DNA of 40,942 nt. Source: a virus (Duplodnaviria > Heunggongvirae > Uroviricota > Caudoviricetes). The position numbers were made by a program, and so were the translations under genes. The notes beneath the pieces are model-generated. The model was not told the origin of the DNA, did no database searches, and saw nothing but the letters and a program-made list of their open reading frames with translations. Shown here piece after piece: positions 1-40,942 of this stretch. The stretch covers positions 1-40,942 of the IMG/VR virus record IMGVR_UViG_2531839450_000010; one strand, 5' to 3'. The number at the start of each line of letters is the position of its first letter. Within the stretch, counting starts at the first letter, position 1.

Positions 1-1343
<1,343 letters not shown>

Positions 1344-1444
1344 TGTTTTGAAAACGGTCACTGACCGCTTTTGTCTCTATAGCAATGCTCGAAAAGGTCG
1401 CCAGAACGGGCGACAGTATGTATTAAGCGCGGTAAAGACCATGC

Positions 1445-2356
1445 TTGGAAAGCAAGGAAACTCAGGAAGGTTTACGCCTTGGTGAGCTTTTCGGCTATTA
1501 CGGTCACGGTCGCCGACAGCTGACTGGCAAACTGGAAGTACCAGAAACCAGCGTGATCATGGTGGAAGGTCGCCCGGTCGTAATCGACAATGTTCCGGCG
1601 TGTCGCACAGTGGCTATATCTGTTGACGACAACGGCATCGTTACCCATACACAGGAAATTCTTAACACAGAGCCGGGTAAAATTGTCGCCGCGATGATCG
1701 AAAGCCGAGCTGGTGGCTGGAGCTGGGCCACTGGCGGGCGCGAGTCCGGGAAAATCGCTGTAACCACCAGCTTCCATGGTGTGGATTATGTGACAACGCC
1801 GAACTATATCAGTCTGGATCATCCTGCCAGCGCCGGAATGTTTGAAAGCGCGGATTCTAAATCTCTACTGGCAGAGTCCCTGGCGGCGCATGGGTACTCC
1901 GACGAGTCAGTGCAGGCAGTTATATCCCATTACGGCAAAATGGCTGAACTGGAAATGATGGTGGAGGCGACAGAGCGTACGGCAGAACTGGAAACCGCAC
2001 TACTCGAAAGCCAGGGCCGCCACCTCGAAGCAATGGCCAAGATCGCAGATGCTGAAGCGCGAATCGCTTTGCTGGAGGAAACAGCGGGTATCCGCGACGA
2101 TGTGCTGGCAGCAATGCAAGACGAACTGGATAACCTCCCGATCTTCGTCTCCGCCGCCCAAAAAGACGCATTCCGCCTCAAAGAACCTGGTGATGCAAAA
2201 ATCGTTGCCACACTTTTCGAATCTCTGATCAAAGTTGGCGCACGCAACTTGCCTGTCACCAGGAAAATTAAGGAGGTTCCGCAAGCGGCTAACGTCCAGG
2301 CACCGCGTGAGACAAGCATCATCACGTTTAATAATTCAATCAATCCGTTCAAATAA
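1445..2356 (+). CDS. Head maturation protein, protease/scaffold-like
   Basis: 303-aa ORF with a central coiled-coil-like Ala/Glu/Leu-rich stretch, directly after the portal-like gene. Track start is TTG, so the true start is uncertain. Confidence 0.4.
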   Translation: MESKETQEGLRLGELFGYYGHGRRQLTGKLEVPETSVIMVEGRPVVIDNVPACRTVAISVDDNGIVTHTQEILNTEPGKIVAAMIESRAGGWSWATGGRESGKIAVTTSFHGVDYVTTPNYISLDHPASAGMFESADSKSLLAESLAAHGYSDESVQAVISHYGKMAELEMMVEATERTAELETALLESQGRHLEAMAKIADAEARIALLEETAGIRDDVLAAMQDELDNLPIFVSAAQKDAFRLKEPGDAKIVATLFESLIKVGARNLPVTRKIKEVPQAANVQAPRETSIITFNNSINPFK

Positions 2357-2369
2357 CCACCAAAAATAA

Positions 2370-2395
2370 CCCCGGCAGCTGCCGGGGTTCTCGTT
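2370..2395 (+). terminator. Rho-independent terminator-like hairpin after the head-maturation gene
   Basis: CCCCGGC-AGCT-GCCGGGG stem-loop followed by TTCTCGTT; the opposite strand has TTATTTTT after the stem, so it may act in both directions. Confidence 0.5.
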
Positions 2396-2403
2396 AACTA
2401 TTA

Positions 2404-2655
2404 TCACCTTCGCCTGCGTGCCATATATTTGCGCACCGCGCGGCCTGGACAATCTGAAGCTGTTTCTTTCTGCTGCATCAATCTCGCAGCCATGCTCAAA
2501 AATGTCAGGCACAGCCGAAGCCCGGCATACAATAGCGGTTCCAGTGGCCACGTCTCATTGAGCACATATACCGCCATGAAAATCGAGTCAAAAACTATCG
2601 CCGCCAGCGATAACTTCATTGTCGAAAGTCGGCGGAGCTGCCGGAGTTTATTCAT
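2404..2655 (-). CDS. Small membrane protein translationally coupled to the endolysin (possible lysis accessory)
   Basis: ATG at 2655 lies 2 nt after the lyz stop. 83 aa with a hydrophobic segment (LSLAAIVFDSIFMAVYVL) and an Arg-rich C-terminus. Confidence 0.35.
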   Translation of the reverse strand: MNKLRQLRRLSTMKLSLAAIVFDSIFMAVYVLNETWPLEPLLYAGLRLCLTFLSMAARLMQQKETASDCPGRAVRKYMARRRR

Positions 2656-3205
2656 TGACAAGCCCCGTCAGGCAAAGCTGGCGTTCTTTTTCACGGCGAA
2701 TCTTTAAACCTCGCAGGGGCACGCCGTTACTGTTCACGAAATCAGGGAGATGGTTACACATATTCACCCATTCCCCTTTCTGCGCCCACTTGTGGATGGA
2801 CGTTTCTACTCGCATGCCTCGCGCTTTGCTGTAGTAGGTCCGTAAGCTATTGCATCCCATATTGAATGCCGCGCTTGTCATTGCACTGAAGGCATTATCG
2901 GGCATGTCTTTGCCCCGGAAGTGCTGATTAATACAGCGTTCAGCGATCAGGATATTCTTTTCCCAATCAGCGGCGATTTGCTGGTCGGTTTTTCGCACAC
3001 CCGGCGTTACCCCGTGTGTATTACCGATCCCGTCAGTCCATACCCCCGCCGGGCACATGTATGGATCACGTCGGCAACCTTCAGCGTTACCAATCAGCTC
3101 AAGCCCCGCCTGGTTGGTTCGCACATTGCCATTACCCATCACGATGGTAATCATCACCGCGATTGCGCAAATTGCACCGCCTCCTGCGGCTGTTTTTCCC
3201 TTCAT
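2648..3205 (-). CDS. lyz: SAR endolysin (P1 Lyz-type lysozyme)
   Basis: From the internal Met the protein begins MKGKTAAGGGAICAIAVMITIVMGNGNVRT, matching the P1 Lyz signal-arrest-release domain, followed by a lysozyme fold with the Cys residues of the disulfide switch. 185 aa. The track ORF (2648..3304) starts at an upstream alternative codon. Confidence 0.9.
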   Translation of the reverse strand: MKGKTAAGGGAICAIAVMITIVMGNGNVRTNQAGLELIGNAEGCRRDPYMCPAGVWTDGIGNTHGVTPGVRKTDQQIAADWEKNILIAERCINQHFRGKDMPDNAFSAMTSAAFNMGCNSLRTYYSKARGMRVETSIHKWAQKGEWVNMCNHLPDFVNSNGVPLRGLKIRREKERQLCLTGLVNE

Positions 3206-3338
3206 AAAGACCTCATAAGCGAATTTTTTACGCTCCAGGACAAACACCCATTCACAGCCAATACCGACTGACTCGATCCCTTTAGAAGGCACAGGATAAT
3301 GCAAATCACTTGTTAGCTACGTTTCAAAGATATACATT

Positions 3339-3355
3339 ATTGCTCTAATTAATTT
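3339..3355 (+). promoter_or_regulatory. C1 repressor operator-like 17-mer upstream of ssb
   Basis: ATTGCTCTAATTAATTT versus the P1 C1 operator consensus ATTGCTCTAATAAATTT (one mismatch), about 20 bp upstream of the ssb start. Confidence 0.6.
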
Positions 3356-3374
3356 ATTTTATTAGGTAAGATAA

Positions 3375-3863
3375 GTGGCACAACGCGGTGTAAACAAAGT
3401 CATCCTGATTGGTACCCTGGGGCAAGACCCGGAGATCAGGTATATACCAAATGGCGGAGCGGTCGGAAGACTCAGCATCGCAACGAATGAATCATGGCGC
3501 GACAAGCAAACGGGCCAACAGAAAGAGCAAACAGAATGGCATAAAGTCGTTTTGTTCGGAAAACTTGCTGAAATTGCGAGTGAGTATTTACGAAAAGGTT
3601 CTCAGGTCTACATCGAAGGGAAACTTAAAACCCGTAAGTGGACAGATGACGCCGGTGTAGAACGTTACACGACGGAAATTATCGTCAGCCAGGGCGGCAC
3701 CATGCAAATGATCGGCGCTCGCCGCGACGATTCACAATTCTCAAATGGCTGGGGGCAGTCAAACCAACCTCAAAACCACCAGCAATACAGCGGTGGCAGT
3801 AAACCTCAGAGCAACGCCAATAGCGAACCTCCAATGGACTTTGAAGACGATATTCCATTTTGA
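3375..3863 (+). CDS. ssb: Single-stranded DNA-binding protein
   Basis: 162 aa with clear similarity to E. coli SSB across the OB fold ([19 protein letters not shown]...[30 protein letters not shown]) and the acidic tail [14 protein letters not shown] start. Confidence 0.9.
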
Positions 3864-3922
3864 GAGGGCTGAAAGTTGCTCGATTACTTAAAAATAACTT
3901 TACCTAATTGGTGTAAAAAAAT

Positions 3923-3940
3923 GGGCGCAACAAAGCGCCC
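3923..3940 (-). terminator. Terminator-like hairpin downstream of the porin gene
   Basis: GGGCGC-AACAAA-GCGCCC stem-loop followed on the minus strand by a T-run. A second strong hairpin (GAAGAGGCAAT/ATTGCCTCTTC) lies at about 3996..4021. Confidence 0.4.
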
Positions 3941-4096
3941 CAACAATAGAGTTTCAAATTAATAAAAAGGTAATAAATAACATGAAGTTAAATTGAGAAG
4001 AGGCAATTTTATTGCCTCTTCAAAGGTGGCATGAGGGTGCCACCTATATGCGGGCAGTGACATCACTCCCTTCCCGCATATTCTTACCTACCAAAA

Positions 4097-5209
4097 TTAG
4101 AATTGGTAGGTCATACCAACAGCAACGATGTTGTCGGTTGCAACCTCAGATCTTTTGGTAAATTCACTTTCATCAATCAGGTTGATCTTGTAGTCAACGA
4201 AAGCGGACATATTTTTGTTGAAGTAATAAGTCGCACCCAAGTCGATGTATTCAACCAGATCCTGGCTGCCGAACGCACCAATATTTTCACCGCGAGAGTG
4301 CAGATAAGCGATGGACGGACGCAGGCCGAAATCAAACTGGTATTGAGCAACAGCTTCAAAGTTTTTCGCCTTGTTCGCGATAAAGTCATCACCGAAGACA
4401 GTCATATTCTGAGTTTCAGAATAAGTTGCAGCCAGGTAAATGTTATTTGCGTCATATTTCAGGCCAGTAGCCCATACTTCAGCAGTTTTACCAGAAGCAT
4501 TCAGAGGATCCTTTTTAGCATAGGATACCTGCCCATCAGTACGATCAGATTTTGCATAGGTTGCACCAACGCCAAATCCTTCATAATCGTAAGTAGCAGA
4601 CAGACCAAAGCCATCACCATTAGATTCAACTACGTCACGGCCTTTCCAGTTGTTCACTTTTGCAGCACTATCATTTTTACCTTGATACTGCAAAGCAAAG
4701 TTCAGACCATCAACCAGGCCGAAGAAATCATTGTTACGGTAGGTGGCTACGCCAGTAGCACGCTGGGTCATAAATACATCGGTCTGAGTCCAGGTATCTC
4801 CACCAAACTCAGGCAGCACGTCAGTCCAAGCGCCAATATCATAAGCTACACCATAGTTGCGACCATAGTCGATTGAACCATAATCAGCAAAACGGAGGCC
4901 AGCAAATGCAAGACGAGTTTTATCTTTATCAGAGCCCTCAGATTCAGTACGGTTACCTTTAAATTCGTACTCCCACTGACCAAAACCGGTTAACTGGTCA
5001 TTAATCTGAGTTTCACCTTTGAATCCCAGACGAGCATAAGTCTTATCTCCGTCATCACTAGCTGAAGAAGAGAAGTAATGTTCTGCGTTAACTTTGCCGT
5101 ACAGATCCAGTTTATTACCGTCTTTGTTGTAGATTTCAGCTGCTTGCGCAGACATTGCCATCAGGACAGATGCTGCAACCGCAGAGAGTGCCACTGTGTA
5201 TTTTTTCAT
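4097..5209 (-). CDS. Outer-membrane porin, OmpC/OmpF family, closest to phage Lc / NmpC type
   Basis: 370 aa with signal peptide [24 protein letters not shown]-terminal [16 protein letters not shown] and C-terminal aromatic motif ending ...GMTYQF, closely resembling the NmpC/Lc porin sequence as I recall it. Confidence 0.9.
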
Positions 5210-5948
5210 TTTTTTGCCCTTTAGATTGAACTTTTCAGTAGAAAAGAAGTCACTGCGGACAAATGTTTATCTTTTTTGGATTCGTGTTTCAAGTTTTGCA
5301 AATAAAAATCAAGGTATTTTTGTGATCAAAATCACAAATAATAGCCTTGAAAACCCAATGGACTATTAGAAAAAACTCAATTCACAGAATAAAAATTGAC
5401 AAAATAGATCAAAAAACAATCAAAAATAAGCACAAAAGACAAACAATTAAATTATCACAAAAATAATAACCGTCAAAAATAGATAGCCTGTTAATTAACA
5501 GGGCTTTAATGGATGTAGACTTGAAATCTACTTAAAAATTAGAATCAAATTAATTACTGCCGATTGGGTATTAAATTGAATCTATATTGTGAGAGTTAAA
5601 GACGATGTGTTTTAGTTATAAATGTTATTCCCTAAAATGGAGCGGTCTCATCGAATCCTGATTAATAACGAGCTAAGCTAATTCATTTTAGTATGTGTAT
5701 ATCTTTACCCTCTGAATATGCAATAAAGAAGAGATATTAAACAATATGTAGCTTCAGGATTGACTCTGGAAGAATTAAAAGATCGACTAAAGTGTTCAAT
5801 ATGTGGTGAGCGAAACGCAAAAATTAATTTTTTTGATCTAACATATTAGGTAACGGCTTGCTTCCATAACCTAAAGCAAGCCACTACGCGTTTACTTTAA
5901 GTACACAATTAACATATCAGAACAGATTATTTTTGCACAATCAGGGAG
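5210..5948. promoter_or_regulatory. Long AT-rich non-coding region upstream of the porin gene (probable promoter/regulatory region)
   Basis: About 740 bp with no ORF of 60 aa or more. Contains a perfect 16-bp palindrome CCTGTTAATTAACAGG (5487..5502) and a GTAGA/TCTAC inverted repeat (5515..5531). Confidence 0.5.
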
Positions 5949-6260
5949 TTAATATACGATCTGGTCTACATGATCACCAAAATCATCATCGTCGTCGTCA
6001 TCATCGCCACCATCTACTGCTGGCCAATCAACAAACCAGCCAGCGTAAAGATGCAGCGTTCGGAGAACATCACTTGCGGGAGCATCAAGGGTGTTAACGA
6101 ATCCCATATAGCTATTGGGATTTGCCCCAGCTATGGCTTCAGCGATCATGTCCTCGGTAATGTCACCGGAGATAATGCTTAAACGCCCGGAAACTTCTTC
6201 ATTATCATCAAATTCGATAATGGCATCTCCGCCTAATGGCGCTGCGATTTTAATCTGCAT
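5949..6260 (-). CDS. Small highly acidic protein with a poly-Asp tract, last gene of the dar-like operon
   Basis: 103 aa; ATG overlaps the end of the upstream 995-aa gene (translational coupling). Sequence ends ...VDGGDDDDDDDDFGDHVDQIVY. Confidence 0.6.
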   Translation of the reverse strand: MQIKIAAPLGGDAIIEFDDNEEVSGRLSIISGDITEDMIAEAIAGANPNSYMGFVNTLDAPASDVLRTLHLYAGWFVDWPAVDGGDDDDDDDDFGDHVDQIVY

Positions 6261-9237
6261 TATTTAGCTCCTTTGCCACACCTAATAACAGTTCCAGCAA
6301 TCCGTCACCATTCATCAGTGATGCGGCAGCGGCCTCTTTGTCATGATACAACTGAAGAGCCATAGAGAATACTTCCGTTGCTGACGTTTTGGAAATAGTC
6401 GGTGATTTCTGCCGAATTTTCCCGGTGTTACTTACTGAGGCTGGCGGGTATACCTTCGCCATATAAATATTACTCAATCGAGATCTGAAGCACCATTCAG
6501 GCTTGCCACGCCCACCGATATTAACGAAAGATGGCTTATCCCCTTCAACATTGGCCTTCAGGAATGACCGGGCTTTCTCTAACAAACCAGGGTTACTGTA
6601 CTCAAGATGATGACCCAGCTCGTGCCACAGTGCACTTGCATTTTCATCGTTCAAATTGACAGCAACAACACCATTAATATTTGCATATGCCCTTCCCTGG
6701 TGGTGAACCACCTTTGATAAGGTCGAAATTTTACCGCCGGTCAGGCGATAAATATCAGCAAGTTCCTTGCGCAGGTCTATCCCACCATTCTGTCCAGCGC
6801 GGGCTTCTTCCACTTCTTCCGTGATAAAAGAGTCGGCCCACTCAAGAGCTTTTTCTTCAGATACGGATGAGTTGGCGATCGCACTGTTCATGGCAGATAA
6901 CACTTTCTCGTGGACCGAACCCATACTTTGCTGATTCATTTGCCAGCGTGTCTGCGGGTTATATGAGAATCGCTTAAGTAGTTGGTCAAGATGCTCAAGT
7001 TCTTCTTCGCTGACATACTTTTTAGCCTCACCAATAATGCCGGGGAGAATATTGCCGTTAGGATTAAACGCTCGCGAAAGGAAGAGTTTCAGCGCCCCCA
7101 TGCCCTCCGATGCTTCAATATCACCAATAACACGGTTAACAATGGCCGCACTCTTCGGATTAGCATCCGCCAACGCTCTGGCTACGATTTGCAGGGACGA
7201 TACGACCTCACGCTGCATATCAGTCCTGATCTCATCAATAAACTCTGGCGTTATGCCGTGCTCTTTAAGGATATCCCTGCCTTCCGCCGTTACCCCATCG
7301 ATATCACCGACATGTTTATTAACCTGACTTTGCAATGCCTTAAATGCCCTCAGAATTCCACGGGCATCATCAGCTTTACTAACGGCCTTCCTGAATGCTG
7401 GCAAGAAGTCAGAGTTAACCTCATTTTGTTGATCGGCCCACTGAATGGAGGCTTCTTTCATCTCGTCCAGAGTCAAATCACCCAACGCGGTATGGTCTGT
7501 GAATATGAGCGACAACCTCTGAACCATTTCTGCCAATGGTGATGCCGAATGCGCCGCGCTAAGGAATGCTTTCACCCTGGTTGGGCGAATGGAAAACCAG
7601 TCAATAGCTGGTGGCATATCTCCGTTTTTTATCGCCTGCGCTATCTCGTCAAAGCCATCGCGCCCAAGGGAGGATGCGTGATTTAACAAGCCGCGAAGTA
7701 ACGAATTGCTGATACCGAATAATCGGCACCATTTTTTCACGTCGGCAACAGGCATTCGAACAAAATGCGCAAGCACTTGTACAAGCTGTTCATCCTGGGG
7801 ATCTGTGCGGGAAAGCAGCCTGATCAGATGAATAATGTCTTTGATGCCGGATGTCCGATGTAATAGCAAACTGGTATACGGAGCAACACCGTTGTAACTA
7901 CCGCCGGAAACGGACTCGAAAAGACCGCCGGATATCCCTTGCATGCCTTCGTTTTCCAGTTCCTGAGACACCTGGCGAAGGATATCCTGTAACGACACAT
8001 CGCCGCCGCCAAACATATCCCCCAGCGCCTGGCCCTGGTGCTGTAACTCATCATTGATACGTTGAGCCATCAACTTAAAGGCGGTGGCCATACGCTTCGC
8101 GCTACGGTTATTCGCGACGATGAACAACGCGAGTGCTTTCACTTCCGGGGCCATTTCGCTGAACATATCCCCCTGAGCAATAACATCGGTAATATGCTGG
8201 CCTGACTCCTTCGATTGCCTTACCAGGTCTACCGCATCTTTCAATGCCGCCAGCGCCTTTTTATCGAGGCTATCCGCTGTCTCAATGCCATCAACAATAG
8301 TTGTCACAGCCTGCTTGTGCGCTTCTCCTGATAAAGCCTGCATCTGGACAAAATCATTGGCTGCCGCATTAAGCGCCGTCAGAACATTACGCATATCCGG
8401 ATCAGGTTCTTCTGCAACCATCCTTACCAGGCGCGCATCCTTATATGCCTTGGCAAAGATCGCGTTTTGTATACGGTCAACAAGTTGCCGCGTTGGTCGC
8501 CCATCTTCCGTTACAAGGCCAGCCGCCTGTGTGGCACCAACTTGCGTCATAAATCCGCGAATAAACGCGTCATTACTGCGGCTAAGCAGATCTCCGCTTT
8601 CTGACGGGTTAAAAAGCGCCATCATCGCCGGTGTTATGCTGTCGGCATCAACAAAAGCCTTTTCACTGGCTGCCATTTCCTGAAGATCAGAAATATTTGA
8701 GTCCTTGGCAAACTGAACGCGGTCAACCTTGGTTAACCGGCGGCGCACCAGTACCGGAGCCGTCATTGATTCAACCTTTTCAGGTCGTATGCCGAATTCG
8801 GTCGCATGATCAATCAGGTACTCACGATACCGATCCGCATTGCCGTCCTGATAGGCTTTGATGATCCCCATGGTCCGTCCATTACCTGACTCAACGGCAT
8901 TGTCCTCACCAATTATCGGCGCACCATGGCTGGATAAACCGGAATCAGTAAGCTGAGCAGGCCGCAAATCTTTGGATATCTGGTTAACCTGAAGAAGGCT
9001 GGATGCGCGGGTCCGGTCGCGCGGCTGAAGTTCCTGGGGATAGTCAGGATTAATTTTCCCATCCAGAGTATTGGATACCAAAAGAGCTGAGGCATCGACG
9101 ATATCAAACGCTGTTTTTACCTCGTCTCCCTTCGCTGTCACCACATACGAAACCCGCCCATAATCGGGCAGGTTCTTTAGCAGCTCGATCAGCGTTTCTA
9201 TGCTGGTGGCCATTACCACCTGATCGCTTAAGCTCAT
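6250..9237 (-). CDS. ddrB: Large dar-operon protein (P1 DdrB-like)
   Basis: 995-aa ORF directly downstream of the DarA-like and DdrA-like genes in one operon. Name assigned from recalled P1 gene order; no motif verified. Confidence 0.45.
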   Translation of the reverse strand: MSLSDQVVMATSIETLIELLKNLPDYGRVSYVVTAKGDEVKTAFDIVDASALLVSNTLDGKINPDYPQELQPRDRTRASSLLQVNQISKDLRPAQLTDSGLSSHGAPIIGEDNAVESGNGRTMGIIKAYQDGNADRYREYLIDHATEFGIRPEKVESMTAPVLVRRRLTKVDRVQFAKDSNISDLQEMAASEKAFVDADSITPAMMALFNPSESGDLLSRSNDAFIRGFMTQVGATQAAGLVTEDGRPTRQLVDRIQNAIFAKAYKDARLVRMVAEEPDPDMRNVLTALNAAANDFVQMQALSGEAHKQAVTTIVDGIETADSLDKKALAALKDAVDLVRQSKESGQHITDVIAQGDMFSEMAPEVKALALFIVANNRSAKRMATAFKLMAQRINDELQHQGQALGDMFGGGDVSLQDILRQVSQELENEGMQGISGGLFESVSGGSYNGVAPYTSLLLHRTSGIKDIIHLIRLLSRTDPQDEQLVQVLAHFVRMPVADVKKWCRLFGISNSLLRGLLNHASSLGRDGFDEIAQAIKNGDMPPAIDWFSIRPTRVKAFLSAAHSASPLAEMVQRLSLIFTDHTALGDLTLDEMKEASIQWADQQNEVNSDFLPAFRKAVSKADDARGILRAFKALQSQVNKHVGDIDGVTAEGRDILKEHGITPEFIDEIRTDMQREVVSSLQIVARALADANPKSAAIVNRVIGDIEASEGMGALKLFLSRAFNPNGNILPGIIGEAKKYVSEEELEHLDQLLKRFSYNPQTRWQMNQQSMGSVHEKVLSAMNSAIANSSVSEEKALEWADSFITEEVEEARAGQNGGIDLRKELADIYRLTGGKISTLSKVVHHQGRAYANINGVVAVNLNDENASALWHELGHHLEYSNPGLLEKARSFLKANVEGDKPSFVNIGGRGKPEWCFRSRLSNIYMAKVYPPASVSNTGKIRQKSPTISKTSATEVFSMALQLYHDKEAAAASLMNGDGLLELLLGVAKELNNAD

Positions 9238-9249
9238 CCCTGTTACGCC

Positions 9250-9615
9250 TTATGCTGCCTCTTTAATGTTGGCGGCTATCCATGCCGCCGTGTGCTGTTT
9301 AACCTGGTCCAGGTCGATGTATGTGCCAACATATTGACTCAAATCCTGCAAGGTACCGATAAATGCATCGGTGCTCTGATCGACGAATTTATCAGCCAGG
9401 AAATCAGCAACCAGTTTTGGCACACCATCATGTACCGAAGGTTGTTTTTCCTCGCCACTACTGCCGCCGGACACACCGTACCCCATCTGTTGCATGATCT
9501 GGTCAATTTCATCGCTGATATCCAGCAACTCCATGCCACTCGCGGTAGCCGCTTTGGACATCAGAGCATCCAACTTATCGCTGAGATCCATTAACTCAAT
9601 AGCTGATAGTGTCAT
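9250..9615 (-). CDS. ddrA: Small dar-operon protein (P1 DdrA-like)
   Basis: 121 aa, overlaps the DarA-like stop by 4 nt. Assigned by position only. Confidence 0.4.
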   Translation of the reverse strand: MTLSAIELMDLSDKLDALMSKAATASGMELLDISDEIDQIMQQMGYGVSGGSSGEEKQPSVHDGVPKLVADFLADKFVDQSTDAFIGTLQDLSQYVGTYIDLDQVKQHTAAWIAANIKEAA

Positions 9616-11531
9616 GCCGCTACCCCCGCTTTCTGGATTGCTACCAGCAGATCAGCCAGGTGGCGAGCAGCGCCATTAACCAGCTCTTCGTTTTCCTCAA
9701 AACGCCCGGCAGCCTGAAGGGCTGCAATCGCTTCCCGGACATTACCCCGGGCGTTACGGATCTCCGCCATGTCAGTGCTTTGCATATCCATCACGTTATT
9801 GAGATATTCAATGGCTTTATTAGCCTCTGCATCTGCTTCGCTAACCGTTTCATCAGGCTGTGCCGGGGCAGGTTCTGGCTGAGTAATCTCACCGACTTCG
9901 GCCTGCAATGCATTGATCATGCTCTGCACCATTTTCTCGGTGCCAGCGCCCCCCGGATACGCAATATTGGGGAAAGTTTTTTGAAACTGAGTTTTCAGCA
10001 TTACGCGGAACTCGTCTGGTGAGCTGGTGGCCAGCTCCAGAGCTTTTTGTGCATATTTGCCAAACGGACCATTAGTAAGTGTCTTCGCCAAGAAGTCGAA
10101 AGAATCCTCGCGAGGCAATAACTTCAGGTCGTACTCACTCATTTGCTGATCAGAAAGCGGGGTATCGTAAGTAGCAATGCCGTAGCGTGCATATTCATAA
10201 TACGGGTCACCTTCATCAGGGCGCGGCAGAATTGCTTTGTTACCTTCAGGTATTGCGCCAGGGGCCGCCGGACGCATTTGCAGGGCATATCGATATGCAC
10301 CTACAGAGATTTCTGGTTCAGGCGAAGAGCTACCGGTATCCTCCGCTGGTTCAGGTTCGACGTTTTCCGGTTTATGTTCTTCTGGTTGGACCAGGTATTC
10401 CGATACATTACCCGCTTTATAGGCTTTAAACAGCTTGCCGATCGCATCTGCCATGTCCACACCCTGTATGGATTTAGCCTTGATCATGTACACGCTGCCA
10501 TCCGAATCGGTTAACTGGATATACCCTTCACCGTCCTCAATGAATTGCTTCATTGATGCACCATTACTGAGCGTCACTTCCCCGTTCATATGCATACGAT
10601 TTTTGATACTTGCAAGGCGATCCGTCATCGCGCGAGAGTGTCCACCAGTCATCCCCGCAGGAGCAATGGTTTCGCGCCCACCAGTTCGATTGAGCTGATC
10701 AATCTCCGTCTGCAAACGCTCATTCTCTTCATAAAGAGAATCCGCTTCCGATGCAACAGCGTTAATTTTCTGCTCCAGATCTACCTTCTGCCCTTCTACC
10801 GCTGCCACCTGATCCGCGAGGTCGCTCATGGCATCCTCTTTCTGGTCACTGTCAGCCTGTAGTTGGGTTATTTCATCAACCAGGGCTTTTTTCTTCTTCT
10901 GCGCACGCTGGAATTTTGCCGAGTTTTTCTCTGCAAGGTTGGCAAGTTTCATGGTGACCTGCGCCAGCGTCATATCACGTCCACTCATCGGAGCAACGGT
11001 ATGAGTAACGTCTTTTTTATTCAGTAAGAACTGGAAAGCAATCAGCGTATCGCTATTGGTGATCCGGTTTTCCGCTGTCGGGCTATGAAACAGAATGCTG
11101 ATAGTCTGACCATCACTGAGCGGAATAATGGCTGGCAGGACCGGCAGCCCGTTAACGTTACGTGCCCGGCCAATTTCAGCCCCGCCGATCGCGCGTGCAC
11201 CGTTCTGGGCCACATCCCCCGTTTTATCACTCCCCGCAGAGATTCCGGTACCATTCAGCTTCTGGTTCAATGCCCGGACAAATGCCTGCATGGTCCGGTG
11301 TAGCTGCAAACGAGTAGAACTAATCGCCTCCAGTAAATCCGTAGCACACCAGTGGATCGGCGTGTCATAGAAGAACGTAGCCTCGATTTCCTCCAGGGTG
11401 TTGGATTCCGTCATCAGATAGCGGTCCTCACCGGCCATTAATGCGCGATATTCATCATCAGTCACTGGCGGGGGAAGCACGTCAAGCCCAGGTTTGATCG
11501 TCACCCCTTTATTGATATTGAACTGTTCCAT
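9612..11531 (-). CDS. darA: Antirestriction virion protein (P1 DarA-like)
   Basis: 639 aa with a central coiled-coil region; shares a short motif (KNSAKFQ) with the preceding 203-aa protein, consistent with the P1 Hdf (homolog of DarA fragment) relationship. Confidence 0.55.
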   Translation of the reverse strand: MEQFNINKGVTIKPGLDVLPPPVTDDEYRALMAGEDRYLMTESNTLEEIEATFFYDTPIHWCATDLLEAISSTRLQLHRTMQAFVRALNQKLNGTGISAGSDKTGDVAQNGARAIGGAEIGRARNVNGLPVLPAIIPLSDGQTISILFHSPTAENRITNSDTLIAFQFLLNKKDVTHTVAPMSGRDMTLAQVTMKLANLAEKNSAKFQRAQKKKKALVDEITQLQADSDQKEDAMSDLADQVAAVEGQKVDLEQKINAVASEADSLYEENERLQTEIDQLNRTGGRETIAPAGMTGGHSRAMTDRLASIKNRMHMNGEVTLSNGASMKQFIEDGEGYIQLTDSDGSVYMIKAKSIQGVDMADAIGKLFKAYKAGNVSEYLVQPEEHKPENVEPEPAEDTGSSSPEPEISVGAYRYALQMRPAAPGAIPEGNKAILPRPDEGDPYYEYARYGIATYDTPLSDQQMSEYDLKLLPREDSFDFLAKTLTNGPFGKYAQKALELATSSPDEFRVMLKTQFQKTFPNIAYPGGAGTEKMVQSMINALQAEVGEITQPEPAPAQPDETVSEADAEANKAIEYLNNVMDMQSTDMAEIRNARGNVREAIAALQAAGRFEENEELVNGAARHLADLLVAIQKAGVAA

Positions 11532-11532
11532 G

Positions 11533-12144
11533 TTAATTTCCTGCTTTCAGTTGCTTAAGACGGCGTTTGAGTTCGCCATTTCGGGCCTTTTCGTTATTGA
11601 GTCGGCCTGTCTCCTTATCCAGCTTCGCCCGCAAATCAGTGATCTGCTGTTGATTGAAAGACACCGAGTTCTGCGCTGATTTATAAGCGGCAACCACCTG
11701 AGCATTCCGCTGTTTTGCCTCTTGCAGGCGCTGAAAGTTGGATTTTACTGCCGGTTTCTTGTCTACCGGATTGGCAACACGTTTCGCTTTGGCGATCAGT
11801 GATTTCTGGAATTTTGCGGAGTTTTTGCGGGCCGCTTGCCCCATGACGGTACCAAGCGTCTTGATATCCGGCGACTGAGCGTTAGGAATAGCTTTTCCAT
11901 TCAGCCTCACAGACGATATATCGCCAGTATCGTTTACCTGTATGGCAAGAATTTGTCCGTCGTTAAGAACCAGCTTTGCGGTTTTAACTTTAACGCCATC
12001 TTTCGTTGTTGCGCGGTTGCTGGAGTCAACCTCAATTACCGTAACACCGGTTTTATTGATCGCCGCGATAAGGGATTTCAGCCCCTTTTCATTAACCTGG
12101 TCAAAATCGACCGTTGCATACTTATTTTTCGTCATCTGACACAT
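11533..12144 (-). CDS. hdf: Hdf-like protein (homolog of DarA fragment)
   Basis: 203 aa immediately upstream of the DarA-like gene, sharing the KNSAKFQ motif and a basic coiled-coil C-terminus. Confidence 0.45.
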   Translation of the reverse strand: MCQMTKNKYATVDFDQVNEKGLKSLIAAINKTGVTVIEVDSSNRATTKDGVKVKTAKLVLNDGQILAIQVNDTGDISSVRLNGKAIPNAQSPDIKTLGTVMGQAARKNSAKFQKSLIAKAKRVANPVDKKPAVKSNFQRLQEAKQRNAQVVAAYKSAQNSVSFNQQQITDLRAKLDKETGRLNNEKARNGELKRRLKQLKAGN

Positions 12145-12565
12145 CCTGTGCGAGATTTATTACGTAACTTCTGCGGATTTGCTGAGTAACAGGGAAAATC
12201 CGATACAACGGGTTAATGAACGAGTCGCCATGCGTAACCATGACGTTGAAATGCCACAGTCGCTCTCCTTTACCCATATATTCAGTGGGTATGTACAACC
12301 ATTCACTGTTTTCGCCCTGTTCAGCCGACGTCAGACAACGTTGTTCGCCTTCAATCACTGTCGTTGGCTTCTGAACATCGCGGATCCAATATCTGACCGT
12401 TGCGCCGCGCAAAAACGGGAATTTAGACCGGTATTTGAACGGCACCCGGATGAAACCCGGTTTAATTTCCACATCACCAAGTTCTAAATGCGTGATGTCC
12501 TTGCGTTTTAGCAAATAGCGATCGGCTAAGGCTAACGCAAGAACGCATACACCCCAGCCAATCAT
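12122..12565 (-). CDS. lydB: Antiholin-like protein (P1 LydB-like)
   Basis: 147 aa, overlaps the holin gene end; position and size match the P1 lydA-lydB pair heading the dar operon, by recall. Confidence 0.45.
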   Translation of the reverse strand: MIGWGVCVLALALADRYLLKRKDITHLELGDVEIKPGFIRVPFKYRSKFPFLRGATVRYWIRDVQKPTTVIEGEQRCLTSAEQGENSEWLYIPTEYMGKGERLWHFNVMVTHGDSFINPLYRIFPVTQQIRRSYVINLAQDVSDDEK

Positions 12566-12891
12566 TTCCCGCCTCCCTTTTTCACCAAACTTGTAAGAAC
12601 ATTCAGAATGCTATCGATATTCACTCGTTTCATCCCTGAAATCACCTCATGACCGTTATTGCTGGCTATCGTTACCATTAAGTACGTAATTGATAACTCC
12701 CAGCCCTCGTGTTGCCCCAATAGGTACGCCACCGCGCCAGCTGTCACTGCAACAAAGATCTCCGTAACCAATCCCAACAAATTGCCAGACTGGCGACCGT
12801 CTCGGACATCCATCAGGAACGTGCCTATCCCACCAATTACTGAAAGCAGGAGCGCAATAGCAACTGGAGCTAATTCCTGTGTGTCAAGCAC
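12562..12891 (-). CDS. lydA: Holin (P1 LydA-like)
   Basis: 109 aa with hydrophobic transmembrane segments (APVAIALLLSVIGGIGTFLM; IFVAVTAGAVAYLLG) and a charged C-terminus. Confidence 0.6.
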   Translation of the reverse strand: MLDTQELAPVAIALLLSVIGGIGTFLMDVRDGRQSGNLLGLVTEIFVAVTAGAVAYLLGQHEGWELSITYLMVTIASNNGHEVISGMKRVNIDSILNVLTSLVKKGGGK

Positions 12892-12951
12892 AAGTTCCCT
12901 CCTACGTTGTCAGGAGGTAATGGTATGCAAAGTAACTTCTCATCTGGTTGT

Positions 12952-13236
12952 TCATAATTTGCCAATACATTCGTAAATCAAGTGAAAAACCCATATTTTG
13001 GTTATTCTTAATACAAAATGGCTATTCCAACTACATATCAAAAAAGCAACCACATCCAAAAATGAGTTTCCCCACTGAACTTCTGCAAGACAAAAACCAA
13101 CAAAACCACCTTTTATGGCAAGCAGCCATGCTTCAAGCCAATGTAAAAAACATGGCTTATAAGCTCCACGCCTAACTCCAGTAAGAAATAAATAGGTTCC
13201 ACTAATAATGGACATTAAAAAAATCAAAATCTGCAT
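12952..13236 (-). CDS. Hypothetical small hydrophobic protein (may be spurious in an AT-rich divergent promoter region)
   Basis: 94-aa ORF between lydA and cin; Trp/Cys/Phe-rich, no recognisable motif. Confidence 0.2.
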   Translation of the reverse strand: MQILIFLMSIISGTYLFLTGVRRGAYKPCFLHWLEAWLLAIKGGFVGFCLAEVQWGNSFLDVVAFLICSWNSHFVLRITKIWVFHLIYECIGKL

Positions 13237-13357
13237 AAGCTCCTCCCGGATCTAACAAAAATCAAGCAGGAACCTATTCAGATTGTTATTTCTGTGCATA
13301 ACGCTTTGTTCTTTAAAATTCGCAGACTCATAAGAACAACGCATTAGAGTAAAAATC

Positions 13358-13918
13358 ATGCTGATCGGCTATGTACGCGTATCAACAAATGAACAAAACA
13401 CTGCTTTGCAACGAAATGCCCTTGAAAGCGCAGGATGTGAGCTAATTTTTGAGGATAAGGCGAGCGGCAAACAGACTGAACGCCCTGGGCTAAAAAAGGT
13501 TTTGCGTATGCTTTCCAGAGGTGACACCCTGGTCGTATGGAAGTTAGATCGTCTTGGGCGCAGCATGCGTCACTTGGTTGTGCTGGTGGAAGAGCTGCGT
13601 GACAGAGGAATTAATTTCCGGAGTCTCGCTGACTCTATCGACACCAGTACACCAATGGGGCGCTTTTTCTTTCACGTAATGGGAGCGCTGGCAGAAATGG
13701 AACGTGAGCTTATCGTTGAACGTACACGCGCTGGACTTGATGCAGCTCGCGCAGAAGGTCGTATAGGTGGGCGTCGGCCTAAATACCAAGAAGAAACATG
13801 GCAGCAAATGCGGCGATTGCTGGAGAATGGCATCCCCCGTAAGCAGGTTGCAATCATCTATGATGTGGCTGTTTCCACGCTTTATAAGAAGTTTCCGGCG
13901 TCGTCATTTCAATCCTAA
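13358..13918 (+). CDS. cin: Serine DNA invertase, Hin/Gin/Cin/Pin family
   Basis: 186 aa; N-terminal MLIGYVRVSTNEQNT with the catalytic Ser, and conserved GDTLVVWKLDRLGRS and GRIGGRRPK blocks closely matching Gin. The stop codon lies inside the left crossover site. Confidence 0.92.
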   Translation: MLIGYVRVSTNEQNTALQRNALESAGCELIFEDKASGKQTERPGLKKVLRMLSRGDTLVVWKLDRLGRSMRHLVVLVEELRDRGINFRSLADSIDTSTPMGRFFFHVMGALAEMERELIVERTRAGLDAARAEGRIGGRRPKYQEETWQQMRRLLENGIPRKQVAIIYDVAVSTLYKKFPASSFQS

Positions 13919-13935
13919 ACCTTGGTTTAAGAGAA
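13910..13935. other. Invertase crossover site, left (cixL-like 26-bp site)
   Basis: CAATCCTAAACC-TT-GGTTTAAGAGAA: AAACC/GGTTT half-sites around a 2-bp core, directly abutting cin. Confidence 0.8.
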
Positions 13936-14065
13936 CTCGGTACCAGCGGTGAAAAGATCCCCCTGTTGAGCACGGCTAACACATGGAGTGCGCGCCAGAT
14001 TTTCAACGGAGGGATCACCGGGGCACTGACAGGGAACGCCGACACCGCGACGAAATTGAAAACAG
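13924..14065. repeat. Left inverted repeat of the invertible segment (~140 bp, ~95% identical to the inverse of 17645..17786)
   Basis: Direct comparison of this stretch with the reverse complement of the right-hand copy shows only a handful of mismatches before the sequences diverge. Confidence 0.8.
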
Positions 14066-15123
14066 CACGCACTATTGGCGGTGTGGCATTTGATGGTACT
14101 GCGAATATTAATTTACCTGGTGTTAACGTTGCGGGTAATCAGAATACATCCGGTAACGCGGCTACAGCGACCAAGTTGCAGACAGCATGTACTATCAACG
14201 GCGTCTCGTTTGATGGTTCTAAAAATATTGAGCTAACGGCGGAAGATTTAAATCTACAGGAATTTATTAATAAAGCAAATAATGCCGTTCAGCGTTCAGG
14301 CGATATCTTGTCCGGCGGACTTACTTTTGAAAACGACTCAATCCTTGCCTGGATTCGAAATACTGACTGGGCGAAGATTGGATTTAAAAATGATGCCGAT
14401 GGTGACACTGATTCATACATGTGGTTTGAAACAGGGGATAACGGCAATGAATATTTCAAATGGAGAAGCCGCCAGAGTACCACAACAAAAGACCTGATGA
14501 CGTTGAAATGGGATGCACTAAATATTCTTGTTAATGCCGTCATTAATGGCTGTTTTGGAGTTGGTACGACGAATGCACTAGGTGGTAGCTCTATTGTTCT
14601 TGGTGATAATGATACCGGATTTAAACAGAATGGAGACGGTATTCTTGATGTTTACGCTAATAGTCAGCGAGTATTCCGCTTTCAGAATGGAGTTGCTATT
14701 GCTTTTAAAAACATTCAGGCAGGTGATAGTAAAAAGTTCTCGCTATCCAGCTCCAACACCTCCACAAAGAATGCAACGTTTAATTTATGGGGTGCTTCCA
14801 CCCGTCCAGTGGTTGCAGAATTAGGCGATGAGGCCGGATGGCATTTCTATAGCCAGCGAAATACAGATAACTCGGTAATATTTGCTGTTAACGGTCAGAT
14901 GCAACCCAGCAACTGGGGAAATTTTGATTCCCGCTATGTGAAAGATGTTCGCCTGGGTACGCGAGTTGTTCAATTGATGGCGCGAGGTGGTCGTTATGAA
15001 AAAGCCGGACACACGATTACCGGATTAAGAATCATTGGTGAAGTAGATGGCGATGATGAAGCCATCTTCAGGCCGATACAAAAGTACATCAATGGCACAT
15101 GGTATAACGTTGCGCAGGTGTAA
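13966..15123 (+). CDS. Alternative tail-fibre variable C-terminal segment (Sv'), promoterless in this orientation
   Basis: Frame is open back to the crossover site (13924) and encodes GLRELGTSGEKIPLLSTANTWSARQ, identical to the junction in the expressed fibre gene. C-terminus ...INGTWYNVAQV parallels the other copy. Confidence 0.8.
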   Translation: MSTANTWSARQIFNGGITGALTGNADTATKLKTARTIGGVAFDGTANINLPGVNVAGNQNTSGNAATATKLQTACTINGVSFDGSKNIELTAEDLNLQEFINKANNAVQRSGDILSGGLTFENDSILAWIRNTDWAKIGFKNDADGDTDSYMWFETGDNGNEYFKWRSRQSTTTKDLMTLKWDALNILVNAVINGCFGVGTTNALGGSSIVLGDNDTGFKQNGDGILDVYANSQRVFRFQNGVAIAFKNIQAGDSKKFSLSSSNTSTKNATFNLWGASTRPVVAELGDEAGWHFYSQRNTDNSVIFAVNGQMQPSNWGNFDSRYVKDVRLGTRVVQLMARGGRYEKAGHTITGLRIIGEVDGDDEAIFRPIQKYINGTWYNVAQV

Positions 15124-15126
15124 GTT

Positions 15127-15654
15127 ATGCAGCATTTAAAGAACATTAAGTCAGGTAATCCAAAAACAAAAGAGCAATATCAGCTAACAAAGAATTTTGA
15201 TGTTATCTGGTTATGGTCCGAAGACGATAAAAACTGGTATGAGGAAGTGAAAAACTTTCAGCCAGACACAATAAAGATTGTTTACGATGCAAATAATATT
15301 ATTGTCGCCATCACTAAAGATGCCTCCACGCTTAACCCTGAAGGTTTTAGCGTCGTTGAGGTTCCTGATATTACAGCCAACCGCCGCGCTGATGATTCAG
15401 GAAAGTGGATGTTTAAGGATGGAGCTGTAGTTAAACGGATTTATACGGCAGACGAACAGCAACAACAGGCCGAATCACAAAAGGCCGCATTGCTTTCCGA
15501 AGCTGAATCAGTCATCCAGCCGCTGGAACGCGCTGTCAGGCTGAATATGGCAACAGACGAGGAACGCACACGACTGGAAGCATGGGAACGCTACAGTGTT
15601 CTGGTCAGCCGTGTGGATACGGCAAATCCTGAATGGCCACAAAAGCCTGAATAA
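15127..15654 (+). CDS. Tail fibre assembly protein (U'-type, alternative copy)
   Basis: 175 aa, N-terminus [22 protein letters not shown], paralogous to the 177-aa protein on the opposite strand; typical Tfa size and position. Confidence 0.85.
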
Positions 15655-15659
15655 AAATT

Positions 15660-15679
15660 AAGGCCCGCTATCGGGCCTT
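15660..15679. terminator. Bidirectional terminator-like hairpin between the convergent tail-fibre-assembly genes
   Basis: AAGGCCCG-CTAT-CGGGCCTT stem-loop in the 28-bp gap between the two stop codons. Confidence 0.6.
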
Positions 15680-15682
15680 GTC

Positions 15683-16216
15683 TCATTCAGGTTGTTCGGG
15701 AAATGTTACTGGCAGGCTGGAGGTGTCTGTAGATTCGACTTTCTGCGCATAGAGCATCCACTCAGTTAATTTTTGTTTATTCTCGTCGGAAATGATGCCC
15801 AGCCGTAGCTGTGAGTCCCATAGCTGGGTTTTATCCCTGACAAGTTGCAACAGGCTTTGTTTTTCATTCTCTGCCTGCTGCCTTTGTTCCTCCTCGGTAT
15901 AAGTTCGCTTTATCACTACGCCATCTTTGAACATCCATTTACCCGAAATATCAGCCCGGCGATTTGCTGTAATATCAGGAACCTCAACGACGCTTGCGCC
16001 TTCTGGATTAATTGCTGAAACATCCTTTTCAATACAAATAATAACGTCGTTGTGGTCATAGACCATTTTCAACGTATCAGGCTGAAAGTTCTTTTGTTCC
16101 TCATACCAGTTTTTCCCATCCTCTGTATAAAGCCATTTGATGTTAAATTGTTTCGTTAGCTGGTATTGCTCTTTTGTTTCAGGATTACCAGCAGAAATGT
16201 TTTTTAAGTGCATCAT
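15683..16216 (-). CDS. U: Tail fibre assembly protein (U-type, expressed orientation)
   Basis: 177 aa, [22 protein letters not shown]...; directly follows the tail-fibre gene. Confidence 0.85.
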   Translation of the reverse strand: MMHLKNISAGNPETKEQYQLTKQFNIKWLYTEDGKNWYEEQKNFQPDTLKMVYDHNDVIICIEKDVSAINPEGASVVEVPDITANRRADISGKWMFKDGVVIKRTYTEEEQRQQAENEKQSLLQLVRDKTQLWDSQLRLGIISDENKQKLTEWMLYAQKVESTDTSSLPVTFPEQPE

Positions 16217-16218
16217 CG

Positions 16219-16590
16219 TTAAATACTCCCCGCGTTATACCACGTCCCATTAATGCAATACTGAATTGGCCTTGCCTGAGTTGTATCAATTAATTCATCA
16301 CGGTTTCCGTTAACTGAACCTGTAACGACATAACCTGACCTGTCAGACCAGCCGGGACCATTCCATGTCTGAACAGATGACAGACCGCCCAGGCGAATAC
16401 CTGTAATAAACCTTGAGTTACATTCTGCCTGCGTATATGCACCAACATCCCCCGCAGAGGGTTTGCGGGTTGTGGTGTAAAACTCTGACCAGTTAGCTTC
16501 AAAGCCATAACCATCACGCGCTGAACGATAAAAGATACCGCCGTTCTTATAATTCACGCGGAACTGTACAGCAGGGCAACTCCCCCGCAT
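16219..16590 (-). CDS. Tail-fibre C-terminal fragment in a shifted frame (continuation of the fibre gene after a frameshift)
   Basis: C-terminus ...ARPIQYCINGTWYNAGSI parallels the alternative copy's ...FRPIQKYINGTWYNVAQV. Overlaps the end of the 16547..19147 frame at a C5/G5 run. Confidence 0.7.
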   Translation of the reverse strand: MRGSCPAVQFRVNYKNGGIFYRSARDGYGFEANWSEFYTTTRKPSAGDVGAYTQAECNSRFITGIRLGGLSSVQTWNGPGWSDRSGYVVTGSVNGNRDELIDTTQARPIQYCINGTWYNAGSI

Positions 16591-19147
16591 TCATATTGAA
16601 GTGGAGGATTAATGTCGATGCGCCACTGATATCTGCATCATAAACGCCGCTATTCCAGTTCCAGCCAACAGCTTTATCATTTGCAACCTTGCTTCCTGTT
16701 TGCCCTAAAGCAAATGCAGGCTGCTGGTTTTTCGTGTTGTAGTCTCTTCGCCAGCCAGGAGCATAAGCATCACCATGATTAATATAAGTGAATTGAGCGT
16801 TAGTAATTCCGCCACCGCTGGACGTGCTCGGCGTAGTAACGCGTATGGTCATTGCGCCGCGAGTGCCAATAACTTCCACCACAGCACCTGCAAGACAAAT
16901 ATTTCCGCAACCTGTATCTGTAATGACCTTATTATTTGCATAAGCCCATGAGCCTTTGCACATCCAGTAAGGATGGTTAAATGCTCCCTGACTCTCCAGC
17001 CACGAAATAAATTGCGCGGTTGTCCAGACCTGACTATCGCCACCAATATTCAGCCATGCGCTATATGCGCGGCAGGCACCAATATTTTTGGTGAAGGTAT
17101 CTTTTCCCGGAATATCTGCGCCGTTCTGGTTTTTCTGTAATGCTCCTGCGGCTAATTCTACAGTTTGCTCAAGATTTAAATCTGCCGCCGTTAGCTCAAT
17201 ATTTTTAGAACCGTCAAACGAGACACCGTTGATAGTACACGCCGTCTGCAATTTGGTCGCTGTAGCCGCATTACCAGAGGTGTCCTGATTCCCTTTGGTA
17301 TTAACGCCGGGAACGGAATCTTTTGACGTATAGATCTGTGCCCATTCGGACCATGCCGCAGCAGTGCTATCTCTTTTGGATCGAATGAAAGCTGGTGCAT
17401 GAGCGCCATTTGTGCCACTCCAGCCAATGAGCAACTCGCCTTCACCAGTGGATGCAGCTCCCTTCAGGTGAAGTACATTCCCGTAAGTCGTCGGATAACC
17501 ATTGTTGTATGCCTCATACATCTGCAATCCAGTAGCAGCACCTTGCGTTGTACCGGTAAGCGCAGTAACGCGTCCTCTAGACGTAATTGTTGGTATCGAA
17601 ATGTTCGTAGAACCATCGAATCTGACGCCATTAATGTTTATGGCTGTTTTTAATTTCGTCGCGGTGTCGGCGTTCCCTGTCAGCGCCCCGGTGATCCCGC
17701 CGTTAAAAGTCTGGCGTGCACTCCATGTGTTAGCCGTGCTCAACAGGGGGATCTTTTCACCACTGGTACCGAGTTCTCTTAAACCAAGGTATTGGATAAC
17801 AGCAAGAACGCTTGTTTTGGCCAGAATATCGCGACCGACTGACGTTAAGTCAGTCTGAGAAACAGTGTCTGTACCGGTAAAGTACGGCAATTTATTTGCG
17901 CCTGTCGCAAGACCAGCAAGCGCGGTTAAAGTTGCATCAAGTGGCTGTTTCCCTGCCAGCGCATTTGTCATTGTTGTCGCAAAGTTCGGGTCATTGCCCA
18001 GTGCTGCTGCAAGCTCATTCAGGGTATCAAGAGCTTCAGGTGATGAGCCGACCAATGCAGAGATAGCAGCCCGTACGTAAGCAGTCGTAGCGATCTGCGT
18101 ATTGTTTGTGCCCTGTGCAGCCGTAGGCGCAGTAGGGACACCCGTTAATGCAGGGCTTGCCAAAGGCGCTTTGAGAGCCAAGGCATTGTTGATAGTTGTG
18201 CTGTAATTCGGGTCGTTATTGATCGCAGCCGCTATTTCTTTCAGCGTATCCAGTGTGCCAGGCGCACCGTTGATAAGTGCAGTTATAGCTGCCTTAACAA
18301 AGGCTGTATTTGCGATCTGCGTGCTGTTTGTACCTTGCGCTGCCGTCGGCGCTGTTGGCGTTCCTGTCAGACTCGGGCTTTCTATTGGCGCTTTGGTATC
18401 AGCCAGATCTTTTATAGACTTAACAGCTTTAGGGGTAGCCGCCATTGTTTCGCTGTCGCTGTTAGTTGCGCTACTGAGCTGAACTAATCCCTTTTGCGTT
18501 GTGCTTGCATCCTGCGCCGTATACTTGCTTTTCGCCAGATCGTAGGCTTTTTTAACTGCCAGCGAACTTGCCGCAACATCACTTCTGGTACTGGTTACAG
18601 AGTCTGAAATATCAATGCCGATAGTGCGGTTGATACGCTCTGATGTATCAATCATCTCTTGGGTAATGGCAGATACACCAGCAGGAATATTCACCGTACA
18701 AACAAGCAGCTCTCCATCTCCTAACTGATATGAATCGGTATAGGTTCTGGCAATAAATTCAGCCGCATGAATATGTGACGCTGTATTAACCTGATAGGTA
18801 TCTTCTCCAAGGAGGTATCTTCCCTTCAGCACAATTGCATATTTCTTGCCTGCACTAAGTGCAAGAGAAATATCCTTACGGTGCTGAATAGTTACCTGGT
18901 AGAATTCACCAATATCCACCGACGCCGCGCCTGCGGTTTTATCACCATCCACTGAGGTGATTAACAGGTTCATCCCACCGCCAGGCTTAGGTAAGAAACC
19001 GGCATAAAATCCCGGGTCAACAATCCCCCTGAATTTTCGGTTTAGCGCGGCTGACAGATATGGTTCGTGGTATTGCACATCAGCCACCAGAGCCAACGAC
19101 TCGGGTGATGGGTAAGTAACTGATGTAACAACTGTAACGTCATTCAT
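16547..19147 (-). CDS. S: Tail fibre protein (S-type; constant N-terminal part plus variable part), interrupted near the C-terminus by a frameshift
   Basis: Contains tandem fibre repeats (APxxSPxLTGxPTAPTAAQGTN.TQIA.TA.V). Likely start is the ATG at 19147 with an AAGGA RBS; the track start at 19234 is upstream of it. The right crossover site lies inside the gene. Confidence 0.85.
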   Translation of the reverse strand: MNDVTVVTSVTYPSPESLALVADVQYHEPYLSAALNRKFRGIVDPGFYAGFLPKPGGGMNLLITSVDGDKTAGAASVDIGEFYQVTIQHRKDISLALSAGKKYAIVLKGRYLLGEDTYQVNTASHIHAAEFIARTYTDSYQLGDGELLVCTVNIPAGVSAITQEMIDTSERINRTIGIDISDSVTSTRSDVAASSLAVKKAYDLAKSKYTAQDASTTQKGLVQLSSATNSDSETMAATPKAVKSIKDLADTKAPIESPSLTGTPTAPTAAQGTNSTQIANTAFVKAAITALINGAPGTLDTLKEIAAAINNDPNYSTTINNALALKAPLASPALTGVPTAPTAAQGTNNTQIATTAYVRAAISALVGSSPEALDTLNELAAALGNDPNFATTMTNALAGKQPLDATLTALAGLATGANKLPYFTGTDTVSQTDLTSVGRDILAKTSVLAVIQYLGLRELGTSGEKIPLLSTANTWSARQTFNGGITGALTGNADTATKLKTAININGVRFDGSTNISIPTITSRGRVTALTGTTQGAATGLQMYEAYNNGYPTTYGNVLHLKGAASTGEGELLIGWSGTNGAHAPAFIRSKRDSTAAAWSEWAQIYTSKDSVPGVNTKGNQDTSGNAATATKLQTACTINGVSFDGSKNIELTAADLNLEQTVELAAGALQKNQNGADIPGKDTFTKNIGACRAYSAWLNIGGDSQVWTTAQFISWLESQGAFNHPYWMCKGSWAYANNKVITDTGCGNICLAGAVVEVIGTRGAMTIRVTTPSTSSGGGITNAQFTYINHGDAYAPGWRRDYNTKNQQPAFALGQTGSKVANDKAVGWNWNSGVYDADISGASTLILHFNMNAGELPCCTVPREL
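17645..17786. repeat. Right inverted repeat of the invertible segment
   Basis: Reverse complement matches 13924..14065 at about 95%. Confidence 0.8.
17774..17799. other. Invertase crossover site, right (cixR-like 26-bp site)
   Basis: TTCTCTTAAACC-AA-GGTATTGGATAA; the outer half-site reverse complement TTATCCAATACC resembles the classic hix/gix half-site. Confidence 0.8.
18040..18484 (-). repeat. Tandem direct repeat (2 x ~222 bp) inside the tail-fibre gene, encoding two 74-aa fibre repeats
   Basis: The string GCGATCTGCGT recurs at 18090 and 18312, with extended similarity between the two units. Confidence 0.7.
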
Positions 19148-19158
19148 CAAGCATATCC

Positions 19159-19593
19159 TTATGCTGTTGTCGTGTTTATGGCCATAACTGCGGTATATGT
19201 TTTGCCCACATACAGCGAGTCTTCCTGGACACAAATAATGGCGATTGGCTTGTTCTCGTTATCCAGAACAACCAGAGTGTTGAATGGGTAGTTTTTCCCT
19301 TCCTGCAACTGGCTTTGATCAAGGTCCATTCGGACAGTAATTATCCCGCCTGAGTAGGTTGGGACGAGGTTGATGGTGCAAAATTGACTGGTCAGTTCTG
19401 CCAGATCGAAAACCTTTGGCAGTTCTCCAATCTCATAAGTGCCATCTCCTTTCTTAGTAACCAGTGAACTGGTACCGAAAACGGCCTTGCTGATTAAAAA
19501 TCGAGAGCCTTTGTTAATGGACGATTCAGCGCGCCGCTGATAGTAATAGTCCAACAACTGACTCTTATAGAGGTTTGTTGAGACGTCAGACAT
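19159..19593 (-). CDS. Tail-fibre-associated structural protein (P1 R-like)
   Basis: 144 aa immediately upstream of the tail-fibre gene; assigned by position. Confidence 0.4.
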   Translation of the reverse strand: MSDVSTNLYKSQLLDYYYQRRAESSINKGSRFLISKAVFGTSSLVTKKGDGTYEIGELPKVFDLAELTSQFCTINLVPTYSGGIITVRMDLDQSQLQEGKNYPFNTLVVLDNENKPIAIICVQEDSLYVGKTYTAVMAINTTTA

Positions 19594-19644
19594 GATTTTC
19601 CCTAATCAATGTTGTGAAGCCTCATTGTAAGAGAAGTAACTTGT

Positions 19645-19667
19645 CACCCCGCCCTGCGGACGGGGTG
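19645..19667 (-). terminator. Hairpin between the baseplate genes and the tail-fibre operon (possible terminator/attenuator)
   Basis: CACCCCG-(9 nt)-CGGGGTG stem-loop directly after the upstream gene's stop codon. Confidence 0.35.
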
Positions 19668-19671
19668 ATTG

Positions 19672-20511
19672 TCAGGCGTCGCTATCCAGCAGCAAATCAT
19701 CTGCGCGGGTGCGATCAAACGTAGGCGTTGCTTTCACAATAGTGCCGCCCGGCGTTGCAGTGATCGGAGCGCTAATCGACGTAACTCCAGTAAGCGAAGT
19801 TGTATCCGAAGTTTCAAACCAGCAGTACGCTTTTTCGGTATCAGAAATCTCGTTCAAAGTGATCATGTCGGCGTGTTCATTTACAACAACCGACAAATAG
19901 AGCGTAAGCCCATCAAACACTATATGCAGTGGCAGTAGAGGCTTTACGAACTGATTAAACTTTCTGAGAATTTCTTCTGTAATTGCGGACTGATCTATCG
20001 TGCCAGTAATCCCCATTGTCCGGGCCAGGTCGTTTATGGGAATACTGATCATCCCTCTGGAAGTCAGAAACATCTCGCCGAATGTGCCGCCGGTAGTCTC
20101 CAGTGTGCTTTCAGGTATTAGAACCGTGCCATAGGGATGACGCTCAAGGTCCACCGGTGCATATATCGGATCCCATAAAACAGAAATACCGTTAAATTCG
20201 CGGTAAATTGTCTGGTTTATAGGGCGTTCAGTCCCCTTAAAGTGAATCTCATCAAGACGCTGTTGTAACAACATCGGAACGGAAGATGAGTTCGACGTTC
20301 TGATAGTAAAGAACTGGCCAAGTTCATTTGTCCTGGTCTCCAGATCCTCCTTGCTCATGGAAAAAATAGACTTCCGGTTGGTAATTCGCTCCAACCATGG
20401 GTCAACAAAGGTATCCATCATTGACTGAACCAAATCAGCCAATGATTTATAGAGCAATGACTTTTGCTTAGCTGATGTAAGCCGGTTATTAAACCAGGAA
20501 CGCTGCATCAC
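19672..20511 (-). CDS. Baseplate/tail structural protein
   Basis: 279 aa, overlaps the preceding baseplate gene; no motif verified. Confidence 0.4.
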   Translation of the reverse strand: MMQRSWFNNRLTSAKQKSLLYKSLADLVQSMMDTFVDPWLERITNRKSIFSMSKEDLETRTNELGQFFTIRTSNSSSVPMLLQQRLDEIHFKGTERPINQTIYREFNGISVLWDPIYAPVDLERHPYGTVLIPESTLETTGGTFGEMFLTSRGMISIPINDLARTMGITGTIDQSAITEEILRKFNQFVKPLLPLHIVFDGLTLYLSVVVNEHADMITLNEISDTEKAYCWFETSDTTSLTGVTSISAPITATPGGTIVKATPTFDRTRADDLLLDSDA

Positions 20512-21941
20512 TCCTCCTCATACGAAATATTAAAGGTGGAGTTTTCTGTATCCAGATAAACGAAATCGTAAAAGCCGTTGGACTCATTCCACTCGACAAA
20601 TTCCAGATAAAAGTCGCGGAAATAACCCAGCGTTTCGATAAATGCCCAAACGTCTTTTTTCTTGATTAGGATGTACTTGCCAACACGGTTCGGATCAAAG
20701 AAAGTTGAGTCACGCCCAAATTTTGTTTCCAGTGCCGACTTCAGCTCATCAGTCACGTTCTCAATGGTCAGGCTTGCCGATATCCGCCCGGTGATGGTGA
20801 TCTTAAAGGGTAGTTTTCTGACCTCTTTATACGAGAATTTCTTGTTCAACTCATTCGGCACCTTCTTAAAGGCAGCCAGGATCATTTCTTCAAGCTCTGA
20901 CTGGCTTTTGTTTGGATGCCATCCTGAAATAAATATCTTATTGATATTCCGAACATTATAAGCACCATCTAATTTCTCTTGCTGGCCTTCGCCCCATGCC
21001 TTTACCCAGGACAGTCCCGGGATGTTACGCACCAGAAAATACGTATAGTCCCCGCCCCATACGACCTGATCATCATAGGCAAGGTAATATTGTGCACGAT
21101 TACGTGTGATCTCCGTTGTTTCGGCATCGGTACCTGCGGTTATGGGTGTCGTTGTCTTAACTGAAATCAAATTAGCTAAATTAGCCGCAGAATCGACAGG
21201 CGTCAGATTTTGGCCAGCAACCAAGGTTATATCTCCGTTGGTGCACCATACCTTAAGTGTAATGGTCGAGCCTTCTGGCGGTATTTGCCCAATTAGCCCA
21301 TCACCGAATCGAACCCCCAACTGCTCGGATGGTTTATAAAACTCAACGTAGACCTGGCTTTTACTACCAGCTAACCGGAACATAGTGCTGGAAGACCACT
21401 GCGTGGTCTTACCATCGGTCGTCACGAATACTTCCAGCTTATAGCAGACAGCAGTGAGAGCCTTTGATAACACGACTTCCAGAAATTCTTTGGCTGCCGT
21501 AACGGTATATGTCACCTCCTGGATTTCCAACTGTGCCACTTCTACCGTACCGGTGCCGTCAACCAACCTGCATACATCCATAGTTATGTAAGGGTACTGG
21601 TCGTCAGATATTAAAGGCATGTTTTTGGGGATTACCGCTGGAGCATCTTCACTTGTGGCGGTGATCTCAATCATCCCCGATGACGGTGTTGGCTTGGTAC
21701 CAACGTAACTATTCGTTTCTGCCGCTGCCAGGATAGAGGAACGCCGCGTCGCGGTCGATATAAAGCCTTCAGCCAGCGCCGCATCGGCATACTGAAAGCA
21801 CCTGTAGACAATCTGGGTAATAAACAATGTCAGCATCGAGACAAATTGAGAGCCGACAAACTTCGACCAGAATGAATCTTTCTCGACAAGCTCTTCAAAC
21901 TCTGCACGAATACTGTCTTTAGTCGGTGTTGTTTTACTCAT
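20508..21941 (-). CDS. Baseplate protein, J-like (P1 BplA-like)
   Basis: 477 aa in the baseplate position between the small wedge-like protein and the fibre genes; size typical of baseplate J proteins. Confidence 0.45.
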   Translation of the reverse strand: MSKTTPTKDSIRAEFEELVEKDSFWSKFVGSQFVSMLTLFITQIVYRCFQYADAALAEGFISTATRRSSILAAAETNSYVGTKPTPSSGMIEITATSEDAPAVIPKNMPLISDDQYPYITMDVCRLVDGTGTVEVAQLEIQEVTYTVTAAKEFLEVVLSKALTAVCYKLEVFVTTDGKTTQWSSSTMFRLAGSKSQVYVEFYKPSEQLGVRFGDGLIGQIPPEGSTITLKVWCTNGDITLVAGQNLTPVDSAANLANLISVKTTTPITAGTDAETTEITRNRAQYYLAYDDQVVWGGDYTYFLVRNIPGLSWVKAWGEGQQEKLDGAYNVRNINKIFISGWHPNKSQSELEEMILAAFKKVPNELNKKFSYKEVRKLPFKITITGRISASLTIENVTDELKSALETKFGRDSTFFDPNRVGKYILIKKKDVWAFIETLGYFRDFYLEFVEWNESNGFYDFVYLDTENSTFNISYEEE

Positions 21942-22297
21942 AGCACCACGTCCTGTGTGATAGTTATATCCCTGATACGAATGGATATTTTCAACTTATC
22001 AAAAGCATCTCCCTCGGCTACTGACAAGCCAGAAATCGGTATGTCAGGTAAATCTACCGTCAGTTTTTGCAACAGCATTGCCTCAACCGCAATTTGAACA
22101 TGCGACAAGTTGGTCGGTTCGTGTTTAAACTGCGGTAAAACATTGCCCCATGACGGATCCCCGTATACCTCACCCTGATAAGTGTTTAGCCACTCATATA
22201 AACGAGCGCCCCAGGCCTCCTCCTGGGACTCATACGTTTTTACGCCGGATAACTCCAGCGTCAGCAAAGGATCAATTTCGTTATTGTTGGCCATCAA
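21938..22297 (-). CDS. Small baseplate wedge-like protein (gp25/W-like)
   Basis: 119 aa, overlaps the neighbouring genes by 4 nt on both sides; positional inference. Confidence 0.35.
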   Translation of the reverse strand: MMANNNEIDPLLTLELSGVKTYESQEEAWGARLYEWLNTYQGEVYGDPSWGNVLPQFKHEPTNLSHVQIAVEAMLLQKLTVDLPDIPISGLSVAEGDAFDKLKISIRIRDITITQDVVL

Positions 22298-25200
22298 TCA
22301 ACTCTCGCGTAGTCATTCATCAACGGATCATCAATTGACAGTGGTACCGTGCGCATAACGCCCGGCTGAGGCGTGCTGACCTTTACGACAGTTCCCTGGC
22401 CTTTCGCCGAGTCTTTGGTGTGCTCTTCAATCCTGGCAAGCAATGAGGTCATCTGCGCAAACAGCCGCTTCGTTTCACCATCAAGTGAAACGGTATTATC
22501 AGCCAACTGCATTGTCGGCTTGGCACCGGAGCCGCCAAGGTCACTAATAACCTGTCCGTCTATCTGCATACGACCGGTTGGTTGCTGCAAATCGTTGGCG
22601 GCAGTCGTCACCTTGGACGTGGAGGCTGGTTCAGGCGCATTATTTTTCCGCATCCCCGGCGAGTTGCGGAGTTTATCGAATAGTCCATCAATCTCCATTT
22701 GTGCGCCGAGTTGGTCAAAGTAACTTGAGTTGTTGGCCACCGGACGCGCCTCTTCAACTGGCATCGGAGTATCAACATACACATTGCCAGCTGCTGTTGC
22801 GGTCCCCTTCCCTCGTGCACGTTCTTCGAGCGTTCCCTGAACGACTTCCCGACGCATACCCCGGCCATTCATGAATTTGTTGACCAGATCGTTAACGCCA
22901 ACAGCATTGCCGATTTTGTCTACCAGACCGCCTTTCTCAAACGGGCTATCACCAGGGGTAAATGCCAGGCCAGTAGACTGATCGATAACAGCGTTATCAG
23001 GCAGTGGTCCCCTCACTCCATATTGCGCCCCACCCTGTGCTCCTGCTCCAGGTGTATAGATTTCACCACCTAAATAGCGAGCACGATGAGTATTGACCTT
23101 GATCGCGTACTCACGGTTTTCTTTGGATAAGTCACCTGTGCCTTTTTTCCACTTATTGATAGTGCCAAACCCAGCGTTATATGCAGTGATGGCCTCGTTT
23201 AAGTCTCCATTGGCTTGCTTCAGATACTTGCTCATGAGAAGAGCCGCAGCTTCTGCCGATTTCACAGGATCAAACGATTCACCTTCAGCTAAGCCAGTCT
23301 CTTCACGAGCAATCCCCGTGAACTGAAACATTCCCAGAGCACCGGTTTGGGATTTTGCATACGGATTACCACCAGATTCAGTTGCAGCAATCGCGTAAAG
23401 AGTGCCTTCTGGAAGACCGTATTTATTCTCTAGTTCGGCAAAATACGGAGCCAACTTATCGAGATTTGCCTTACCTTCAGCGCCAAGACTTCCGACTTTT
23501 ACATCTAAGTTGCCATTGTTGTAAGTATCCGCAGCTTTCTGAATGTCATTCCTGGTGCCAGTAGTATTAAGCGACGATGATGATGAGCTATTTTGACCAA
23601 TAGCATTATCAATTTTCTGCAACGCGCTATTGCCCGTTTCTACGGCATTTGCATTGATAATCTGATTGGCAGTTTCTTTAACTGTTTTATTGCTATCTTT
23701 CGCCGTATCTAGGGATGCATTTACAACACGAGTGACAATATTAGCCTTTTTAGGGGTATATTCAGTCTTAGGAGCATTGTCCTCCTGACTTTCTTTAGCT
23801 GGTGTTTTTAATTCAGGTGTAACCTCTTTCGCATCCGCTTTGTTGACTAGCTTTGATGCAACCCAGGCCACAGGGGTGCTCTGAACAGCGGCATCTGCAA
23901 CCTCACCTGAAAGCTCTTTTGCGGCACTCCATAGATTACTGCCAGCTTCTTTAATGTATTTCCCTGGGTTCTTAATGAAATCAATTGCACTATCAATTGC
24001 ATCACTGAAAACCTGTTTCAGGTTATCGACAGTAAAGAAGTTTTTGATGGCGTCTAATTTTTCGTTCAGGTTCTTTGTTGTGTCACTGAACCATGCTGAA
24101 ATAGCATCACCAATCTTTGCAGTATAATCACTAAATGTCGTGGATATAGTATCACCAAGGTTAGAAATATATGTTTCTAAATTGGTAATCCCACTATCAA
24201 TGGCCTGGGCAATACTTTCCGTCGAAAATGATTGCAACATATTGCCGATATCCTCAAATCCAAGTGATTTGAGAACGCCGCCAATGGCACTGCTAATACC
24301 AGATACCAGTCCTCCCATATCGAGAACGTTAGCCAGTGTATAAGCCGCTTTTTGCTGAAAAGATGGATCTTCCCCATCCTTAAGCCCAAAGGTCCGACGT
24401 TGTGCTTCTGTATCATTCCAACCGGTTACCGCATCATAGATACCTCCAGCCACCGTGCCGACTAGCGGAATTGCGCGTAAAGCCCCCTTTGCAAGAGCCT
24501 TAACACCTAGTTTCCCCAATCCCTTAGTTGCAAGTTTTCCGGCACCGCGAGTAGCCAATTCGCCAGCTTCTTTGGCAGCAGCTTTTTTCCCACCAAAGCC
24601 CAATAAGCTTGCAACTTTTTTTATACCTAAAGCGCCTAGTGCCATCGAGCCAACTTTCTTTAGTACCCCACGGCCAAAAATAAGGGAAGCAATACCACCG
24701 GCCCCCTTCCCTAACAGGCTAAATAGTTTGGACAGCAAGCCGCCCTTCTTTTTCCCGGTGTTTTTGGCTATCTGATCAAGGGCGCTGAGAATCTTGTCAT
24801 TGCCCTCTTTAATTTCGCTGGTCTGCTCCTGAAGTTCCTGAACCGTCCGTTTTTGGGTGTTAACCTGAACGACATCGGCACTATTTTGCGATTTACGCCT
24901 AAAAAAACCTTTTCTACGGCTGTTATCGTCATTGCCACGAATCACATCGGCAATAGACTTTCTGGCACCATTAAGCGATCCGCCAACTTCTTTTGATATC
25001 CCGCCAAGCTCCTTCCCTGCTGCCCACAATGGACCTGCAACGGCATAACCTAACGCATCGACAGCACGAGTCTCTGAAGGGTTACCTATGCCTTCAGCTA
25101 CTTTTGACAGTTTTTTTAATAAACCTGATTCAGCATTTAGACGCTCATCATCCTCTTTGCGCCTGGCCTTTTCAGCACGTTCAGCACGGGCATCTTCCGC

Positions 25201-25692
25201 TGCGGCCTTACTCCCTGACTTTCCAATAAAACGACCACGCGCATCGCGTTGGTTTTGGCTTTTTTGCGCACCGCCTTTTTGACCGAACATTTCGCGAGCG
25301 TGTTCGGCTGCTTCGGTCCGTTGCGCCTTTACATCTTCTGTTATAGCCTTCTTGCGTCGTTTTTTACCCTTTCGCGTAGTTGATTTGGCCTGCGGTTCCT
25401 GTAGAGCAACATCCTCCTGAACTACACGAGAAACGTCCCCTAAATTAAGCCGTTTCATTGCCTCAACAATAGGGTCCACTGATGGCGCATTGGCCACAAA
25501 GTCTGGCCGGGAATTTTCGATTGTGCGATTTAATGCCGACACACTGCGAGAGACAGGATCAACTGTAGCAACTCGCCCCCCTTTCAAATCTTCAACGGCT
25601 TCCCGAATACCTGCAAGCTCTTCCAGCTCTTTTGCGCTGGCGGTTTCAACCGTCCTTATCACATCGTCAATGTTGGCGTTTTTTCTTTCCAT
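22294..25692 (-). CDS. sit: Injection transglycosylase / tape-measure-like protein with a soluble lytic transglycosylase domain (P1 Sit-like)
   Basis: 1132 aa; SLT-type motifs visible (ATESGGNPYAKSQTGALGMFQF ... AYNAGFGT); long Gly/Ala/Lys-rich low-complexity regions. P1 Sit is about 1140 aa by recall. Confidence 0.75.
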   Translation of the reverse strand: MERKNANIDDVIRTVETASAKELEELAGIREAVEDLKGGRVATVDPVSRSVSALNRTIENSRPDFVANAPSVDPIVEAMKRLNLGDVSRVVQEDVALQEPQAKSTTRKGKKRRKKAITEDVKAQRTEAAEHAREMFGQKGGAQKSQNQRDARGRFIGKSGSKAAAEDARAERAEKARRKEDDERLNAESGLLKKLSKVAEGIGNPSETRAVDALGYAVAGPLWAAGKELGGISKEVGGSLNGARKSIADVIRGNDDNSRRKGFFRRKSQNSADVVQVNTQKRTVQELQEQTSEIKEGNDKILSALDQIAKNTGKKKGGLLSKLFSLLGKGAGGIASLIFGRGVLKKVGSMALGALGIKKVASLLGFGGKKAAAKEAGELATRGAGKLATKGLGKLGVKALAKGALRAIPLVGTVAGGIYDAVTGWNDTEAQRRTFGLKDGEDPSFQQKAAYTLANVLDMGGLVSGISSAIGGVLKSLGFEDIGNMLQSFSTESIAQAIDSGITNLETYISNLGDTISTTFSDYTAKIGDAISAWFSDTTKNLNEKLDAIKNFFTVDNLKQVFSDAIDSAIDFIKNPGKYIKEAGSNLWSAAKELSGEVADAAVQSTPVAWVASKLVNKADAKEVTPELKTPAKESQEDNAPKTEYTPKKANIVTRVVNASLDTAKDSNKTVKETANQIINANAVETGNSALQKIDNAIGQNSSSSSSLNTTGTRNDIQKAADTYNNGNLDVKVGSLGAEGKANLDKLAPYFAELENKYGLPEGTLYAIAATESGGNPYAKSQTGALGMFQFTGIAREETGLAEGESFDPVKSAEAAALLMSKYLKQANGDLNEAITAYNAGFGTINKWKKGTGDLSKENREYAIKVNTHRARYLGGEIYTPGAGAQGGAQYGVRGPLPDNAVIDQSTGLAFTPGDSPFEKGGLVDKIGNAVGVNDLVNKFMNGRGMRREVVQGTLEERARGKGTATAAGNVYVDTPMPVEEARPVANNSSYFDQLGAQMEIDGLFDKLRNSPGMRKNNAPEPASTSKVTTAANDLQQPTGRMQIDGQVISDLGGSGAKPTMQLADNTVSLDGETKRLFAQMTSLLARIEEHTKDSAKGQGTVVKVSTPQPGVMRTVPLSIDDPLMNDYARVD

Positions 25693-25773
25693 GATCTTAT
25701 CGCCTACCGCTTCGGTTTAAGTTTTTCTTCCAGTTTCTCCAACAGGAAAAACGCATAGGATTCAGTGAGCCTT

Positions 25774-26655
25774 TCAGCGTCCTGAATCGGTATACCCCCA
25801 TACAAAACCAGGTTGGACACTAAGGTCTGATAGCTTTTCAATCCCCACCTGTGGAATGAAGTCGGTAGCCCGAAAGGGCACCCACAGACGGGTATACGCA
25901 CCCTCTGTGGACTCCTTTGTATCCTGGTTTGGGCATTTGTGCGGCGGGAGACGAAGACGCATTTCGCCTTTATCGATGTAGCACGGTAAACCATGTTCGA
26001 GCTTTTCATGAGCCAGCCGGATGTGTGCCGCCAGCTTCATAAATTCAGTATCAATGGCCATCCGTTTGATCGTTTCATAACGACGCTCAGCCTGCTCTTC
26101 ACGAGTACCGCTAACATCGTTATAAAGTTCACACTGATAAGCGAATTCCCAAAAACGCAAATCAACGATCGCTTCTTTGAATTCCGCGTCGTCTTCAGGT
26201 GGCAATGCTGCACGGCGCATCTCCAGCATTTCCATTGCCCAACCATCAAGCGGCACGATACGCCATTGATAAGGTACTCCCTCTACAGACACCTCAATAT
26301 CGTCAATGAAAGGTTCCACTTCCAGGACCTGGATATCTTCAGCCAGAGCATTCATATCGCAATCGTAATAATGCTCTTTACCGCAATGTTTACAGGTGTA
26401 GGTGAATGTCTCGACCGGTGTTTCACGGGAGCCGGTAAATATCCACCATAACGCGGTAATCCGGTCCTGCGCCGTCCATGTCAGGGGATCATGTTTCGCG
26501 GGTTCAGCCAGCAAGGCTTTTAAATACGCCGTTGTCTGTTGTTCTTGTTCCTCCGGTGTTATCGAGTTGAAACGCATCGCATCAGCAATATTTGGCTGAC
26601 GGAACTGGATCAATTCAGTTGGCCGCGATGGTAGCGGGAAAAGAGGTAAAAGCAT
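25774..26655 (-). CDS. Hypothetical virion-associated protein with a Cys cluster
   Basis: 293 aa containing CKHCGKEHYYDCD; directly upstream of the Sit-like gene. Confidence 0.3.
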   Translation of the reverse strand: MLLPLFPLPSRPTELIQFRQPNIADAMRFNSITPEEQEQQTTAYLKALLAEPAKHDPLTWTAQDRITALWWIFTGSRETPVETFTYTCKHCGKEHYYDCDMNALAEDIQVLEVEPFIDDIEVSVEGVPYQWRIVPLDGWAMEMLEMRRAALPPEDDAEFKEAIVDLRFWEFAYQCELYNDVSGTREEQAERRYETIKRMAIDTEFMKLAAHIRLAHEKLEHGLPCYIDKGEMRLRLPPHKCPNQDTKESTEGAYTRLWVPFRATDFIPQVGIEKLSDLSVQPGFVWGYTDSGR

Positions 26656-26669
26656 CCTTGCTCCTTAAT

Positions 26670-27281
26670 TCAAAGAGAAAAACTAAAGCCCAGAAGGGAA
26701 GCTAAAGAACTTGAGGATTGGTTAAACGTGCTGTGCAATGCGAAGGTCATTGGGAATGACTTAAATTCCGTAACCTGATCTCGCGCATAGGTGACATCGC
26801 CGGTAGTGACCGGGAATACCGTCATCTCATTTTCCAGTTTGGTTAAGCCGGAAGACAGCAACCGATAAATACGCACATTGAGCAAATATTTAGACGGTAT
26901 ATTCCCGGTACCGTCTGGATTAATCACCCGACTTTTTGCCGTCTTAAACCAGTCCAAAACGAGGCCATCAACGGTATCCCTGACCATCATTGTTATCTGC
27001 CCTGGCGAACGCTCCGTTGGTTGAAGGATATTCCCTCCGCCGATTTTAATCGTTTCATATTCGATGCTGTAATCGTGGTAGGTAATGTCTTTAGCAAAGA
27101 AGTCTGCCCCCTCCAGACCATCAACTTCGACAGAGAACTGCCATCCTTGCGCGAACAGCATTTTGTTCATGATGATTGACGTCAGCTTACCAACTTCCCG
27201 CTCACCAACGCCGGAGCCAAATAATGTCGTCGTTAATGCCGAAGATACATAAGACTTTACTGAAGCAACATTAAGCCCCAT
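26670..27281 (-). CDS. Hypothetical structural protein
   Basis: 203-aa ORF in the same operon; no motif recognised. Confidence 0.3.
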   Translation of the reverse strand: MGLNVASVKSYVSSALTTTLFGSGVGEREVGKLTSIIMNKMLFAQGWQFSVEVDGLEGADFFAKDITYHDYSIEYETIKIGGGNILQPTERSPGQITMMVRDTVDGLVLDWFKTAKSRVINPDGTGNIPSKYLLNVRIYRLLSSGLTKLENEMTVFPVTTGDVTYARDQVTEFKSFPMTFALHSTFNQSSSSLASLLGFSFSL

Positions 27282-27291
27282 ATCAGCCCCC

Positions 27292-27882
<591 letters not shown>

Positions 27883-27916
27883 TTAACCGATTCTACGAGT
27901 AGTCATTTGTGACAGG

Positions 27917-28393
27917 TCATTTTGCGCGCTTCAGGCAGCCATCTTCAGGTGCCGCGTTGAAAAGCTCTGCGGCCTTACGTAGCGTAAATGTTGCGATTTT
28001 TTTTCCGTCTACGTATGCATCGAATGTTTTAACTTCCATATCAGGGGTATCTGACCAAAAACCATACCAGTAACTATCACCCACAGAGGAACCGATAGAA
28101 CTGATAGGATATTCATCATCACCAACTTTCAGCGTTATTTGTTCTTTTTTAGCATCAAATGACTCACCGCCAGGTTCTGTTTTCATGAGAGTGAGTAGTC
28201 GTGTTCCTACTTGATTGGGATCCGTATTATTAAATCCAACATCGCACTCAAATGTAAGCGTATAATTATCTTTGCTGGAAACAGCATAAGAACGAACACC
28301 ATGAGTCTCGCCGGTTGACCATTTGCTTACATTTGCCATTGATGAAAATGGAGTAAGCAAAGCAAGAATTAGAAAAAATCGTTTGATGCGCAT
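27917..28393 (-). CDS. Secreted/periplasmic protein
   Basis: 158 aa with N-terminal signal peptide MRIKRFFLILALLTPFSSMA. Confidence 0.5.
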   Translation of the reverse strand: MRIKRFFLILALLTPFSSMANVSKWSTGETHGVRSYAVSSKDNYTLTFECDVGFNNTDPNQVGTRLLTLMKTEPGGESFDAKKEQITLKVGDDEYPISSIGSSVGDSYWYGFWSDTPDMEVKTFDAYVDGKKIATFTLRKAAELFNAAPEDGCLKRAK

Positions 28394-28454
28394 TAATTTA
28401 TCTCCTTTGGATATTAACGATTATCAATATTTTAATTGGTTATCCATAATATAT

Positions 28455-29102
28455 TTACCATTCATAGGGTAAATTAAGCGCTTTTAAACCTTGCTGGAAG
28501 GTATTAAGTGAGCCGTTCTTTTGTTGTTCCATTTGTTCGCGTGCCGCTTTCTCATACTGCTCCATCCGTTGGTTATACTCTTGCAATTCCTCTGGTGAGA
28601 GGTTTCCCATTGGGGAGTTTGTACCCGGCCCCCTGGCCCGCTCTTCAAGCGTACCCTGCACGTTTTGATGGCGCATTCCCGGGGCGTTTCTGATTGAATC
28701 AATGCCATTTCTTCCAACGTCTTCTTTATTAACGGCATTGCTCGCCACCAGCACACCCCAGCTAGGGATAGCAAAATCAGGAGCGGTTTCGCATGCCTTT
28801 ACCATATAATCGAAAGAGCTTCGATTGATCTCGTTTGCGTCGGGATTTAACAGGCGAGAATATTGATATTTAGCATTTTCGTTGGTTGCGACTTTATACA
28901 GTTCTTGCTGCACCATCGCTTCAGAAAGTTTAAGGCGTTTCATATCTGACAGTAACTTCTTGCGCATGGATTCGTCTTGACTGACAGCAAAGCCGTAAAC
29001 GTGCCCAAGGTATTTCGTATAATCGGTACAAATCTCCTTTACGCTTGATGCTGCATTAACAGTCCCAGCCATAAATAATAACGGTAGTAATAGTTTTCTC
29101 AT
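28455..29102 (-). CDS. Secreted protein carrying a Sit-like motif; candidate superinfection-exclusion (Sim-like) protein
   Basis: Likely start is the ATG at 29102 (GGTGAGG RBS); signal peptide MRKLLLPLLFMAGTVNA. Contains APGMRHQNVQGTLEERARGPGT, which matches GRGMRREVVQGTLEERARGKGT in the Sit-like protein. Lies next to the immI module. Confidence 0.5.
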   Translation of the reverse strand: MRKLLLPLLFMAGTVNAASSVKEICTDYTKYLGHVYGFAVSQDESMRKKLLSDMKRLKLSEAMVQQELYKVATNENAKYQYSRLLNPDANEINRSSFDYMVKACETAPDFAIPSWGVLVASNAVNKEDVGRNGIDSIRNAPGMRHQNVQGTLEERARGPGTNSPMGNLSPEELQEYNQRMEQYEKAAREQMEQQKNGSLNTFQQGLKALNLPYEW

Positions 29103-29198
29103 TATAACCTCACCTGCCTTATAACTCATTTAGGGTACATATTTTCGCCTTTAAAAAAAAGAGGTTATTAGATCCATTTGTGTATTTATTAAACAAAC

Positions 29199-29215
29199 AA
29201 TGCTCTAATAAATTT
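29199..29215 (+). promoter_or_regulatory. C1 operator-like 17-mer (Op51-like) at the immI promoter
   Basis: AATGCTCTAATAAATTT, one mismatch to the consensus; a possible -35/-10 pair (TTGTAT-N17-TATCTT) overlaps it. Confidence 0.7.
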
Positions 29216-29528
29216 GTATTTTTAAGTCACGAATGCTATCTTTTCGCATCATATTGACCTTTTAATCGTTCAGGCTTATAGTTCCGCCGTCGCAGCAAAT
29301 TCTGCGACCAGGTTTGACAGCCTGAATACTTACGCGGACAACCGCACATTTCCGATATTGCGGTATTTTTGTGTCCGTAAAACCACGTTACGCCCGAATT
29401 ATGGTGGGGCGTGATGGGGAGGCTTCGGCCTGCTGGTTTCGTAAGTGCCAGTCTGTCAACCCTGTCACGTCCTGCCACCTGTTTGACAGCGGGTCGCAGG
29501 TTGTTTATCAACTTACGAGGCCGTAACT

Positions 29529-29750
29529 ATGGTTAATGCCAATCCTTGCGCACGCCAAGAATTCATCTGGCGTTTCTATTCCTGTAAAAAACACCACTAT
29601 CACTTCGTTATCGCAGCAACAGAAGACGAAGCACGCTCCCAATTGCCTGATGGCCCCTGCATTTTTACTGCCCGTTTTTCAACTAACTCGCGCAATTCAC
29701 TTAGTTACTGGAACCTCCCCTTCTCTGCCGACGTTCAGGGGGTTTTATGA
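29529..29750 (+). CDS. icd: Small immI-operon protein (P1 Icd-like)
   Basis: 73 aa; stop overlaps the ant start (ATGA). A TTGACA-N17-TATCAA promoter-like pair lies about 50 bp upstream. Confidence 0.6.
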   Translation: MVNANPCARQEFIWRFYSCKKHHYHFVIAATEDEARSQLPDGPCIFTARFSTNSRNSLSYWNLPFSADVQGVL

Positions 29751-30793
29751 AAAAACCTCTCGTCACCCGTAATGAAATAGCCGAAGCGATCGCTTTGCAT
29801 ACTGCCTGTATGCCGACACGGGAGATCCCCGGCGCAATTGCTAACTATTTCATGATAACCAGGCGTTTTTATACCCGAACAGATAAGGCTGTGATCAACA
29901 GGCTACTGATAGCCGAGATCAGGGATTATTTGATTGAACAAGGACGTCTACGTTACGCAACAGTGGCAGCAGAAATGAGAAAGGAGGCACATAGAATGAC
30001 CGGTAATAATTTGAATGTTGAAAAACCAGCACCTGTTACGTCAGCTACGCCAGCACCAGCCGTGAATATTATCCCCAACACCGGAGACACAATCGACAGC
30101 CTGACACTGTTAAAGATGGTCAATGAGGCACGGAAATTATGTAGCGAAAAACCAGTTCGCAACAATGATTTCATTGCCAGAGTTAAGGATGAGCTTGATG
30201 GGGAGGGTTACGAAATCTTCGTAACCCCTATGGATAAGAAAAAAGGTGGAGCGGATCAGGTAGTTATAGTAATGACATACAAACAAGCCCTGCGCGTTGC
30301 TGCTCGCGAATCGAAAGCGGTCCGCCGTTCGCTGATCGACAAACTGGAAGAATTGCAGCAGGCAAACTCCCCTACCCCATCGATCCCCCAAACATTACCA
30401 GAAGCCCTACGCCTGGCTGCCGAGTTGGCAGAACAGAAATTGCAGCTGGAACAACAGCTGGTGGCCGCAGCCCCTAAAGTCGATTTTGCCGACCGGGTAT
30501 CAGTGGCTAATGGAATCCTGATCGGGAACTTTGCAAAGGTCGTTGGACTTAAGCAAAACGCCCTTTTCTCATGGTTGCGCCAGAACGGCATTCTCATGGC
30601 TTTTGGTGCGCGCAAAAACGTACCGCGCCAGCAGTACATTAACGCCGGGTATTTCACGGTGAAAGAAGTGGTGCTGGATGATGAAAATGGCTACCAGATA
30701 CGGCTGACGCCCCAATTAACGGGTAAAGGCCAGCAGTGGTTAACTCGCAAGCTACTTGATGCTGGTTTGTTAAAACCAGTAGCAATAGGTTAA
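29747..30793 (+). CDS. ant: Antirepressor Ant1 with a KilAC/ANT C-terminal domain; an internal in-frame start at 29996 would give Ant2
   Basis: 348 aa. The C-terminal domain (PKVDFADRVSVANGILIGNFAKV...GKGQQWLTRKLLDAG) is paralogous to the KilA C-terminus. A strong AGGAGG SD sits 8 nt before the internal ATG at 29996. Confidence 0.7.
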   Translation: MKKPLVTRNEIAEAIALHTACMPTREIPGAIANYFMITRRFYTRTDKAVINRLLIAEIRDYLIEQGRLRYATVAAEMRKEAHRMTGNNLNVEKPAPVTSATPAPAVNIIPNTGDTIDSLTLLKMVNEARKLCSEKPVRNNDFIARVKDELDGEGYEIFVTPMDKKKGGADQVVIVMTYKQALRVAARESKAVRRSLIDKLEELQQANSPTPSIPQTLPEALRLAAELAEQKLQLEQQLVAAAPKVDFADRVSVANGILIGNFAKVVGLKQNALFSWLRQNGILMAFGARKNVPRQQYINAGYFTVKEVVLDDENGYQIRLTPQLTGKGQQWLTRKLLDAGLLKPVAIG

Positions 30794-30805
30794 CAAAAGA
30801 AAAAA

Positions 30806-30830
30806 CCTGCCAGCAAACTGGCAGGTTTCT
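30806..30830 (+). terminator. Terminator-like hairpin after ant
   Basis: CCTGCCAG-CAAA-CTGGCAGG followed by TTTCTG. Confidence 0.5.
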
Positions 30831-30870
30831 GAGCAGATCGACCAACCCGATCTGGATCGAGTCAGAAAAA

Positions 30871-30887
30871 TTTGCTCTAATAAATTT
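30871..30887 (+). promoter_or_regulatory. C1 operator-like 17-mer (Op53-like) upstream of kilA
   Basis: TTTGCTCTAATAAATTT, one mismatch to the consensus, about 70 bp upstream of the kilA start. Confidence 0.7.
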
Positions 30888-30956
30888 CGTTTTCTAAGTG
30901 CAAAGAATCACCATTTCGAGCTGGTGATTGAAGGTTGATGCAAATTTGGAGAAAAA

Positions 30957-31757
30957 ATGCAACAAACATTCAATGCGGATATGAATATATCAAACCTTCA
31001 TCAAAATGTCGATCCTTCAACCACTCTGCCTGTTATTTGTGGTGTTGAAATTACGACCGACCGCGCTGGCCGTTACAACCTTAATGCTCTACACAGAGCG
31101 AGCGGACTCGGTGCCCATAAAGCGCCAGCTCAATGGCTAAGAACGCTGTCAGCCAAACAGCTCATCGAAGAGCTTGAAAAAGAAACTATGCAGAATTGCA
31201 TAGTTTCGTTCGAAGGCCGTGGCGGCGGCACTTTTGCCCATGAATTGCTCGCAGTGGAGTACGCAGGTTGGATTTCTCCCGCGTTTCGGCTGAAGGTAAA
31301 CCAGACATTTATCGACTATCGAGCTGGAAGATTACAACCTGCTATTCCGCAGAGCCTCCCAGAAGCTCTCCGTTTGGCTGCTGACCTGGCAGAGCAAAAG
31401 CAACGGCTGGAGCAAAAAATGCTGATGGATGCACCTAAAGTCGAATTCGCCGAACGCGTTGCTACCGCCAGCGGGGTTCTAATCGGCAACTATGCCAAAG
31501 TGCTCGGCCTGGGCCAAAACTATCTCTTCACCTGGTTGCGTGATAACGGAATTCTGATCGCAACCGGTGAACGCAGGAACGTCCCCAAACAAGAATACAT
31601 ATCCCGTGGGTATTTCACCCTTAAAGAAACCGTGATCGATACAAGCAATGGAAGCAGGATTTCTTTCACGACTCGTATAACCGGCAAAGGTCAGCAGTGG
31701 CTGATGAAGCGATTGCTTGATGCTGGTGTGCTGGTACCTGTCGCGGCAACGCGCTAA
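30957..31757 (+). CDS. kilA: KilA-type protein (KilA-N plus KilAC domains)
   Basis: 266 aa; C-terminal domain paralogous to Ant; sits between ant and repL as in the P1 lytic replicon. Confidence 0.7.
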   Translation: MQQTFNADMNISNLHQNVDPSTTLPVICGVEITTDRAGRYNLNALHRASGLGAHKAPAQWLRTLSAKQLIEELEKETMQNCIVSFEGRGGGTFAHELLAVEYAGWISPAFRLKVNQTFIDYRAGRLQPAIPQSLPEALRLAADLAEQKQRLEQKMLMDAPKVEFAERVATASGVLIGNYAKVLGLGQNYLFTWLRDNGILIATGERRNVPKQEYISRGYFTLKETVIDTSNGSRISFTTRITGKGQQWLMKRLLDAGVLVPVAATR

Positions 31758-31822
31758 CAGACGTAGTAAGAACCACCAGCATTGTAATGCTGGCTAAAGT
31801 CACTTTCCTGAGCTGTATAACG

Positions 31823-32630
31823 ATGAGCGATTTTACTTTTTCTGGCTATGAATTGGCCTGCTTTGTAACACACTCCGGTCTATCCCGTAGCGCCGGGCAT
31901 ATCCTGTCGCAATGTGCAAATCTCGCGGCAACAACCAGTGAATACTTCATTCACAAGCCTCACCGCCTGATCGCGGCAGAAACTGGTTATAGCCAATCAA
32001 CCGTCGTTCGTGCATTCCGTGAAGCTGTAAACAAAGGAATTCTGTCTGTAGAGATTGTTATCGGCGATCACCGTGAACGTCGCGCTAACCTGTACCGGTT
32101 TACACCATCCTTTTTGGCCTTCGCACAACAAGCCAAAAATGCGCTGATTGAAAGCAAATTAAAGATCTCTTCAGCGGCAACCAAGGTTAAAGCTGTTCTC
32201 GCTAAGACATTGGCTTTATTTAATTTTTTATCCACACCCCCATGTCAAAATGATACCCCCTCCCCCTGTCAGGATGACGTGGCAATAAAGAATAAGAAGT
32301 CACAAGTTAAAAAACAAAAGATCAGTTTCCGGCGGTGCCGGAACGACCAGACTCAAAAAATTGACTTCATGGATCGCTGAGGCAAAAGCAAAGGCTGACA
32401 ATCTGCGGTTATCCAAAAAACGCGCTCAAAAACATGAGTTCAAGCAGAAAGTAGAGGCGGCAGCGCGGAAATATGCTTACCTGAAGAACAAGCGTTCTCC
32501 TGATATTTGCGGGATATCAAACTTCGATAATCTGCCGCATTGCATGACGGTAAACGAAGCTCTTAATGCGGTTTTCGCCAAAAATAAAGATAACGAAAAA
32601 TGGGGTATACCGGCAGGATTCAGAGGGTGA
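31823..32630 (+). pseudogene. repL: Lytic replicon initiator RepL, reading frame interrupted by a +1/-1 shift in an A-rich tract
   Basis: Frame A (from MSDFTFSGYELACF...) stops at 32380, while an overlapping frame open from about 32289 continues ...SVSGGAGTTRLKKLTSWIAEAK... to 32630; together about 280 aa. A6 and A4 runs at 32309..32319 and an A6 run at 32355..32360 are the candidate slip points. Confidence 0.6.
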
Positions 32631-32893
32631 TAGATTGCTCTAATCTGGAGTCACCTGGCATTTTCAGTTTGAGGTCGGAGATGCAATCTGATTTTTACAG
32701 TTAGCGATCACTTTTTGCAGGGCATCGTTGAGACATATCCATATATAAAAACCCAAAGCCAGATCAAAACTTGTACTGATAAAAACACAGCTAACCATCA
32801 CAACTTGTAACGTTTATAATGAGTAAAAGAGTGATACATTGCTACTTTTACATATTTTTTGACTTAATTCATGGATAGTAATGGAGATGCATA

Positions 32894-33949
32894 ATGACTT
32901 ATGCTGGCACACAAACAGCAGATAACGCCGGGGATACCATGAAATCGTATGCTATTTGGAATAATAAAGGTGGCGTAGGAAAGACCTACTTATCTTTCGC
33001 TATGGCCTGTGAATACGCAAGGCAAAATCCAGAAAAGCGTATTATTTTTGCAGATATGTGCCCGCAGGCTAACTTATCTGAAATATTGCTCGGCGGTAAC
33101 GGTACTGGTGCTGCTAACCTCGCGAGCTTAATTCAACAACGAAAAACTGTCGGTGGGTACTTTGACAGAAGAACTCGCAGCCCCCACATGCTTACCGGTT
33201 CAGAAACAAGTTTCTTAATTCATGTCTCTGAAATTAACGGACATGTCCCTGACAATGTATTTTTGATTGCAGGCGACCCAAGCCTGGAAGTTCAGGCGCA
33301 AGTAATCAATCAGTTAAGCAGCGTAAACTTACCAGTTGACTCATGGAAAAGCATCCACCTGTGGCTACGAGATTTGCTTGTTGCATGTGCACAACAACAA
33401 GGTATCGAAGAAACCATTTGCTTTATTGATTGCAACCCCAGTTTCTCTGCCTATACCGAACTATCACTGATAGCAGCAAATGCAATTATAATACCTTGCT
33501 CAAGTGATGGTTCTTCGGCTCGAGCAGTGGATAACCTAAGCCAGTTGGTTTATGGCGTTGGAGTACAAAACGATTATCGTTCTGTTAACTTTTACGATCG
33601 GTGTCAACAGTTTGGTCTAGCGGTTCCTGTCATTCATTCTCTAGTTTTTAATCGTTCGACAGAGTATGACAAACGAGCAAGTAAAGCGTTTTCGGCAATG
33701 TTCGACGAAATCAGGGATAGAGCTGAAAATCTGCGGACGAATAAACCAACAGCGTTCCAAGGCGGAAATTTAAAAACGTTTACTGTGCCAGATAACCATT
33801 CCGTAGCTATAGTATCTTCCCATCTAGGAAGACCTCTATTTGATATAAAACCAGGCAGATATCAGATCCATGATACTGAGCCACAAATCAATAATGAACC
33901 ATTAGAAAGATATGGTGCAGCAATCGAACGTCTTGTTCAGAGTTTATAG
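32894..33949 (+). CDS. ParA/MinD-family (deviant Walker A) ATPase with no adjacent ParB partner
   Basis: Deviant Walker A motif WNNKGGVGKTY near the N-terminus and a Walker B-like FIDCNP. An alternative start at 32939 (MKSYAIW...) is more typical for the family; the ATG at 32894 has a GGAG RBS. Confidence 0.75.
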   Translation: MTYAGTQTADNAGDTMKSYAIWNNKGGVGKTYLSFAMACEYARQNPEKRIIFADMCPQANLSEILLGGNGTGAANLASLIQQRKTVGGYFDRRTRSPHMLTGSETSFLIHVSEINGHVPDNVFLIAGDPSLEVQAQVINQLSSVNLPVDSWKSIHLWLRDLLVACAQQQGIEETICFIDCNPSFSAYTELSLIAANAIIIPCSSDGSSARAVDNLSQLVYGVGVQNDYRSVNFYDRCQQFGLAVPVIHSLVFNRSTEYDKRASKAFSAMFDEIRDRAENLRTNKPTAFQGGNLKTFTVPDNHSVAIVSSHLGRPLFDIKPGRYQIHDTEPQINNEPLERYGAAIERLVQSL

Positions 33950-33980
33950 TGGCTTATCTCACTCATAATGGCTAAAAAAA

Positions 33981-34010
33981 GGCTGCAACAGAGGTTGCAG
34001 CCTTTTTTAT
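33981..34010. terminator. Bidirectional rho-independent terminator
   Basis: A7 tract, GGCTGCAAC-AGAG-GTTGCAGCC stem-loop, then TTTTTTAT; sits between convergent genes. Confidence 0.75.
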
Positions 34011-34019
34011 AAAATTACA

Positions 34020-34307
34020 TTAACAGACTGGTAGCGATAGTAAATTATTATTCCATCGATTGTCTGCATACGTTCTAATAAACTGCCTTCCACCATTACC
34101 AGGATTAACAACCCCAACGTCTACACGATTACCTGCATTATCTGTTACATAGAATGTATGGAGATTATTATCAATAGCATTAATTACCTGCTCAACAGTC
34201 CATTTCCCATTGCTAGTATTAAATTGAGGACTTCCCACATGAGTAATATGCTCATGGATTGATTGCGAGCCGGAGAGGGTAATGCAAGTAATGCGTACAT
34301 CAGCCAT
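34020..34307 (-). CDS. Small conserved hypothetical protein (possibly DUF3892-type; family not verified)
   Basis: Likely start is the ATG at 34307 with an AGGAAG RBS 7 nt upstream, giving 95 aa: MADVRITCITLSGSQSIHEHITHVGS...NNNLLSLPVC. The track ORF starts further upstream. Confidence 0.5.
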   Translation of the reverse strand: MADVRITCITLSGSQSIHEHITHVGSPQFNTSNGKWTVEQVINAIDNNLHTFYVTDNAGNRVDVGVVNPGNGGRQFIRTYADNRWNNNLLSLPVC

Positions 34308-34595
34308 ATATACTTCCTTTATTCTATAGATTATAGGAATTGCGTTGTCCAAAAAACAAACAACACAATAACAATAAAGAAACATACACACAACAAAAAC
34401 TAACGCTATTTATTGATAGATTTGCCTGATGAATGCTAGCTCTCTTTGCTGCCTAGCACTCAAACAAATAACAGAAGAAAGCCCCAGATAACATTACGCG
34501 TCCTGCAAGACGCTTAACATTAATCTGAGGCCATATCCATGCTTAGCATATCTAGATTAACCCTCTCCCCTTTTAAGGAGCAAGGAATTTTACTG

Positions 34596-35192
34596 CTATG
34601 CCGCCTTTCCAGTTATGGATTCAGCGACAAGAACAACCCCATGCTTACTTCGATCTGGGTGTTCACTCCATATCTCAGATTCAGGAATACTTACCCCGTC
34701 ATAGCAAACACGTTCGCCGTCAAACGGGTAATACTGAGCGGCATCGGTGTCGAGGATAAACACTTTTAGCTCGGAAGAGCGACGGGCGATGTGTTGCCAA
34801 AGAGCTTTTCCACCTTCGTATTGCTCATTATCACTAAGCAAAACAACACCAGCTTTTGAGGCTACGGTTTCGTAAACAAAAGTAGCTAAACCGACATCAC
34901 GGACGGTTCCATCAACCACGATACCTTCAATCTGGGCAACATCGCTATCCTCCCAGAACTTCCTTACCAGTACGCCTTCAAGCTGCGGGCGACGTTGAAG
35001 TTCAAGAGTAGCGACAACCTTATGGCGCATATCACCATCGATAACAGAAGGCGCAGCCTCTATTACAGCTGCAAATGGGGTTTTGGAATCCCATATAACC
35101 TGGTAAAGCACACCCTGGATGGTAACTCCGTCCAGGATCGAAAATCGACGAGCGACAGTACCCGGGGAGTACGACATTGGAATCACAGCCAT
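34596..35192 (-). CDS. Hypothetical protein; weak GNAT-like signature
   Basis: Likely start is the ATG at 35192 (GGGGGA RBS), giving 198 aa. The stretch EQYEGGKALWQHIA loosely resembles an acetyl-CoA binding motif; not verified. Confidence 0.35.
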   Translation of the reverse strand: MAVIPMSYSPGTVARRFSILDGVTIQGVLYQVIWDSKTPFAAVIEAAPSVIDGDMRHKVVATLELQRRPQLEGVLVRKFWEDSDVAQIEGIVVDGTVRDVGLATFVYETVASKAGVVLLSDNEQYEGGKALWQHIARRSSELKVFILDTDAAQYYPFDGERVCYDGVSIPESEIWSEHPDRSKHGVVLVAESITGKAA

Positions 35193-35363
35193 TTTAGAGT
35201 CCCCCTTTAACAGTACAGGCACAAACATCTACCTCAATAATTGTAGTTTATTAGAACATTAATAATCTAACATAAAACTCCAGACAATGTTATCGATGCA
35301 TGTTTATATAAAATAGTTATAAAAAAAGCTCCCGCAGGAGCTTTAAAATACAAGGGATGACTC

Positions 35364-35873
35364 TTAATCCCACTCAATCCAGTTGTAAACGATACGAAGT
35401 GACGGACGCACAGCGGCAGTCACATCTTCGGTACTAAAGTCGATTGCATCACTGTAGATTTTGCAGTCCAACATTTCAATTGTTGTAGCAGCTTTTGTCA
35501 CAGCGTTAACCCCGGAAGATTTGGATTCAGGGGTAGCAGCCATCGTGATATCAACATAGTCCTTCGCCGCAATGCGATCTTTAATGAACTGAAGAATATC
35601 GCCTTCGATAGTCTCCACGCACTGGACCTGGATTTCCCCAGAGTTTCGAATTGGACCGTGCTGGTTGAACTTCACACCATTCGGACCATAGTCCTCCACA
35701 TCCTCGCGGGTCATTTCAGGAATTTGCGACGTGCGAACCAGTACGCTGATATCTTCATGGCCTGCAAAAGTGAGCTGGAATTCAGAAGATACCAGTCGTT
35801 CGCCTTTGGCCGCGTTGGCAGTATAGCGGCCCTTAATAAATTTACGGTTTCCCTTAGTGTTATTGTGCCCCAT
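35364..35873 (-). CDS. Tail structural protein (tail-tube-sized)
   Basis: 169 aa, last gene of the sheath-containing operon. Confidence 0.4.
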   Translation of the reverse strand: MGHNNTKGNRKFIKGRYTANAAKGERLVSSEFQLTFAGHEDISVLVRTSQIPEMTREDVEDYGPNGVKFNQHGPIRNSGEIQVQCVETIEGDILQFIKDRIAAKDYVDITMAATPESKSSGVNAVTKAATTIEMLDCKIYSDAIDFSTEDVTAAVRPSLRIVYNWIEWD

Positions 35874-35884
35874 ATAAAATCCTT

Positions 35885-36466
35885 TTACTGGAACGCCCGA
35901 ACAATATCGGAGCTGTTATATATCGAAGAACCGGTCAACTGGAGGTTGACGGTGTTTTTCAGGAAATGCCCATTGCTGTCCCTGGGTGCATCGAGATCGA
36001 AACTTATGTCCTGGATAGCGACATCAATGATGTTGATCCGGCGACCAATGTTTAGCGTCACACGCTCCGGGATTCGACCACCAATACTGGCATCTTTAAG
36101 TTCCGGGCTAATCATCGCTGACAATGCGGCGATAGCTCCTGAAACCTCCGTGAATGGGTCAAACAAAGCGATGAAAGTTACTGGCAGCGTGAAAGTCGGC
36201 GGTGTTCCCCCCTCCCAAACCATTAAGCTGTTCCAACGGGCCACCGACGTTGTTTCAGTACCAACCTGCGCAAAACCACTGAAAGCACCAGCAACAGACC
36301 CCATGGACATACCGGTAAACGGCGCTTCCCAATTCTGGGCCATGTTCATTGCTGCCCCCTGGCTGATATATCCGGTAACCTGGTACTGAGAGTTCGTTAA
36401 AGTAACTTTCAGAAATGGCGATACACCGTCAGCCTGGCTGTAAACCCCATAAGGTATAGGTGCCAT
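35885..36466 (-). CDS. Tail structural protein (tail-tube candidate)
   Basis: 193 aa, downstream of the sheath-like gene in the same operon. Confidence 0.4.
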   Translation of the reverse strand: MAPIPYGVYSQADGVSPFLKVTLTNSQYQVTGYISQGAAMNMAQNWEAPFTGMSMGSVAGAFSGFAQVGTETTSVARWNSLMVWEGGTPPTFTLPVTFIALFDPFTEVSGAIAALSAMISPELKDASIGGRIPERVTLNIGRRINIIDVAIQDISFDLDAPRDSNGHFLKNTVNLQLTGSSIYNSSDIVRAFQ

Positions 36467-36501
36467 TCAAGTTAAAGGCCGGAGTTCTCCGGCCTCCTCC
36501 T

Positions 36502-37317
36502 TTAGCCAAGGCGCTTACGGCGCAGTTTCATTGACTTTTTGCGGGCAAGTTTTGCCGCACCCGTCTGGGCTTTTCGACGCGCTTTTTTCAGCGCCGATTT
36601 TTGAGCCGCAGTCAGACGTTTTTTACGCAGGCGTTTACGGATGAGTTTGATCTCACCGTTACGAACAACCTTCTTAAATGCTTCAGTCAGCATTTCATCA
36701 GAAGTGCCAGCAACAACAAACGCCGCTTCCAGTTCGTCACGGTCGTCGCTATCTAAACCAGCGATAGAGGCACCAACATCAGCAGCTGCGTCGTCGTCTT
36801 CATCGTCAGCCAGTGCTTCGATCAGGTCATCATCTACACCGCATGCTGCGAGGAAGTCAGCAACATTTGCCCATGCTTCGTTATAGGCATCGTCCTGTTC
36901 TTCTGTAACTTCGGAGTCGTCGTCATCAGAGATACCAGCGATAGCCTGAACGAAACCATCAAGGGAGTCGAAAGTCAGATCACCGCTATCAGCCCAGGCG
37001 AAAACGGCGTCGGCCGCATCACTCAACGCATTCTGCATAGCACTTCGATTTGCAGCTTCCAGAATCATCTGGTGCGCCTGTTCGACGGTCCATTCTTTAC
37101 CGTCTTTCCCTTCCAGGATTTGCTCAGGAGCCGGGGCAGATGGAACGTTATCGTTAGTCTGTGCCGCCGGTTCCGGATTATTATTAATAACCGGATCTGT
37201 TGGCGGTTCGGCGCTTGCTCGGGCAGACTCCATCAGCTGCACAGGATCAGAGTTCAAAGCGAAACGAGACAGTCCATTCCCCAAAAATGCCCCGGATTGA
37301 AAAAAGTTTTTGCTCAT
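36502..37317 (-). CDS. Acidic protein with a strongly basic C-terminal tail (scaffold/internal virion protein candidate)
   Basis: 271 aa; Asp/Glu-rich middle (DDDDSEVTEEQDD, DDEDDD) and a Lys/Arg-rich C-terminus (KLIRKRLRKKRL...RRKRLG). Confidence 0.35.
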   Translation of the reverse strand: MSKNFFQSGAFLGNGLSRFALNSDPVQLMESARASAEPPTDPVINNNPEPAAQTNDNVPSAPAPEQILEGKDGKEWTVEQAHQMILEAANRSAMQNALSDAADAVFAWADSGDLTFDSLDGFVQAIAGISDDDDSEVTEEQDDAYNEAWANVADFLAACGVDDDLIEALADDEDDDAAADVGASIAGLDSDDRDELEAAFVVAGTSDEMLTEAFKKVVRNGEIKLIRKRLRKKRLTAAQKSALKKARRKAQTGAAKLARKKSMKLRRKRLG

Positions 37318-37326
37318 TGTATTCCC

Positions 37327-38916
37327 TTACTTAATAAGCAGCGGTACGCCCTGGATACGACGGGCTACGCCAGTCGGGCAGCAGGCCCAGACTACTTCCC
37401 ATTTATCGAATTCCGCCTGCGTAACTTTCAGCACATACGGTTCTGTACCGTCAGCATCAGGATCACGAGGAGCCACCAGAGCGCCGGAGGCGACAAAGCG
37501 ATCCAAAAGTTTGGTCATCCCTTTAGTCAGACCAGCGGCAGTAATACCGTCAGGGCTATGCTTCATCTGGCGGGCTAACTGGACAAAGAAACGGCTGATT
37601 GCATTCATCAGGGATGGGACGTGCTGGAAGTGCAGATAGTTATCCTGCGTGCAGCAAGTTAAAGCATCGTCGATGATCATCTGGCCAGAGGTGCCAACAG
37701 ATACTTTATTGAGGCGGCCCTTAACCATTGCTTCTTCGTCCGGGGTATCTTCCGGATACAGCGGTTGAATTGACGCACGAGCAATGACGGCACGTTCTTC
37801 ACCAGCCGGTGAGTAATGCCAACCGCCGACATCAGAGTTTTTCTTGACGCCACGAGCTTTCGCCGCATACGCCGCGCCAGACAGACCGAAGACCACACGG
37901 GATTGGGTCCATTTGTCTTTGCAGGAGAACGGGAAGTGATAGACAGCACAGCTTACATAATCGGTACCAAGTAAACCGGTATCTTCAACAGCAGAGAGCG
38001 CTTCCGTATACGTCAATGTCGGTTTGACATCAAAGAAGCCATCAATCAGGCGATCAGAACAAATATTACCTAACGCGGTGATCGCCGCATTGTCATAGCA
38101 ACCCAGGCCGAGAACAGCGGTGTACATGTACGGCGCATTGTTCAGCACTTTCACCGCACGCAGGTACGCAGCGGTTGAGATTTTCGACTGATCACCATTG
38201 GTACCACCAGTGAACGCCAACGATTTTTTGTTTGTTACTTTCGCTGTAGAAATCAGATCTTCATTAACAACCGCGCGCAGATATTTAGAACGGGCTTCCA
38301 GAGCCGTAGGCAGATAACACAAGCGGCCCATGTCATCTTTCGCTTCTTCCGCCAAAGACACAGTGTGTGTCTCCAGGGTCGTTACCACACCGAGCGAAGT
38401 CGTCTGGGTCAGTTTTAAGAGGAAGCGTTCATTACCCGCGCTGTCCGCTGTTGCCGTTTCGATGGTTAACTCACGGGTAGGTGAAATACACGGATCACCA
38501 TCATCAACGTAGATAGCAAAGGCTTCGCCGCTATCAAGTTCAATTTCAGAACCGTATGGCAACGCACTGTAAGCCGGTTCGCCTGATTCATCGAACATAA
38601 TAATCGGGAACTTCGCATCATCCGGAACAGCACGGACAACATAACCAGACGTTTGCTGAATAGCTTCGTACACATGGCGAATTGGTTCGAACTGTGAGCC
38701 GGAAGACGGCTTCAGCGGTTCGCCGAGAACATCTTCGTAATTGGACTCAGTAACCGCAAGAACAGTAAACGGCTTGCCACGCGCAAATACGCCAATACCA
38801 GCCCACAAGCTGCTATTTAATGCAACACCGGTAGATAACGTCGCATCGGCATTGATCGGGCTAACCGCGACGCCGGATGCATTACCTAATGACTGTTGAA
38901 TTGAATATTGAGACAT
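37327..38916 (-). CDS. Contractile tail sheath-like protein
   Basis: 529 aa, sheath-sized, sitting between the capsid-like gene and the tube-sized genes; no motif verified. Confidence 0.45.
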   Translation of the reverse strand: MSQYSIQQSLGNASGVAVSPINADATLSTGVALNSSLWAGIGVFARGKPFTVLAVTESNYEDVLGEPLKPSSGSQFEPIRHVYEAIQQTSGYVVRAVPDDAKFPIIMFDESGEPAYSALPYGSEIELDSGEAFAIYVDDGDPCISPTRELTIETATADSAGNERFLLKLTQTTSLGVVTTLETHTVSLAEEAKDDMGRLCYLPTALEARSKYLRAVVNEDLISTAKVTNKKSLAFTGGTNGDQSKISTAAYLRAVKVLNNAPYMYTAVLGLGCYDNAAITALGNICSDRLIDGFFDVKPTLTYTEALSAVEDTGLLGTDYVSCAVYHFPFSCKDKWTQSRVVFGLSGAAYAAKARGVKKNSDVGGWHYSPAGEERAVIARASIQPLYPEDTPDEEAMVKGRLNKVSVGTSGQMIIDDALTCCTQDNYLHFQHVPSLMNAISRFFVQLARQMKHSPDGITAAGLTKGMTKLLDRFVASGALVAPRDPDADGTEPYVLKVTQAEFDKWEVVWACCPTGVARRIQGVPLLIK

Positions 38917-38976
38917 AACTTTCCCTGTTATGCGCCCCGCACGGGGGCGCTATGTTAAACGGAGAACTTCCCCTGA

Positions 38977-40683
38977 TTACTCAGAGTCACCGGCATCAAT
39001 CGTGTCGCCGCTTATGAAGTTAAGCCCGCCTTTTTTGGCCATTGTCAGCGTTACACGAGTGAAGTAATCAGCGCCGTTGCGTGGGTGCATATCGTTGATA
39101 GCCGAACCCCACAGCGTGGTACGGTTGACCAGCGCCGGAGTGGTCGGATGCTGGAACGGGATGGCCGGGACAGCATCACCAGTCACGAAGCCTGCTTTAC
39201 CTGGATTTTCATCACGGACGTAGCACAGCACATCCATCGAGCTGAACTGAATGTTCTCTGTCGTTAAGTTCTTACAAATACCAGCAGGTACTTCGTACAC
39301 TTTCACGTTACCGAACAGGGTACCGATGTAGTGAACATACGGAGTCTGGATATAGTCTTCGGCTGGCTGGAAGAAATCCTTCGGCAACTGTTTGAAGAAA
39401 GATGCTGCATCAGCACCAGCAAACATCCCCATCGCACCAGAAGATTTAACGCGCTCAATAATGTCGCGATATACAGTCTGGAATTTGCCACGAATGATGG
39501 TTGCCCATACATCAAAGGACTGGTTAACCGGCAGAGCGATGTCAAAGGTGTCGGTCGCAAGAGTACGCCAGATCATGATGCGAAGACGCAGCATATCCTG
39601 TTCATGAGACAGGTATTCCTTCAGGGTGCGGAACTGTAGGGAACCCAGGTCCAGACCAAATTCACGCTGTGCTTCATACGCCGCCTGTACCGTGTGCTCA
39701 GCCGCGATAACGAACTGGCTTGGGAACAGGGTGTATTTCTTCATTTCGTGGTTGATCAGCGGGATCAGCTCAGGAGCGGCTTCAATATTGATTTCCGTCT
39801 CAATTGCGATCTCAGTGCCTTTATCCGGCGCTTTGGAGAACGACAGGGCAATCTGACCAATGTTGTAGTTCAGAGAGCAGGTAACAGTGATTTGCTCACC
39901 AGCAGCATTAGTAAACGAGTGAAGTAGGCTGCCGGAACCGTTATCAACAACAGACTTAATACGGTTAACGTAGATATTAGTGCGACCTTTTCGGATTGGT
40001 ACATTCTGGCCTTCGAAGTCTTCCATCTTGAAGGTTGCGGTTTTGCTGGTGCCATCGGAGCTTGCCACCAGCACATAGCGGCGGCGTAACTGGCTGTACA
40101 CACCGACGGATTGCATGTCCAGAACATCACCAGCAGCATAAGAACCAAAAGAGGAACCTGCCACGTTAAAGACTTCATAGATGTCGGACTGGTCACGCGT
40201 AACCGGAATGAAGGTACACGCATCAGCGGTAGCTGCCCCCAACTGAACAGGCAGGATCATCGCGAGGAATAAAGGCAGACGCATAACACCGTCAGAAACG
40301 CTCATCATCTCTGCTGCGACAGATTCCAGCATCGCTTTATTAGTGGCATCCATGCTGTTGCGGGTGGACTCAATCAGGCAGTTTTCCAGCGTCTGGTGGC
40401 AGGAGGCCAGAATTTCCGGACGCGGCATAGATTTATGTGCTGCGGCGTAGTCAGCCAGTGCACTTGCCCACGCTGTAGCGATTTGAGCGGTGGCATTATC
40501 AGAGATACCCGCAAAAACCGGGTCTTTACGTGCAGCTTCAAGGATAGATGCGGCACGCGCGGCATCATCTTTAATGAATTGGTTATCAGTACCGAACTGC
40601 GCAGTGCTTGCCCAGCCAAGCACAGCTTTAGAGCGTTTTGCGATATCTGCAATACGATTCTGGTATTCGCGTAAGTTACTCAA
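38977..40683 (-). CDS. Major head (capsid) protein precursor candidate
   Basis: Probable TTG start at 40683 with an AAGGAAG RBS 6 nt upstream (the track start at 40704 is upstream of the RBS). About 568 aa, consistent with a capsid precursor with an N-terminal propeptide of roughly 62 kDa. Confidence 0.45.
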   Translation of the reverse strand: MSNLREYQNRIADIAKRSKAVLGWASTAQFGTDNQFIKDDAARAASILEAARKDPVFAGISDNATAQIATAWASALADYAAAHKSMPRPEILASCHQTLENCLIESTRNSMDATNKAMLESVAAEMMSVSDGVMRLPLFLAMILPVQLGAATADACTFIPVTRDQSDIYEVFNVAGSSFGSYAAGDVLDMQSVGVYSQLRRRYVLVASSDGTSKTATFKMEDFEGQNVPIRKGRTNIYVNRIKSVVDNGSGSLLHSFTNAAGEQITVTCSLNYNIGQIALSFSKAPDKGTEIAIETEINIEAAPELIPLINHEMKKYTLFPSQFVIAAEHTVQAAYEAQREFGLDLGSLQFRTLKEYLSHEQDMLRLRIMIWRTLATDTFDIALPVNQSFDVWATIIRGKFQTVYRDIIERVKSSGAMGMFAGADAASFFKQLPKDFFQPAEDYIQTPYVHYIGTLFGNVKVYEVPAGICKNLTTENIQFSSMDVLCYVRDENPGKAGFVTGDAVPAIPFQHPTTPALVNRTTLWGSAINDMHPRNGADYFTRVTLTMAKKGGLNFISGDTIDAGDSE

Positions 40684-40698
40684 TTTACTCTTCCTTAA

Positions 40699-40842
40699 AC
40701 ACAAGGCACTTGTGTGAATCCCTTTTCGGAAGAGATTTTATTGAAAGTCACTTGTTGACTTTCTCGTGACAAGCAATTTTTTATTTTTTTCGGGAGTAGG
40801 GGAAGAAGGTAAAATCCAAGGTGAAATCGTGGCGATTTCACC
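40699..40842. promoter_or_regulatory. Upstream region of the capsid operon carrying three palindromes
   Basis: ACACAAG-GCA-CTTGTGT (40699..40715), GAAAGTCA-CTTGT-TGACTTTC (40743..40763) and GGTGAAATCG-TGG-CGATTTCACC (40820..40842). Confidence 0.4.
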
Positions 40843-40942
40843 TTGAAATTTTAGATGGATTTACTTTAAAAACAGCAGGTTAATAGTGAAATTTGAATGG
40901 CGAAAGTTTAAGGCTTCGGCTTTTTATCGAGGCTCTTTCTAA

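Follow-up and report, generated by a model that had tools for sequence, protein, structure and literature searches.

An orphan ParA-like ATPase gene among mosaic cargo in the repL-bplB slot of P1-like phage-plasmids

Escherichia from clinical and livestock sources commonly harbours P1-like phage-plasmids, which also transfer resistance genes. The window analysed here, the whole stretch of 40,942 nucleotides, carries three genes between repL and the bplB tail operon of such an element, encoding a ParA/MinD-type ATPase, a 95-aa DUF3892 protein and a 198-aa protein. In phage lambda, rexAB occupies the slot downstream of cI. Prophage copies of the ParA-like gene share with rexA-rexB and other cI-downstream 'morons' their position and orientation after a CI-type repressor, and in P1-like plasmids the gene lies in an equivalent, swap-prone accessory slot; it differs, however, in being a single gene that has no sequence or fold kinship with RexA or RexB, and in P1-like plasmids it does not stand beside the repressor.

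Orphan ParA proteins have been described elsewhere, as in the case of ParI, which is encoded on a genomic island of Pseudomonas putida KT2440 and is reported to disturb the partition of IncP-7 plasmids (Miyakoshi 2012, as cited in PMC8544851). As far as the citing account describes it, ParI resembles the present protein in being a ParA-family ATPase that lacks a ParB partner and is encoded on horizontally acquired DNA. ParA/Soj-HEPN dyads have been predicted to be toxin-antitoxin or defence (conflict) modules, with the ATPase postulated as the antitoxin (Anantharaman et al. 2013, PMC3710099), and for a phi297 homologue of the present protein a role in partition has been proposed (Krylov et al., PMC3564109). 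A sister clade of the ParA-like family is likewise paired with a downstream HEPN gene, whereas the window gene and its whole clade are not, and the partner belongs to HEPN_RiboL-PSP in the sister clade but to MAE_18760 in the published dyads (PMC3710099). With ParA of P1 (type Ia, PDB 3ez2) the window protein shares the predicted superfamily fold and the deviant Walker A motif; it is nevertheless only 16% identical to it and lacks the N-terminal HTH domain, ParB and parS.

A variable slot and its mosaic contents

The slot is bounded by the lytic replicon repL on one side and by the tail operon (bplB) on the other. In PLSDB, bplB is carried by ~680 plasmids, which we used as the P1-like set; only 40 of these contain the block formed by the ParA-like and DUF3892 genes, and 125 contain the 198-aa gene. 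Across P1-like elements at least six gene sets occur between repL and bplB, and the alternative occupants include:
rlfA/rlfB/pmgF (P1 itself)
an 81-aa ORF with hokD
Lom with GNAT
TnpB with GNAT

The repL-bplB interval is thus a true variable hotspot, accessory rather than core, and the accessory origin of the island genes is firmly supported. The initial annotation had singled out the three genes as an accessory or defence-type module and proposed a comparison across P1-like genomes, in which they could have emerged as core genes of every member; the accessory part of that proposal stands. The features of the interval in the window are as follows:

32635-32651, plus strand: C1-operator-like half-site directly after the repL stop, aligned with the P1 repL-rlfA region
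32722-34472, strand not applicable: cassette A, a low-GC insert of ~1.75 kb with the convergent ParA-like and DUF3892 genes
32894-33949, plus strand: orphan ParA/MinD-type ATPase, 351 aa (336 aa if the start is M16, at 32939)
33975-34008, both directions: bidirectional intrinsic terminator common to the convergent ParA-like and DUF3892 genes
34020-34307, minus strand: stand-alone DUF3892 protein, 95 aa (MADVRITC...LPVC)
34473-34562, plus strand: remnant of a hok/sok mRNA leader (type I toxin-antitoxin), hok ORF missing
34596-35192, minus strand: putative GNAT-fold acyltransferase-like protein, 198 aa
35325-35344, minus strand: terminator of the bplB tail operon, from a terminator scan (dG -13.4 kcal/mol, z -4.4)

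By alignment, the half-site is the counterpart of the P1 operator Orlf/Op55 (the P1 annotation places Orlf 4 nt after repL); its match to the consensus is limited to the first 11 nt (ATTGCTCTAAT), and no full C1 operator was found at 32635-32651 with up to 3 mismatches to the 17-nt consensus. On the right, the variable region ends at the bplB terminator, and in plasmids that lack the 198-aa gene homology begins at query position 756, which corresponds to 35322 of the window. Homology to other P1-like variants stops at 32721 (or at 32667 or 32644, depending on the variant) and restarts at 34473, and these two junctions delimit cassette A, which is present in the 40 PLSDB plasmids as well as in 38 complete E. 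coli genomes; in all 33 matching INPHARED phage records it is uncovered (coverage at most 44%).

Directly at the right junction lie 90 nt that share 95.6% identity with the leader preceding hokD/mokW in other P1-like elements, and this homology ends where the 198-aa gene starts. The hok ORF is gone and only this leader of ~90 nt is left, so that no intact hok/sok system is present; the sok RNA scored 23.7 bits in Rfam, under the gathering score of 59, and the scan of 32300-35500 otherwise returned only sub-threshold, terminator-driven matches. The island is therefore a mosaic of the ParA-like/DUF3892 cassette, a dead hok/sok leader remnant and the 198-aa gene, two blocks with the remnant between them rather than the single three-gene unit that had been proposed. 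Several details of the initial annotation were confirmed: the spacers are AT-rich (36-38% GC, like the DUF3892 gene, vs ~50% in the flanking phage genes), all three ORFs have good ribosome-binding sites (GGAG 7 nt before 32894 for the ParA-like gene, AAGGAAG 5 nt before the start of the 95-aa gene and AAGGGGGA 7 nt before that of the 198-aa gene), and the terminator at 33975-34008 is strong in both directions, with 15-nt arms of 100% complementarity, A and T runs on both sides, a dG of -22.4 kcal/mol (z -5.5) on one strand and of -21.3 kcal/mol (z -7.2) on the other, and no equally good fold among 200 shuffles.

The orphan ParA-like ATPase and its family

The ATPase matches Pfam AAA_31 (5.9e-15) and CbiA (4.6e-7), both above the cut-offs, and PHROG 164 (6.5e-43). 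It carries the motifs of the ParA/MinD (SIMIBI) superfamily (deviant Walker A, Walker A' and Walker B aspartates) in the form WNNKGGVGK(T), DMCPQAN and FIDCNPS, which are invariant in 37 homologues, most of which start at the equivalent of M16 (32939). An AlphaFold2 model (pLDDT 87.4) predicts a ParA-type fold, with ParA, Soj and McdA as the best Foldseek matches in the PDB (E ~1e-11, probability 1.00, 14-20% identity). No NCBIfam model was matched above its cut-off, the ParA partition equivalog NF041546 reaching 39.8 bits against a cut-off of 180. As the initial annotation had noted, the gene stands alone: its neighbours are repL and the DUF3892 gene, with no adjacent ParB or other adaptor, and a repeat search found no repeat array that could serve as a centromere, which places it outside the ParABS systems. 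In a plasmid whose sequence matches the window exactly from 32631 to 34600, a canonical repA-parA-parB module lies ~6 kb away, and because this module is present elsewhere on the plasmid the ParA-like gene is a second, orphan ParA.

The sequence upstream of the gene contains no convincing sigma-70 promoter, the scan finding no more sites than in shuffled sequence; by eye, a perfect TATAAT can be seen at 32815-32820, although its -35 is poor. We also weighed whether ParA-like genes are preceded by a large conserved non-coding element and rejected this, as the gaps in front of them measure between 85 and 1490 nt and cannot be aligned, apart from a GAAGTTATTTGTATCA motif that is confined to alphaproteobacterial copies.

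The ParA-type fold and motifs, together with the low-copy plasmid prophage that hosts the gene and the partition role proposed for the phi297 homologue, would fit an auxiliary segregation or positioning ATPase acting with the plasmid ParB, with a non-adjacent partner or with none. We regard this as improbable, since P1-like plasmids already possess a complete parA-parB, 94% of them lack the ParA-like gene, centromere-like repeats were not found in the repeat search, identity to P1 ParA is as low as given above, and close relatives reside in integrated prophages and at IS-flanked chromosomal sites, where partition would be pointless.

The protein belongs to a large family, which comprises more than 4500 protein clusters, has both bacterial and archaeal members and is conserved at 55-60% identity across phyla. 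Neighbour clustering of 86 genome loci and 80 viral loci revealed a conserved partner only in a distant sister clade, all 14 members of which have an HEPN RNase gene (Pfam HEPN_RiboL-PSP, motif RHSFAHG) 3-19 nt downstream of the ATPase. A downstream, co-oriented HEPN (Rx4-6H) gene is absent from the window and from the whole solo clade, for which ~70 related loci yielded no conserved neighbour. One may ask whether the solo protein descends from ParA-HEPN dyads as an orphaned antitoxin-like regulator, which, serving the phage as an anti-defence or anti-addiction factor, would neutralise HEPN toxins of the host. The invariable HEPN pairing in the sister clade and the antitoxin function postulated for the ATPase of similar ParA/Soj-HEPN dyads (PMC3710099) speak for such an origin, but the paired members were found in cyanobacteria, actinobacteria, Geobacter and Verrucomicrobia and not in enterobacteria, their ATPases share no more than 37-41% identity with the window protein, and the solo clade has many more members, with a conservation far beyond that usual for antitoxins; the idea therefore seems unlikely to us.

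In prophages, the only recurrent context is that of cI and cro. Of 71 non-P1 viral loci, 40 have a CI-like repressor directly upstream in the same orientation, a CI-type repressor precedes the gene in four enterobacterial prophages as well, the cultured phages phi297 and ST11-VIM1phi8.2 show the same placement, and in lambdoid prophages the gene is directly downstream of cI and divergent from cro. The nearest prophage copies are ~90% identical to the window protein and only ~75% identical in DNA, which indicates purifying selection on the gene. Among the 133 genes that immediately flank chromosomal solo copies, housekeeping genes and transposases predominate, and the surroundings do not resemble defence islands. 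The frequent transposases beside these copies, and a slot in which IS605/TnpB, a dead hok/sok and a truncated pmgF are all tolerated, would be expected if the genes were passive hitch-hikers, selfish or decaying cargo of no benefit to phage or host. To this we assign a low probability, given three intact ORFs with ribosome-binding sites, the strong purifying selection, a catalytic core that is invariant across phyla and the recurrent, specific position of the ParA-like gene behind cI.

The DUF3892 and 198-aa genes and the question of a joint system

The 95-aa protein matches Pfam PF13031 over its full profile (1-71 of 71; 1.5e-15, 57.8 bits vs a cut-off of 22.3) and PHROG 8224 (1.4e-37). Its homologues form 113 clusters, nearly all of 89-100 aa, in which C8, H23 and C95 are invariant and the stretch HEHITHVG is conserved. 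Elsewhere, DUF3892 genes occur at prophage and satellite junctions; in Salmonella one immediately precedes the gene of an FRG protein with a match to PDC-S15, a PADLOC candidate, and DUF3892 has been tied to defence predictions in the literature. DUF3892 is a recurrent cargo gene of prophages, satellites and ICEs. Our literature search found no experimental work on either the ParA-like family or DUF3892.

The 198-aa gene, which would encode 210 aa if the upstream in-frame ATG at 35228 were used, probably specifies a GNAT-fold acyltransferase. The predicted fold is that of GNAT and the alignment shows an R-x-x-G-x-A loop that resembles motif A; the score against Pfam Acetyltransf_1 is 14.2 bits (E 0.055), under the gathering score of 20.7. 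Unlike the GNAT toxins AtaT and TacT, the protein stays under the Pfam threshold and its gene has no small antitoxin gene beside it, with no ORF found toward either the bplB terminator or the hok remnant. Whether the island consists of the genes that P1 has at this position, a point the initial annotation had left undecided, is answered differently for different genes: rlfA (DUF3800) and rlfB are absent from the window, with no DNA or protein match, and P1 in turn has neither the ParA-like nor the DUF3892 gene, whereas pmgF shows homology to the 198-aa gene over the N-terminal third of the latter. P1 PmgF (98 aa) aligns only to the first 65 residues (43% identity, E 5e-16) and lacks the GNAT core, so judged by sequence the 198-aa gene appears to be the full-length counterpart of a truncated relic in P1. 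P1 pmgF, annotated as a 'putative morphogenetic function', now resembles the stump of a GNAT-fold gene.

The Pfam and defence searches that had been suggested for the three proteins thus gave AAA_31/CbiA and PF13031 on the one hand, and on the other no match to any of the 5027 models of PADLOC-DB v2.0.0 at E up to 1. PADLOC was equally negative for the prophage and HEPN-paired relatives and for neighbouring cargo, except for the FRG neighbour that matches PDC-S15. Nor does the proposed module hold together, as each gene occurs by itself in other mobile elements: ParA-like and DUF3892 are found together in 0 of ~86 ParA-like loci from prokaryote genomes and assemblies, one P1-like plasmid excepted (a count that does not include the 71 non-P1 viral loci), and the GNAT gene is also solo in E. 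coli islands. In favour of one co-functional defence system made up of the three genes, the 198-aa gene follows the block in 40 of 40 plasmids that have it. Such a system is nevertheless very unlikely and largely refuted by the distribution of the genes. The 198-aa gene stands without the block in ~85 further plasmids, the two blocks have a dead hok/sok leader between them, the genes converge and end at terminators of their own, the test for co-occurrence outside P1-like elements was negative in the loci checked, and PADLOC found no match.

A possible role in competition between mobile elements

The explanation that we prefer joins two elements, a variable cargo slot into which recombination has brought three unrelated genes, each mobile by itself, and not one system, and a function of the ParA-like protein in competition between mobile elements; taken jointly, we judge this as evenly balanced between right and wrong. 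The ATPase, whose ATP-binding motifs are intact, would be made in the lysogen and would form ATP-dependent dimers, probably on DNA. It may then act between competing elements by excluding or aborting superinfecting phages or, alternatively, by disturbing the partition of rival plasmids as reported for ParI, which, as cited in PMC8544851, provides a precedent of an island-borne orphan ParA that destabilises a plasmid, and a concrete mechanism for conflict of this type. Since the slot of P1 lies behind a C1 operator, the island genes could instead be expressed in the lytic phase and not in the lysogen.

A defence or exclusion role of the island genes is plausible but unproven. The position of ParA-like genes downstream of cI, the HEPN-paired relatives and the occurrence of DUF3892 near PDC-S15 favour a role in conflict, while the 55-60% identity across phyla is unusually high for an immune gene and counts against defence. 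More specifically, the partner-less ATPase might represent a new, widespread single-gene system with an evolutionary link to ParA-HEPN dyads, by which lysogens of temperate phages would exclude competing phages or plasmids; the repL-bplB slot of P1 would then be a previously unrecognised defence or exclusion hotspot of phage-plasmids. We put this proposal forward tentatively and consider it rather less than probable. If the ParA-like protein neither excluded phages nor destabilised plasmids, the island would be ordinary mosaic cargo. If it did either, it would bring a new mechanistic class, a ParA-type ATPase, into mobile-element conflict; the ParA-HEPN dyads predicted in 2013 would be explained as well. 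The site at which P1-like phage-plasmids swap their cargo, and the identity of this cargo, are an aid to reading such genomes.

Mosaic structure of the variable slot

Judged from its sequence, the window is a P1-like phage-plasmid, with icd, ant, kilA and repL to the left of the island and bplB, pmgG, 21 and 22 to the right, and its positions 32631-34600 share 100% identity with E. coli plasmid pUTME-7-2. Near-consensus operators of the P1 C1 repressor, each with one mismatch, occur at 3339-3355, 29199-29215 and 30871-30887 (0.18 expected by chance), and a half-operator, the counterpart of P1 Orlf/Op55, lies at 32635-32645, immediately 3' of repL. The repL gene (31787-32630) is broken into two ORFs (31787-32380 and 32361-32630) by the loss of one A from each of two homopolymer runs (A6 vs A7 and A4 vs A5, window 32309-32319); the comparison genes of pUTME-7-2 and RCS47 are intact (846 bp), and the split could be a homopolymer sequencing error or genuine inactivation of the lytic replicon.

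The island itself contains the following features:

32722-34472: cassette A, the ParA-like and DUF3892 genes
32894-33949, plus strand: ParA-like ORF
33975-34008: perfect bidirectional terminator, common to the convergent ParA-like and 95-aa genes
34020-34307, minus strand: 95-aa ORF (DUF3892)
34596-35192, minus strand: 198-aa ORF (GNAT-fold), forming cassette B
35325-35344: bplB terminator, right limit of cassette B

A Shine-Dalgarno-like sequence can be read 5-7 nt before each ORF, the bidirectional terminator (dG -22.4 / -21.3 kcal/mol) was equalled in folding by none of 200 shuffles, and GC is 36-38% in the spacers and the 95-aa gene versus ~50% in the phage backbone. The ORFs, ribosome-binding sites, terminator and low-GC spacers of the initial annotation are all present as described, and neighbouring ORFs and a repeat search likewise agreed with it in revealing neither a ParB gene nor a centromere-like repeat near the ParA-like gene.

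In megablast searches against phage genomes, only the flanks are common to P1, P7, RCS47, SJ46 and others (coverage at most 44%). The slot holds rlfA (DUF3800), rlfB and pmgF in P1, rapA and rapB in P7, and in other variants a small ORF with hokD, or the 198-aa gene accompanied by a small ORF, Ail/Lom or IS605/TnpB. Among PLSDB plasmids, bplB occurs in 680, the 198-aa gene adjoining it in 125 and the ParA-like and DUF3892 block in 40; the block is found in 38 of 5426 complete E. coli genomes. The earlier suggestion of accessory genes in a variable hotspot is borne out by this comparison. Backbone homology to other variants ends at 32721 (elsewhere at 32667 or 32644) and restarts at 34473, where a segment (34473-34562) matches the hok/mok mRNA leader, with the 3' end of the 198-aa gene standing in place of the hok ORF. 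This match identifies the segment as what is left of a defunct hok/sok type I toxin-antitoxin system, reduced to its leader; an Rfam sok match there is sub-threshold. Sister plasmids carry intact hokD/mokW in the same slot, and the junction of leader remnant and 198-aa gene recurs in RCS47 and phage 673R5. The homology breaks and the leader remnant resolve the island into cassette A, the dead hok/sok and cassette B, and not the single three-gene module originally envisaged; as such, it is ordinary mosaic phage cargo.

The DUF3892 and GNAT-fold proteins

A complete, free-standing DUF3892 domain makes up the 95-aa protein (Pfam, 1.5e-15), and nearly all homologues are ~89-100 aa long, with invariant C8, H23 and C95, which may form a metal site. 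Published computational work ties DUF3892 to conflict systems and likens its fold to dsRNA-binding domains and ribosome hibernation factors; no experimental evidence on it was found in the literature. DUF3892 genes in IMG/VR are frequently close to prophage ends, homologues in E. coli lie where a prophage and a satellite meet, and in a Salmonella ICE DUF3892 is directly upstream of an FRG-domain protein matching PADLOC candidate PDC-S15, with which it may form a pair. In these ICE loci (L020-L023, 5001-6357), the same-strand FRG gene follows 26-161 nt downstream, and both adjoin DEAD/ResIII helicase and DUF4917 genes. Beyond one P1-like plasmid, DUF3892 was near ParA-like genes in none of ~86 prokaryote genome or assembly loci.

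Searches with the 198-aa protein returned a narrow family only (~200-215 aa) and no Pfam domain, and the protein carries a motif-A-like R-D-V-G-L-A loop. P1 PmgF (98 aa) matches residues 4-66 only (43% identity, E 5e-16); from this N-terminal alignment pmgF looks like a truncated relic of the 198-aa gene, and its annotation as 'putative morphogenetic function' probably needs revision. The P1 gene (2775-3071 of locus L117) is without the catalytic core of the GNAT-fold protein. A copy with 88% identity, again solo, borders AlpA/DUF3987 islands that have inserted at a number of places in E. coli chromosomes; in L110-L114 (5001-7321), where the island is P4-like, this copy and a convergent gene for a 545-aa protein without Pfam or PADLOC match both lie at the island's edge. 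The 198-aa gene was not classed as a GNAT toxin because it has no antitoxin-like neighbour.

The ParA-like family and its neighbourhoods

The ATP-binding motifs of the ParA-like protein are intact and invariant among aligned homologues, and the fold of its structural model (pLDDT 87.4) matches those of ParA, Soj and McdA, to which sequence identity is 14-20% (16% for P1 ParA). With an E-value limit of 1e-5 the family comprises 4521 clusters; it occurs in at least 580 species genomes, archaea among them, and is unusually conserved, with 55-60% identity across phyla. Plasmids of this type encode a repA-parA-parB module of their own ~6 kb from the island, which makes the island ATPase an additional ParA, and an orphan one. 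The nearest relatives of the P1-like copy are prophage genes, with ~90% protein but ~75% DNA identity, which indicates, from sequence comparison, strong purifying selection.

A CI-type repressor lies immediately upstream and co-oriented in 40 of 71 non-P1 viral loci, with cro and cII divergent. Four enterobacterial prophages share this arrangement, as do two cultured phages, Pseudomonas phi297 (71% identical) and Klebsiella ST11-VIM1phi8.2. In lambda, the slot behind cI holds rexAB. The sole published comment found is the speculation that parA without parB might explain the unstable lysogeny of phi297 (PMC3564109).

When neighbouring genes were clustered, no partner proved conserved in the window protein's clade, whose neighbours are mostly housekeeping genes, transposases alone recurring. 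In a monophyletic sister clade (37-41% identity), a gene for a HEPN protein (~200 aa; RHSFAHG motif; Pfam HEPN_RiboL-PSP at 1e-11) lies 3-19 nt downstream in 14/14 cases. This two-gene operon (L090-L103, L142, L144, L145, L147; e.g., L091 6001-7648) is found in cyanobacteria, Frankia, Micromonospora, Geobacter, Verrucomicrobia and four viral contigs, and PADLOC does not include it. A similar arrangement, the ParA/Soj-HEPN dyad with HEPN domains of the MAE_18760 family, was predicted in 2013 by Anantharaman et al. (PMC3710099) to be a toxin-antitoxin pair. Alphaproteobacterial copies (L037, L039, L050, L051, L054, L060, L061, L098) share a conserved motif, GAAGTTATTTGTATCA, that precedes the ParA-like start by ~50-70 nt, and several have an IS1595-family transposase and 143-aa and 79-aa genes at their flanks; this could represent a small mobile unit or an operator.

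Possible role of the ParA-like ATPase

The HEPN-paired sister clade, together with the precedent of ParI (an orphan ParA, carried on an island, that interferes with plasmid partition, as cited in PMC8544851), makes competition between mobile elements the role we favour. The ATPase could exclude phages or act in abortive defence against them, or could interfere with the partition of rival plasmids. In prophages, the location of the gene after cI points to expression in lysogens; in P1, however, a C1 operator precedes the slot, and the window retains only a half-site of it, so expression might instead be lytic, which also counts against this role. Against competition or defence weigh the lack of PADLOC matches for the three island proteins, initially suspected of a defence-type function, and for the ParA-like relatives scanned, as well as the lack of defence-island enrichment of chromosomal copies; the family is also very conserved for an immune gene, which weighs against defence. 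A role in segregation is argued against by the missing partner, the occurrence of the gene in integrated prophages and the canonical ParAB already on the same plasmid. A defence function centred on the ParA-like gene is a reasonable hypothesis, and this family is the part of the island that deserves experiment.
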